DNA from: a virus
Taxonomy: Duplodnaviria; Caudoviricetes
DNA length: 46,305 bases
Reading direction: 5' to 3' (one strand)
IMG/VR virus record: IMGVR_UViG_3300020045_000926
Coordinates: 1 to 46,305 of that record
Part shown: positions 1 through 46,305 of the stretch, in pieces
Numbering within the stretch: position 1 is the first letter of the stretch
Layout of the letters: every line of letters begins with the position of its first letter
Translations under genes and position numbers: made by a program
The notes under the pieces: generated by a model
Database searches by the model: none
What the model was told of the DNA's origin: nothing
What the model saw: the letters and a program-made list of their open reading frames with translations, nothing else

Positions 1-26
1 TGTTAATAAATGTACCTAAAGAAGAT

Positions 27-305
27 ATGATACTAGATTATCTAAAAGTAACTAGGAAAAATAAAATAGAAGGTGAAGTACTTTATGAACCTGAAAATGG
101 GTTTATGACTTATATACACCAAGGTGTAACCCTAACAATTCCTGATGTATATGGAAATGGTTTGTACTGGTTAAATAAAGCTATAGAACTAGGAAAATCA
201 TTAGGATGTGAAAGACTGTTAGGTGGTACGACTAGAAATGTTAAAGCCTATAATCGTATGTTTGGTACTAAGGTTATAGGCTATATTTTAGAAAAGGAAT
301 TATAA
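27..305 (+). CDS. Small virion-module protein, possibly GNAT-fold (T7 gp13-like position); true start probably spans the window junction (MLINVPKEDMILD...)
   Basis: Base 46305 plus bases 1-2 form an ATG in frame with 27, with AAGG upstream; pattern GNG..W...A..LG...L...T.R......R.FG is GNAT-like; sits ahead of ejection proteins. Confidence 0.5.
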   Translation: MILDYLKVTRKNKIEGEVLYEPENGFMTYIHQGVTLTIPDVYGNGLYWLNKAIELGKSLGCERLLGGTTRNVKAYNRMFGTKVIGYILEKEL

Positions 306-1063
306 TGGGAATAGAAACTGCAATTATAGGTGCTGCAGCTGTTGGAGCTATATCAAGCTCTAAGGCAGCAAGTAGTGCTTCGAAAGCATCTCAAGCTGCT
401 ACTAGCTCAGCAGATGCAGCAGCTCAACTACAGTATCAAGCTAGTTCTGAGCAATTAGCTTTTCAAAAACAACAGTATGATGATTGGGAAGGTATATTTG
501 GTCCTATTCAGAGTAACTTAAGTAATTATTATAAAAACTTGAGTTCTGATACAGTTGCTTCATTAGGCCTACAAAACATTGAGACACAGTATGTCTCTAG
601 TAGACAGAACTTAGATACAGCACTAGCAAAACGTGGTATAACTAATAGTGGAGCTACAGTATCTGGATTAACTCAATTGGAATCAGCAAGAATGCTAGGT
701 AAGGCAGAAGTACAAGCTAATGCTCCTGCACAAACTGCTGCACAACAATTAGGGTTCCTACAAACTGGATTGGGTCAACAATCTAGTTTACAACAAGGTA
801 TTAGTAATTCTTATACTAATCAAATGAATATGTTTGGTCAGCAAGCAACTAGTAACTTAAATCAAGCTAATCAGTACTCTCAACAAGCAGCTGCTGGTTA
901 TGCTGGTATAGGTAGCTCTATAGGTCAAGGTATAAATACTTATATGACTGCTAATGCATACCAAAGCCAAGCAAATTTAAATAATACTATGGCAAATCAA
1001 ATGGGTGGAAATTATACACCTAGTTCAGCTAGTTACGGTGCAACAACTTCTTGGTGGGGTTAA
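305..1063 (+). CDS. Putative ejection/internal virion protein (P22 gp7-like)
   Basis: Ala/Ser/Gln/Gly-rich low-complexity protein with hydrophobic N-terminus (AIIGAAAVGA); podovirus gene context. Confidence 0.55.
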   Translation: MGIETAIIGAAAVGAISSSKAASSASKASQAATSSADAAAQLQYQASSEQLAFQKQQYDDWEGIFGPIQSNLSNYYKNLSSDTVASLGLQNIETQYVSSRQNLDTALAKRGITNSGATVSGLTQLESARMLGKAEVQANAPAQTAAQQLGFLQTGLGQQSSLQQGISNSYTNQMNMFGQQATSNLNQANQYSQQAAAGYAGIGSSIGQGINTYMTANAYQSQANLNNTMANQMGGNYTPSSASYGATTSWWG

Positions 1064-1084
1064 TACAATTTTAAGGAGATTATA

Positions 1085-2596
1085 ATGGCAGGAGAATATG
1101 GAATAGGTCAGGGTATTACACAAGGTTTACAATATGTAAACCAGGGTATGCAAAACTCTGAATCTATCAATACTAATAGGATTAAGGTTCAGCAAGAGGC
1201 TGCTAAATTTAATATGGAAATGTCTAAGGGACAAACTGTGCAGCAAACAGCTGAATTACAGTTACAACAAAGTCAATTACAGTTACAGGAACTTAATAAG
1301 AACTTAGCTAAGAGGGATACTTGGGATGTACTTAGTGGATATGAACAAACTAAAGATGCTAGTATTTTAAATACTATTAAATCTAATCCAATTATGAATG
1401 ACTTATTAACTAGACAAGGTATTACTGGATTTACTAATATTTCTGATATATCAGAGGAAAAACTAACTTCATTAGGAGTTACTCCAGAGTTATTGAATGA
1501 CCCATCTAAAAGAATAGTTATGGCTTCTACTTCTGATGGCTCTATAGTTCCTATGGATTTAATGACTATTTATGCTACTACTGGATTCTTACCTAAATTA
1601 GGGGAAAAGAAATTAGCAGAAATGACTTTAAAACAAAAAGAGGCAGAGGCTAATATATCTACACTTAAATATGAAGATATGACTAAGTACTTGGATGAAA
1701 ACCCTACAGCTACTTTATCTGATTATGTTTCACATATGAAAAATAAAGAAACTGGTGATACAGCTGAAATGAAAAATATTAAGTATCAAGCTAAAACATT
1801 AGGTATTACTGAGGAGGAGTTACTTAAACAGAAAGCAGCTCAGAAAGAATCTAGTGGAACTCCAGCTAGTGTTAAAACAGCTCAGTATAATCAAGGTGTA
1901 GTTAATACACTAAAACAAGAGTCTAAGGTTGATAATCTATATGATGTGGATTATAATAAACTTAGTCCAAATAATAGAACTAGATTTGATGATTTAGTTA
2001 AAGAGGATGCTAAAAATATTAAACCCGAAGAAAGAGATGCTCTATCTACTCTTCAAGCAGCATCTGAAAAACTTAATGTTGAGGATTTAAAAAATACTAC
2101 TGGTATTGTCGATGCAACATTTAATAAATTATTAGATACTTTAGGTATGGACTTACCTGATGAAGAATTAGTTCAATCTGCTAACTATAACTTAATCAAG
2201 AACTCTATTGTTAGAGCATCTATGGGAACACAGGTTACTGGTAATGAGTTAGAAAGAATGACTGCTCAATTAGGTACTGAGTTTAAATCTGATAAAACTG
2301 TTAGAATTAAAATGGCAGAAACACTAGATAACCTAGTTGCTAAGTATGAAGGTTATAAATCTGTAGCTCCAGCATTCTATGCAAGAGTTATGAAAGATAA
2401 AGTAGATAATATGAAAACTGTATCTGATTATTTAAGAAGTCCTGAGAAAGGTAAAGGTTCTGATAAAACTACTAAGATTGAAACTACTAAGTATAAAGTA
2501 GGTCAGATAGTTACTGATGATACAGATAACTCTAAATGGAAATTCTTAGGTGGAGATATGTCTGATAAGAAAAACTGGAAAAAGGTTGAAGAATGA
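1085..2596 (+). CDS. Putative ejection/internal virion protein
   Basis: AAGGAG RBS; Gly/Gln-rich N-terminus, coiled-coil-like body; context. Confidence 0.5.
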   Translation: MAGEYGIGQGITQGLQYVNQGMQNSESINTNRIKVQQEAAKFNMEMSKGQTVQQTAELQLQQSQLQLQELNKNLAKRDTWDVLSGYEQTKDASILNTIKSNPIMNDLLTRQGITGFTNISDISEEKLTSLGVTPELLNDPSKRIVMASTSDGSIVPMDLMTIYATTGFLPKLGEKKLAEMTLKQKEAEANISTLKYEDMTKYLDENPTATLSDYVSHMKNKETGDTAEMKNIKYQAKTLGITEEELLKQKAAQKESSGTPASVKTAQYNQGVVNTLKQESKVDNLYDVDYNKLSPNNRTRFDDLVKEDAKNIKPEERDALSTLQAASEKLNVEDLKNTTGIVDATFNKLLDTLGMDLPDEELVQSANYNLIKNSIVRASMGTQVTGNELERMTAQLGTEFKSDKTVRIKMAETLDNLVAKYEGYKSVAPAFYARVMKDKVDNMKTVSDYLRSPEKGKGSDKTTKIETTKYKVGQIVTDDTDNSKWKFLGGDMSDKKNWKKVEE

Positions 2597-4431
2597 AAAT
2601 AGATATTGATACTCTTAGAGATACCTTTAAGATAGGTTATGAGGCTTATGAGGAATCAAGGGAAGAGGCAATGCTTGTTATGGATTATTTCCATAATAGG
2701 CAGTATACTGACTCTCAACTAGCTACTCTTAGTAGAAGAGGACAACCACCTGAAACTTTCAATATTATTAAACTATTTTGTAGATTACTAATAGGTTATT
2801 ATTCAACTGTTGTAAATACAGTTAGAGTAACTCCACAGCAACAAGATGATATATTTACTGCCTCTATATTAGGTGATTTAGTAGATTATACATTCAGAGT
2901 TAATAACTTTAATGCAGAGGGAGATAAGATTAAGTTTGATGGTATGTTAACTGGTCTTATGTGTGCATATGAGGATGTAATAGATACTGGTAAGAAAGAT
3001 GAGTTTGGTAGACCTAAATTTGAAGTTAAAACTAACCATGTGCCTTCATTGGAAATAGTATTAGACCCTATGTCTAGACTAGAAGATTACTCAGATGCTA
3101 GATTTATACATAGATATAAATGGGTTAGCTCAGAGGCAGCTATAAAACAGTTTGGTAAAGCTAAGGTTGAAGAATTAGATTCTTACCATAATCATCTAAA
3201 TATTGATGAGGCTGAGTTCTCTTATACATATAATACACAGTTCCATGGAAACTACAAGGTGTTTGATAACTATTTAATAGTACATACAATTATTGAAGAT
3301 GAACAAGGTAAAACTTGGTCAATATTCTGGTCAGGTACAACTATATTAGATAAGAAAGAAATAACTTATAAAGAAGTTAAATTCCCTTATAGAGTACATA
3401 GAGTACACACTAGTAATAGAACTGAATACTATGGAATCTTTAGAGAAGTTATGGCTTCACAAGATGCTATTAACCAAGCTTTAATTAAGATTCAGTTGAT
3501 GGTTAATACACAGAAAGCATTTGTTCAAACTGGTGCAGTTGAAGACTTAAATGACTTTATAGATAAGTTTAATAGAGTTAATGCAGTTATTCCAGTTACT
3601 GACCTTAGTGGTATTAAAGTAGAGAACTTAACTAGAGAGGTTTTAGACCAATATACTGTTATAGATAAAGCTTTAGATAGGATACAAAGAATACTATCTA
3701 TTAACGACTCTTTCTTAGGTATGGCATATGCATCTGATTCTGGTTCTAAAGTTAAGTTACAACAAAATGCTGCTATGGTAGGATTAAGATATTTAACTAG
3801 TAGAATTGAACAGTTTTATAGGCTATTAGGATGGGATATAGTTAATCTAATTAAACAGTATTATACTGCTCACGATGTAATAAGAGTGGCTGATGAATAT
3901 GAAGGTAATAAATGGTTAGAGATAAATAAACCAGCCTTAGTACCAGTTATGGATAGTATGGGAAATCCTTCAATAGATAGAAATACTGGAATGCCTTTAA
4001 TGAGGCCAGTGTATGAAGAAGTATTAAATCCAGCTGATAATAAACCATTAGTAGATGAATATGGTAATAGAGTTATGGCTCCTATACCTACTAAAGATAG
4101 TGAGATAGCATTTACACAAGCTGATATAGATATATCATCTGTTTCATACAATGATGAGGATGAAAAAACTCAAGTAGTACTAGAACAATTCATTAATGGA
4201 CCTCTAGGAAATATGTTAAGTCAGGTAGACCCAGTAGGGTACTTTACAGCTGGTTCACTAGCTATTAAAAATACTAAGACTAAATATAGTCCAGAGTTAA
4301 GTAGAATATTAGAAGCTGCAGCTGCTAAATTAGGTGGTAATCCTCAAGCACAGCAACAAATGATGAATGGACAAGTAGGTGGACAAATGTCCCAATCACA
4401 AGCTATTAACCAACAAAGTGGGAGAGCATAA
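2593..4431 (+). CDS. Portal protein (P22-like)
   Basis: 612 aa; DYFHNRQY...RGQPP.TFN.IK, DPMSR..DYSDARF..R.KW and Q...N motifs typical of P22-type portals; Gln-rich C-terminus. Confidence 0.85.
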   Translation: MKIDIDTLRDTFKIGYEAYEESREEAMLVMDYFHNRQYTDSQLATLSRRGQPPETFNIIKLFCRLLIGYYSTVVNTVRVTPQQQDDIFTASILGDLVDYTFRVNNFNAEGDKIKFDGMLTGLMCAYEDVIDTGKKDEFGRPKFEVKTNHVPSLEIVLDPMSRLEDYSDARFIHRYKWVSSEAAIKQFGKAKVEELDSYHNHLNIDEAEFSYTYNTQFHGNYKVFDNYLIVHTIIEDEQGKTWSIFWSGTTILDKKEITYKEVKFPYRVHRVHTSNRTEYYGIFREVMASQDAINQALIKIQLMVNTQKAFVQTGAVEDLNDFIDKFNRVNAVIPVTDLSGIKVENLTREVLDQYTVIDKALDRIQRILSINDSFLGMAYASDSGSKVKLQQNAAMVGLRYLTSRIEQFYRLLGWDIVNLIKQYYTAHDVIRVADEYEGNKWLEINKPALVPVMDSMGNPSIDRNTGMPLMRPVYEEVLNPADNKPLVDEYGNRVMAPIPTKDSEIAFTQADIDISSVSYNDEDEKTQVVLEQFINGPLGNMLSQVDPVGYFTAGSLAIKNTKTKYSPELSRILEAAAAKLGGNPQAQQQMMNGQVGGQMSQSQAINQQSGRA

Positions 4432-7208
4432 TGAAACCTTGGGAAATAAACTCTGAGAAAGATACAGATGTATCTTCTCCAGAGCAATTAAGTGGAAGAC
4501 CTTGGGAAAGTATAAAAGATACTACAAAGGTAAAAGAGCCTACATCAGGACTAGGGGATATGAGTTCTATGTCTTTAGTAGGAGCACTTAAAGGAGAAAC
4601 TCAAAAAGAGACTCCCTTTACTATACCTACTGATACACCAGAACCTATTATGAATTTATCTGAGCAAAGAAATATCCAAGGTAGTCTTAATCAAGAAGAT
4701 ATAGATGTTATGGAACAAAAGAGAAAAGCTGATGAAGCTAGAGCCAACACTGAAGCACTATATAATAGATATTCAACTCTAGGAAACAGTTTAATTAGTT
4801 TTGCAAGTCCTGAAGCTAGAATTAAAGTAGAAGAGGGAAATAAATTAGTTAGAGATAAAGTCCTAGAAGAAATAAGAGCCCAAGGAATACCTGTAGACTA
4901 TAGGGATGGTAAGATATTTACAGTTGATAATGATGGTAAAGAGATAGAGGTAGAAGATGTTAGTTTACTAAAATCACTTAATAAATCTAAATTTGAGATG
5001 TTTGGAGCTATAACAGCAGGAGCTGTAGCAGGAATGCAAACTGGTAGTAGGATGCCAACTCTTCCTGGTAAAATAATAGGTACTGTAGGTGGTGGATTAA
5101 TTGGAAGTGCTGCTGGTGCTTACTCAGGAGCTGCATTAGATGGTATGTTAGCTAAACTACAGATGGCATCTAAAGTAGATGATAGTGTTATATATGACAA
5201 GATGAAAGATGCTGGTGTTGCTGACTTAGTTATGGGGCCAGTAGGATTAGGCATAGGAAAAGCTGTTGTAGGAGCTGGTAAGTTAACTTCTAATATATTT
5301 GATTTTGTATATAATAAGAATCAAGCTGGTGCAGTAGATGCTATGTTAAAACATATGGGTGTTGATGAAGTAGAGGCTAAACAAAGAGTACAAGATTTAG
5401 AGAACTTAATAGGACCTTTAAGAGGTATGAATGATAAAGAAAAAATTATTTATGCTTTAACTCAAACTCAGAGAGGTGGAGAGGCAGTAGCAAAAGCTGC
5501 AGTTGATTTAGACCCTTTGGCATCTACTAGGTTGGCAAATCAAGTTTCTAAAAGGGCAGAAGATACTTTAAACCTTGCAGAGGATTTATCAACGGATAAT
5601 AACCAATATATCTTTAGACAATCTATGGATAGTTATACTAATGATGTTAAGGCTAATTATAGATTAGTTAAAGATTCTTCTACTGAATTTACTGAAAATT
5701 ATAGATTTAACTTGGATGATTTAAACCTAAATGATACTATTGATAATATAGAAAATAGTATAGCTAACCCATTCACTAAACAGAAATTTAGTGATATATC
5801 TAAAGTTATTAAAGACTCCTATGAAGGTAGTACATTTGAAGACTTAATAGACTTAAGGCAAGCTATAAATGATGTAAAGTTTAATGGGCCTAAGTTGAAG
5901 AAAGAAGACTCAGTAGCTATTGAAAATATAATGGCAAGAGTTAATAAAGAGATAGAAGATGCTGCTAAAACACATATACCTAATTCAGATGTATGGCTTA
6001 ATAAATGGTCACAATCTTTAGAAGAATATACTAAGATGAAACAAGTAATGGGTAATGTTATGTATAAAGCATTAACTAAACCTGGTATTAGTGAAGATGC
6101 AGTAGTTAATGTATTTAGTAAGTATATTAAAGCAGGTGATAATACATTCTTTGATGTTATGAGTAAGTTACCACCTAAGGTACAAAATAGAGTCGAAGGT
6201 TCAGTGCTAAATAAATTAGTTAATCAGTATGCAGATGGTATTGAAGGAAGTAGAAGAGTTATACACTTTCCTGGGTTATCAGAAGAACTTAAAAAAGTTT
6301 CTTGGCAATCACCAGAATCTAAACAATTAGTTAGAACTATTAACAGAATGGCTGATGTATTTAAAAATGATGTACACTTAGCTGCAGTATCTGGTAAGAT
6401 ACAATTACCAAGGTTTCAAAGTTACTTAACAGCTGATCCAGTTATAAGACTAAAGATGGAAACTGCATCACATTTCTTTAATGCAGTTAAGCAATATATG
6501 CCTACTCAAAGTGCTGATACTTTAGCTATGGCTAATCACTTAGGTAGATTATTAGAGAACCCTATTAGTAATAAAGATGTTAAAGACCTATTAGGTAGAA
6601 TTCCTATGGAACGTAGACAATTTAGAAGTAAGTTATCAGAAACTACTATGAATGACTTGAATGAGTTAAGACAAGCATATGTAGCTAGAAAAATAGCTAC
6701 GGAGCAAATGTTCAAGAAAGATATTCCTCCTAGATTAGTATGGAGTGCCGATCCTGATAAGTTAGCTAAGCTACAAAACCCAGATGCTAGAATACTTCCT
6801 ACAGTAGATGAAGTATTAAAAGTAAGTTCTAAAGGTAATGTGGGAAAGTCTATGGATGAAATATGGGACTATGAATCTCAACAAATATTAAATACTAGAG
6901 CTAGTGATTTAATTACAGAGTTTATTTGGAAAAATTCAGATAAGAATAGTTCTATTATTACTGAGCAAGCTATTAAATATATGGATGAGTCTAGGTATAC
7001 AGGTATTATGAAAAATGTATCTTCTAAACTTAGTAAGGAAGATTTTGAGTATAACGCTAAAGTTGTTGCTAATAGTATTAAATCAGAGGCTGGAATACTT
7101 ATTAAAAGAATACAAAAAGACTTTGGTCTTATTCTTCCTAGGGATGAAGCTGAGAAATTAGTAACTTTAAAATTTAAAGAAATTATGGAGTCTTGTAATG
7201 GCAAATAA
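4431..7208 (+). CDS. Large internal virion / DNA-ejection protein
   Basis: 925 aa; Gly/Ala-rich hydrophobic segments (~aa 190-285) followed by a long helical region; next to the virion lysozyme. Confidence 0.55.
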   Translation: MKPWEINSEKDTDVSSPEQLSGRPWESIKDTTKVKEPTSGLGDMSSMSLVGALKGETQKETPFTIPTDTPEPIMNLSEQRNIQGSLNQEDIDVMEQKRKADEARANTEALYNRYSTLGNSLISFASPEARIKVEEGNKLVRDKVLEEIRAQGIPVDYRDGKIFTVDNDGKEIEVEDVSLLKSLNKSKFEMFGAITAGAVAGMQTGSRMPTLPGKIIGTVGGGLIGSAAGAYSGAALDGMLAKLQMASKVDDSVIYDKMKDAGVADLVMGPVGLGIGKAVVGAGKLTSNIFDFVYNKNQAGAVDAMLKHMGVDEVEAKQRVQDLENLIGPLRGMNDKEKIIYALTQTQRGGEAVAKAAVDLDPLASTRLANQVSKRAEDTLNLAEDLSTDNNQYIFRQSMDSYTNDVKANYRLVKDSSTEFTENYRFNLDDLNLNDTIDNIENSIANPFTKQKFSDISKVIKDSYEGSTFEDLIDLRQAINDVKFNGPKLKKEDSVAIENIMARVNKEIEDAAKTHIPNSDVWLNKWSQSLEEYTKMKQVMGNVMYKALTKPGISEDAVVNVFSKYIKAGDNTFFDVMSKLPPKVQNRVEGSVLNKLVNQYADGIEGSRRVIHFPGLSEELKKVSWQSPESKQLVRTINRMADVFKNDVHLAAVSGKIQLPRFQSYLTADPVIRLKMETASHFFNAVKQYMPTQSADTLAMANHLGRLLENPISNKDVKDLLGRIPMERRQFRSKLSETTMNDLNELRQAYVARKIATEQMFKKDIPPRLVWSADPDKLAKLQNPDARILPTVDEVLKVSSKGNVGKSMDEIWDYESQQILNTRASDLITEFIWKNSDKNSSIITEQAIKYMDESRYTGIMKNVSSKLSKEDFEYNAKVVANSIKSEAGILIKRIQKDFGLILPRDEAEKLVTLKFKEIMESCNGK

Positions 7209-7929
7209 CTGCAGTAAACTAATGAAAGATGCTATTGACAAGTTCATTAGCAGTAAAGGAGTTAATAATGAAATTTCTACTACAATGGCTTCTAGTATCG
7301 GTCTAGGTGGAGCTATATCTCAATCAGAGGCTAATACTATGGCTACTGAGAAGGATATAGCACCTAAGCAAAGACAAATAGAAACTGATAAAGTACAAAA
7401 ACCTATATTGGATAGTAAATTTGATTTTGCTAGTATTATGGATAATGCTCCAGAGCAAGTAAATCCTAGTAATTATAAATCTAGTAATAGTGGTATTAAG
7501 GACTACATAGCTAAGATAGAGTCTAGGGGTTCATTAAATCCTTATACAGCTAAAAACCCTAATTCTAGTGCCAAAGGCAAATATCAATTTACTGATATAA
7601 TGGCAGAACACTTAAGGAAAGAAATAGGAGTTACTAAGGAAGACTTAAAGAATCCTAAGATACAAGAAAAAGCTATGGATTATCTTATAGGAGAATATAA
7701 GGAAAAGTTAGATACTTGGAAATTACCAGTAACTAAGGAGAATATGTTTGTATTACATAACTTAGGTATGGAAGGTGGATTAAGGGCATTGAGAGGTACT
7801 TATACTCCTGGAGATATAAGAAATATGGCTAAGAACTTGATGGATAATATGGATAAGTCTAGTAGAAACTCAGTACTTAATAATTATGCTACAATGTATA
7901 ATGTAGTTATACCAACAAAAAGAAGTTAG
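7198..7929 (+). CDS. Virion-associated lysozyme-like / lytic transglycosylase protein
   Basis: IAKIES.G...AKN..SSAKGKYQF and HN.G motifs of the lysozyme-like superfamily (catalytic Glu in ES). Confidence 0.75.
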   Translation: MANNCSKLMKDAIDKFISSKGVNNEISTTMASSIGLGGAISQSEANTMATEKDIAPKQRQIETDKVQKPILDSKFDFASIMDNAPEQVNPSNYKSSNSGIKDYIAKIESRGSLNPYTAKNPNSSAKGKYQFTDIMAEHLRKEIGVTKEDLKNPKIQEKAMDYLIGEYKEKLDTWKLPVTKENMFVLHNLGMEGGLRALRGTYTPGDIRNMAKNLMDNMDKSSRNSVLNNYATMYNVVIPTKRS

Positions 7930-7930
7930 G

Positions 7931-7975
7931 ATGGCTTGTTCAACTAAGAAACCTAAACCACCAAAGAAGAAATAA
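7931..7975 (+). CDS. Possible 14-aa basic mini-protein MACSTKKPKPPKKK
   Basis: ATG one base after the upstream stop, ends before the terminator hairpin; below the ORF-track cutoff. Confidence 0.25.
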   Translation: MACSTKKPKPPKKK

Positions 7976-7999
7976 CCTTAAAATAAATCTTCTATAAAT

Positions 8000-8031
8000 G
8001 ATTATATCATCTTAATAAAGATGATATAATC
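8000..8031. terminator. Perfect 14-bp hairpin between the convergent arms (bidirectional terminator or operator)
   Basis: GATTATATCATCTT-AATA-AAGATGATATAATC. Confidence 0.6.
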
Positions 8032-8080
8032 TATCTTAAAATCTCTTCAAATTATCAATTCTTTCTATCATAGAATTGAT

Positions 8081-9265
8081 TTATATATCTTCCCTATTGA
8101 AATATTTATCTATAAAATTTGTTTTATTAACTGCAACTGTTTGATATACTTGTTCACTGATAGCTCCTTTAACGAGTAGGTAATGAACATTAATCTCAGT
8201 GGCTCTTCGCATATTAGCCTGTCTAGCTCTTCTCTGTGAATATCTAGCTGTTGAGAAATCCATGGAGTAGACAACCAAGGATTCATACATTGATAAATCA
8301 ACCCCTTCTGCAAATGAAGTGGCTTGTAAGATTCTTGCAAAGTTAAAATGAGCATTAAGGAGTCGTTCTTCTTGTTTATAGTGGTAGAAGATGACAAGGT
8401 CTTTTGTATCTCCAAAAGTCTTTTTGATGTATTCGACCTTTGAAATGTCTCCTGTATTACTTGACTTATCTTCATCTATTTTTAATGTTCCTCCCTCTAA
8501 TTGATGTAACCCTACTAATAGTTTCATTGCACTATCAGCTATATAATCTAAAGAGCTTATAACACTCTTCTTATTTAATTCATTATACATATCTTTAGTT
8601 TCTTTACTGAGTTCCACATAATGTATAACATCGTTAGGCTCATGTTTAAACCCTAACTCAGACCTAGTATAACTAATAAATAAGTGTTTTACATCTTTCC
8701 AAACCATATCTGTATGTACTTCATTATATTGTTTAATCTGTCTACCAGCTAAGAATATAATTTTTAGTATTCCATACTTATTAAACCAATCATAAAAGTT
8801 CTTATACTTAGCCCAAGGACTCCAAGAAGATAATTTAAGCTGGTGGAATAATTGTGCATATGTTTGAGCACTAGGAGTAGCAGATAAATAGATAATAGGT
8901 TTACCCTTAGTATGTTTATATACTGTCTTCCATATAGCACCTAATTTAGGATAAGATGATAAGTTAGCGTGTGCTTCATCTATTAGTATTAAATCAAAAA
9001 CACCTAATACTTTATGTAAAGACTCATAATTAATAACTGTATATTTCTTAGTATATTTAAAGTTACTTAGTGTCTCTTCCCATCCAGGTATTGCTTTCTT
9101 CTTAGTTATAACTAGTATATTAATTGCTTTTGATTTTTCACATACTAATATTGATGTTAATGTTTTTCCAGTTCTTTCTTCCATAGATAAATATACTATT
9201 GCATTATCTTGAAGAATTTGATAGGCTTTATCAGCTATCTCTATTTGATGATTAAATGGAGTCAT
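8081..9265 (-). CDS. SF2 (SNF2-like) DNA helicase
   Basis: RTGKT Walker A, IDEAH Walker B, LSATP motif III, EGVDL and Q...R motifs V/VI. Confidence 0.85.
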   Translation of the reverse strand: MTPFNHQIEIADKAYQILQDNAIVYLSMEERTGKTLTSILVCEKSKAINILVITKKKAIPGWEETLSNFKYTKKYTVINYESLHKVLGVFDLILIDEAHANLSSYPKLGAIWKTVYKHTKGKPIIYLSATPSAQTYAQLFHQLKLSSWSPWAKYKNFYDWFNKYGILKIIFLAGRQIKQYNEVHTDMVWKDVKHLFISYTRSELGFKHEPNDVIHYVELSKETKDMYNELNKKSVISSLDYIADSAMKLLVGLHQLEGGTLKIDEDKSSNTGDISKVEYIKKTFGDTKDLVIFYHYKQEERLLNAHFNFARILQATSFAEGVDLSMYESLVVYSMDFSTARYSQRRARQANMRRATEINVHYLLVKGAISEQVYQTVAVNKTNFIDKYFNREDI

Positions 9266-9507
9266 ATTATATATCCTACTTGTATAGTTTCTACTTCTGT
9301 AGATACTATAATATTTAAGCCTAGTATAGTCTTATTGTTAATACTATATATACAATCCATCATAATCCCACCATACTCTTTATCTAGAGTATACATTATT
9401 TCTACATATTCTTTACGTGGGATTAATGCACTAGTAGGTTTTACTCCTGCCCTATATAAATCTATTTTCTTTCCCACTATAATATTCATTATTTCATTAG
9501 CTTCCAT
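9262..9507 (-). CDS. Hypothetical protein
   Basis: Overlaps both neighbours in the operon; AAGGA RBS. Confidence 0.6.
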   Translation of the reverse strand: MEANEIMNIIVGKKIDLYRAGVKPTSALIPRKEYVEIMYTLDKEYGGIMMDCIYSINNKTILGLNIIVSTEVETIQVGYII

Positions 9508-9784
9508 CTATATCCTTTATAAAGTCTTTAACCATTTCTAAGTCCCAAGCAACTAGTGAATATCCTCCACTGTCCTTAATAAGTTCTAAGTTATACTTTT
9601 GGAGTTCAGATACATTATTCTTAGTTTCAGGAGTCTTAACCTCTACGCCTATAAAAATACCTTTATAGCATACTATAATATCAGGTATACCAGCCTTAGT
9701 GGCTGATACTACCTTTACTGTATAGCAATCTATTGACTTTAAGTATTTTAAAATTTTACTTTGTACATTAGATTCTTTACCCAT
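9497..9784 (-). CDS. VRR-NUC / PD-(D/E)xK nuclease (Holliday junction resolvase-like)
   Basis: E..VQ, GIPD, EVK and SELQ motifs; next to the SF2 helicase. Confidence 0.85.
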   Translation of the reverse strand: MGKESNVQSKILKYLKSIDCYTVKVVSATKAGIPDIIVCYKGIFIGVEVKTPETKNNVSELQKYNLELIKDSGGYSLVAWDLEMVKDFIKDIDGS

Positions 9785-11958
9785 TAAATTTCACATTTAC
9801 CACCAGCACAAGCCTGGGCACCCATTGTATCTATATCTACATATTTAGGTTTAGTTAACCTATACTCTAATACTGGTATTGTATCACTCTTAGATGATAT
9901 TTTCCACCACTTATGTAAGTTATATACATCCTTAAGACAATTAGTACATTCTTCTAGTGATTTAAAATTACTAGAGAATTTCTCTACTCGTCTAACAAAA
10001 TCTCTCTTTAGTAAATGGTCATGTGAATCTGTAAGCTTTTCTCCATATCCTAATACTGTATTACAAGCTGCCCATAAGTCATTATTAAATGAACTAAGTC
10101 CAACTTCTATTAGTGCAGAAGTGAATAGAGCTACAATTCCATATTTACTAACAATCTCTTCCTCAGTAAGTATTTCAGTAAAAGGAGCTTGTGGATATGC
10201 TTTATCTCCATTAGCTGCTAATAATGATACACCACATAAATCTTTTCTATTATTATAAATATACCTAGTTACATCATACCAATCATCTACTGTTATAGTA
10301 TTTGATACATTATGTGATAACTTAGGATGGCTACATAATTCTACTGTTTTACCAGCTGCTATCCAAGATTGTTGTACTGTTCTAACATACTCTAATTGTT
10401 TAACACCTAATAGATTACTCTTAGTAATAGAACCCTTTTTAGTAGTTATAGGATATGCAATAACTATATCCCTTTCTCTATTCCATACTGAGTCTTGACA
10501 CATTTCTGGTAACTCTTCTTGGAATAACTTAGCCATTTCACTATCTTTACTCATTTGCATATGCCTAATGTATCTAGTACTATGCTCTCCGTGTATTCCT
10601 GATGCTGTTCCTAATAGTACACTAGCATTTCCACTAGGTTTTACAACTGTAGTTCTAGCTGCAGGATTAATCTCAATTAAACTAGCAGTAACTCTATTCC
10701 ATTTCTTAACTACTTCAGCACCTCTTTTTAGTATATCAGTATCAAATAATATTTTAGGGTTATTCATAAATCCAGTAATACCTACACCTATTAGTGCTTC
10801 TTTATCTACTATTTGTTTTGATACATCTGAAAGATATTTAAAGTCTGTATACCCAGCTTGTAAAGTACACATAATTGATGCCCATTTACATTGCTCTAAG
10901 AATATCTCTTCGCTATCTGATAGTGAGCCATTTATCTCAGTTAAGTTACATACTTGGAATCCTGTTCTACCATCAGGAAGTCTTGGGTACATTCCAACTT
11001 CTACACAAGGATTTAGTGTAAATTCTAAATCATCAACCCAAATAAATCCTGGTTCTCCAGAGTGTTGAACAGATTCCATAATACTATTAAATTCTTCAAA
11101 AGTAGTACTATTTCTTAGTAACATAACTGAGTTATTACTTCTACCTCTTTGAGGATTAGTTAAGTACCAATCTCCAGTTTTAGCTTTAATCATATCTTCA
11201 TCATCTTTAGAGAACATACAAATAGTAGCACTTCTTCTTACACCACCAGAGATAACTGCATCAGCTATGTACATCATTATATCATATGCAACTATTGTTC
11301 TTATATCCAGTATACCGTTAGCTAGTTCATCATCTAATAAAGAACTAATAGTATTTATACAAAGCCTTAATGGCTCAGGTCCTGGTGCTTTAAATCCTCC
11401 GCTAATAAAACTACCTTTAGCCCTTATTTTAGTATAATTAAATAATATGGTTTTTCCAGAATTTTCATTACCTTCTGTATAAGACTCCATAAGAATCTTA
11501 ATGGCATCAGACCATCCTTCTATACTATCCTCTATATCAAACTTAATAGTTTCAGAGTTTTTAACTACTAATTTAGGTAACTTAGCTATATGATGTTTTT
11601 GTACACTGAATCCTACTCCAGCTCCACATAATAACATATACATAGTTTCTGAGAATACTTCAATTCTATCACAATAAGTAGATGCACAATTATATAATCT
11701 AGCGTGATGTTTTAGTAGTTGTTCACCACCAAACTGTAGAGCTCTTTGGGCTCCTAAGAATAATTTGTTTTTATATGCTGTACTTACACCATCCATTAAC
11801 CTAGTTAGTTGTATACTCATTTTATCTTTATAAAACTCTTTATGCATAGCCATAACTCTATCTACAGCCTCTTCAAAAGTTTCGTACCTACCTAACTTAT
11901 CGTTATACCTAGAGTAATCACTAAGAAACTTAGTATCACTCATTAATTGTTTAAACAT
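9784..11958 (-). CDS. nrdJ: Ribonucleotide reductase, probably monomeric class II (AdoCbl-dependent)
   Basis: YNC, GGVRRSA, NPCVE (thiyl Cys), CNLTE, KPSGNAS and C-terminal CAGGKCEI; IEDSIEGW segment resembles RTPR; no beta-subunit gene seen. Confidence 0.85.
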   Translation of the reverse strand: MFKQLMSDTKFLSDYSRYNDKLGRYETFEEAVDRVMAMHKEFYKDKMSIQLTRLMDGVSTAYKNKLFLGAQRALQFGGEQLLKHHARLYNCASTYCDRIEVFSETMYMLLCGAGVGFSVQKHHIAKLPKLVVKNSETIKFDIEDSIEGWSDAIKILMESYTEGNENSGKTILFNYTKIRAKGSFISGGFKAPGPEPLRLCINTISSLLDDELANGILDIRTIVAYDIMMYIADAVISGGVRRSATICMFSKDDEDMIKAKTGDWYLTNPQRGRSNNSVMLLRNSTTFEEFNSIMESVQHSGEPGFIWVDDLEFTLNPCVEVGMYPRLPDGRTGFQVCNLTEINGSLSDSEEIFLEQCKWASIMCTLQAGYTDFKYLSDVSKQIVDKEALIGVGITGFMNNPKILFDTDILKRGAEVVKKWNRVTASLIEINPAARTTVVKPSGNASVLLGTASGIHGEHSTRYIRHMQMSKDSEMAKLFQEELPEMCQDSVWNRERDIVIAYPITTKKGSITKSNLLGVKQLEYVRTVQQSWIAAGKTVELCSHPKLSHNVSNTITVDDWYDVTRYIYNNRKDLCGVSLLAANGDKAYPQAPFTEILTEEEIVSKYGIVALFTSALIEVGLSSFNNDLWAACNTVLGYGEKLTDSHDHLLKRDFVRRVEKFSSNFKSLEECTNCLKDVYNLHKWWKISSKSDTIPVLEYRLTKPKYVDIDTMGAQACAGGKCEI

Positions 11959-12809
11959 TAATCAATATCCTTTACACACTTATCTTCTCTAACTCTTATG
12001 AATGTTGGTTGAATATAAGTATCTATAATTTGCTCATATTCAAACTCTATAACTTTACCTAAGAAGTATTCTTTTTTCTTAGTTCTTAAGTTATCATCCA
12101 AACCTGAACCTACTGCAACAATTCTACCTTTACTATCTTGTAGAACTAATGAACCAATCATACCTACATATTTACCACTCCCATCAATAATATCAATGCA
12201 AAGTAAATCAGCAGTTTTTCTATACTTTAACTTAATAGCATCATTAACTCTTTTACCTGGTAAATAAGTATGATAGTAATGTTTAATATAGGCACCTTCA
12301 TAACCTAGTTTAACATAATCTCTTGCTATATCTTCACAATCTTCAATACTTAAACCTTTTATATTATCCACTAGTTCTAAGTAATTACCTAGAGATAAGG
12401 TTTCTAAGCAATCTAATCTATCACAAAATGGGATAGTAGGAGCCATAATAATATCAAATACTTTAAACCTCTCTCTACTATCAAAAGGAGTCTTTAATCC
12501 TTTTTCAAAGTTAGTTCTATATGTAGTAAGTTTACCTACCTTAGTTCTATCTCCTAATTTACCTAATGATGTACCAATGTACTCTGCTTCTATCATAAAA
12601 GAAGAGGTAGGATTTAAAGTAACTAACTCATTCTCAATTTCAGGTATAGCAAACTCTTTCCCACCCGATGTAAAAAACCTAACTGATTTATTAATTTTAT
12701 GTATTTGTATATAATGACCATCAAACTTCTTACTGAGGAAATAGTTATTTAATAGTAACTTAGATTTTGATACATCATCTAAATCTTTACCTTTGCATTG
12801 CTTTATCAT
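11958..12809 (-). CDS. ATP-dependent DNA ligase
   Basis: KFDG adenylation motif, EGAYIK, KLK, and C-terminal OB domain (VGSG, P.F..VR.DK). Confidence 0.9.
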   Translation of the reverse strand: MIKQCKGKDLDDVSKSKLLLNNYFLSKKFDGHYIQIHKINKSVRFFTSGGKEFAIPEIENELVTLNPTSSFMIEAEYIGTSLGKLGDRTKVGKLTTYRTNFEKGLKTPFDSRERFKVFDIIMAPTIPFCDRLDCLETLSLGNYLELVDNIKGLSIEDCEDIARDYVKLGYEGAYIKHYYHTYLPGKRVNDAIKLKYRKTADLLCIDIIDGSGKYVGMIGSLVLQDSKGRIVAVGSGLDDNLRTKKKEYFLGKVIEFEYEQIIDTYIQPTFIRVREDKCVKDID

Positions 12810-12820
12810 TGTTTGTCCTT

Positions 12821-13333
12821 TTATTGTTGTTCTAATACTTTTCTTTCAGTTTCTAAATCTCTATTTATAGCAGCTTCATTTGTATATTTATCTGGATATC
12901 TAGTTTTTAATTTGTTTATGTTTCTAATTTGTTCAGCCTCTAAAGTAGTACCTAGTACAGCACAAGCAATTGCTTGGTACCATTGCATATCTCCTAGTTC
13001 TTCTGCTAAATTAACTTTATCTAACTCTTGATTTAGTAATATAGAATTTACTACAGGTGTTAAGAACTCTTCTGCTTCAGTTAGCATACCTAATCCAGAG
13101 TGTAATAATCTAATCTTCTCAACTGATATATTTAACTCTAAAGATAATCTATTAGTATCTAAAGTACTAGATTCTCTTCCATAAAATACATATTTTTTAA
13201 GATTATCAATATCTTGGTTAATTACAGCTAATACTAGTTGTAAACCTTCAATTGAGTGTATTACTTTACCTAATCTTTCATTAGCTCCTTCAATACTCTC
13301 AGTTCTTATTGCGTCTTGTATATAGTTATTCAT
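12821..13333 (-). CDS. MazG-like nucleotide pyrophosphohydrolase
   Basis: G..TEAEE...EELGD..WY...NI.KL..RYP motif. Confidence 0.8.
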   Translation of the reverse strand: MNNYIQDAIRTESIEGANERLGKVIHSIEGLQLVLAVINQDIDNLKKYVFYGRESSTLDTNRLSLELNISVEKIRLLHSGLGMLTEAEEFLTPVVNSILLNQELDKVNLAEELGDMQWYQAIACAVLGTTLEAEQIRNINKLKTRYPDKYTNEAAINRDLETERKVLEQQ

Positions 13334-13334
13334 A

Positions 13335-13514
13335 TTAATCCCTTACACTTACTAACATTCTTTCTACTTTTTTCTTACTTATTGAAGCACCTCTATAATC
13401 GAAATCAGAACAAATCTCTTTAGTATTTTTATACCCAGCCATAACTACTAATTGTTTCTTAGTTTTTCTAAGAAGTCCTTTATAATATTCATTATTTGTC
13501 ATTATCTCTTCCAT
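13335..13514 (-). CDS. Hypothetical 59-aa protein (MEEIMTNNEYYKGLL...), not in ORF track
   Basis: Fills the gap between its neighbours exactly; AAGG upstream. Confidence 0.55.
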   Translation of the reverse strand: MEEIMTNNEYYKGLLRKTKKQLVVMAGYKNTKEICSDFDYRGASISKKKVERMLVSVRD

Positions 13515-13515
13515 T

Positions 13516-14049
13516 TTATCTACCTTTTCTATAAGTTTTATTTGTTATATATTCTATCTGATATTTACAATCATCTACACCATTATGCTTAGTACCAGTA
13601 AATGGAACCTCTCTAGTATCTATACCAAAAATATCTTTAACTGTTCTAACATCTCTATCAGCCCAATAGTTTAAAGGAAATACTTTAGAATGTCTTTTAT
13701 ACATATTTCGTAACATAACATTATCGAATGTACATCCATTACCCCATAAGTTTTGTATTTCATTATCCCTAATAAACTCATTAAATTCCTTAATAACTTC
13801 ATCAACTGGTTTTCTATACATACCTTTAATATTTACAAAAGCAGCTAAGTCTTGTTGTAACCACCACTCTATAGTATTACCATCTAAATGAGCACCTTTA
13901 ACTATTTGTTGATGTATATTAACTCCAACATTAAATACATTACCTATTTCTCCTGTTTCAAAATTAAATTGAACAGCTGAAATACTGAGTATTAAACCAT
14001 TACTATCAGTACTTAGAGTTTCTAAGTCTACCATTAAATCATTCATCAT
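13516..14049 (-). CDS. DEDDh 3'-5' exonuclease (RNase AS / ExoVIII N-domain-like)
   Basis: DLET, WGNG..FD and H...DD motifs. Confidence 0.8.
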   Translation of the reverse strand: MMNDLMVDLETLSTDSNGLILSISAVQFNFETGEIGNVFNVGVNIHQQIVKGAHLDGNTIEWWLQQDLAAFVNIKGMYRKPVDEVIKEFNEFIRDNEIQNLWGNGCTFDNVMLRNMYKRHSKVFPLNYWADRDVRTVKDIFGIDTREVPFTGTKHNGVDDCKYQIEYITNKTYRKGR

Positions 14050-14263
14050 CTTTTTCTACCTCCAGTTGTAAATTAGCTTCACCGAATGGATGAAGAGCTA
14101 TACCTAGTTCTTTATATACCTTCTTAGCAGTATCTAAAGATGCATAATAATGGTCTTTCTTATATTGAGTTACCATAGATACAGATACTCCCATTATCTT
14201 TGATATTTCTTTTGGTGTACAGCCTTCTTTAATCTTACTCTGTACAAAGTCTTGCACCAGCAT
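14039..14263 (-). CDS. Small HTH DNA-binding protein
   Basis: TPKEISKIMGVSVSMVTQY helix-turn-helix pattern; first gene after a promoter. Confidence 0.6.
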   Translation of the reverse strand: MLVQDFVQSKIKEGCTPKEISKIMGVSVSMVTQYKKDHYYASLDTAKKVYKELGIALHPFGEANLQLEVEKDDE

Positions 14264-14295
14264 TTTAATCCTTTCTTATTTAATTTAATTGAAAT

Positions 14296-14331
14296 GAATT
14301 ATATCATATATAATATTAAAATTTAATTAAA
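14296..14331 (-). promoter_or_regulatory. Sigma70-type promoter (repeated family)
   Basis: Minus strand TTTAA-N7-TTAA-N12-TATAAT. Confidence 0.7.
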
Positions 14332-14417
14332 TTTAATTTCTTAGAATCAATAATTTATAAATTTTCTCTATTATAAATATATGAATAAATCAATATATTT
14401 ATAATAGAAAGAATAAA

Positions 14418-14455
14418 GATAATATGATAGATAAATTATATTCTATCATATTATC
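14418..14455 (-). terminator. 14-bp hairpin closing the PolA-to-HD operon
   Basis: GATAATATGATAGA-N10-TCTATCATATTATC just past the HD stop; T-rich downstream on the minus strand. Confidence 0.55.
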
Positions 14456-14471
14456 AAATGAAATAAGAAGA

Positions 14472-14984
14472 TTATTTTTTAGGTCTTAAAGAGTTCTTAA
14501 GTTCACCACGTAATACTTCTTCTCGTTTTATAGAGTCCAAATATACTTTTTCCATATACCCAGTGTTACCTAATTTAATCTCATTCCTACTATAAGTAGC
14601 ACATTGTATAATATCTGCCAGTGTAACTATAATAGACTCTACTTCTTTATGTTCTATATAGCTAGAAATAAACTCTTGAATAAAACTAGGGAATTTAGAC
14701 TTTACTATCAGTCTTTCAGCTACTTTAAGAGCCTTAGCTACTGCAGGATAATCTTTCTTAATCTTATGGTTTACATCATCAATATAAGCCTCAGGTAAGT
14801 CGTGGCATAATGACATGTGTATTGCCTTATTTAAGTCAAATTCATATTCCTCAAATAACTTATATACTTCTAAGGCTACAAAGAAAGAATGAGCAGCTAC
14901 TGACTCATTCTTAACTCTTGGTATATTAGAGTATCTAACTATATAATCTAAACTATATAGTTCTTCCATATTTAATTTACTCAT
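14472..14984 (-). CDS. HD-domain 5'-deoxynucleotidase (YfbR/DatZ-like)
   Basis: R.S...R...ESVAAHS, HDLPE...DD and LAD motifs. Confidence 0.85.
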   Translation of the reverse strand: MSKLNMEELYSLDYIVRYSNIPRVKNESVAAHSFFVALEVYKLFEEYEFDLNKAIHMSLCHDLPEAYIDDVNHKIKKDYPAVAKALKVAERLIVKSKFPSFIQEFISSYIEHKEVESIIVTLADIIQCATYSRNEIKLGNTGYMEKVYLDSIKREEVLRGELKNSLRPKK

Positions 14985-15381
14985 AATCTTTTATCTCCTC
15001 TGGAAGTACTCCATCTAATAAATAATTCATTAGTTCTTTTAAATCTTTACATATAATACCGCTTTTACCTAACATAAGATTAGGCTTAGTGATTCCTTTT
15101 GTGTAATAAACTATTGGTATGTTTTTAGCATATGCATATCCACACTCCCATATAGTTCCCATATCTTTACCAGCTGTTGAGGCTATAACTAGTGAACTAC
15201 TATTTAAGTGTTTTATATTCTCACTAAATATATCATCCCAATTACACCCATCTTCTCCTAGGTTCATATGCCTAGGCATAAAAGAGGTACTATCCATAAG
15301 TTTAACACAATACTCAACATCCTCTAAAGAGTCTATTTGCTCAGGAGTAAACCATCCTCCTGCTACATATACTTTACCCAT
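14977..15381 (-). CDS. Nucleoside 2'-deoxyribosyltransferase family protein
   Basis: VYVAGGWF, D.GT.WE.GYA (catalytic Glu) and NLM motifs. Confidence 0.88.
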   Translation of the reverse strand: MGKVYVAGGWFTPEQIDSLEDVEYCVKLMDSTSFMPRHMNLGEDGCNWDDIFSENIKHLNSSSLVIASTAGKDMGTIWECGYAYAKNIPIVYYTKGITKPNLMLGKSGIICKDLKELMNYLLDGVLPEEIKDYE

Positions 15382-16249
15382 TTGTTTTCTCTCTTATAGT
15401 ATTTCTTATATTAGTATATACTTGACTACCTATAAATGACTCTCTAGTCTTACTATATACAAATTCAGTATTGGTTAGGTCTACTTCTTTAGAATCTAAA
15501 TACTCTTGGTTAATTGTTTTAGGTCTATAAATATTACTAGAATGAGAACCATTTATAGTATTACAATACCATAAATCTACTCCACCTATTTGTATTGTAC
15601 CTCTAATAAATGGATATACTTCACAAATAGATTCATACATCCTAAGAGCTATAATATTATCTGATTCTGGTTGTATTTGTTCATCTATTCTAGTTTTAAT
15701 AAACTGTAATATATCTTTAATATTTCCAGACACATAATAGAAACTAGATAAACTTCTAGGTAATATAGTTCTAGCATCTAGTATAGATATTACTCCACTA
15801 TCTATCATATCAGAATATAAGTTTTTAGCTAACTTAACTATAGTTTCATATCTATCATTGAAACACTCTACTTCTTTTATAGAAGGTTTAACAACACAAT
15901 CATCATTTCTCATATCCCTATCAGCTGTACATTGAGCACTAAGGCTTAATGTTCTATGTCTAATTAAATGAGTAACATCAATTAGGTCCATTCCACTTAT
16001 TCTAAATGTTAATCTAATAGTTTCAAAAGCTGTTGGAAGTAAAGTACCTTTAAATAAGTCCAATAGAGCTTTACTTCTTTCTTCATCAGTATAGTCCCCT
16101 GGTATATCTTCCCAAGTAGCTAGACAAAATTCTGGTATATATTGTTTTAGTTTATCTGTACTAGGGTAGTCTAATAACTCTACTTTAATATTACTAAGTT
16201 GTTCTTTAAACTCAGTAGTAGGTGCCTGATTAGTTTTAAGTAATTTCAT
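15374..16249 (-). CDS. Divergent ThyX-fold flavoprotein (motif Ser replaced by Cys); probably not a thymidylate synthase
   Basis: E.I.LTF.ISG, HLIRHRTLSLSAQCTAD, DARTILP and F...R motifs; RHR-X7-C instead of RHR-X7-S. Confidence 0.8.
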   Translation of the reverse strand: MKLLKTNQAPTTEFKEQLSNIKVELLDYPSTDKLKQYIPEFCLATWEDIPGDYTDEERSKALLDLFKGTLLPTAFETIRLTFRISGMDLIDVTHLIRHRTLSLSAQCTADRDMRNDDCVVKPSIKEVECFNDRYETIVKLAKNLYSDMIDSGVISILDARTILPRSLSSFYYVSGNIKDILQFIKTRIDEQIQPESDNIIALRMYESICEVYPFIRGTIQIGGVDLWYCNTINGSHSSNIYRPKTINQEYLDSKEVDLTNTEFVYSKTRESFIGSQVYTNIRNTIREKTNG

Positions 16250-16563
16250 TTATTAGCTCCTTTATACTTTATCATAAAATCATTTATATTAGTTAAGTCT
16301 TTATACATATCTTCTGTAAGCTTAGCATATCCTTGTATATCGTGCCAAGTATCTATATGGTCTGGTGTTGCACCTAATCTAACTAATTTCATTACTAAGT
16401 AATAAATAGGTAAGAACTCTAACTCAGTTGGTTCTCTTCCTGTTTTATCCCTATGTATATCTTTTAGATTCTCTATAATTCCTGCAAATCCCTTAGTACC
16501 TACTTCAAACCTACCATAAGTTTGACCTCTTTCTTCTAGTGTATTATCTATATTATTACTCAT
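16246..16563 (-). CDS. DUF6378-like protein (possible all-alpha NTP pyrophosphohydrolase)
   Basis: TL.ERG..YG.F ... K..R ... H.D.W.DI.GYA pattern. Confidence 0.7.
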   Translation of the reverse strand: MSNNIDNTLEERGQTYGRFEVGTKGFAGIIENLKDIHRDKTGREPTELEFLPIYYLVMKLVRLGATPDHIDTWHDIQGYAKLTEDMYKDLTNINDFMIKYKGANK

Positions 16564-17452
16564 TATCTTGTCTCCATAATTTTACTTTAATTTGATTGCT
16601 TTCATCCATAACTAATTGGTGCATATTAACTAATCTCATATTTTTAATAGCATCAATATCATCTCTACCTTTATTTCTATATTCTTGGGTTACTTTATCC
16701 CATAGAATCTTTCTATCAACTATTGAACCTAGCATTTTCTCAGCTGTCTTTTTACCTACACCTTTTAAACCTATTACATTATCTCCTGTATCACCAGTAA
16801 GTGTTTGTATATAATGATGTTGTATTGCCTCTTTCTCACTAACATCATAGAACTTCATTTTTATATTAAACTTAGTACTAGAGTAATAATTAAAGTGAGT
16901 ACCAGGTACTGAATATAATACATCTTTATCTACAGCACACATAATATATTTATCATACCATTGAGTTTTCTTAAACACTACAATATCATCAGCCTCCCAC
17001 TCTCTCCAAGAGAATGCTTTATCAGGATATCTAATACATAATAACTCTTTTAGTTCACTTAATCCTACTGGAGCCCTAGTACCATTATTTAGTCTATTAG
17101 CTTTATATTCAGGGTCTACTAATGTATACCTAAATGATTCTCTACCCTTAGTAAAGTGTAGTTCAAAGTCTTGGCATCCTGTATTATCCATAATAGTTTT
17201 AATAGTATCCATAGCATGCTTAAAAGCTTCTTCAATATCTATAGTCCATACTTCTTCAAACTTAACTTCTCCTACTCCAACATCTTCTTCTGACATTCTT
17301 TCGTGTACTACACAAGCAGCAAAAGCTATAGTATCAGCATCTATTAGTGCAATCTTATCATTTTTAGGTGGTAATACATCACCTCTTGAGTTTATTTGTA
17401 TATCTGAAACTTCTTCTTGAGTTCCAAAGTCTAATTCAAATTCTTTAGCCAT
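16556..17452 (-). CDS. 5'-3' exonuclease (T7 gp6/FEN-like)
   Basis: LIDAD, YKANR, EADD, DKD and GD..DN..G..GVG.KTA motifs. Confidence 0.9.
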   Translation of the reverse strand: MAKEFELDFGTQEEVSDIQINSRGDVLPPKNDKIALIDADTIAFAACVVHERMSEEDVGVGEVKFEEVWTIDIEEAFKHAMDTIKTIMDNTGCQDFELHFTKGRESFRYTLVDPEYKANRLNNGTRAPVGLSELKELLCIRYPDKAFSWREWEADDIVVFKKTQWYDKYIMCAVDKDVLYSVPGTHFNYYSSTKFNIKMKFYDVSEKEAIQHHYIQTLTGDTGDNVIGLKGVGKKTAEKMLGSIVDRKILWDKVTQEYRNKGRDDIDAIKNMRLVNMHQLVMDESNQIKVKLWRQDNE

Positions 17453-17461
17453 TTTATATCC

Positions 17462-19198
17462 TTATTCATCTACCGGCATTGGTATATCCTTAAATTTAAA
17501 AAGTTTAGACTTACTAATCTCAGTCCATCCCTTAACCATAGCTTTAGCAAGTCTTGACTGCCATAACTCTTTATCTTCTTTAAGAACTCTCAAGTATATA
17601 GCATCGTGAACAACATTAAAGATTAATTTAAGTGCCTCAGGATATTCTTTAATTAAGAAGTGAACTGCCAACTTAGTAGTTTCAGCACCAGAACCTTGAA
17701 CAGGCCCATTAATACCATCTGTACCTAATTTAGGTTTAACTTTCCTACCTAATGCTGTTTCATAAAAGAAACTAGGTTTACTATAGTTATTCCATACATA
17801 CTCGTGATATTTCTTAATACCAGGATATTTAGTGAAGTATTTATTTCTTAGTGCTGTAGACTCTTCTAAAGATACTTTAACACCATAACTTACGAATGCA
17901 TAGTTTTGATAGGTCTTAGCAGACATCCCAAATACATAACCAAAGTTAATTGACTTAGCTAGAGTTCTATCTGTCTTAGTAACAAACTTAGTACCTTTAT
18001 TAGATGAATCGTGAATAGTATCATAATCACTACCTAATAATCCATCAGGATGAAGCTCTTTACCAGTAGAAGATATGGCCATAGAAGTATGTAAATCTTC
18101 TCCCTCTTTTAACTGTCTATACATTTCAGGCTCATTAAATATTGCACAAGCTAGTCTTAATTCTAGTGTAGAATAATCTAAACCTACTACTGTTGTAGTA
18201 TCTGTATCAGCTTTAAATAAAGGTTGAAATCTTCTAGGTATTTGTTGTGCATTAAATCCATTAGGTATATCTCCACCACTAGAGGTAAATCTTCCAGTAG
18301 CTGCACCAGCAACATTAAACTTAGTATACATTTTATCATAATTAATTGATTCTAAATAAGACTTCTCTTTTATAGCTCTTTTAAGTTCTGTCAAGGCTGC
18401 TGCTTTACCTGCTAATGGTTTATCTGATAAAGAATAAATTACTAGAGCATCGTGGTCAGATTCTTCAACACCTAAGTATTCTCTAACTTGTTTATAACTA
18501 TTAGGATTAAATCCTACTGGGAACTCTAATCTTAATCTAGCAATATCTTTTATACATTTCTCTAATAGAATTTCTCTTTTAGGTAAATCTACTAATAGTC
18601 CATTTTGTTGATATTGTATAGCATATATTTGAGATAACATATCAACTTTATAAGCTAGATTATTCTCAATAACATCTTGTATCTTAGGGTCTGCCCACAT
18701 TAAACTAAGTGCATATACATCTGTTGCAGAATATTGTATTTGTGCTTGAGATAAATATGCTCCCTTTTTAAATCCAGCTTTTTGTAATGATTTTTTATCT
18801 AAACTTTTATAAAGATGCCCAAACCCTAGTTTATCTACAACTTTATCTAAGTTGAACTCTATAAAGTGGCAATAAGCAGTTTTAATGGCATAAAATAAAT
18901 CATCTACTTTTGCAGTAATGAAATTTAGGGTACCTAAGTCGTATGATGAATTATACCAAACAGTGTGAAAATCAGATAAGTAAGTTGTAACTTGGTTTAA
19001 GATATTATCATAATCTTTTTGAGAGTAACCTAATGGTGCAACATCAAAAATATAAATAGTATCATCGGTAGTAGGTTGGTAGAATTGTATTAATCTAGTA
19101 CCAACATATAATTGTTCTGTTTCAATATCGCAGAACGTAGGTTCAATAGTAGAGAGTTTTGGTAACTCTTCAATTTTAGTAATTATTTTAACTTTCAT
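17462..19198 (-). CDS. polA: Family A DNA polymerase with 3'-5' exonuclease domain (start re-called at 19198)
   Basis: DIET exo I, TGRFTS, DYSTLELR motif A, R..AKSINFG motif B, VHD motif C; AAGGAA RBS before the ATG at 19198. Confidence 0.93.
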   Translation of the reverse strand: MKVKIITKIEELPKLSTIEPTFCDIETEQLYVGTRLIQFYQPTTDDTIYIFDVAPLGYSQKDYDNILNQVTTYLSDFHTVWYNSSYDLGTLNFITAKVDDLFYAIKTAYCHFIEFNLDKVVDKLGFGHLYKSLDKKSLQKAGFKKGAYLSQAQIQYSATDVYALSLMWADPKIQDVIENNLAYKVDMLSQIYAIQYQQNGLLVDLPKREILLEKCIKDIARLRLEFPVGFNPNSYKQVREYLGVEESDHDALVIYSLSDKPLAGKAAALTELKRAIKEKSYLESINYDKMYTKFNVAGAATGRFTSSGGDIPNGFNAQQIPRRFQPLFKADTDTTTVVGLDYSTLELRLACAIFNEPEMYRQLKEGEDLHTSMAISSTGKELHPDGLLGSDYDTIHDSSNKGTKFVTKTDRTLAKSINFGYVFGMSAKTYQNYAFVSYGVKVSLEESTALRNKYFTKYPGIKKYHEYVWNNYSKPSFFYETALGRKVKPKLGTDGINGPVQGSGAETTKLAVHFLIKEYPEALKLIFNVVHDAIYLRVLKEDKELWQSRLAKAMVKGWTEISKSKLFKFKDIPMPVDE

Positions 19199-19242
19199 TT
19201 TATTCCTTGTTTTGTAGGCTATCAACTGCCTTAATATGTTAA

Positions 19243-19284
19243 TAAAAGCACACTAATTAAAGTGTGCCTAATAGTGTGCTTTTA
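19243..19284. promoter_or_regulatory. Hairpin element with alternative pairings in the polA leader
   Basis: TAAAAGCACACTA (19243-55) is complementary to TAGTGTGCTTTTA (19272-84), and its core GCACACT to AGTGTGC (19261-67). Confidence 0.5.
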
Positions 19285-19334
19285 CGACTAAGTATAGTTT
19301 AGTAATTGGCGATTACTAATTAACTGTTCCTATA

Positions 19335-19979
19335 CTAAATTTGTGGTTTTTCTTCATTAGATAAATCTACATCAGTTTCTAAGTCAATATCTTCAGCACC
19401 ATCAATACTATCTGCTTGAACAGATGTACCTGTATATTTAACTAGATTACCAGCTAATTGTACAGCGCTTAAATATAAAGAAATCTTATGAGTTCCACCT
19501 ACATTATTACCAGAAGCTACACCGTGTAAAATACCTTCAGTACCATTACCAATTTTCCAGTCAGCTGAGTGAATTGCTTCAGTACATTTCTTACCTGATG
19601 GTTGAAATACGTCTACAATTTTAGCATTACCATCTTGCCATTTTACACCTGTTTTAAATGTAGCAATAACTTGATTAGTTTCAACTTTCTTCTTAGCTCC
19701 ATACTCATCTAATTCATCAGTTTCCTGCATCACTGGTTTAATACCATTTGATTTATGTGCACCTTTAATTCCATTAGCTTTAGAATATTCTTCCCAAACT
19801 TCTTTAATTTGTTGTAGTAGATGTTTATGACCTGCTGAGTCTTTCTCGAAAACTACTGAAGCCATATATTGCATATTCTCTGGTTGTCCTGGCATTGAGC
19901 CATTTCTACCTTCTCCAGTAATAGTAACGTACATTAATGTACCTTTTAATGTCTTGATGTCTTTGTTTACGTTTGGCAT
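19335..19979 (-). CDS. Single-stranded DNA-binding protein (T7 gp2.5-like)
   Basis: IGNG..G...G and SLYL.AVQL motifs; acidic C-terminal tail; upstream of polA. Confidence 0.65.
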   Translation of the reverse strand: MPNVNKDIKTLKGTLMYVTITGEGRNGSMPGQPENMQYMASVVFEKDSAGHKHLLQQIKEVWEEYSKANGIKGAHKSNGIKPVMQETDELDEYGAKKKVETNQVIATFKTGVKWQDGNAKIVDVFQPSGKKCTEAIHSADWKIGNGTEGILHGVASGNNVGGTHKISLYLSAVQLAGNLVKYTGTSVQADSIDGAEDIDLETDVDLSNEEKPQI

Positions 19980-20082
19980 GTTTTGTCCTTTTAATGCTAT
20001 GTTGTTGAATCTTAGATTTAAGAAAACCTATGTCGTTGTTTTAATAGAAAATTTTGGTTAAGTATATAAATTACCAAATCCA

Positions 20083-20159
20083 TATACTTAATATAGATAT
20101 GGGCCGAGTCATATCTATATTAAGTATACAAAAGGTATAAGAAATATCTTATACCTTTT
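20083..20159. terminator. Two adjacent perfect hairpins (19-bp and 13-bp stems)
   Basis: 20083-20101/20110-20128 and 20130-20142/20147-20159, immediately after the 20163 stop. Confidence 0.65.
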
Positions 20160-20162
20160 AAA

Positions 20163-20609
20163 TTATGCAATTACTGAATAATCAGGTTCAGTTGGCAGTG
20201 CAGCAACTTGCGCTTTACCTTCAGCTGGTGTGATAACTTCATCCATAACATCTTTAGTGATAGCATCTTTAGAAGCTTTAATAGTTTTAAGGAAATCACT
20301 TTTGATTTTATATGCAGCTCTTGAATGTCTTGATAAAGTATTACCATCAACATCAACAATTTTTGAATCTTTCTCATTATAGAAATTTTCAACATTTGCA
20401 GGTAACCAAGCACCTGAAATAGAACATTTAATTTCTGTAACAGCACCATTTTCATTTGTTTTAGTAATTTCAGATAAATCTAAAACTGTTCCACCTTTTT
20501 TAGGAGTTAATAACTCCATAATATCAATAAATAGGTTTTTGCTTTCTGCAACTCCGTGTTTTACCAAAATTTCTTTTGCTAATTCTGCTAATTCTTTTTT
20601 ACTTGCCAT
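20163..20609 (-). CDS. Hypothetical early protein, paralog of 29080..29652
   Basis: AAGGAG RBS, own promoter and terminator; shares IL.K.G, PK, C....P and VMD.V.T..E.K motifs with the paralog. Confidence 0.75.
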   Translation of the reverse strand: MASKKELAELAKEILVKHGVAESKNLFIDIMELLTPKKGGTVLDLSEITKTNENGAVTEIKCSISGAWLPANVENFYNEKDSKIVDVDGNTLSRHSRAAYKIKSDFLKTIKASKDAITKDVMDEVITPAEGKAQVAALPTEPDYSVIA

Positions 20610-20716
20610 GTTGGCTCCTTTAATTTTTTTGTATTTTAAGTTTAGGTATATAACCTATCTATAAAGAACTTAATTATCTTCATAGATAGATTATATCTTC
20701 TAATCTTTGATATATA

Positions 20717-20752
20717 GAATTATATGATAATATTTCTTAAATATAGATTAAT
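20717..20752 (-). promoter_or_regulatory. Sigma70-type promoter (repeated family)
   Basis: 20713-20741 is identical over 29 nt to 24888-24916; TTAA-N12-TATAAT on the minus strand. Confidence 0.7.
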
Positions 20753-20815
20753 TTAATTGAATTAATCTATATTTTTTATAAATTTCTATAAATTGGTAAA
20801 ATAAGGTAATTTAGA

Positions 20816-22009
20816 CTAATTATATATGAATACAGTCTTTCTAGCTCTTGATAAAGCCACATACATCAATCTAGCATAAGTACCATAATAGTCATTCATT
20901 ATAGACTTTTGTATATCTTGTTTCATTATCCATACTCTATCAAACTCACTACCTTGAGCTTTATGTACAGTGGAGGCAAAACTATAATCCATAGTGAAGG
21001 CTCTCCCTAATGCATACACCCATTTAAACATAGCTTTATTCTTTACTGCAGCCTCTTTAGCTTTCTTTAGTACTTCATTAGCATTACCAATACCTTTTAT
21101 AATAGGTATCATAAAGTCTTCAACTATTATAAACTCTATATCTTTATGGTCTATTAATGCTTGTAAAGACATTTCTAAGTATTTACTAGAGATTTGACTA
21201 TTTTGAAGTTTTAAGTTACCAACTTCATAGGACATTATTAACTCTTCTAATGAAGGACTATAGAATTCGTCTATAACAACAGTACTAGTCATATTTCCTA
21301 GTTGTACTTCTTGTCCTATAAAGTCTTTAATACCTAAATGGTTAGCTATTAAAATATTCATATTCCCTACTTCTTTATTAGTATAACAAAGAAGCCTATC
21401 TCCCTTCTCAAATTGTTCTATTGAACTATTAGTAAATATAATATTTTCACTAGGTTTTATAGTTAAATCTAGGTTAGTACCCTCTAAGTATCTAACAAAC
21501 TTAGTGAATGTATTAACTATATCTTTACTCTCAGCTCTATGCTGAGTAGTTAAATTAGTTGTAGTATCCGGGTCTATTTGTATCTGTTTACCTTTAACTG
21601 GAAGTAATTGATAAGGGTCTAAAAATACATCTATAACTATATTCTCTGTTTCAAAGTTATGTATATCTTCTATCTTAGCAGTTAGTTCCATAAACATATC
21701 CTCGGACATCATACCACCCTCATCAATTATTATATGTGTATATTCTGCTATTGGCTTTTCTAGCTTTATAGTAACATCTATGTGGTTTATATGTTCAGCA
21801 TTCTCATTTATTCCTGGTATCCAACCTAATATAGAATGTATAGTTTTTATCTCAACTAGTGGATTAGTTAAGTAATCCATAAGACGTTTTATAGACTTAT
21901 GAGTAGGACATAAAACAATTGATGTTTCTGGGTCTACTTCTTTAAGTCTTTCTAGTAGTCTAGTAGACTTACCAGTACCAGCATAACCGGTAATGTAATT
22001 TATATTCAT
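20816..22009 (-). CDS. SF1 Dda/RecD-like helicase
   Basis: GYAGTGKS, PTHK, TIHS, IIDE, QLLPV, TVHKAQGSEF and YVALSRA motifs. Confidence 0.9.
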   Translation of the reverse strand: MNINYITGYAGTGKSTRLLERLKEVDPETSIVLCPTHKSIKRLMDYLTNPLVEIKTIHSILGWIPGINENAEHINHIDVTIKLEKPIAEYTHIIIDEGGMMSEDMFMELTAKIEDIHNFETENIVIDVFLDPYQLLPVKGKQIQIDPDTTTNLTTQHRAESKDIVNTFTKFVRYLEGTNLDLTIKPSENIIFTNSSIEQFEKGDRLLCYTNKEVGNMNILIANHLGIKDFIGQEVQLGNMTSTVVIDEFYSPSLEELIMSYEVGNLKLQNSQISSKYLEMSLQALIDHKDIEFIIVEDFMIPIIKGIGNANEVLKKAKEAAVKNKAMFKWVYALGRAFTMDYSFASTVHKAQGSEFDRVWIMKQDIQKSIMNDYYGTYARLMYVALSRARKTVFIYN

Positions 22010-22230
22010 TTAATCTCCTTTATAGTATGTATAAATGGGAATTTACTAGTTACTTTATAATGTAACCTATATATAAGTTGTTTAGTTGCCACTATAGTAA
22101 CAGCACCAGGCCCTTTACCACCACAATATGGACATACTCCTGAACTATGTAGTCTAGTATAGTCCGATAATATGGTATCACAACAGATACATAATCTTTG
22201 TTCTTGCCATTTAGTAGTTCTTATATTCAT
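22006..22230 (-). CDS. Small Zn-ribbon-like protein
   Basis: CICC...CPYC; GGGAG RBS. Confidence 0.55.
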   Translation of the reverse strand: MNIRTTKWQEQRLCICCDTILSDYTRLHSSGVCPYCGGKGPGAVTIVATKQLIYRLHYKVTSKFPFIHTIKEIK

Positions 22231-22242
22231 TTAATCTCCCTT

Positions 22243-22319
22243 AATTTTATTAATCAATATATGATTATTTATATATTGATTAATAAAATTATATCTATCT
22301 AATTAAAGATAGATATAAT
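22243..22319. terminator. Two overlapping perfect hairpins (20-bp and 13-bp stems)
   Basis: 22243-62/22271-90 and 22288-300/22307-19. Confidence 0.55.
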
Positions 22320-22336
22320 CAATATATGATGATATA

Positions 22337-22858
22337 TCATATATTTTTAATTGTTTCTTTAAGCTCAACTGAGTCTTTAATTAGTGTAGTAAGATATACT
22401 ACTTCATCAAATGACTTACTTTCTTCTAATGACACCCTTAGTAGTTTAGTTAGCTTTACTTGATACTTAGTTATAGAATCTACTACATCCTTTATAGCTA
22501 ATTCTCTGTCAGTTTCACAAGGTTCACTAGAACTATTCTGAGTAGTATCATCAACTGGTAAACACTCACAACTTGTAGGCTCTTCAACTGGTAAACACTC
22601 ATCACAACTTGTAGGTTCTTCTCCAACTAATAAATTCATATCAGAATCACAAGTTGGGAGTTCTACAGCATCTAATACTAAATTCATATCAGAATCACTA
22701 ACCTTGTCCTGGTAGTAACCCTCCTTAGTAAATGTATACTCCTCACCATTATATAGCCTTATAGTAATGATTGAGTATATTCTACTTTCATTAATCTCAA
22801 TTATCCTAAACTCTGTACCATCTCTATTAGTAACTACATCTCCAACTTTTAAATTCAT
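22337..22858 (-). CDS. Hypothetical protein with internal Cys/acidic repeats
   Basis: DSDMNL x2 and EEPTSC(D)ECLPV x2. Confidence 0.65.
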   Translation of the reverse strand: MNLKVGDVVTNRDGTEFRIIEINESRIYSIITIRLYNGEEYTFTKEGYYQDKVSDSDMNLVLDAVELPTCDSDMNLLVGEEPTSCDECLPVEEPTSCECLPVDDTTQNSSSEPCETDRELAIKDVVDSITKYQVKLTKLLRVSLEESKSFDEVVYLTTLIKDSVELKETIKNI

Positions 22859-23529
22859 TTCACACTTCCTATAAATAATTGTTTGTCTAATTCTGGTAAA
22901 GCTTCAAACATAGCTTTTGCTAATAGTTGAATCTCCCACAACGCTTTCTTATCTGTCCTTAAACTTAAGAAGTTTTGTAAACTTCTAGCATTTATTGTCA
23001 TAACTAAAGATGTCTTATATGCCTCAGGCATACAGTATTTAGCTTTATCATTAGGAGCACCCTGTCTTACAAGTTCTCCAGTTAGTACATTTTTTAGTCT
23101 TTGTAAAGCAAAAAGTGAGCTTATGTCAGTTTCTCTATCTCCTGTAAAGACAATATACTTTTTAGCTCTTACAGAATCAAAGGTACATAAAGAGCCCATA
23201 AAATAAGTAAAGTACTCATCTTTTGGTTGTTCCTGACTTAAAAAACTAGGCTCCTGTTTTGACTCTTGTAAAGTATATCTAGTACTTTTAACTGTATAAC
23301 TAGCTATTCTGTGTCTTGCAACTTCTTGTAGACAGGCTCTACTAATACCATCAATATCAAAGTTATAAACTAAGTGCTCAATAACACTCTCATGTTTAAG
23401 TTGATTAGATACATTATCTATTCTACTTAATCTTTTTTCATCTGTTGTATGTGGTGTATTTGAATAACACTTACATATAGCTATATCTGCAACACTCAGT
23501 GGTGTGCTACTTAATAATTTAACTTGCAT
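22855..23529 (-). CDS. thyX: Flavin-dependent thymidylate synthase (canonical); start re-called at 23529
   Basis: HESVIEH, RHRIASYTVKSTRY (RHR-X7-S), N.RSL.NF..LR....A.WEI; GGAGGA RBS. Confidence 0.92.
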   Translation of the reverse strand: MQVKLLSSTPLSVADIAICKCYSNTPHTTDEKRLSRIDNVSNQLKHESVIEHLVYNFDIDGISRACLQEVARHRIASYTVKSTRYTLQESKQEPSFLSQEQPKDEYFTYFMGSLCTFDSVRAKKYIVFTGDRETDISSLFALQRLKNVLTGELVRQGAPNDKAKYCMPEAYKTSLVMTINARSLQNFLSLRTDKKALWEIQLLAKAMFEALPELDKQLFIGSVK

Positions 23530-23530
23530 C

Positions 23531-23830
23531 TTAATCCTCCGATAAAATTTGTTCTGCTTCTTCTCTAGTAGGAGTCTTCTTGTATTCCCACCACTCTGCA
23601 CCATCATATTCTCCTCTTTCTAACCAAGAAGAATCCTTAAATACTACTATACCAAATAACTCTTGTCTTCCATACCCATTTCCATATCTAGTAGCTAACC
23701 TATCTAATTTAGATATGTCATTAACTTCTATACTATTTAGTTTAATAGCTAAGTAGTCTATGTCATCTAATGTTTTATTAATCTTGGTTAAAACTATTAA
23801 TAATTCTTCTTCTGCAAGTATATATCCCAT
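23531..23830 (-). CDS. Conserved-looking phage hypothetical protein (start re-called at 23830)
   Basis: Y.NGYG.QE.FG...FKD.SWLER.EYDGAEWW pattern; GGAAGG RBS. Confidence 0.65.
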   Translation of the reverse strand: MGYILAEEELLIVLTKINKTLDDIDYLAIKLNSIEVNDISKLDRLATRYGNGYGRQELFGIVVFKDSSWLERGEYDGAEWWEYKKTPTREEAEQILSED

Positions 23831-23831
23831 A

Positions 23832-24017
23832 TTAGTTTGCCTTCCAATCACTTAAATCTGGCTTAGAGTCCTCAAACTCCTTAAGAGCTATAGTGACAGC
23901 TCCACCTTGTGCTCTATACTCTTCATTTAAAGTATTTATAGCTTTCTGTCTAACCTCTACTGGAGCATCAGAAGTCTGATAGCTCTGTAGTTTATCTAAG
24001 TATTCCTTATGTGTCAT
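23832..24017 (-). CDS. Hypothetical protein
   Basis: Tightly packed in the operon; AAGGA RBS. Confidence 0.6.
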   Translation of the reverse strand: MTHKEYLDKLQSYQTSDAPVEVRQKAINTLNEEYRAQGGAVTIALKEFEDSKPDLSDWKAN

Positions 24018-24018
24018 A

Positions 24019-24201
24019 TTACTTATCCTTTAATCTTTCATAAGCTTCATCACTATCATCTAGTGACTCAAATTTATCTACACAAAACTCATCGAAATCC
24101 ATCGGAGTTTTGTGTGATTCCTCACAATCTAATACATAATCATTATGCTCATTAACTAAGTGATTATAGTTAATATTTATGAACGCATTTAATGTTATCA
24201 T
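24019..24201 (-). CDS. Small acidic hypothetical protein
   Basis: AAGG RBS; Asp/Glu-rich 60 aa. Confidence 0.6.
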   Translation of the reverse strand: MITLNAFININYNHLVNEHNDYVLDCEESHKTPMDFDEFCVDKFESLDDSDEAYERLKDK

Positions 24202-24313
24202 TAGTTTACCTTTACTTTATTAAGTGTTTTATAGCATCATAAAATGATTTTTCAGTCATTCTTGTTTCTCCTGTGTTCTATGTATCCATATACAAATACT
24301 CCTATAAAGAATA

Positions 24314-24844
24314 TTAGCTCAACTGCAACTTCATAATCCATTCTGGAACCTCTCTTTTTGTATATTTTAGTAAGTCTTTCTTATAGGTAGCATAATATGC
24401 TCTATAAGGTCCGACAGCATCTTCTTCTGTACTAATAAGTTCTTCAGGAATAGCCTGTGCGAATGGTTGCAAGTCTATATCTGGTAACATATTAATTATC
24501 TTTTTGTGGTCTAAGTTCTTAAATACTACATATGATTTATGTTCATCAGTAGTAGTTAAGCTATCGTAATCTTCAATACTACAGTTATGGTTAAACCTAT
24601 ATTTCCATTCTTCATGTAACTCTTCAATTAGTTCACATAACCACATATAATTATGTTTACTCTTTCTTACCCATAATGAGCAAGGATGATTAGCGTGTGT
24701 AGTTTTATATGGTGTATCTAATCCATATAAGTTATGTGTTGTACATATCATCTGTACTGACTCTAGTATCATCTTTACTACGTGTTTGTCACAATGGTAT
24801 TGTGCACAAGTCTTAGGGTTATAATCCAAAACAAATATATTCAT
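24314..24844 (-). CDS. Pyrimidine-dimer DNA glycosylase (T4 endonuclease V-like) family protein
   Basis: MNIF.LD..P..CA..HCDKHVVKMILES.Q, H.NHPC..W.R.S and YR.YY motifs. Confidence 0.75.
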   Translation of the reverse strand: MNIFVLDYNPKTCAQYHCDKHVVKMILESVQMICTTHNLYGLDTPYKTTHANHPCSLWVRKSKHNYMWLCELIEELHEEWKYRFNHNCSIEDYDSLTTTDEHKSYVVFKNLDHKKIINMLPDIDLQPFAQAIPEELISTEEDAVGPYRAYYATYKKDLLKYTKREVPEWIMKLQLS

Positions 24845-24891
24845 AATAGTTCCTTTAAGTTTTTATAAATCTTTCTGATTTATTTCTTATA

Positions 24892-24927
24892 GAATTATAT
24901 GATAATATTTCTTAAAATTTAATTAAA
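24892..24927 (-). promoter_or_regulatory. Sigma70-type promoter (repeated family)
   Basis: Minus strand TTTAATTAAATTTTAAGAAATATTATCATATAATTC. Confidence 0.72.
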
Positions 24928-24957
24928 TTAAAAAAGAATTATAAGATTTTTAAAATC

Positions 24958-27270
24958 TTATAATTCCACGTCCTCTATGGAGTCATCAAGTGCCTGTTTA
25001 GCATCAAAGGGTATAAATCTTGAAGTAAACCCAATGTATCCATATTTACTAATGGCACCAGAGTCTGACCTATGAGTTGATGACTTCTTAAGGTGTGTTA
25101 ATAACTTCTTAATCTGTGGTGCATCTAGTGACTCACTCTCCATAGCCAAGTCATATAAACTAGTGATGTTCATATGTGAAGTTGCAGGAGTATTATAGAG
25201 TAAACATCTACCATCAGCCTGATTTATCTTAGCATCGAAGAGTTTTATAATGTTTGCGTTAGATACAAAGAACTCTTCCTGTAATACATTAACAAACTTA
25301 TCTATGTTAGCCTCTTCTGCAGCCTCAACTAATAGGTGTAGAGGGTCCATCGTCTGCCTCATAAACTCATAGTAGTCCTCATCTTTTTGTGAGTCATTAC
25401 TATTATATTCCCTTGGGTCTATCTCTTCAACTTGTGTAGCTAAGTAATGTGCAAAGTGTGGTAACTCTTCCTTCATTAGTGAAAACATCAAGGAGTCATT
25501 ATTATCTGAAACTTTAGCCATCTTATTAGGACACTTAATAAATACGAACCTTCTATCGTTCTTAGGCAAGTCAGTAATTACTTTAACATTTATATTAGTA
25601 TTTAATATAGGTGTTATGAAGTGCCTTAAGTTATCCTTACCTGAAACGTCTTTACCTTTATACGTAATACTAGCTGTGGGTGCACCTGTTAATTTCTTTA
25701 GTTCTGCAACTATTAGTGCAGCCTCTCTCTTTGAAAAACCCTCTCCTGCTTCATCTAAGTGTGCATAGTCTGTTGATGCCTTCCAAGCATTGAAGTTGTT
25801 CTGTAACTTATCTAAGTCAATATCCTGTATTCTCTCTAAGCCTGCAAAATATTTAAGGAGCATCGAAACAAATACACCCTTACCAGCCCCACCAACTCCT
25901 GCAAATACTAAGTATATAGGAGAGTACTCATAAGTTAGATGCTTATTCTTTATAAACTTTAACAACCAGTTTAATCTGTTCTTATTTGGTATTAAGTTGT
26001 TTAAGAATTTCATAATATTCTCTGGATATTTAGGGTTCGATACTAATATTGGGTCCCTAAGAATCATTGTTCCCATAGATGGTACGAAAGTATTAAAACA
26101 AGGCCTATAAGGTGCTTTGGACTCTATCAAATAACTGTTCTTAGTAGGGTCATTTATTATCTCAATATCTATCGCCTTTGCTATCATATCATTAACTGAT
26201 ATTTGACTCTTCTTTTTTGATATAAAAGAGTTCTTAGCATTCGATGTTGTTGAGTGAATATTAATATCTTTAGTAGTCCTATTAAATTCTAAGAATTTTG
26301 AGGAACTACTATCAAAGAAATACTCAACAGCACTAAGGAATTTATCCTTAACTATCAAACCTTTTTTGGCCCAGTCTTGGTCATACACCCAAGCCTTATT
26401 ACCATCTATTGTTGCCTTAGTTATCTGGTAATCACAATCGTTCTCAATCCTACTTGGTGGCATTGGACTATCCCACTGATTATTAACATAGTGCATAACA
26501 CTCTTAAATACTAGCTCATTTATAGATGGGTCAAGTGCCAACCTAGTTCTTATGGCTTGTAAATACTCTGTACCTTCTCCATCTGGTATATCATTTGGGT
26601 GCAGATAATTAGGTTTAAACTTCTTAGGAGTTAATAACTTAAATATATCTATATTATAAGGGTCGTTTGGTTGTACCTTCTCTAGCATATAACCTAGAGT
26701 AGACTCCTCATTAATGTTGAAGGCCTTAGGTGTATCATATATGATGTTTGAGTTCTGATATTTAAGTACTATGTTCTCAACATACAACTGCATAGCTATA
26801 GGCATATAAGAGAGTCCTTCGATACTAGATAGTGGCTCAGTTAATAGCGTCTTAGTTTTATTAGCTTTTGTAGCCAGATAAATTAGTGTATTACCAATCT
26901 GTAAGTCTAATATCCCTTTAACCTTCTTTGATGTTTTAAACATGCTATTAGTTGCCTCTAGTTCTGGTGACCATCTGTATAACATATGTCCTCCCTTCGA
27001 GTCTGATTTAGCAACATAAGTACATTCTGGGTCTATCATCAGAGCAGTATTAAAAGACTCATCAGTATCAAAGTCAAGTCCTATAAAGTCCTTAAGTGCT
27101 ATCGCAGCTAGCAGTGGACTATTCTCAGTATTACGATTACTAATAAATTCCATCCAACCGTTCTTAGGAAATATCTGCCCATACTTTTTACCATCAGTGC
27201 CTCTATACATCTCAGTACCACCTAATGGTACAGTGTGGAATATCTTAGTATAGTCTACATTATGTGGCAT
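24958..27270 (-). CDS. Primase-polymerase / SF3 helicase fusion
   Basis: N-terminal LDFD...GGH prim-pol motifs; C-terminal GVGGAGKG, LDE, NTN and DRRF. Confidence 0.85.
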   Translation of the reverse strand: MPHNVDYTKIFHTVPLGGTEMYRGTDGKKYGQIFPKNGWMEFISNRNTENSPLLAAIALKDFIGLDFDTDESFNTALMIDPECTYVAKSDSKGGHMLYRWSPELEATNSMFKTSKKVKGILDLQIGNTLIYLATKANKTKTLLTEPLSSIEGLSYMPIAMQLYVENIVLKYQNSNIIYDTPKAFNINEESTLGYMLEKVQPNDPYNIDIFKLLTPKKFKPNYLHPNDIPDGEGTEYLQAIRTRLALDPSINELVFKSVMHYVNNQWDSPMPPSRIENDCDYQITKATIDGNKAWVYDQDWAKKGLIVKDKFLSAVEYFFDSSSSKFLEFNRTTKDINIHSTTSNAKNSFISKKKSQISVNDMIAKAIDIEIINDPTKNSYLIESKAPYRPCFNTFVPSMGTMILRDPILVSNPKYPENIMKFLNNLIPNKNRLNWLLKFIKNKHLTYEYSPIYLVFAGVGGAGKGVFVSMLLKYFAGLERIQDIDLDKLQNNFNAWKASTDYAHLDEAGEGFSKREAALIVAELKKLTGAPTASITYKGKDVSGKDNLRHFITPILNTNINVKVITDLPKNDRRFVFIKCPNKMAKVSDNNDSLMFSLMKEELPHFAHYLATQVEEIDPREYNSNDSQKDEDYYEFMRQTMDPLHLLVEAAEEANIDKFVNVLQEEFFVSNANIIKLFDAKINQADGRCLLYNTPATSHMNITSLYDLAMESESLDAPQIKKLLTHLKKSSTHRSDSGAISKYGYIGFTSRFIPFDAKQALDDSIEDVEL

Positions 27271-27546
27271 CTATTCACTCCTAACTAATGTATATGTAGT
27301 GTTATCATACATTACTATGAATTCTTTTAAGTCACATTTATACTTAAGATTATCCAGTGATTTAAAGAACTTTATCATTAGTGATGTAGATGGTTCATTC
27401 ATACCTAATAATACAGCCAATTTCTTTTGAGTTGTTGACTCTAGTTCCCTTAGTATATCATCCTTTAAGAATAATAAAACATCATTATAGTTGTGTATTA
27501 ACACACCCATCTCTCGTAGTTTTATAAACTCTTTCAGTACACTCAT
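27271..27546 (-). CDS. Small HTH-like protein
   Basis: TQKKLAVLLGMNEPSTS XRE-like pattern; AAGGAG RBS. Confidence 0.55.
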   Translation of the reverse strand: MSVLKEFIKLREMGVLIHNYNDVLLFLKDDILRELESTTQKKLAVLLGMNEPSTSLMIKFFKSLDNLKYKCDLKEFIVMYDNTTYTLVRSE

Positions 27547-27571
27547 TATTTACTCCTTGTTTTGATTTATC

Positions 27572-27626
27572 TATCATTTTATTAAAGATGATATTATAAT
27601 ATTATAATTATTAATTATAGATTAAA
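27572..27626 (-). promoter_or_regulatory. Promoter of the repeated family with an abutting palindrome (possible operator)
   Basis: TTTAA-N7-TTAA-N12-TATAAT at 27591-27626; palindrome 27572-27593 matches 8005-8026 at 20 of 22 positions. Confidence 0.55.
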
Positions 27627-27881
27627 TTTAAGATTATTTTATTGATATTATATAGATATAAAATCATTCTATTATAAGAGATAGAATAATTAATCAATAG
27701 ATATATAATGATATAATGAAATGATTATTAAGATATAAGAAGATATTATTTAAGGTTTAATAGATTTATAATAAGTACTAAGGCTTTATATGTAGATAGA
27801 TAAAGTCCTAAGAATTATATTAAGTCCTTAGGATGTAGATATATGTAGATTATATAAGATATTAATACTAATAATAAAAGC

Positions 27882-28049
27882 TTAAATTCCATCAGGTGCC
27901 TTAGGAACTTTATAGATTTTAATTAAAGTATTATTCTTTAGTGAAGTTTTGATATACTCCTCTATATTTGTAATTGGTTCTAGTATATGAGTCATATATA
28001 CATTATATTGTTCATTATAATAGATTATATCTTCTTGTAATTTAGCCAT
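27882..28049 (-). CDS. Hypothetical 55-aa protein (MAKLQEDIIYYNEQ...), not in ORF track
   Basis: AAGGAG RBS; start overlaps the upstream stop. Confidence 0.55.
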   Translation of the reverse strand: MAKLQEDIIYYNEQYNVYMTHILEPITNIEEYIKTSLKNNTLIKIYKVPKAPDGI

Positions 28050-28692
28050 TTGTTATCTCCTTTAAAGATTGTACATAATTTATAGCTGCAATATACTCCT
28101 TTTGTTGCAGTGTATTACCTTTATCCTTTAAATGTACTGATAGTTCTTTTGTAGTTCCTACAAAACACCCAATTACCCATATATCTTCTATAAATATATA
28201 AGTATAATATCTATTACTAGTATGTACATTTTTAAGTACTATATAGTCACTAGATTTTTGTATACTTCCTTTAGGAACCCTAGCATTATAGGAAACCCGA
28301 GCATTACCAGAAACCTCAGCATCACCAGAAACCTCAGCATCACCAGAAACCTCAGCATTACCATAAACCTTAGCATTATCGGAAACCCGAGCATTACCAT
28401 AAACCTTAGCATTACCGGAAACCCAAGCATCACCAGAAACCTCAGCATTACCATAAACCTTAGCATTACCATAAACCTTAGCATTACCATAAACCTTAGC
28501 ATTACCGGAAACCCAAGCATCACCAGAAACCTCAGCATTACCATAAACCCAAGCATTACCATACTGTGACAGGTTATCCTCTTTCTCTATATACCCACCT
28601 AATTCTCCTTTACTAATATTACCAAAAGATTTTAGTGCTCTTATTTGGTATAGATTAGTATCCTTATTATAATTAAGTAATTCATATTTCAT
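28042..28692 (-). CDS. Hexapeptide-repeat beta-helix protein (start re-called at 28692)
   Basis: GGAGGA RBS; LY.IRA...FG....GELGG.IE N-domain followed by 16 (Y/S)(G/D/Y)(N/D)A.V repeats. Confidence 0.8.
   Translation of the reverse strand: MKYELLNYNKDTNLYQIRALKSFGNISKGELGGYIEKEDNLSQYGNAWVYGNAEVSGDAWVSGNAKVYGNAKVYGNAKVYGNAEVSGDAWVSGNAKVYGNARVSDNAKVYGNAEVSGDAEVSGDAEVSGNARVSYNARVPKGSIQKSSDYIVLKNVHTSNRYYTYIFIEDIWVIGCFVGTTKELSVHLKDKGNTLQQKEYIAAINYVQSLKEITNG
28276..28563. repeat. 16 x 18-bp coding tandem repeat
   Basis: Units such as AACCTTAGCATTACCATA and AACCTCAGCATCACCAGA. Confidence 0.95.
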
Positions 28693-29023
28693 TTGTAGTA
28701 TCCTCCGAGTCTTGAATAGATAAGTTATTAGAATCCATCGAGTTATTAGACTCCATAGAATCCTTCGGACTATCTGCAAATAATATAAAGTCATCATCAT
28801 TAAAACAAGTTATTAGATTTATCTTATTATATAGTGCTATAATATCCTTTATCTCTAGTGATATGTTATATCTCTTTCTGTTGATTACTCTATACGAAAC
28901 TAAATAATTACTATCTTGTGAATATAGTGGACTAATACTAAATATAGTATTTTGAGTGAATCCGTTAGTTTCTATGTTAAATTGTTCATAGTCCTTAGGG
29001 TTAGAAGTTAGTGTTATTATCAT
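28682..29023 (-). CDS. Hypothetical protein with acidic tail
   Basis: AAGGA RBS; overlaps the next gene's start. Confidence 0.6.
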   Translation of the reverse strand: MIITLTSNPKDYEQFNIETNGFTQNTIFSISPLYSQDSNYLVSYRVINRKRYNISLEIKDIIALYNKINLITCFNDDDFILFADSPKDSMESNNSMDSNNLSIQDSEDTTNEI

Positions 29024-29079
29024 TTTATTATCCTTAGAGTTATTTAGAGTCCTTAGTTATTTTAAGGACTCCGTTGAGA

Positions 29080-29652
29080 TTATTTAGACTTTTTATCTTT
29101 CTTAGTATCTTTAGTTTCTACTGATTCTTTAGTTTCAATAACTTCCACAGTATCTTTAGTACTAAATATAGAGTCGAATATCTCTAGTGAATATGGTGAG
29201 CTTCTAAGTTCTTTAAGTGATGTTATCTCAAGGTTTATAGCTTCTATCGCTTCTTTCGCCTCTTCCACTGTTTTCACTCCATCCATCACCGCATTTTTCT
29301 CCAATAATACATCAGACTCTAAGTCCTTAATTTTTTTATCATAGTGAAGCCATAATTTAATACCTTTTTTAGACTCTTTCGAATATCCATAAGTAGTCTT
29401 AGTAGATTTACTAAACTCAGTCACTGGGAAATATGTGTCGAATCTTATACAATATACTGATGTTATATCATCAATAGAGTGTACACTAGAATCATATGCT
29501 ACAGTCCCAACTAATGGTAAGTTAGCCGATACTCTTTGAGGAGTTTTAGGAGCTGATAATCCCAATAATTCCATTGCTAGTGTTGAAGATAGCTCAATTC
29601 CATTTTTAGTAAGAATTGAAGTGATTTGTGATGTTAATGCTGTTTTTGTCAT
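29080..29652 (-). CDS. First early gene, hypothetical; paralog of 20163..20609
   Basis: Behind two tandem promoters; AAGG RBS; shared motifs. Confidence 0.75.
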   Translation of the reverse strand: MTKTALTSQITSILTKNGIELSSTLAMELLGLSAPKTPQRVSANLPLVGTVAYDSSVHSIDDITSVYCIRFDTYFPVTEFSKSTKTTYGYSKESKKGIKLWLHYDKKIKDLESDVLLEKNAVMDGVKTVEEAKEAIEAINLEITSLKELRSSPYSLEIFDSIFSTKDTVEVIETKESVETKDTKKDKKSK

Positions 29653-29728
29653 TGTTTTGCCTTTAATTAATTGGTATGTTAAATAAAACTTCTAAAGAGT
29701 TTTAAAATCTATCTTTTGTCTTTCTAAT

Positions 29729-29764
29729 GAATTATACAACTAGTTTTCTTAAAATTTAATTAAA
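29729..29764 (-). promoter_or_regulatory. Early promoter (repeated family)
   Basis: Minus strand TTTAATTAAATTTTAAGAAAACTAGTTGTATAATTC. Confidence 0.75.
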
Positions 29765-29829
29765 TTTTAGAAGTTATAAGATTTATTAGAATTTAAAAGA
29801 ACTTTATCGAACTAATTCGATATATGAGG

Positions 29830-29865
29830 AAATTATACCATACTAATTCTTAAAATTTAATTAAA
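29830..29865 (-). promoter_or_regulatory. Early promoter (repeated family), with extended -10 TG
   Basis: Minus strand TTTAATTAAATTTTAAGAATTAGTATGGTATAATTT. Confidence 0.75.
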
Positions 29866-30037
29866 TTAAAATTATTATGAATTAAATTAAATTTCTATAA
29901 TTTTCTTACTAATTAAGATGATTTTAAGAATTTTTATGATATACGCGTGCGCGCGTGTATATTAATGATAAATCTTTAAGAAATTTTTAAGAATGGAGTT
30001 TTGGGATTATTTGTAAGAATTTATAGATTCTGTTAGA

Positions 30038-30371
30038 ATTTATGTGGAATTTTTCGGACTTGTGTATTTATAAGAAGGTTTTAAGAAATATTGGGATATG
30101 TGTAAGATTCTTTCAGACTTTATTAAATTCTTTCGGACTTTTAAAGAACAATTTAGATAATTATAATTATTCTAAATATTCAAGATATTCTAAATATTCT
30201 ATATATTCTAAATATTCTTGATTCTACAAATTTTCATTCCTAGAATATATATGATATATTTTTTTTTATTGGAGAATATAGAATAATTAGAATATATAGA
30301 ATATATAGAATATATAGAATATATAGAATAATTATAATTATCTTATTTAGTTCGAAAAATTCCACATAAAT
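30038..30371. repeat. Nested inverted repeats around TATTCTA/TAGAATA micro-repeats
   Basis: 30038-60 vs 30349-71 (22/23); 30155-74 vs 30324-43 (20/20). Confidence 0.85.
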
Positions 30372-30376
30372 ATCAT

Positions 30377-30523
30377 AAATACTTTAAAGTCTTCTTAATT
30401 AGTGAAGAGCCCAAAGAACTACCACAAAATACTTTAAAGTCTTCTTAATTAGTGAATTTCAACATAATTAGTGAAGAGCCCAAAGAACTACCACAAAATA
30501 CTTTAAAGTCTTCTTAATTAGTG
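30377..30523. repeat. Three copies of a 28-bp direct repeat (within a 59-bp duplication)
   Basis: AAATACTTTAAAGTCTTCTTAATTAGTG at 30377, 30427 and 30496. Confidence 0.9.
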
Positions 30524-30537
30524 TGGCCTATTGGAAT

Positions 30538-30566
30538 TTTATAGTAGTTCTTCGGACTACTATAAA
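30538..30566. other. Hairpin with cTTCGg loop
   Basis: TTTATAGTAGT-TCTTCGG-ACTACTATAAA. Confidence 0.55.
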
Positions 30567-30702
30567 GTTTCTTAAAGTCTTCTTAGGTTACTTGGGTATA
30601 TTAGTTATCCTTTAGTGTTTAGTAAATTCCTATTAGTTCCTATTAGTTCTAGGGACCCTCCTAGTGTCAATGTTGCTTTCACCCTTCAACTCTGAATGGC
30701 TC

Positions 30703-30912
30703 CTCGGAATACCTGGAATTTTAAGTATACCTTTTAATTTAATTAAATTATAAAGTACCAAAGAACTTTATAGAAATACTCGGAATACCTGGAATTTTAA
30801 GTATACCTTTTAATTTAATTAAATTATAAAGTACCAAAGAACTTTATAGAAATCCCAGTAACCTATACGGAATTTTAAATATACCTTTGAATTTAATCAC
30901 ATTCTAAAGTAC
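30703..30912. repeat. Tandem duplication with 76-bp period plus a degenerate third copy
   Basis: 30703-30777 equals 30779-30853; partial copy at 30869-30912. Confidence 0.92.
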
Positions 30913-30968
30913 ACCACCTCAACAATCTAACAAACTACACTAATTACTCACTATGGACTGAAATTATA

Positions 30969-31058
30969 AATATTCCCATTATTCTTAATATTCCCATTAT
31001 TCTAAATATTCCCATTATTCTAAATATTCCCATTATTCTAAATATTCCCATTATTCTT
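30969..31058. repeat. 5 x 18-bp iteron-like tandem array
   Basis: AATATTCCCATTATTCT(T/A) x5, head to tail. Confidence 0.95.
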
Positions 31059-31070
31059 AAAATTACTACT

Positions 31071-31103
31071 TTCAACTTAGTTTAAGAAATCTTTAGATAA
31101 TAT
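31071..31103 (+). promoter_or_regulatory. Probable promoter of the packaging genes
   Basis: TTAA-N12-TAATAT, a degenerate member of the promoter family. Confidence 0.45.
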
Positions 31104-31130
31104 ATCAAATATTATAACAAAGGATATCGG

Positions 31131-31604
31131 ATGTCTAAAGAACTTCCAAAAATATTACTTCAATCTTTAAAGATGGAATATGAGCAAACTCCCATATCTA
31201 TGGAGGACTTATGCTCTAAACACAAACTTAGTATGAGCCAACTCCCTAGTGACTGGACGAAGGAGTACGAAGCCACTCCCAACATATCTATAGTACTTCC
31301 AAGCGACTCTAAAGGTCAACTTCCCATTAGTCAGGAGGATGAGGAGCCTGATGAGTCCGAAGAAATTAAGAGCTCACTTAATAAAACTGCTAAGGCACTA
31401 ATTAAAGAGGTACAGAGCATGATAAGTACTAACCCGGACTTAACACCCCGTGACTTAAAAGATATAGCAACAACACTGATAGCCATAAAGGACTCAGTAC
31501 TTGGAAAGGACCCAACAGTTAAAATAGACGTGACTAACAACACTCAGGTTAATTTACTTACTAATATAGTTAGTCAGATAAAAGGGGCTACTCGTGACTG
31601 TTAA
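31131..31604 (+). CDS. terS: Putative terminase small subunit
   Basis: N-terminal HTH-like region and helical core; overlaps the TerL start. Confidence 0.65.
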   Translation: MSKELPKILLQSLKMEYEQTPISMEDLCSKHKLSMSQLPSDWTKEYEATPNISIVLPSDSKGQLPISQEDEEPDESEEIKSSLNKTAKALIKEVQSMISTNPDLTPRDLKDIATTLIAIKDSVLGKDPTVKIDVTNNTQVNLLTNIVSQIKGATRDC

Positions 31605-33153
31605 TCCTAGTAAAGCACTTAAGGAGATGTCGGAGTCTGATATAGCAGAACTAGTTAGTAACTTGTCCTCTAAACTCTGGCGCCTAAATAACCTGTATTA
31701 TATAAAAGATAAGAACTCAAACATCGGACCGATGCGTCTTAACGCCTCTCAGGAGAAAGTATTAGTTAAGTATAAACACAAACGTAAAATAATACTTAAG
31801 TCTAGGCAGCAGGGTATATCGACTCTATATCTAGCATATAACCTAGATAGTTGTATATTCGAGGATGGTACTGAGGCTGGTATTCAGTCGTACGGGCAGA
31901 ACGAGGCTGAGAAACTGAGTATGAGGGCTGAGCTGATGTGGGATATGTTTCCACAGAGTATCAAGGAGCTACTAGGTATCTCAGTAGATAGTAATAATAA
32001 GTCTGGTATGTATTTTAGTAATAAGTCGATACTTAAAATAGGTAACTTCAGAGGGGATACACTCCAGTCACTACACGTATCTGAACTAGGTAAAATAGCT
32101 AAGAAGTATCCAGAGAAGGCCAAGGAGCTTAAAACTGGAGCATTCCAGGCTGTATCAGTGAACAACAGGATAACGATAGAGTCAACAGCTGAGGGAAAAT
32201 CTGGGTTGTTCTACGACATGTGGGTAAAAGCTGAGCGTAAACAGATGCTTAATATGGAGCTAACGGACTTGGACTTCCAAGCCATATTCTTACCTTGGTA
32301 TGATGACCCAGACTGTCAACTGTTTCAGAAGGTGGATATAACTAACAAAGTTATGGACTACTTAGAGAAACTACAGGAAAAATTAGGTATTAAATTAACT
32401 GACTATCAGCTATGGTGGTATCAAGCCAAGTATGAGGAACTAGGTGATGATATAACTCAGGAGTACCCATCAACTTCAACAGAAGCGTTTAATCAGTCTG
32501 TGGAGGGAATGTACTACAAAGAGGAGTATAAAACACTAAGAATTAGGAAGGATTTATATGACCCTAACTTATTAGTTCATATGGCTATGGACTTAGGTAT
32601 GTCAGATGACTTTATTATAGGGTTTTTCCAAGTTTATGAAGTAGAAATAAATGGTAAGACTTACAAAAAACCACGTATTATAGGAGAGTATAGAAACTCT
32701 GGGTATGGACTGGAGCATTATAGGCAGGTTGTTGCTAAATTAGGTTCTATAATGGGCTATAAATATGGTATTACATATGTACCTCATGATATTAAGCAAC
32801 GAGAGCTTATAGCTGGTAAAACTCGATGGGATGCACTCTCTAGTATGGGGTTCAGTCCTAGACTAGTTAAAAAACATGCAGTAGCAGATGGAATAGAGTG
32901 TGTTAGGGAGTTCCTTAAAGAGGTAGAGGTTGAGGAAGACTGTGAGATAATACTAAATTCAGTACAAAATTACCGTAAAAAGCGAGATGATAAATTAGGT
33001 GTGTTCTTAGACTCCCCTGTACACGATGAATTCTCTCACCCAGCTGATATGGTACGATATATGGCGATGGGTCTTAAGTATTGTCCTCCTACTGAGCTGT
33101 ATGTACTAAGAAAAAGAAAAATGAATTATAATATTTCAGGTTATGATATTTAA
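31594..33153 (+). CDS. terL: Terminase large subunit
   Basis: LKSRQQGIST Walker A, LHVSE Walker B, IESTAEG, MDLG nuclease and H.SH.AD..RY motifs. Confidence 0.93.
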   Translation: MTVNPSKALKEMSESDIAELVSNLSSKLWRLNNLYYIKDKNSNIGPMRLNASQEKVLVKYKHKRKIILKSRQQGISTLYLAYNLDSCIFEDGTEAGIQSYGQNEAEKLSMRAELMWDMFPQSIKELLGISVDSNNKSGMYFSNKSILKIGNFRGDTLQSLHVSELGKIAKKYPEKAKELKTGAFQAVSVNNRITIESTAEGKSGLFYDMWVKAERKQMLNMELTDLDFQAIFLPWYDDPDCQLFQKVDITNKVMDYLEKLQEKLGIKLTDYQLWWYQAKYEELGDDITQEYPSTSTEAFNQSVEGMYYKEEYKTLRIRKDLYDPNLLVHMAMDLGMSDDFIIGFFQVYEVEINGKTYKKPRIIGEYRNSGYGLEHYRQVVAKLGSIMGYKYGITYVPHDIKQRELIAGKTRWDALSSMGFSPRLVKKHAVADGIECVREFLKEVEVEEDCEIILNSVQNYRKKRDDKLGVFLDSPVHDEFSHPADMVRYMAMGLKYCPPTELYVLRKRKMNYNISGYDI

Positions 33154-33182
33154 GATAGTTTTAAGAATTAAAATGATAAGAT
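33149..33182 (+). promoter_or_regulatory. Promoter of the capsid genes
   Basis: TTTAA-N7-TTAA-N12-TAAGAT. Confidence 0.6.
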
Positions 33183-33216
33183 TTTGATGTTTTAAAAATT
33201 AAATAAAAGGAAAGAT

Positions 33217-33858
33217 ATGAGTACTCCAGTTAACTCAAATACTGACACTCAAAACCCTAACGGTTCTGAGCAACAACAAACAGTTGATTATGAAAAAAGG
33301 TTTAAAGATACGCAAGCAGCGTATACTAAAACTCAACAAATGTTACATGCAGCAAAAGCAAAAATAGAGGTGTTGGAATCTCTAGCAAAACCAGTTATAC
33401 AACTGGATGAGGTTGCTCAAAAAGAACTAGATGACCTTAAATTTTCTAACCCGGACGCTTGGAGAGTTAAAATGAATTCGTTAGAGGCTGAGGCTACTAA
33501 CAAACATAGAACTAAACTAGATGAAGTAGAGACTGCTGCATCTATCCAAGCTGAATTAGGTAGAAGAGCTCAGTTACTTGAAGAATTCAATAGGAGCCAT
33601 CCAAGTATTCAGCTTACTGATGACGTCATCAACTATGATGTTCCTCCTAGGATTACTAAGAAACTAGAGAAAGGAGAAATAACTTTCGAAGACTTCCTAA
33701 CAGAAGTACAAGATTTTTTAACTTCTCCTAAAAAAGTTGGTTCTGCTAATACAGCATTAGGACAACCTAACTTAGGTAAAATAGGTGGAGGAGAAACTCC
33801 TTCAGATGGTGCTGTAGTTAAAGATATTGCAGCTAATTATAAAAATATTGTATTTTAA
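33217..33858 (+). CDS. Capsid scaffolding protein
   Basis: DYEKRFKDTQ..YT coiled coil; immediately upstream of the capsid gene. Confidence 0.7.
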   Translation: MSTPVNSNTDTQNPNGSEQQQTVDYEKRFKDTQAAYTKTQQMLHAAKAKIEVLESLAKPVIQLDEVAQKELDDLKFSNPDAWRVKMNSLEAEATNKHRTKLDEVETAASIQAELGRRAQLLEEFNRSHPSIQLTDDVINYDVPPRITKKLEKGEITFEDFLTEVQDFLTSPKKVGSANTALGQPNLGKIGGGETPSDGAVVKDIAANYKNIVF

Positions 33859-33870
33859 TAAAGGATAAAC

Positions 33871-34998
33871 ATGCCACAAGGTACTGGTAAAGTTGCTTAT
33901 GGTTCGGAATTAAAAAGAAAAGCTTGGATGTCTGAAGGACTGATTCAAAAATCAGCAACTTCTTTCTGGGCACCTTATAAAGGTAATTCTTTTGACTCTA
34001 TAATCATGGTTGCAAATGATATTTCAAAGAGTAAAGGTCACAACGTTGTTTTTGACTTCGATGGAAATTTAAGTGGTAAGCCTGTAAAAGGTAATAAAAC
34101 TGCTAAAGGTACTGGGGAACAAAAGAAAAAATTCTCTGATACATTAACTGTTGCTGACTATAGATATGTAGTTGATAATGGTACAAAATTTGATGGTGTA
34201 GAGATTGGTGACTTATCTATTAATGAGCACTCTGACTCTAGAACAAAATTATCTGATTTATGGGTAAGAAGTGAAGACCAAGCGTATTTCGACTTAGCTC
34301 AACAATCATCAGAATTTGGTGTTGATTTAGGTTCTACATTTACACTAGATAAAGTTTTAGATATGGAAACAGTTGTTAAAACTGGTACTGGATTTGATAC
34401 TTCACCAGTTGGTATTTCTAAAAGATTACCACTAAAACCATTTACATTAGCAAATGGAAAACCTGTTTGGTTATTCTTATGCGACACGTATATGAAAAAC
34501 AAACTTTTAAAATCTTCTGGAGCACAAACTTTATTGTCTCAAATGGATTTAAGAGGAAATGAAAACAGATTAATTAAATCTCAAATTGGTACAATTGGAA
34601 ACTTCTTATTTCTTGATGCTGGTTCTTTCTTTGGTTATACTGAAGGAAATATCCTAGTTAATGGATACTATGAGTATGAAAATACTGGAGTAGAAATTGC
34701 TGGTATGAGACAATATGACACTGTTAATCAAGTATGGACTGGTCAAGAAGGTTTTGATATTGCTTCTACATTAAAATCAAGAGGTGTTATCTTAGGTGCT
34801 GGAGCATTCCAAAAAGCTAATGGTATGATGCCAGATTACAAATATGAAGAAACTGACTTTGGTAAATTCTCAGAATCTTGTTTAGAAACTTGGTGTGCTG
34901 CTAAAGCAACTAAATTACTTGCAGAGAATGAAGATTACAGGGATGGTAAAGTTGCTGGTTATAACTACGGCTCTATCTTCGTTGATATTGCTATATAA
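33871..34998 (+). CDS. Major capsid protein (DUF4043 / N4-gp56-like)
   Basis: 375 aa; KG..V.F....L.G.PV.G....G..E, R..L..W...D and G.IG motifs; position. Confidence 0.85.
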   Translation: MPQGTGKVAYGSELKRKAWMSEGLIQKSATSFWAPYKGNSFDSIIMVANDISKSKGHNVVFDFDGNLSGKPVKGNKTAKGTGEQKKKFSDTLTVADYRYVVDNGTKFDGVEIGDLSINEHSDSRTKLSDLWVRSEDQAYFDLAQQSSEFGVDLGSTFTLDKVLDMETVVKTGTGFDTSPVGISKRLPLKPFTLANGKPVWLFLCDTYMKNKLLKSSGAQTLLSQMDLRGNENRLIKSQIGTIGNFLFLDAGSFFGYTEGNILVNGYYEYENTGVEIAGMRQYDTVNQVWTGQEGFDIASTLKSRGVILGAGAFQKANGMMPDYKYEETDFGKFSESCLETWCAAKATKLLAENEDYRDGKVAGYNYGSIFVDIAI

Positions 34999-35008
34999 GG
35001 AGATTTAG

Positions 35009-35407
35009 ATGGCAGATTTAAGATTTGAAAGTAAAAACAACCAAAAGAAAGAAGGATCATTCTTCGCTTCTGGTATAATTTCTAAAGAGTCTGGAGTTAC
35101 TGTAAATGATACACTATTTACTTTACCTAGAGCATCTTTAGTTAGAAATGCATATGTTATTGTTACTGATGCTGCAGGAGCTGGGGATACATTAGATATT
35201 AAAGTTGGTTCTACTGTTATTGCAAATGAAGTAGCTATTTCAGCTTTAGGTACAATTGTAGGTTCTGTAACTCCTGCTTACTTTGCTACTGGTGGAGCTG
35301 TTTCAGTTGTGTCAGGAGCTGGTGGAGCATTAGATGCTGCTTGCGCTTACAAAATTGTTGTTGAGTATATTGAAACTGAATTATCAGAAGGTTCTTATAC
35401 TGACTAA
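35009..35407 (+). CDS. Capsid decoration/cement protein
   Basis: Small beta-rich protein (LFTLP...V...V.V..A) co-transcribed with the capsid gene before a terminator. Confidence 0.55.
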   Translation: MADLRFESKNNQKKEGSFFASGIISKESGVTVNDTLFTLPRASLVRNAYVIVTDAAGAGDTLDIKVGSTVIANEVAISALGTIVGSVTPAYFATGGAVSVVSGAGGALDAACAYKIVVEYIETELSEGSYTD

Positions 35408-35413
35408 ATAATT

Positions 35414-35449
35414 AAATAGACTCTCTCTTGAGGGAGGGAGGACTATTTT
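35414..35449 (+). terminator. Intrinsic terminator after the capsid genes
   Basis: CTCTCTC-TTGA-GGGAGGG stem (with G-U pairs) followed by ACTATTTT. Confidence 0.55.
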
Positions 35450-35501
35450 ATAGAGTTCTCCTAATCTTAGAGGTTTCTATTAAATAGTTAAAGGAAATAA
35501 A

Positions 35502-36260
35502 ATGGGTAGAATTACTAACATTATAAATAATGTTAGAATAGATTTAGGTGATACAAATGAGTCTAGGTATTCTACTGATATCCTTATTAGGCATTTAAAT
35601 AGTGGAATTAATGACTTTGTTATGGCTACTAAATGTTTAAAAGAAAGGATTTATGTAGGATTAAATTACTCTTCTTCTATATATGATTTAAGACCTTATG
35701 CTTTAGACTTTATAAGAGCAGAGTATATGGGAAGAAATATAGAGGCAAAAAGTTTTGTTGAATTAGATAAAATTAATCCAGATTGGCAAAGTGAGATTGG
35801 TACTACTGTAAAGTATGTAACTTTTGATAATCTTAGTAAAGGTATGTTTAGAGTATATCCTAAAGTAGAAGGTTCTTTGGATATTATACAACAAAATAGC
35901 TTATATGGTGGATTAATAGATATTACTATAGGTGATGATGATTACCAAATACCTTCAATAGAAGATGTAGAAAGTAACATGGATAAATATATAGTTTTAT
36001 ATGTTATTAAACATCCTAAAGTAGTTACTATAAGTACTTCTGACTCTGATTTAGAAATACATAAAGTATATGATACTGCTATGGAAAAATACATTACTTC
36101 TATGTGTTTAAGAAGTGATACAGATGCACTGAATAGACAGTATGGTAATGAACAACTTCAACTATATTCTAATTATGTTACATCTGCAAAGAACTCTGTT
36201 TCTAATGCATCTAATAGAGTAGAGGATAGAATTATATCTTATAGGGGAGGTTTTCAGTGA
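35502..36260 (+). CDS. Head-tail adaptor protein
   Basis: I...VR..LGD....RYS...L...LN pattern and RVYP motif; position. Confidence 0.65.
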   Translation: MGRITNIINNVRIDLGDTNESRYSTDILIRHLNSGINDFVMATKCLKERIYVGLNYSSSIYDLRPYALDFIRAEYMGRNIEAKSFVELDKINPDWQSEIGTTVKYVTFDNLSKGMFRVYPKVEGSLDIIQQNSLYGGLIDITIGDDDYQIPSIEDVESNMDKYIVLYVIKHPKVVTISTSDSDLEIHKVYDTAMEKYITSMCLRSDTDALNRQYGNEQLQLYSNYVTSAKNSVSNASNRVEDRIISYRGGFQ

Positions 36261-38491
36261 GAAGTATAAATATAAATAGACAAAAATTAGGTTTAGAAGA
36301 CTTAACTTTTGGCGTTGGTACTGAAACTCAGACAAGAGCAGGACAATCAGTAGTAGTTACAAAGATTAATGCAGGTAATTTACCTTTTGATGAGACTAGG
36401 AGTTTACTGGAATGGGCTCAATCACTTAATCTAGAAGAATTAGGGAATATGTCTGCAGAATTACAAGCTTTATATAATAACTTAACTATGTTAGGCAATG
36501 TAGAAGACAATTTAGTTATGCTAAATTCAGTAGAAGACAACTTAACTGAGTTACTACAAGTTAATGAAAATGCAGCACAAGTAGCAGCAGATAAAATAAT
36601 AGTAAATGCAGATAAGTTAATTGTATCTCAGGATAAAATTGATATTACAACTATGAAGTCTGCAGTAGAATCTATGTATGATAGTTTTGATGATAGATTC
36701 TTAGGAGCTAAGTTAAATGACCCAACTGTTGATAATGATGGTAACCCATTAGTAGATGGAGCCTTATATTTTAATTCATCTTCACATGCTTTGAAAGTAT
36801 ATAGTTTAACTGATACTACTTGGTATATAATACCTCAAATATATCTATCAGGTTTATTAGATGTTCAATTAACTTCTATTACTACTGGAGATATATTAAA
36901 CTGGAATGGATCTAAATGGGTTAATACAAGAACACCTAAGTTTAGTACTATGCAACTATCTGGAGGTAATAGTACAGCCGGTACTATCAGCTGGAATAAT
37001 GATGAATTAACATTAGATATTATTTTAAATTCTAATGTTACACTTCAAGCTGGTCAAGAACTCACATTACCTTGTAAAAATAATTCTGGCTCTACTATAC
37101 TAAATGGTAAAGTAGTTATGGCAGTTGGTACTACTGGTAATAGTGGGCAGGTTTTAATTGGTTTACATGATGGTACAAAAGCTAGTGCAAGAAGAGTAGT
37201 TGGTATAGCTACTGAAGATATAATAAACAATAATGTAGGCTTTGTTACTATTACTGGTAAAGTTAGGGGTTTAAATACAACTGGTTCTATTTATGGTGAA
37301 ACTTGGTTAGATAATGATGTATTATATGTTAAAGCAAATGGAGCATTAACAAAAGTAGAACCATTGGATGAAGACTTAAAGATGCCAATAGCATTTGTCC
37401 TACATTCACATTCTAATGGAACATTATTAGTTAGAACAACTGGTATAGATGAAAATCATGATAAGGACTATATAGAAAGTATATATGCTAGGAAAACAGT
37501 ACTTGGTGGTGGAAGAAACTACTTAATAAATGGTAACTTTGATAAATGGGATTATGCATCTAGTCAAACAGCTAGTGGATATGGAAGTGATAACAGATGG
37601 GATAATGCTAATTTTGGTTCAACAAAAGTACATAGTTCAGTAGCTTGTACAGATACAGAACGAGCTTTATTTAATGCAAATTATTTTAGTAGAACAGTTG
37701 TTTCAAGTGTTGCTGGAACAAATAATTCAGTAACAAAATATCAATTTATAGAAGATGTAACAAAATTAGCTGGTAAAACTGTGACATTAAGCTTCTGGGC
37801 TAAAGCTGATAGTAATAAAAATATTGCTATTGATTTTGGTCAATTATTTGGAAGTGGTGGGTCTCCATCAGCAGCAGTAGTTGGTATTAGTGCTCAAAAA
37901 GTTGCATTAACTACAACTTGGCAAAAGAAATCTATAACAGTTACATTACCAAATATTGTAGGTAAAACACTAGGAACTGATGGGGTTTCATCAAGTTCAA
38001 CATATATAATTTTTTGGTTTGATGCTGGTTCTGCTTACAATTCAAGAACAGATTCGCTAGGTCAGCAAAGCGGAACTTTCGATATTACTCAAGTTAAGAT
38101 TGAAGATGGAAGTGTACCTACTGATGGATGGCATCCGTATGATGGAGAATTCGGAGGTGAGATTCAAGCTTGTGAAAGATATTATAGACAATTTATATAT
38201 ATTGGTGGTTCCCAATCGTTTGCTAACTCACATGTATTTACTGTCCCTGAGTTATTAAATATGAGAGTTACACCCACTCTTACAAATGCTGCAAGTGGCG
38301 CTGGATCAGGAGCTTTTGTTTCAACCTTAGGTTCTGCAACAGCGATAACCTATATATCAGCAAATTCTTGTACTGCTAGTGGGAACATAATTACTGCAAA
38401 TGTATTAGGTAATATTGATAATGGAGTTGGTGCAGTATCTATTACAGGAACTGCTTCAGCAGAATATAAGGAAGAAATATATGGATTATAG
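36257..38491 (+). CDS. Tail fibre protein
   Basis: Coiled coil, FDDRFLG.K..DP..DNDG..L..GALYFN, GDIL.WNGS.W.N; C-terminal RNYLING.F..W...C.RYY domain. Confidence 0.8.
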   Translation: MRSININRQKLGLEDLTFGVGTETQTRAGQSVVVTKINAGNLPFDETRSLLEWAQSLNLEELGNMSAELQALYNNLTMLGNVEDNLVMLNSVEDNLTELLQVNENAAQVAADKIIVNADKLIVSQDKIDITTMKSAVESMYDSFDDRFLGAKLNDPTVDNDGNPLVDGALYFNSSSHALKVYSLTDTTWYIIPQIYLSGLLDVQLTSITTGDILNWNGSKWVNTRTPKFSTMQLSGGNSTAGTISWNNDELTLDIILNSNVTLQAGQELTLPCKNNSGSTILNGKVVMAVGTTGNSGQVLIGLHDGTKASARRVVGIATEDIINNNVGFVTITGKVRGLNTTGSIYGETWLDNDVLYVKANGALTKVEPLDEDLKMPIAFVLHSHSNGTLLVRTTGIDENHDKDYIESIYARKTVLGGGRNYLINGNFDKWDYASSQTASGYGSDNRWDNANFGSTKVHSSVACTDTERALFNANYFSRTVVSSVAGTNNSVTKYQFIEDVTKLAGKTVTLSFWAKADSNKNIAIDFGQLFGSGGSPSAAVVGISAQKVALTTTWQKKSITVTLPNIVGKTLGTDGVSSSSTYIIFWFDAGSAYNSRTDSLGQQSGTFDITQVKIEDGSVPTDGWHPYDGEFGGEIQACERYYRQFIYIGGSQSFANSHVFTVPELLNMRVTPTLTNAASGAGSGAFVSTLGSATAITYISANSCTASGNIITANVLGNIDNGVGAVSITGTASAEYKEEIYGL

Positions 38492-38852
38492 TTTATTAGC
38501 AACACTAGCAGGATATGCTATGGTTGGAGCAGCTGCATTTTTTCATACTAAGTATCAATCAGAAGCAAATAAAGTTAGTAGTGAAGAAACTAAGAAAGAA
38601 CTAAATAAAGACTTGGATATGTTATCTAATAGACTAAATGTATTCTTTAAGAAGTTAGATGCTCATGGAGAGGATATTAGAGGTCTTCAAACAGAGAAGG
38701 AACAGTTTCTTACTTCTAAGGATGCAGATGATTTATATCTAAGGATAAAGGAGTTTGATAGGTTTGAAAAGCATATTGATAAGAGGTTTGATTCAATGGA
38801 GTCTTCAATGGGAAAGATATTAACTAAACTAGATTCTTTAAAGGAGAAATAA
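38481..38852 (+). CDS. Putative holin or membrane-anchored coiled-coil protein (start re-called at 38481)
   Basis: AAGGAAG RBS; one N-terminal hydrophobic helix, then coiled coil. Confidence 0.5.
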   Translation: MDYSLLATLAGYAMVGAAAFFHTKYQSEANKVSSEETKKELNKDLDMLSNRLNVFFKKLDAHGEDIRGLQTEKEQFLTSKDADDLYLRIKEFDRFEKHIDKRFDSMESSMGKILTKLDSLKEK

Positions 38853-39073
38853 TGGTTACAATTTTATTAAAATTATTGCTTAAGCTTTTAACAAGTGAAG
38901 CAACAAAAACAGTAATTGCAGTTGGAGTAAACAAGTTACTTGAAGCAAAAGGTGATGGTATTACTAAGGAAGTAGCAAAAGTTATGATTGATGGAATTGC
39001 CCAGTCTAAACATAACCCTACAACAGAAGATGTATTTAGCGATGCATTAAATTTATTAAAAGGAGACTTATAA
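38852..39073 (+). CDS. Hypothetical protein (lysis-region candidate)
   Basis: AAGGAG RBS; amphipathic N-terminus. Confidence 0.6.
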   Translation: MVTILLKLLLKLLTSEATKTVIAVGVNKLLEAKGDGITKEVAKVMIDGIAQSKHNPTTEDVFSDALNLLKGDL

Positions 39074-39303
39074 TGTATTTAAGTAGTGACGGACATGGGT
39101 ATAGAATTCAAAGCTTTGCACCTAATACTAGTAAGTCTTTTACTAGTGGGGTATATACACCAGAAGAAACAATAGCTTGCACTTTTGATAATACAGTTGC
39201 TATAACATTAGATGGAGTAACTATTGAATATGATAATTTTATATTTATTAAGGGACTTACATATACATTAGGTAGCAATGTAAATGCTCATGTAATGAGT
39301 TAA
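39073..39303 (+). CDS. Small beta-rich hypothetical protein
   Basis: AAGGAG RBS; stop/start overlap. Confidence 0.6.
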   Translation: MYLSSDGHGYRIQSFAPNTSKSFTSGVYTPEETIACTFDNTVAITLDGVTIEYDNFIFIKGLTYTLGSNVNAHVMS

Positions 39304-39343
39304 GCTATGATTGAAAAATTAAATAAACAAGGAGAAAAATAAA

Positions 39344-39472
39344 ATGTTTAATATATTTGGTGGAAGTAGAGGAAAAAGTAAAAAGGTAGACGAAATCACT
39401 CTAACTTTAACCGATACAAAAAAATATTTAATAACAGATACAAAAAAATTAATTGTAGTAAAAGGAGCATAA
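39344..39472 (+). CDS. Hypothetical 42-aa protein (MFNIFGGSRGK...), not in ORF track
   Basis: AAGGAG RBS; TDTKK x2; stop one base before the tailspike ATG. Confidence 0.5.
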   Translation: MFNIFGGSRGKSKKVDEITLTLTDTKKYLITDTKKLIVVKGA

Positions 39473-39473
39473 A

Positions 39474-41522
39474 ATGGCAGTAGAAACAAAAGAAATAAAA
39501 GAGAGTGATTTAGATAAGTTAGCAGCTATAACAGTAGAAGCTACAGAAATTAATGATGTTGTAGATAATTTAAAAGATTTAACAAGTAGTGCTAGTCAGA
39601 TTGATGGTTCAACAATATGGGTAAATTCTGCTACTGCTTTTGGTGTAGTTGCGGATGGAGTAACGAATGACACTATAGCATTGCAAAGTGCAATTGATTA
39701 TGCTTTTGATAATAAAATAGGTACAGTAAGACTGCCATCTGGTAAAATGTTAATATCTGAAATAATATTAAGGAGTGGAGTAAGTTTAATTGGAGTTAGA
39801 CCAAAATTAACTTTTATACAAAACTGCCCTGATTTAGGATTCACAATGGATAGTGGTTCTGTTTTTGTACCAATTGATGCAAATTCTAAGGGGATAGTCG
39901 GGAATAATATAGACAGCATAGGTGTTGATAGCGGAATCAAGGCACTGTCTAATATTGTTCTAAAAGATTTCGGATTAAAAGGGTTTAAATATCCAATTAA
40001 AATAGGTGCTAAAAACCAACTGGGTATGGGTATGGGAGGATTTGATGGTATTATTATAGATGGCACAAATGAAAATAATGTTCAGGTAACAGAAATAGGT
40101 ATGACTTTATATAATATACAGCAGACAGTAAACGCAGGTATTTATATGTTTAATGTAAGAAATGGTGTAAAAATATATAATGATAAAGACCTACCCGTTT
40201 GTTCAAGTGGGAATAGCATATTTTCGAAAACTTATATATTTCTTGATTCAAATACACGAAGTGAGTACACATCATCTATATCTTCAATAAGTTTAGGTAC
40301 AACAACGTCTATCACACTAAGTACAGCACATAATTTAGAAACAGGAGATATTATTCAAATAAATAATGCTACATCCACAGATGCAAGTATAATTAATAAT
40401 ATTTTTTCTGTCTACTCAGTAGTAGATGCTAATACAATAATACTAAATATAAATACGACAGGGAAAAGTATAAATATATCAACTGCAATTTTGGAAAAAG
40501 GACGGGCAGGGATTCATCTTATATCTAGAGGAACACAAGATTTAAACCATATCACTTTCTACTCGCCTCAGGTAAACTGTTTTACCTCAACAAGTCCAAA
40601 TAAAGGTATATGTAATTTTGCTGCTTGTGGTACATCTAGTGTAATAACGGGGACTACTTTCAATGAGATGGATATAGAAGGGGCTACGGATTCACATCTA
40701 TTTATTGAAAGAGCATCTTCTTGTACTTTTAATATAGCAATAGATTCCATCACACCACCTTTGGGGACAATAAATATAAAACAATCAACAAATTTGTCTA
40801 TTATATCGAACGACCAAGATATCACATTAAATATAGCACATAAATCTGCACAAGGAGGTATAGGAGCAATTAATGTACTTGGTAGAATTGCAGGGTACAC
40901 CACTAATTCAATTAAAGCTAAATATGGACACTATGTAGATGTAAATAATGCAAAAACTTATTTCGGAGGAACTAATAATTTACAAAGCTTAGTAATAGAC
41001 CATTCTACACCCTCAATCGGTGTTGACAATGTTACTGGTACTTGGTTTGCATTAAGATTATTTTCTAAAAATCCTGCGTCAAAAATAAGCGGTAGTTTTA
41101 CAATTGGTATAGATAGAGTCGGGTTGCATGAGTGTATAAATTCAAGTAACATAACGATTACGTTACCCTTTAGTGGTGCAGATTATGGACAAGCTAAAGT
41201 AGGGAGTCCTGTGTTAATAAGTAAACTATCAGGTATTGGAAACATTACGATAACAGCAGCCAGCGGACAGACATTAGGCGGTTCTAGTAGTTCTATCATA
41301 TTACCAGCGAATATTGGTGCATCTATATTTCTTATTTCAACTGGTGAGGGAGATTGGGTGGTTGTATCTCAAAATAATAATGGAAGTTTACTCTCATCTG
41401 GAAATACAGCAAGTAGGCCAACAACAACAGAAATAGGATTTAAATATTTTGACACATCTCTTAATAAGCCTATTTGGAGAGCCTCAAGCGGTTGGGTTGA
41501 CTCATTAGGAGTTAGTGTTTAA
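39474..41522 (+). CDS. Tailspike / beta-helix receptor-binding protein (pectate lyase 3-like start)
   Basis: FGVVADGVTNDTIALQSAID...LPSG motif; C-terminal G.T..RP....G..YFDT.L.KPIW....WVD..G module. Confidence 0.85.
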   Translation: MAVETKEIKESDLDKLAAITVEATEINDVVDNLKDLTSSASQIDGSTIWVNSATAFGVVADGVTNDTIALQSAIDYAFDNKIGTVRLPSGKMLISEIILRSGVSLIGVRPKLTFIQNCPDLGFTMDSGSVFVPIDANSKGIVGNNIDSIGVDSGIKALSNIVLKDFGLKGFKYPIKIGAKNQLGMGMGGFDGIIIDGTNENNVQVTEIGMTLYNIQQTVNAGIYMFNVRNGVKIYNDKDLPVCSSGNSIFSKTYIFLDSNTRSEYTSSISSISLGTTTSITLSTAHNLETGDIIQINNATSTDASIINNIFSVYSVVDANTIILNINTTGKSINISTAILEKGRAGIHLISRGTQDLNHITFYSPQVNCFTSTSPNKGICNFAACGTSSVITGTTFNEMDIEGATDSHLFIERASSCTFNIAIDSITPPLGTINIKQSTNLSIISNDQDITLNIAHKSAQGGIGAINVLGRIAGYTTNSIKAKYGHYVDVNNAKTYFGGTNNLQSLVIDHSTPSIGVDNVTGTWFALRLFSKNPASKISGSFTIGIDRVGLHECINSSNITITLPFSGADYGQAKVGSPVLISKLSGIGNITITAASGQTLGGSSSSIILPANIGASIFLISTGEGDWVVVSQNNNGSLLSSGNTASRPTTTEIGFKYFDTSLNKPIWRASSGWVDSLGVSV

Positions 41523-41924
41523 TACCTTTTAGATTTACGAGGACGCAATTATAGTTCTATAGACAAAGCAATAAGAATATGGATTAACTATCCATATTCT
41601 CACTGTGAAATATTTATAGGTAAAAATTGGTACAGTTCTAGTCCAAGAGATAATGGAGTTAGATTTAAACAAATAGAACCAGAGATTGGTAGTTGGGATT
41701 ATGTTGAAGTTGATATAGATATAAATAGACTTAATAAAGTTTATGAAGAGCATAAAAATCAAGGTTATGATTATTTAGGTATAGCTCTTTGTATGATACT
41801 ACCATTAGGTAGAGATAATAAAAAGAAAATGTTCTGTTCTGAATTTATAGCTATGGTTCTAGGATTAGATAAACCAGAAATGTATAGTCCTGATGATTTG
41901 TATGTTTACTTAAAAAGGAAATAA
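41523..41924 (+). pseudogene. Permuted papain-like (YiiX/YebB NlpC/P60) reading frame without a standard start codon
   Basis: 133 open codons: IDKAIRIW..YPYSHCEI...SSSPRD.GVR...YDYLG...FCSEF...SPDDL; first ATG (41793) lies after the His motif. Confidence 0.7.
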
Positions 41925-41925
41925 T

Positions 41926-42483
41926 ATGGCAGATTTAAATAAGTCAATGGCTTTACTTAAACAAGTAGAGCATAGTAATAGAAATGATAAGTTGCTTCAT
42001 ATCAATGAAGGTGAGCATGGGCTTACCTTCTTTGGTATTTATGAGGCTGCACACCCAAACTGGAAAGGATGGGTAATTATAAAAAGATATTTAGCTAATG
42101 TACCTGATATTGAAAAGTGTTCACTAGTATTAGCCAATGTATCAGACTTAATACAATTAGTATATGAGTTTTATAGGAGAGAGTTTTGGAACAAGGCTGA
42201 TTTAGACTCTATAGTAGAACAAAGAAAAGCAGATGAAATCTTTATATTTGGTACAAATGCTGGTATGACTATAGCCGTTAAAAAAGCACAAGAACTAGTT
42301 GGTGTAACTATAGATGGGGATATGGGACCTAAAACTATTAAAGCTATTAATGATTATGATGTTGAAAAGTTTGGTGTGTTCTATGATTTAAAGGAAAAAG
42401 AGCATTATAATAAGTTAATTTACCTTAAAACTAATTTAAGAGTAAATCAAAAAGGTTGGTATAATAGAGCAGAGTTTGTATAG
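41926..42483 (+). CDS. Endolysin, glycoside hydrolase 108-like with peptidoglycan-binding C-terminus
   Basis: E.GLT.FGIY..AHP.W.GW, NAG, DG.MGP.T..A.N and GW.NR motifs. Confidence 0.85.
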   Translation: MADLNKSMALLKQVEHSNRNDKLLHINEGEHGLTFFGIYEAAHPNWKGWVIIKRYLANVPDIEKCSLVLANVSDLIQLVYEFYRREFWNKADLDSIVEQRKADEIFIFGTNAGMTIAVKKAQELVGVTIDGDMGPKTIKAINDYDVEKFGVFYDLKEKEHYNKLIYLKTNLRVNQKGWYNRAEFV

Positions 42484-42492
42484 GAGATACTA

Positions 42493-44313
42493 ATGACTAT
42501 AAATGATTTTTCAGGTGGTTTGTCTATAAGACTATCACCTAACTTAATACAAGTAAATGAAAGTACAGTTTGTACAAATGTAGATATTAGTTCAGGAATT
42601 TTAAAGCCTTTAAAGGATTTAACTGCTACATCTAATACTATACCATTAGATAAACCTGTATTTACTGAATTTAAAGGTACTTATTTAAGTAGTAACTCTG
42701 GTACTAGCTATGTAGAGTTTAATGATAAGTTATATATAGCTAATGGAATAGATACCATTAAAAAGACTAGTGATGGAGTTAATCTATATAAGTTAGGTTT
42801 AGTTTCTCCTAGTTCTAAGTTAACAACAACTAGTTCATTTAGTATTACATTTACCTTAGATAATATATTGAGTGGTACAGATATTACCTTTCCTATAGGA
42901 ACTTATACTTACTTAGTACAGTATAAGTTACTCTCAGGAGCAATTAAGTATGAAGTAAAAACATTCTCATACTCAGGAACTAAAGGGGTTAGATTAACTA
43001 TTTCTAGTATTACTAATGTTGACACAGTTACACTGTATAGAAAAGTAGATACTAAATATAGATTAGTAGGTGAAAGTACTTCAAGTTTAACTATAGATGA
43101 TACAGTATACGATATAGCTACTAAAACTACAACTACTCCATATGAGCAGTTATTGGGTACTAGAAATTATGTATATACTTATTATTCATCAGTTACAGGA
43201 TTTGAGTCTGCTCCTTCACCTGTTTCGGATGATTTAAATGTACTTATAGATGACGTTGTAGTTACTGGATTTATAGCACCTATAGATAGTACAGTAGATG
43301 CTATTAAGTTATATAGACTAGGGGGCACTTTAACTAATTACTTTTTAGTAGACACACTAGCTAAAACAGTAACTACTTATACTGATACTAAAACTGACTT
43401 AGTAGTTGCTGATAGTGACTTATTAGAGACTAATGGGTTTATACAACCTCCTACTGGGATTAAGTTTTTAACTGAGTATAATTCAGCGCTATTTGGAAGT
43501 ATAGATAGTACTTTGTATTTCTCTAATTCAGGTTTAGTAGATAACTGGTTAGCTACTAATTATATAGAGTTCCCAGAGCATATAACTGGATTAGGTGTTA
43601 CTCAGAATGGACTATTAGTATTCTCTAGGAACAAAACATGGATACTAGTAGGTACTGATATAAGTACATATAGTAAATATTTACTTAATGGAAATCAAGG
43701 ATGTGTATCACATTCTACTATAGCTTATGTAGATAATAACTTATTGTGGTATAGTTTAGATGGTATTTGTGTTTCACAAGGTGGAGCCTTAGAAATATTA
43801 TCTTATATGAAGCTAGGTAAAGTAGTAATTAATCCTATAATAGCTAGAGTATATGAAAGTCAATACTTTTTATTTCATTCTACTGGTACTATAGTAGTAG
43901 ACTTTAGAGGTGGAGCTGTTAAGTTCTTAAATTTAAGTTTGATTGTTAGAGGGGCTTATTATAGTTCTTCATATGATAAACTATATATATTAAAACCTAG
44001 TGATATAGGTATGTATGAATATAACTCAGGAAGTAACTTAACTTTTAATTATAGAACTGGTTACTTGGCTGAGAATGGATTAACTAATTACAAAACATAC
44101 AAAAACATATATATAAGAACTGAAGGTTCAGTATCATTAGATGTATATTTAGATGGTTCAGTTATTAAAACTTATACCCTACAAGCTGGATTTAATGATA
44201 TAAAATATCCACAAGAACATAGTAGAGGTTATTATACTGAACTAAGTTTTTACGGTACTGGTAAAGTACTAGAAGTTAATTTCTTAACAGAAGGAAGACA
44301 AAATGGCAGATAA
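42493..44313 (+). CDS. Tail nozzle / stabilisation protein (beta-propeller)
   Basis: DFSGGL..RLSP.L start, YVYT......ESAPSP, LYFS and GCVS..TI motifs of podovirus tail tubular proteins. Confidence 0.7.
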   Translation: MTINDFSGGLSIRLSPNLIQVNESTVCTNVDISSGILKPLKDLTATSNTIPLDKPVFTEFKGTYLSSNSGTSYVEFNDKLYIANGIDTIKKTSDGVNLYKLGLVSPSSKLTTTSSFSITFTLDNILSGTDITFPIGTYTYLVQYKLLSGAIKYEVKTFSYSGTKGVRLTISSITNVDTVTLYRKVDTKYRLVGESTSSLTIDDTVYDIATKTTTTPYEQLLGTRNYVYTYYSSVTGFESAPSPVSDDLNVLIDDVVVTGFIAPIDSTVDAIKLYRLGGTLTNYFLVDTLAKTVTTYTDTKTDLVVADSDLLETNGFIQPPTGIKFLTEYNSALFGSIDSTLYFSNSGLVDNWLATNYIEFPEHITGLGVTQNGLLVFSRNKTWILVGTDISTYSKYLLNGNQGCVSHSTIAYVDNNLLWYSLDGICVSQGGALEILSYMKLGKVVINPIIARVYESQYFLFHSTGTIVVDFRGGAVKFLNLSLIVRGAYYSSSYDKLYILKPSDIGMYEYNSGSNLTFNYRTGYLAENGLTNYKTYKNIYIRTEGSVSLDVYLDGSVIKTYTLQAGFNDIKYPQEHSRGYYTELSFYGTGKVLEVNFLTEGRQNGR

Positions 44314-45139
44314 TACTATTCAAGTTCCTAATAATATAGAAGATGCAACGGTATTAAAAAGATTCCTAACACAATTAGTGTTAGGAATTAATGGTAACGG
44401 TTTACTATCTAATAATAAAGAAACACAAAATACAGCTATAGTAGAGATACTGCAAAATAATCCTACTTTAGACTTTCTTAACTTAGTATCTAAACTTACG
44501 GAATTAAGGACTGATATTCTAACCTATGTAGAGGATAATATTGAAACTATTATACTACAGAATACCGAAGATATAGCAGTAATAGCTGAACAGTTTGGTA
44601 CCTTCTATAATCAAGCATTAGCAGCATCATGGTATGGTTTAAGTGTTAAGGCAGGTGGAGCAATAGCAGGTCTAGAAATAGGTAGCTTAGACCCTGATGT
44701 TACAACACCAGGTGATGAGTCCAGTTATTTTAGAGTAATAGCTAATAACTTTATTTTAGGTAGAGCCTATGAGGATTTGACTCAGGCAGAAAAGGATTAC
44801 TTAGCTGCACATAACTTACCTAATTTTGGTACTGTATATGATATTAATAATCAACCAGTTCCTGCATTAGTGACAACTTGGGATGGTGCTAATCAAGTAT
44901 ATAAACACTACTTTAATGGCATAGTTCAATTTAGTAATATACAAAATGCTGATTATGCAACTGCTATTAATAATGGAACAACCACTATCAATGGTGGAAA
45001 GATTACTACTAGCAGTATTACTACGGACCAGATACAAATGAATGTTGGGTGGGCAGGAGTTCTATATAACCAAGGAGGCAATGATAGTAACTATAAAATG
45101 AAAATAGATTTTACTAATGGGGAAATACACATAAAATGA
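44303..45139 (+). CDS. Tail-associated protein
   Basis: W...V.AGG..AG...S.F.V.A..F and TTING..ITT motifs resembling tail-tip/fibre C-termini. Confidence 0.55.
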   Translation: MADNTIQVPNNIEDATVLKRFLTQLVLGINGNGLLSNNKETQNTAIVEILQNNPTLDFLNLVSKLTELRTDILTYVEDNIETIILQNTEDIAVIAEQFGTFYNQALAASWYGLSVKAGGAIAGLEIGSLDPDVTTPGDESSYFRVIANNFILGRAYEDLTQAEKDYLAAHNLPNFGTVYDINNQPVPALVTTWDGANQVYKHYFNGIVQFSNIQNADYATAINNGTTTINGGKITTSSITTDQIQMNVGWAGVLYNQGGNDSNYKMKIDFTNGEIHIK

Positions 45140-46239
45140 GTTTATTTATAGGCAAAGATGATAGTAATAATAATGTATTACATGTATCTAGTGATGAAAG
45201 TACACTAGCAAAGCTAAAAAGTGGTCCTTATGAATTAACTTCTTTTCATAGTAACTTACAGTATTTAAGCTATAAGATTTATGAACCAGTATCTTCATAT
45301 TATATACCAGATACAATAGCTAATTCAACTGGTTATTATGTTGGAGGTATAGCCGTTACTATGCCAAATGATTTTATATTAGAGTTTTCTTCTATACCAA
45401 CTAGATTTTATTTTATTCTTTTAGATAACTCAGATACTCTATTAAGATATTCTTTTTATCCATCTGGTAGTCGGGATACTATGTATAATCCACCATTCTG
45501 TATGTGGTATAGTTCTACTCCCTCAGCAGGGACAAATAATGGACTATATAAAGGAGAAACACCTTATCCTACTAGTTCTAATATATACGGATATATTTGC
45601 TCTTCTGTAAATACCTCTAATATTAAAATAGTAGTTACAAATTATTCAGATACTGGTGTATTATTTAATAGTAAGCTTAATAATAATAATATAGACATTA
45701 CTAGGGACTCATTTCTAATAGGTGGTATAGATATATCAAGTTATCCTTATATTACTAGACACATATTAAACCCTATAGATACCTCTATTGACTTAAATGG
45801 AAGTACTTATCAATTATGTAATAATAATAGTGAAGGTACTTTTGATTTAAGTACTACTGGCCATGTAGAATTAAAAGTAGGAGGAAAAACTATTATAGAT
45901 AGTAGGTATAATAATAACTTATTAAGTAATAGTTTTCACTCTATAACTTGGTATGACTTAGTTGTTGGTAGTACATTTAATATTACCTCTGACCAATTAA
46001 ATGATAAAAGTATTATTCAAATATCTTATACTACAGCATATGTTATAGGTACTGGGGAAAGAATATTTAATACTAAATTAATAAGTTATGTTGAAGGTAA
46101 GGTAATACCTGTAATTAGAACAAGTGTAACTAGTGTTGACTTTATTTGTCAGTCTGGAGTACTGAAAGTTAGATTTAATACCTTTTGGACTTCTTCATAC
46201 TCTAATTTTATAGGAATTAAACATAGGGTGTTTAATTAA
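45136..46239 (+). CDS. Putative tail-tip / receptor-binding protein
   Basis: Ser/Thr/Asn/Tyr-rich beta protein with an FHS.L.Y motif; end of the tail operon. Confidence 0.45.
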   Translation: MSLFIGKDDSNNNVLHVSSDESTLAKLKSGPYELTSFHSNLQYLSYKIYEPVSSYYIPDTIANSTGYYVGGIAVTMPNDFILEFSSIPTRFYFILLDNSDTLLRYSFYPSGSRDTMYNPPFCMWYSSTPSAGTNNGLYKGETPYPTSSNIYGYICSSVNTSNIKIVVTNYSDTGVLFNSKLNNNNIDITRDSFLIGGIDISSYPYITRHILNPIDTSIDLNGSTYQLCNNNSEGTFDLSTTGHVELKVGGKTIIDSRYNNNLLSNSFHSITWYDLVVGSTFNITSDQLNDKSIIQISYTTAYVIGTGERIFNTKLISYVEGKVIPVIRTSVTSVDFICQSGVLKVRFNTFWTSSYSNFIGIKHRVFN

Positions 46240-46243
46240 AAAT

Positions 46244-46277
46244 TTTAATCTTAAATTAAGATTAAATTAGGTATAAT
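46244..46277 (+). promoter_or_regulatory. Promoter driving the genes at the start of the window
   Basis: TTTAA-N7-TTAA-N12-TATAAT, followed by AAGG and the junction ATG. Confidence 0.7.
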
Positions 46278-46305
46278 ATAATAAATTATAATTTAAGGTT
46301 TATTA

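Follow-up and report, generated by a model that had tools for sequence, protein, structure and literature searches.

The gene cassette that follows the DNA polymerase gene in this viral sequence (46,305 nt, analysed over its whole length and called the window here) is probably a pathway to C5-modified dCMP, taking any kind of modified cytosine together. At its centre is TXL, a divergent ThyX-fold flavoenzyme. More tentatively, the cassette may put a deoxyribose-derived trihydroxypentyl chain on cytosine C5, which we regard as possible but short of probable. The preliminary description had favoured a conversion of dGMP to dIMP, with a C5-modified pyrimidine listed among its alternatives, and it is this alternative that gives the best reading. 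Its broader proposal, of a ThyX paralog that supplies a non-canonical dNMP alongside conserved partner enzymes, is well supported by gene co-occurrence and active-site changes, but dIMP as the base lacks support.

An ORF check of the window reproduced the coordinates, overlaps and families of the overlapping four-gene set first described behind a polymerase and an exonuclease; all six ORFs lie on the minus strand, and the gene families are backed by Pfam and PHROGs. PolA, a Family A DNA polymerase (17462..19225, with an ATG at 19198; PF00476, E 2e-33), is separated by 9 nt from a 5'-3' exonuclease (16556..17452; PHROG 107, E 7e-46), which overlaps by 8 nt the gene for DUF6378, a helical protein of 105 aa (16246..16563; Pfam score 26.9 vs a cut-off of 27.1, ESM Atlas agreement 0.96). 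Then follow, with successive overlaps of 4, 8 and 8 nt, TXL (291 aa, 15374..16249; Pfam Thy1, E 5.6e-19), an NDT-family enzyme (134 aa, 14977..15381; PF05014, E 3e-13; PDB 6evs, E 9e-7) and a YfbR-like HD 5'-deoxynucleotidase (170 aa, 14472..14984; PF12917, E 1e-15). PolA likely incorporates the modified dNTP, and gene maps of related loci show DnaE in its place. The hairpin said to close the cassette is present on the same strand (14418..14455), with perfect 14-bp arms (14418-14431/14442-14455) and z = -4.8, but it is AT-rich and drew no terminator call. Perfect hairpins of this kind occur at four other places, and this one is possibly a terminator or a regulatory palindrome.

Two further minus-strand genes are relevant. 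A separate canonical ThyX for dTMP supply (22855..23529), already recognised in the preliminary description, scores above the TIGR02170 cut-off (136.7 vs 87.9), while the paralog TXL scores below it (44.7); the solved structures nearest to the canonical enzyme are from Helicobacter pylori (PDB 3ah5/3n3y, E 2e-44). A MazG-like NTP pyrophosphatase (12821..13333; PHROG 229, E 2e-36), missed in that description, is a candidate remover of the canonical dNTP. As had been reported, the 44 window ORFs scanned gave no Pfam match for PurZ, no ThyA match that could represent a hydroxymethylase, and no recognised dNMP kinase or glycosyltransferase. No SDR was recognised among them either, and no tRNA genes were found. 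The lack of a recognised kinase, glycosyltransferase or SDR in this set counts against the best reading.

By its AF2 model (pLDDT 93.7) TXL is predicted to have the ThyX fold, and the best Foldseek matches are all ThyX (TM about 0.55). With canonical ThyX (and PolB) it shares this fold, Thr55, the RHR flavin motif and the equivalents of Glu58, Arg147 and Arg174, the motif and these last three residues being kept in 56/56 aligned sequences. By contrast, the residues corresponding to His53, Arg74, Asn85, Glu86, Ser88, Arg90 and Tyr91 are all replaced, and TXL carries an extra C-terminal stretch of about 70 aa. In the alignment to T. maritima ThyX, His53 has become Leu in 55 sequences and Val in one, and in every sequence Arg90 is Ala/Gly and Tyr91 is Asp. 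The Cys remarked on earlier at the Ser88 position is seen in 50/56, but the position is variable, with Gly in 6. The canonical RHR-x7-S-x-RY motif is thus broken in all 56 (Cys/Gly, Ala/Gly, Asp). In ThyX, His53 stacks folate (PMC11940539), Arg90 and Tyr91 are required for catalysis, the chemistry targets pyrimidine C5, and formaldehyde can be taken via an N5-carbinolamine. Arg174 has been described as a uracil activator, and its retention in TXL weighs against a cytosine substrate.

TXL homologs numbered 224, with 70 clusters at 50% identity having E under 1e-30, and TXL defines a phage lineage that retains flavin and dNMP residues. The TXL loci were found by an alignment-based search, a single-sequence locus search having given no match. 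The family is broad, and its cultured member is Geobacillus phage GR1, which grows on a harmless laboratory host and is the one full-length homolog found by tblastn among 50,697 phage records; distant TXL queries gave no other full-length cultured member, and a pattern scan of 185,579 prokaryotic genomes found no TXL. The available text on the GR1 assembly describes ordinary Illumina reads and mentions no difficulty, a point against the best reading.

The co-occurrence of partner genes, which had been put forward as a check, is strong. NDT adjoins TXL in 76/82 loci, always within 5.3 kb, vs 0/16 control loci of canonical ThyX. Five of the six TXL loci without NDT are interrupted by a contig end; locus L029, in which TXL is accompanied by a kinase while both NDT and HD are absent from full flanks, speaks against the best reading. 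HD is found in 46 loci and an NT5C nucleotidase in 27, with either one in 73/82 and never both, so that the HD slot is filled by NT5C in other TXL loci. DUF6378 (30 loci) and a P-loop dNMP kinase (14 loci) do not occur together in any of the 82, and DUF6378 may therefore fill the kinase gap, as a stand-in for the dNMP kinase rather than as the remover first supposed. We found no sequence or fold similarity between DUF6378 and T7 gp1.7-type nucleotide kinases, no support for a MazG-like fold and no fold match for the protein, and its PHROG label, 'phosphofructokinase', was disregarded. Glycosyltransferases in 6 TXL loci and one GT2-TXL fusion imply a hydroxyl on the modified base. Some related loci also carry mini ThyA-like domains, which by eye have Asp at the Asn177 position, N177D being a feature of ThyA-fold dCMP modifiers; BLAST gave no match between such a domain and T4 gp42, and the window ORFs scanned include no such modifier.

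The TXL-linked NDTs keep the signature of nucleoside-type members of the family, with the catalytic Tyr and Glu in 77/77 and the residues that serve the 5'-hydroxyl, Asp77 in 77/77 and Asn105 in 76/77; the L. leichmannii numbering of such positions is D72/D92/E98/N123. Asn occupies the triad position in every TXL NDT (77/77) and in each of the NDTs linked to gp130 or LIS04 (9/9), vs Asp in 5/5 other phage NDTs; the enzymes of Weissella PWc, Gut-P1, 3-521, Twort and Planchet served as unrelated-context controls. The role of the Asp/Asn-type residues has been described (PMC12884076). Against the best reading, the triad Asn is also present in the purine-specific DmtZ and TbPDT, and in a quick NDT tree the TXL and gp130 partners did not form a resolved clade, with supports of 81-85 on long branches. 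On these residues we propose that NDT would release free 2-deoxyribose, and together with HD or NT5C in 73/82 loci this would chain the dephosphorylation and cleavage steps.

In the proposed mechanism, HD would dephosphorylate dNMPs and NDT would cleave the nucleosides to base and free 2-deoxyribose. TXL, without the folate-stacking histidine, would take up the deoxyribose aldehyde at its flavin and attach it to C5 of dCMP, giving 5-(3,4,5-trihydroxypentyl)-dCMP, which would be phosphorylated, possibly by DUF6378, and built into phage DNA pre-replicatively. We infer dCMP as the substrate, deoxyribose as the donor, the kinase role and the incorporation step. Against this stands the point that NDT and HD could serve just to clear away the canonical nucleotide, which is what DmtZ does. 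A search of the literature on NDT D72N and on the aldehyde scope of ThyX found nothing.

Restriction-site statistics point to cytosine over thymine, although host and GC content are confounders, C is not distinguished from G and the loci are non-independent. GC-only sites are unavoided in the window (139/144), in GR1 (0.99-1.18) and across TXL groups (medians 0.92, 0.92 and 0.99), as in T4 (1.01) and Xp12 (0.97). Avoidance is seen instead in SP-15 (0.46-0.66), in the rest of the gp130 phages (median 0.72) and in the controls (0.54). The comparison of TXL-small with control gave p = 0.001, with 4/14 controls at 0.81 or above and with avoidance in some TXL loci (L010 0.42, L029 0.67, L012 0.73). 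The window does avoid GATC (5/119) and CATG (33/125).

These statistics fit equally well a rather unlikely alternative in which the group that TXL adds to dCMP C5 is small, being hydroxyl, methyl or hydroxymethyl, and HD, NDT and the MazG or dimeric dUTPase-like proteins do no more than deplete dCMP, dC and dCTP. The avoidance of GATC and CATG would suit a small group, as 5mC leaves some N6-adenine-type enzymes unblocked (PMC7653180), but T4, with its bulky glucosyl-hmC, also avoids GATC (0.35), so this avoidance does not imply one. ThyA homologs that produce 5-hydroxy-dCMP and carry flavin, DmtZ as an NDT remover in Z phages, and the nitroreductase-family gene directly upstream in GR1 are all in keeping with small-group addition; loss of the folate-binding His is a poor fit to methyl transfer, and the same NDT and HD types in T-modifying phages suit a base-independent role.

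Less likely still is that TXL alkylates dUMP with deoxyribose, giving partial replacement of thymine by trihydroxypentyl-U (T+104), as in SP-15 and YerA41. The layout of NDT, HD, divergent ThyX and second canonical ThyX is identical in SP-15-type phages, Arg174 is retained, and dCMP deaminase (16/82) and a dimeric dUTPase-like protein (46/82) accompany TXL. The mass also matches exactly, since dU + deoxyribose - O equals T+104.05, the YerA41 spacer, for which the published mass is nominal. This was the initial idea, and it was demoted because the site test came out against it: in phages with modified T it is the GC-only sites that are avoided and GATC that is tolerated, the reverse of the window. 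Moreover, TXL is not a gp130 ortholog, its homology not rising above the canonical-ThyX background (hhalign 67% vs 94%).

It is very unlikely that TXL is a diverged but ordinary dTMP synthase, with NDT and HD in salvage and unmodified DNA. A canonical ThyX motif is seen in only 18/82 TXL loci, and other phages have NDTs beside nucleoside kinases; however, the catalytic Arg90 and Tyr91 and the His53 position are replaced throughout, those 18 loci have both ThyX enzymes, NDT is linked to TXL in 76/82 loci vs 0/16 for canonical ThyX, and avoidance of GC sites is absent. Nucleotide signals are among the targets of HD, NDT and MazG folds, and a counter to nucleotide-depletion or signalling defences with unchanged DNA might use them, but this is highly improbable given the place right behind the polymerase, the dNMP-kinase slot, the glycosyltransferase partners and site statistics that favour incorporation. 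The former lead, dGMP to dIMP, is the least credible reading: a modified G would likewise shield GC-only sites and a triad Asn is common to purine-specific NDTs, but ThyX chemistry acts on pyrimidine C5, the equivalents of the pyrimidine-activating Arg174 and phosphate-binding Arg147 are invariably kept, Firehammervirus CP220 lacks TXL, its whole record giving just a weak partial match (17.8 bits) to the TXL profile, and GR1 was the one full-length homolog among the phage records searched by tblastn.

If the reading with a deoxyribose-derived chain on cytosine is right, it would mean a new DNA base and new flavoenzyme C-C bond chemistry, would offer a four-gene test for the origin of the SP-15 dihydroxypentyl chain, open since the 1970s, which it would also explain, and proposes a function for DUF6378. 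The open-access literature searched gave neither a ThyX-fold cytosine modifier nor a link between NDT-derived deoxyribose and phage base side chains. With rather more doubt than conviction, we suggest that ThyX folds were rebuilt twice as folate-free sugar alkylases, for dUMP in SP-15, YerA41 and Carin-5 and for dCMP in TXL, using NDT-released 2-deoxyribose as ThyX uses formaldehyde, with the widespread TXL family giving a previously undescribed base, 5-(3,4,5-trihydroxypentyl)cytosine, and DUF6378 being a new small nucleotide kinase.

Among known systems, the Z-genome pathway (PurZ/DatZ/MazZ/DmtZ) likewise has HD-family (a PHROG 7076 match), MazG-like and NDT-family helpers near PolA, and Asn in the NDT triad. 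It differs in having PurZ and in the pocket of DmtZ, which accommodates the phosphate of dAMP; the window NDT instead keeps the nucleoside-type Asp and Asn. T4 (hmC), Xp12 (5mC) and RB69/DLP3 (5-hydroxy-C) change C5 pre-replicatively with a thymidylate synthase paralog, as proposed here, and share with TXL loci a kinase, a dNTP remover and an optional glycosyltransferase; the window's site signature resembles T4 and Xp12 stretches, though it is host-confounded and also compatible with G. Their synthase is ThyA-fold, while TXL is ThyX-fold with near-obligate NDT and nucleotidase partners.

The SP-15-type phages come closest in gene content. SP-15 gp127 (NDT), gp129 (SDR) and gp130 (divergent ThyX), with homologs in Carin-5 and YerA41, belong to the same set of divergent ThyX fold, Asn-triad NDT and HD, and SP-15 also has a separate canonical ThyX (gp9). 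NDT is present in 8/8 distinct gp130-family sources (SP-15, Carin-5, YerA41, GXN1, 1.031.O, Va2, phiXF1 and L092). Their NDT and HD sequences are related to those of the window, with gp130-family phages among the best cultured matches of both; for HD the best cultured matches are GXN1, GR1 and YerA41. The C5 linkers of SP-15, Carin-5 and YerA41 are T+88 and T+104 (nominal masses), and the SDR does not account for this difference, as YerA41 also has a gp129 homolog. The YerA41 value of T+104 corresponds to a deoxyribose attached through ThyX-type chemistry, which also speaks for deoxyribose as the donor in the best reading. The published proposal for the pentyl linker is an hmdUMP route; the title of a 1978 report places ribose label in the SP-15 chain, and a gp130/NDT route to the linker may be envisaged. 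Nevertheless, gp130 (about 410 aa) forms a lineage separate from TXL, and SP-15-type phages differ in their thymine target, SDR and sugar-transferase clusters, large UDG-fused PolA and opposite restriction-site signature. As TXL is no nearer to gp130 than canonical ThyX is, the link to a sugar donor is drawn from the shared partner genes only.

On open reading frame and family check, the cassette in the preliminary description was borne out in coordinates, overlaps and families: on the (-) strand, PolA and a 5'-3' exonuclease are accompanied by DUF6378, the 291-residue ThyX paralog TXL (15374-16249), a nucleoside 2'-deoxyribosyltransferase-family enzyme (NDT, 14977-15381) and a YfbR-like HD 5'-deoxynucleotidase (HD, 14472-14984). 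The hairpin described behind HD exists, but it is AT-rich and one among several in the window. Long AT-rich inverted repeats, mostly intergenic, are seen at 20083-20128, 22242-22291, 8000-8031, 24936-24966 and 14350-14455, and could act as promoters, operators or terminators. The preliminary description had overlooked a MazG-like gene (12821-13333). The 46.3-kb contig (GC ~31%) also encodes a P22-like portal, capsid, primase, helicases, a class II RNR-like gene, ligase and lysin, and because Helicobacter enzymes are the nearest solved structures to its canonical ThyX (22855-23529), a Campylobacterota host is suggested. Elsewhere, 20163-20609 and 29080-29652 form a distant paralog pair of unassigned function, each a weak match to PHROG 10459. 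At a strand switch, a long non-coding region (29650-31130) contains short tandem repeats and palindromes and is a possible origin or control region.

TXL, for which 224 homologs were found, adopts the ThyX fold according to its predicted structure and a structure search. Residues were numbered on T. maritima ThyX via a phmmer alignment and counted in 56 aligned members, hand-picked among 120 listed matches. All 56 retain Arg78-His79-Arg80, Glu58, Arg147 and Arg174. The position of His53, which stacks upon folate in ThyX (PMC11940539, in part), is occupied by Leu (55/56) or Val (1/56), and those of Ser88, Arg90 and Tyr91, which drive carbinolamine hydroxyl loss (excerpts of PMC8316439), by Cys (50/56) or Gly (6/56), by Ala or Gly, and by Asp (56/56), respectively. 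Further changes are Thr, Cys or Ser for Arg74, His for Gln75 (56/56), Ser for Asn85 (55/56) and Ala for Glu86 (55/56). Since the flavin and dNMP residues are retained and His53, Ser88, Arg90 and Tyr91 are changed, FAD and a pyrimidine dNMP are likely ligands of TXL, and folate is probably not bound in the usual manner. Two homologs carry additional domains, GT2-like in P0147 and HNH endonuclease in P0135.

No TXL turned up in 185,579 prokaryote genomes searched by pattern, and among 50,697 phage records one cultured phage, Geobacillus phage GR1, had a full-length homolog (41% identity), near genes for NDT, HD, a glycosyltransferase, a P-loop kinase, a nitroreductase and a dUTPase-like protein. 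We compared 82 TXL loci, comprising the best 80 of 177 IMG/VR loci, GR1 and the window, with near-duplicates among them. NDT is present in 76, always within 5.3 kb of TXL; in five of the six others the contig breaks off within 900 bp to one side, leaving L029 as a true miss. Among canonical-ThyX controls (flanks up to 6 kb), NDT was found at 0/16 loci; a seventeenth retrieved locus, L100, carries TXL, NDT and HD. HD occurs in 46 TXL loci and NT5C in 27, never together. TXL is absent from Firehammervirus CP220. DUF6378 (30 loci) and a P-loop dNMP kinase (14) are likewise never found together and often occupy one shared slot directly upstream of TXL. Where both are missing, many loci have a kinase joined to a mini ThyA-like domain. 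Other partners are dimeric dUTPase-like proteins (46), NAD-dependent epimerases (26), dCMP deaminases (16) and glycosyltransferases (6), and a canonical ThyX motif was detected in 18 loci. The polymerase varies between PolA and DnaE, and therefore the conserved unit is TXL, NDT, a nucleotidase and the kinase slot. In short, the TXL cassette is real, conserved and phage-borne.

L029 (2283-4152) and L041 have TXL without NDT or HD and carry instead methyltransferase-like, FAD-oxidoreductase-like and HAD phosphatase-like genes, as judged by eye. Across L039-L081, a Fpg/Nei glycosylase is seen in 23 loci, and 27 have NT5C joined to a dUTPase-like domain of the dimeric kind. Fusions of dTMP-kinase-like and mini ThyA-like domains include L039:16728-17636, L033:15598-16557 and L001:15924-16379; the mini domain, which stands alone directly after TXL in the GR1 clade, has a Cys, RSxD and, read by eye, Asp at the Asn177 position, and is a possible second cytosine-modifying step.

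To ask which base is modified, restriction-type words were counted against Markov expectation. DNA with small changes to thymine is still cut at GC-only sites, and cytosine-modified DNA resists most enzymes (PMC7653180, in part). For GC-only 4-mers, with 17 near-duplicate loci removed and at least 8 expected sites required per locus, the window has 34 observed against 35 expected; TXL group medians are 0.90-1.02, compared with 0.49 for loci of the gp130 family, the divergent ThyX of SP-15 and relatives, and 0.41 for controls, in phages of differing hosts and GC. In SP-15 (L082, L083), GGCC, GCGC, CCGG and CGCG are almost absent (6 vs 110 expected in 95 kb). When gapped sites are included, the window gives 139/144, GR1 0.99-1.18, and TXL groups medians of 0.92 (26 loci), 0.92 (5) and 0.99 (33), alongside 1.01 for a 25-kb stretch of T4 and 0.97 for 43 kb of Xp12; SP-15 gives 0.46-0.66, six other gp130 stretches 0.72 and 14 of 16 controls 0.54. 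L010, L012 and L029 are TXL loci that do avoid GC-only sites. The window avoids GATC (5/119) and CATG (33/125); T4 also avoids GATC (0.35), but YerA41 and Carin-5 do not. Thymine had been our initial reading; the site statistics, drawn from phages that differ in host and GC, went against it and point to C or G. Guanine was the lead of the preliminary description (dGMP to dIMP). We favour cytosine, from pyrimidine chemistry, the lack of TXL in CP220 and the Asp of the mini ThyA domains, an N177D-type change read as cytosine-directed in ThyA (excerpts of bioRxiv 10.1101/2025.06.16.659550). Comparing GC-only with mixed sites might allow the base that a phage modifies to be predicted from sequence alone.

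For cytosine as target, we infer a likely enzymatic route in which HD would convert a dNMP to its deoxynucleoside and NDT would split this into base and 2-deoxyribose. The reduced flavin of TXL would take up the deoxyribose aldehyde at N5, C5 of dCMP would attack the flavin-bound sugar with Asp110 as acid, and hydride transfer would give a saturated trihydroxypentyl chain; formaldehyde is a direct substrate option for ThyX (PMC8316439, in part). Phosphorylation by a P-loop kinase, or in the window by DUF6378, and by host kinases would supply the triphosphate; dCTP would be lowered by MazG or the dimeric dUTPase-like protein, and the phage polymerase would incorporate the modified dNTP, with glycosylation in some relatives. 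We consider a modified base in the phage DNA highly probable, and that this base is cytosine reasonably probable; a deoxyribose-derived chain on cytosine is a more tentative proposal. In the retrieved portions of the literature on ThyX/NDT DNA modification, pentyl linkers, YerA41 biosynthesis and DUF6378, no description of the TXL family or the sugar route was found, nor was there any in excerpts of PMC7824862, PMC11385102 and PMC10237291.

Among the closest known systems are phages with pentyl-linked thymine. In SP-15, about half of thymine is replaced by 5-(4',5'-dihydroxypentyl)uracil, and there are two Thy1 genes, gp9 and gp130 (PMC5977210, in part). We see that gp130 adjoins an SDR (gp129), which YerA41 also has, and an NDT (gp127). 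Homologs of gp130 occur in Carin-5, YerA41, GN1, GXN1, three Vibrio phages and phiXF1, with gene orders NDT-HD-gp130 in GXN1 and HD-gp130-NDT-ACP-MazG in 1.031.O; YerA41 gp86 (L084:10380-10916) and Carin-5 gp18 are NDTs of one type, the former despite its annotation as a mannosyltransferase. In Listeria phage LIS04, an NDT and a third divergent ThyX (gp124, L090:9505-10620) follow the gene order of SP-15. A further divergent lineage is found in a Gordonia DV-cluster phage (L099:14509-15606), a group with SDR, MazG and methyltransferase, and both lineages are candidates for other modified bases. The linker masses of Carin-5 and YerA41 are T+88 and T+104, relative to thymine (excerpts of PMC12686479, PMC9023294 and PMC13697223). 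The computed mass of dU plus 2-deoxyribose, joined the way ThyX joins formaldehyde, is T+104.05. Walker and Mandel, to judge from a 1978 title, reportedly found ribose label in the SP-15 side chain. It is our own suggestion that NDT-derived deoxyribose would be the linker source; the retrieved parts of the linker papers (PMC5977210, PMC12686479, PMC9023294, PMC13697223) work from an hmdUMP route, with no mention of NDT in a sugar role.

By E-value, the window NDT matches GR1 first, then GXN1 and LIS04 (7 matches), and HD matches include GXN1, GR1 and YerA41 (among 8). At the NDT triad position, Asn is present in all 77 TXL NDTs and in all 9 NDTs linked to gp130 or LIS04; the 5 others have Asp. 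A quick NDT tree, weak at its deep nodes, groups L036 with L092 and puts GXN1 within the GR1-like NDTs. The preliminary description assigned NDT and HD to removal or recycling of the canonical nucleotide, a role with a precedent for NDT in DmtZ (PMC12884076, in part); since one NDT/HD type accompanies synthases with apparently different target bases, a base-independent supply role appears to fit better. TXL was rejected as a gp130 ortholog, the gp130 profile match being higher to canonical ThyX (94%) than to near (67%) or distant (64%) TXL. The TXL cassettes and the gp130 phages have related NDT and HD partners, with TXL itself separate from gp130.

Follow-up and report, generated by a model that had tools for sequence, protein, structure and literature searches.

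A ThyX-fold paralogue beside a nucleoside 2-deoxyribosyltransferase in phages and phage-plasmids: a probable part of a pathway to a non-canonical DNA base

In the canonical dTMP synthase ThyX, H53 forms a stack with the folate, the attack on a flavin carbinolamine is assisted by S88, R90 and Y91, R78 stabilises FADH- and R174 activates N3 of the uracil, and free formaldehyde can stand in for folate, likewise by way of a flavin carbinolamine, as these enzymes are described in two reports (PMC8316439, PMC11940539). The pre-replicative pyrimidine modifications characterised so far in phages are the work of ThyA-fold enzymes, and a ThyX-fold one was not found in the open literature. SP-15 encodes two Thy1 proteins and makes its dihydroxypentyl-uracil before replication; the report on this phage proposes hydroxymethylation for gp130 and cites a 1978 title according to which ribose label enters the SP-15 chain (PMC5977210). 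The linker of Carin-5 has been given as T+88 and the core of YerA41 as 346 Da (PMC12686479), and a 5-hydroxymethyluracil route is assumed in the papers on SP-15-like phages (PMC5977210, PMC12686479, PMC13697223). In Z-genome phages, nucleoside 2-deoxyribosyltransferase-family (NDT) and HD proteins are described as generic enzymes that remodel the nucleotide pool (PMC12884076).

The window, that is, the whole 46.3-kb stretch of DNA analysed here, is a virus record with portal, capsid and family A polymerase genes; a terminal repeat was not found in it. The genes of concern are these:

17462..19225, minus strand: family A DNA polymerase, first gene of the run (Pfam and PHROG)
16556..17452, minus strand: 5'-3' exonuclease, part of the run of overlapping genes
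16246..16563, minus strand: DUF6378 protein, 105 aa (Pfam E 5.9e-6, slightly below the curated cut-off)
15374..16249, minus strand: ThyX-fold paralogue, 291 aa (Pfam Thy1 E 5.6e-19; motif RHR-X7-C-x-x-D-R)
14977..15381, minus strand: NDT-family protein, 134 aa (Pfam PF05014 E 3e-13)
14472..14984, minus strand: HD / YfbR-like 5'-deoxynucleotidase, 170 aa (Pfam YfbR-like E 1e-15)
12821..13333, minus strand: MazG-like NTP pyrophosphatase (PHROG 229 E 2e-36)
22855..23526, minus strand: canonical ThyX (dTMP synthase), RHR-X7-S-x-R-Y (Pfam Thy1 E 5.4e-40)

Polymerase, exonuclease, DUF6378 protein, paralogue, NDT and HD protein follow one another in this order, with overlaps of 4-8 nt: the DUF6378 gene overlaps the start of the paralogue by 4 nt, the NDT gene overlaps the paralogue by 8 nt and the HD gene overlaps that of the NDT by 8 nt, and an AAGGAG ribosome site lies upstream of the paralogue. 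The HD protein also matches PHROG 7076, 'dATP triphosphohydrolase' (E 1.6e-19), and the MazG-like protein is a candidate source of dNMP substrate. The same types of enzyme, namely DatZ (HD), DmtZ (NDT family) and MazZ, are clustered with the base-making enzyme and the polymerase in Z-genome phages; PurA or PurZ had no match among the 45 window ORFs scanned. The ORF of the canonical ThyX spans 22855-23607 on the minus strand, with its start probably at 23526, and the closest relatives of this enzyme are mostly in Campylobacterota-labelled genomes (three of five loci), so the host of the window phage is probably a member of the Campylobacterota. Elsewhere, this small phage encodes a class II-type ribonucleotide reductase and a pyrimidine-dimer glycosylase-like protein (9784-11958 and 24314-24844, minus strand), as well as a beta-solenoid (YdcK-type) hexapeptide repeat protein (28042-28800, minus strand).

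The original prediction held that the window contains a second ThyX with a remodelled active site and a long C-terminal extension, and both statements were borne out. The paralogue is a 291-aa minus-strand ORF, with the canonical copy elsewhere in the window; it has LPTAFET at residues 71-77 and RHRTLSLSAQCTAD at residues 97-110, and the canonical copy carries HESVIEH and RHRIASYTVKSTRY. BLASTP similarity between the two is not significant (E 0.62). The Thy1 match stops at residue 213, and the roughly 78 aa beyond it include invariant residues and are well predicted (block pLDDT 86-97, last block 69). On alignment to T. maritima ThyX, whose residue numbers were checked against the S88C, R90A and H53A entries, L71 falls on H53, C107 on S88, A109 on R90 and D110 on Y91, whereas R97, R160 and R187 correspond to R78, R147 and R174. 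H53, R74, R90 and Y91 are thus missing and S88 is a Cys, with R78/H79/R80, R147 and R174 present. The pattern extends to the 120 closest proteins, each of which retains R78, H79, R80, R147 and R174 but none of which has RHR-X7-S-x-R-Y: the H53 position is Leu in 119 and Val in one, R90 is replaced by Ala or Gly and Y91 by Asp, R74 by Thr, Cys or Ser, Q75 by His and E86 by Ala (118). The methylene-transfer residues have for the most part been exchanged for smaller ones (H53 for Leu, R90 for Ala or Gly, Y91 for Asp). L/V71, P72, H94, D110 and R111 are fixed in the same 120 relatives, which argues that the changes in the active site are not chance decay. Because residues of the folate site and of methylene transfer are lost and the flavin- and nucleotide-binding arginines are kept, we infer that the paralogue is not a folate methylene transferase, and it would be a flavoenzyme that still binds a nucleotide. 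The S88 position holds Cys in 104 and Gly in 16 of the 120 closest proteins and Cys in 39 of 59 representatives of the wider clusters, with Gly, Ser, Thr or Ala in many relatives; Cys at this site is favoured but dispensable in the family, which weakens the catalytic role proposed for it.

The family search returned 224 proteins at E<=0.001 among 735 candidates, so that the phage clade numbers at least 224 relatives, and 68 clusters at 50% identity scored E<=1e-30. The viral loci with a member number 67; of these, L067 and L068, the weakest two, were set aside as ordinary ThyX-like. In GTDB genome contigs, 34 pattern matches gave no confirmed member. The family is also present in an isolate, Geobacillus phage GR1 (41% identity), and in 41 Bacillus plasmid records including pBS32 (40.5%), and members of its clade occur in small podoviruses with PolA, in large phages with PolC and in phage-plasmids of Bacillus. 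All these proteins are annotated as plain thymidylate synthases; no study of this ThyX-fold clade was found in the open literature, and a description outside it is possible. The AlphaFold (AF2) model of the paralogue has a mean pLDDT of 92, and its top Foldseek matches are all ThyX or PolB proteins (TM 0.53-0.56, E about 3e-10, 15-23% identity). The comparison with ThyX and PolB suggested beforehand therefore returned the ThyX fold, and a PolB-like function was rejected, PolB ranking ninth and being no closer than M. tuberculosis ThyX. The paralogue shares with PolB and with T. maritima and M. tuberculosis ThyX the fold, the RHR flavin motif, R147 and R174, but differs from them in its N- and C-terminal arms, its NDT/HD context, its separate clade and the change of S88 to Cys or Gly. 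In a quick tree of 74 rows, the 21 family rows (clade A) form one group (SH-aLRT 99) that joins a wider clade B (99), apart from SP-15 gp130 and from the 17 canonical-type rows (96), so the paralogue does not nest among the canonical-type enzymes of this tree, none of which is a biochemically characterised ThyX. A further divergent ThyX type, clade C (L114, L133, L103, L151), lies beside the same NDT, with or without HD and kinase genes.

The main clue to the function of the paralogue is the NDT-HD-DUF6378 cassette in which it sits, and which the original prediction did not mention. Neighbourhoods were counted over the window and loci L001-L066, 67 loci that are not dereplicated and include several near-copies; an NDT is nearby in 61 of them, an HD nucleotidase in 57, a DUF6378 protein in 31 and a mini ThyA-fold protein in 16. 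Twenty-two of 69 loci contain a dNMP-kinase-like cluster, and subsets of loci have a dUTPase, a dCMP deaminase, an epimerase or glycosyltransferases. Gene order varies among loci, and the adjoining polymerase is of family A or C, or in clade-B loci also B. GR1 has an alpha-glucosyltransferase-like gene, and in the protein P0145 a GT2 domain is fused to the ThyX-fold enzyme. The association also holds from the other side: among the best 80 of 436 matches of an NDT-seeded search, a non-canonical ThyX-like gene lies no more than 7 kb away in 62 of 72 new loci, and HD is present in only 20 of the 72. Six family loci lack an NDT, two of them being cut close to the gene. Three loci with neither NDT nor HD (L028, L047, L065) have instead a protein with a FAD-binding-type start, often together with a sugar epimerase; this protein, which we take to be 'mutase-like', is also found in most of the 14 clade-B loci, where an NDT is present in only three. 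The clade-B cassette (L156-L169, L066) consists of dUTPase, kinase, FAD-binding-type protein, sugar epimerase, mini-ThyA and polymerase, often of family B. Such replacement of NDT and HD by a FAD-type protein and a sugar epimerase suggests a co-substrate derived from a sugar.

The dCMP hydroxymethylases and 5-hydroxy-dCMP synthases of T4, RB69 and DLP3 likewise modify C5 before replication by means of a thymidylate-synthase paralogue, and their systems include a dNMP kinase, a dCTPase-type enzyme and glycosyltransferases, but the fold of these enzymes is unrelated and their pathways have no NDT. A search of the window for the mini-ThyA of the 16 loci did not find it (best E 0.1). Mini-ThyA is a protein of about 150 aa, unrecognised by Pfam, with Cys, Arg-Ser, Asp at the 177 position and a C-terminal His:

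L001:15924-16376, L250:14495-14947, L032:15734-16654, L066:10905-11465: mini-ThyA, alone or fused to a dNMP kinase

In ThyA-fold enzymes, an Asp at the base-specifying position is reported as a signature of action on cytosine (PMC13326640), and mini-ThyA has such a cytosine-type Asp. The parts that bind folate seem to be missing from mini-ThyA, which could be a new enzyme of cytosine modification.

The NDT of the window has Y5, D73 and E79, with N55 at the Asp72 position, and its nearest solved relatives are nucleoside-level NDTs, hydrolases scoring lowest. Family NDTs keep Tyr, Asp92 and Glu98, and 30 of 31 have Asn at Asp72, a substitution that is common in bacterial NDTs too (19 of 27). Ordinary phage salvage NDTs, by contrast, keep Asp72 (8 of 8) and fall outside the moderately supported group (83/84) that joins the NDTs of the family to those of gp130-type loci and includes three bacterial kinase-NDT fusions. 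DmtZ, as described in the Z-genome literature, also has Asn at the Asp72 position (PMC12884076); it lacks the Asp92-type residue that the window NDT keeps. In a bacterial operon (L274-L276), a fusion of a sugar-kinase-like protein with an NDT of a related group is accompanied by QueC-like and nitroreductase-like genes, labels that were read from the sequences.

An NDT also accompanies gp130. SP-15 gp130 adjoins an NDT and an SDR (genes 127-130), and homologues of gp130 were found in Carin-5, YerA41 and six further phages, with an NDT in all five gp130-type genomes searched. SP-15, Carin-5 and YerA41, all of which have a measured pentyl-polyol thymine, each encode a gp130-type ThyX without the folate site and an NDT; NDT, HD and gp130-type genes are adjacent in GXN1 and Vibrio 1.031.O, and in L112 a gp130-type ThyX lies within NDT-HD-DUF6378 of the family's groups; the sharing is clear in GXN1 and L112. 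SP-15, whose 413-aa 'thymidylate synthetase' was listed in the viral fold search, and with it Carin-5 and YerA41 resemble the window in that a second ThyX-like gene without H53 is joined by an Asn72-type NDT and, within the genome, by an HD nucleotidase; SP-15 also retains a canonical synthase alongside. In other respects they differ from the window: gp130 is a tandem double domain that seems to keep R74, S88 and R90, which the window paralogue lacks; an SDR adjoins gp130 but not the paralogue; and SP-15-type phages have a polymerase of a different group and the opposite palindrome avoidance. A family HMM gave no match on the gp130 loci, and orthology of the paralogue to gp130 was rejected on an hhalign probability of 8%, against 87% for the canonical ThyX, and on their separate positions in the tree. 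The paralogue is not the sister of gp130, so the link to pentyl chemistry is one of context alone. Three further observations concern the genes themselves. YerA41 gp86 (L075:9380-9916) carries a mannosyltransferase annotation but belongs to the NDT family, and its gene lies some 2.3 kb from that of the gp130-type ThyX (compare L081, Carin-5). The NDT and gp130 of SP-15 (L071:38729-39679, 40669-41910) are internally duplicated, with active-site residues apparently split between the halves. Listeria phage LIS04 (L072:11505-12620) has a third divergent ThyX type at the gp130 position, adjoining a double NDT.

Taken with the residue changes, these neighbourhoods make it likely that the cassette produces a non-canonical DNA base. 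How it would do so is much less certain, and the route that we put forward, tentatively, is a folate-free flavin coupling, by the paralogue, of deoxyribose released by the NDT to C5 of a pyrimidine dNMP. MazG- or dUTPase-type enzymes would supply the dNMP, the HD nucleotidase would strip canonical dNTP or dNMP to the nucleoside, and the NDT with Asn for Asp72 would cleave this nucleoside to free 2-deoxyribose, an aldehyde. By analogy with ThyX acting on free formaldehyde, reduced FAD and the aldehyde would form an N5 carbinolamine; C5 of the base would attack it with loss of water, D110 possibly taking the acid role of Y91, and a hydride from FADH- would give the 5-(3,4,5-trihydroxypentyl) dNMP. 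Kinases and the adjoining phage polymerase could then insert the modified nucleotide into DNA, and in some phages the hydroxyls may be glycosylated. The computed masses are 346.138 for trihydroxypentyl-dU and T+88.05 for dihydroxypentyl-dU, and the 346-Da core of YerA41 matches a deoxyribose reductively coupled to C5 of dU. SP-15 and Carin-5, whose chain has one oxygen fewer, have a FabG-like SDR near gp130, whereas the SDRs of YerA41 lie elsewhere. A point against so bulky a base is that metagenomes readily yield assemblies of family phages, which is not so for YerA41 and Carin-5.

On the identity of the base, restriction-site avoidance is suggestive. The premise is that phages with a protected T should still avoid GC-only sites. 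Such palindromes are indeed avoided in SP-15 (2/61), YerA41 (2/9), Vibrio 1.031.O (14/39) and Va2 (7/16), though not clearly in Carin-5 (10/13), phiXF1 and L112; in the window they are not avoided (34/35), and 22 family genomes or stretches mostly show no GC-only avoidance (ratios 0.54-1.22), against a median ratio of about 0.54 in eight gp130-type phages (Mann-Whitney p 0.013). Compared with control ThyX phages, the large NDT-seeded phages differ (p 7e-5), but A1 loci (p 0.11) and clade B (p 0.25) do not. An SP-15-like bulky modified thymine is therefore made less likely in the window, although the test separates C neither from G nor from host effects. The window is depleted in GATC (5/119), CATG (33/125), GATATC (5/21), GGTACC (3/10) and TCTAGA (6/18), and two other family genomes (G003, G005) also strongly avoid GATC and CATG, which fits poorly with a bulky complete substitution and may be caused by host restriction systems. 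The palindrome pattern, the cytosine-type Asp of mini-ThyA and the alpha-glucosyltransferase-like gene of GR1 slightly favour cytosine as the target, whereas the invariant R174 points to uracil. Placement of the deoxyribose chain on cytosine, which would give 5-(3,4,5-trihydroxypentyl)cytosine, an undescribed base with a nucleoside of 345.15 Da, is rather unlikely, and placement on uracil slightly more so.

Several other explanations have to be set against deoxyribose coupling. The paralogue could be a folate-free flavin enzyme that adds a small group at C5 of dCMP; its simplest product would be 5-hydroxy-dCMP, made with O2, and another would come from the reduction of a hydroxymethyl to a methyl. 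HD and NDT would then only deplete the canonical nucleotide or recycle it, in the manner of DatZ and DmtZ in Z-genome phages. Homologues of thymidylate synthase are reported to hydroxylate dCMP with flavin and O2 (PMC13326640). The palindromes would suit a small modification of cytosine, one that stops GC-only cutters and leaves GATC, CATG and GTAC cutters unaffected; the DNA of these phages sequences easily, Cys and Asp near the base are the pair used by ThyA-fold dCMP enzymes, and mini-ThyA, kinase and alpha-glucosyltransferase-like genes are at hand. On the other hand, the Cys is absent from 16 of the 120 relatives, the NDT is the tightest partner here although pathways of the T4/RB69 type are not known to need one, and neither the swap with a gp130-type ThyX in L112 nor the alternation of NDT and sugar-type enzymes is explained; we consider this reading less likely than deoxyribose coupling, yet a serious competitor. 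A more distant one is that the nucleotide which the cassette produces or breaks down serves a purpose outside the genome, such as poisoning host replication or countering nucleotide-based defence. Its induction together with cell death in pBS32, as part of the SigN regulon (PMC6751061), and the avoidance of GATC and CATG in the window, which implies DNA that is not broadly protected, would agree with this, but the cassette adjoins a replicative polymerase in phages of families A, B and C, in company with dNMP kinases and DNA-type glycosyltransferases, and such a role is improbable.

The prediction that the paralogue is a nucleotide reductase or deaminase rather than a methylase stands in its negative half: with H53 and S88/R90/Y91 replaced throughout the clade and the flavin and nucleotide arginines kept, it is probably not a dUMP methylase. 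The positive half, a reductive deaminase working like GMP reductase through a Cys thioimidate, would be most useful in turning dGMP into dIMP for an inosine-substituted genome, HD serving as a dGTPase and the NDT exchanging guanine and hypoxanthine. The loss of folate residues with retention of those for flavin would suit it, as would the likeness of the cassette to the HD, NDT, MazG and kinase set of Z-genome phages (PMC12884076), and the absence of GC-only avoidance fits a changed G as well as a changed C. GMP reductase and Campylobacter inosine DNA share NAD(P)H-linked nucleotide chemistry and a Cys near the base with this proposal by analogy only, the fold being different, and no publication on a dGMP reductase was found in the open literature. 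Campylobacter phage genera are reported to replace guanine (PMC10273834), one phage per genus having been examined here; CP220 and NCTC12673 each have one canonical Thy1 match and no NDT, though a very divergent copy could be missed, and these pathways were rejected as the home of the family (0 of 2 genomes). This result and the replacement of the Cys by Gly, Ser, Thr or Ala in many relatives weaken the idea; moreover, inosine would offer the neighbouring and fused glycosyltransferases nothing to act on, R174 speaks for a pyrimidine substrate, as does the pyrimidine-type mini-ThyA, and the proposal is improbable. A divergent but ordinary dTMP synthase with a salvage set for neighbours is very improbable. 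Such is the annotation everywhere, the fold, R78, R147 and R174 are intact, and no other thymidylate synthase was seen in GR1 or in five of nine records at least 90% complete (G004-G007, G031). The S88C mutant of T. maritima ThyX, of which a structure has been solved, stays active. Yet H53, R74, R90 and Y91 are all lost, and a single S88A, R90A or Y91A change is reported to slow the ThyX reaction strongly (PMC8316439, PMC11940539). A second strong thymidylate synthase, moreover, is present in 8 of 39 other records searched (5 ThyX, 3 ThyA) as well as in the window, and the Asp72-type NDTs of phage salvage lie outside the NDT group found here.

The coupling of deoxyribose to a pyrimidine is thus retained as the leading, if tentative, reading, and it can be approached in a tractable organism. 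In pBS32, the phage-plasmid of the ancestral laboratory strain B. subtilis NCIB 3610, the paralogue (WP_013603328), NDT (WP_013603320), HD (WP_020846148), kinase and mini-ThyA (WP_013603329) adjoin the polymerase; zpcXYZ, zpdBCDEF and zpdG (DNA Pol III) are reported under SigN promoters with values of 309, 176 and 401 (PMC6751061), which we read as fold induction, and the order of the genes would make the enzyme zpdE and the NDT zpcX. The pBS32 cassette sits under this mitomycin-inducible regulon and is therefore directly testable in B. subtilis NCIB 3610, where, if the reading is true, a trihydroxypentyl base would be inducible. The cassette would then use one of the building blocks of DNA to make the side chain on a second, and C-C bond formation between nucleotide and sugar aldehyde, catalysed by a flavin enzyme, would be a new reaction. 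The same chemistry carried out on dUMP by gp130 would explain the linkers of SP-15, YerA41 and Carin-5, a 50-year-old question. Since members of the clade go by the plain name of thymidylate synthase, they may conceal an entire class of modified genomes.
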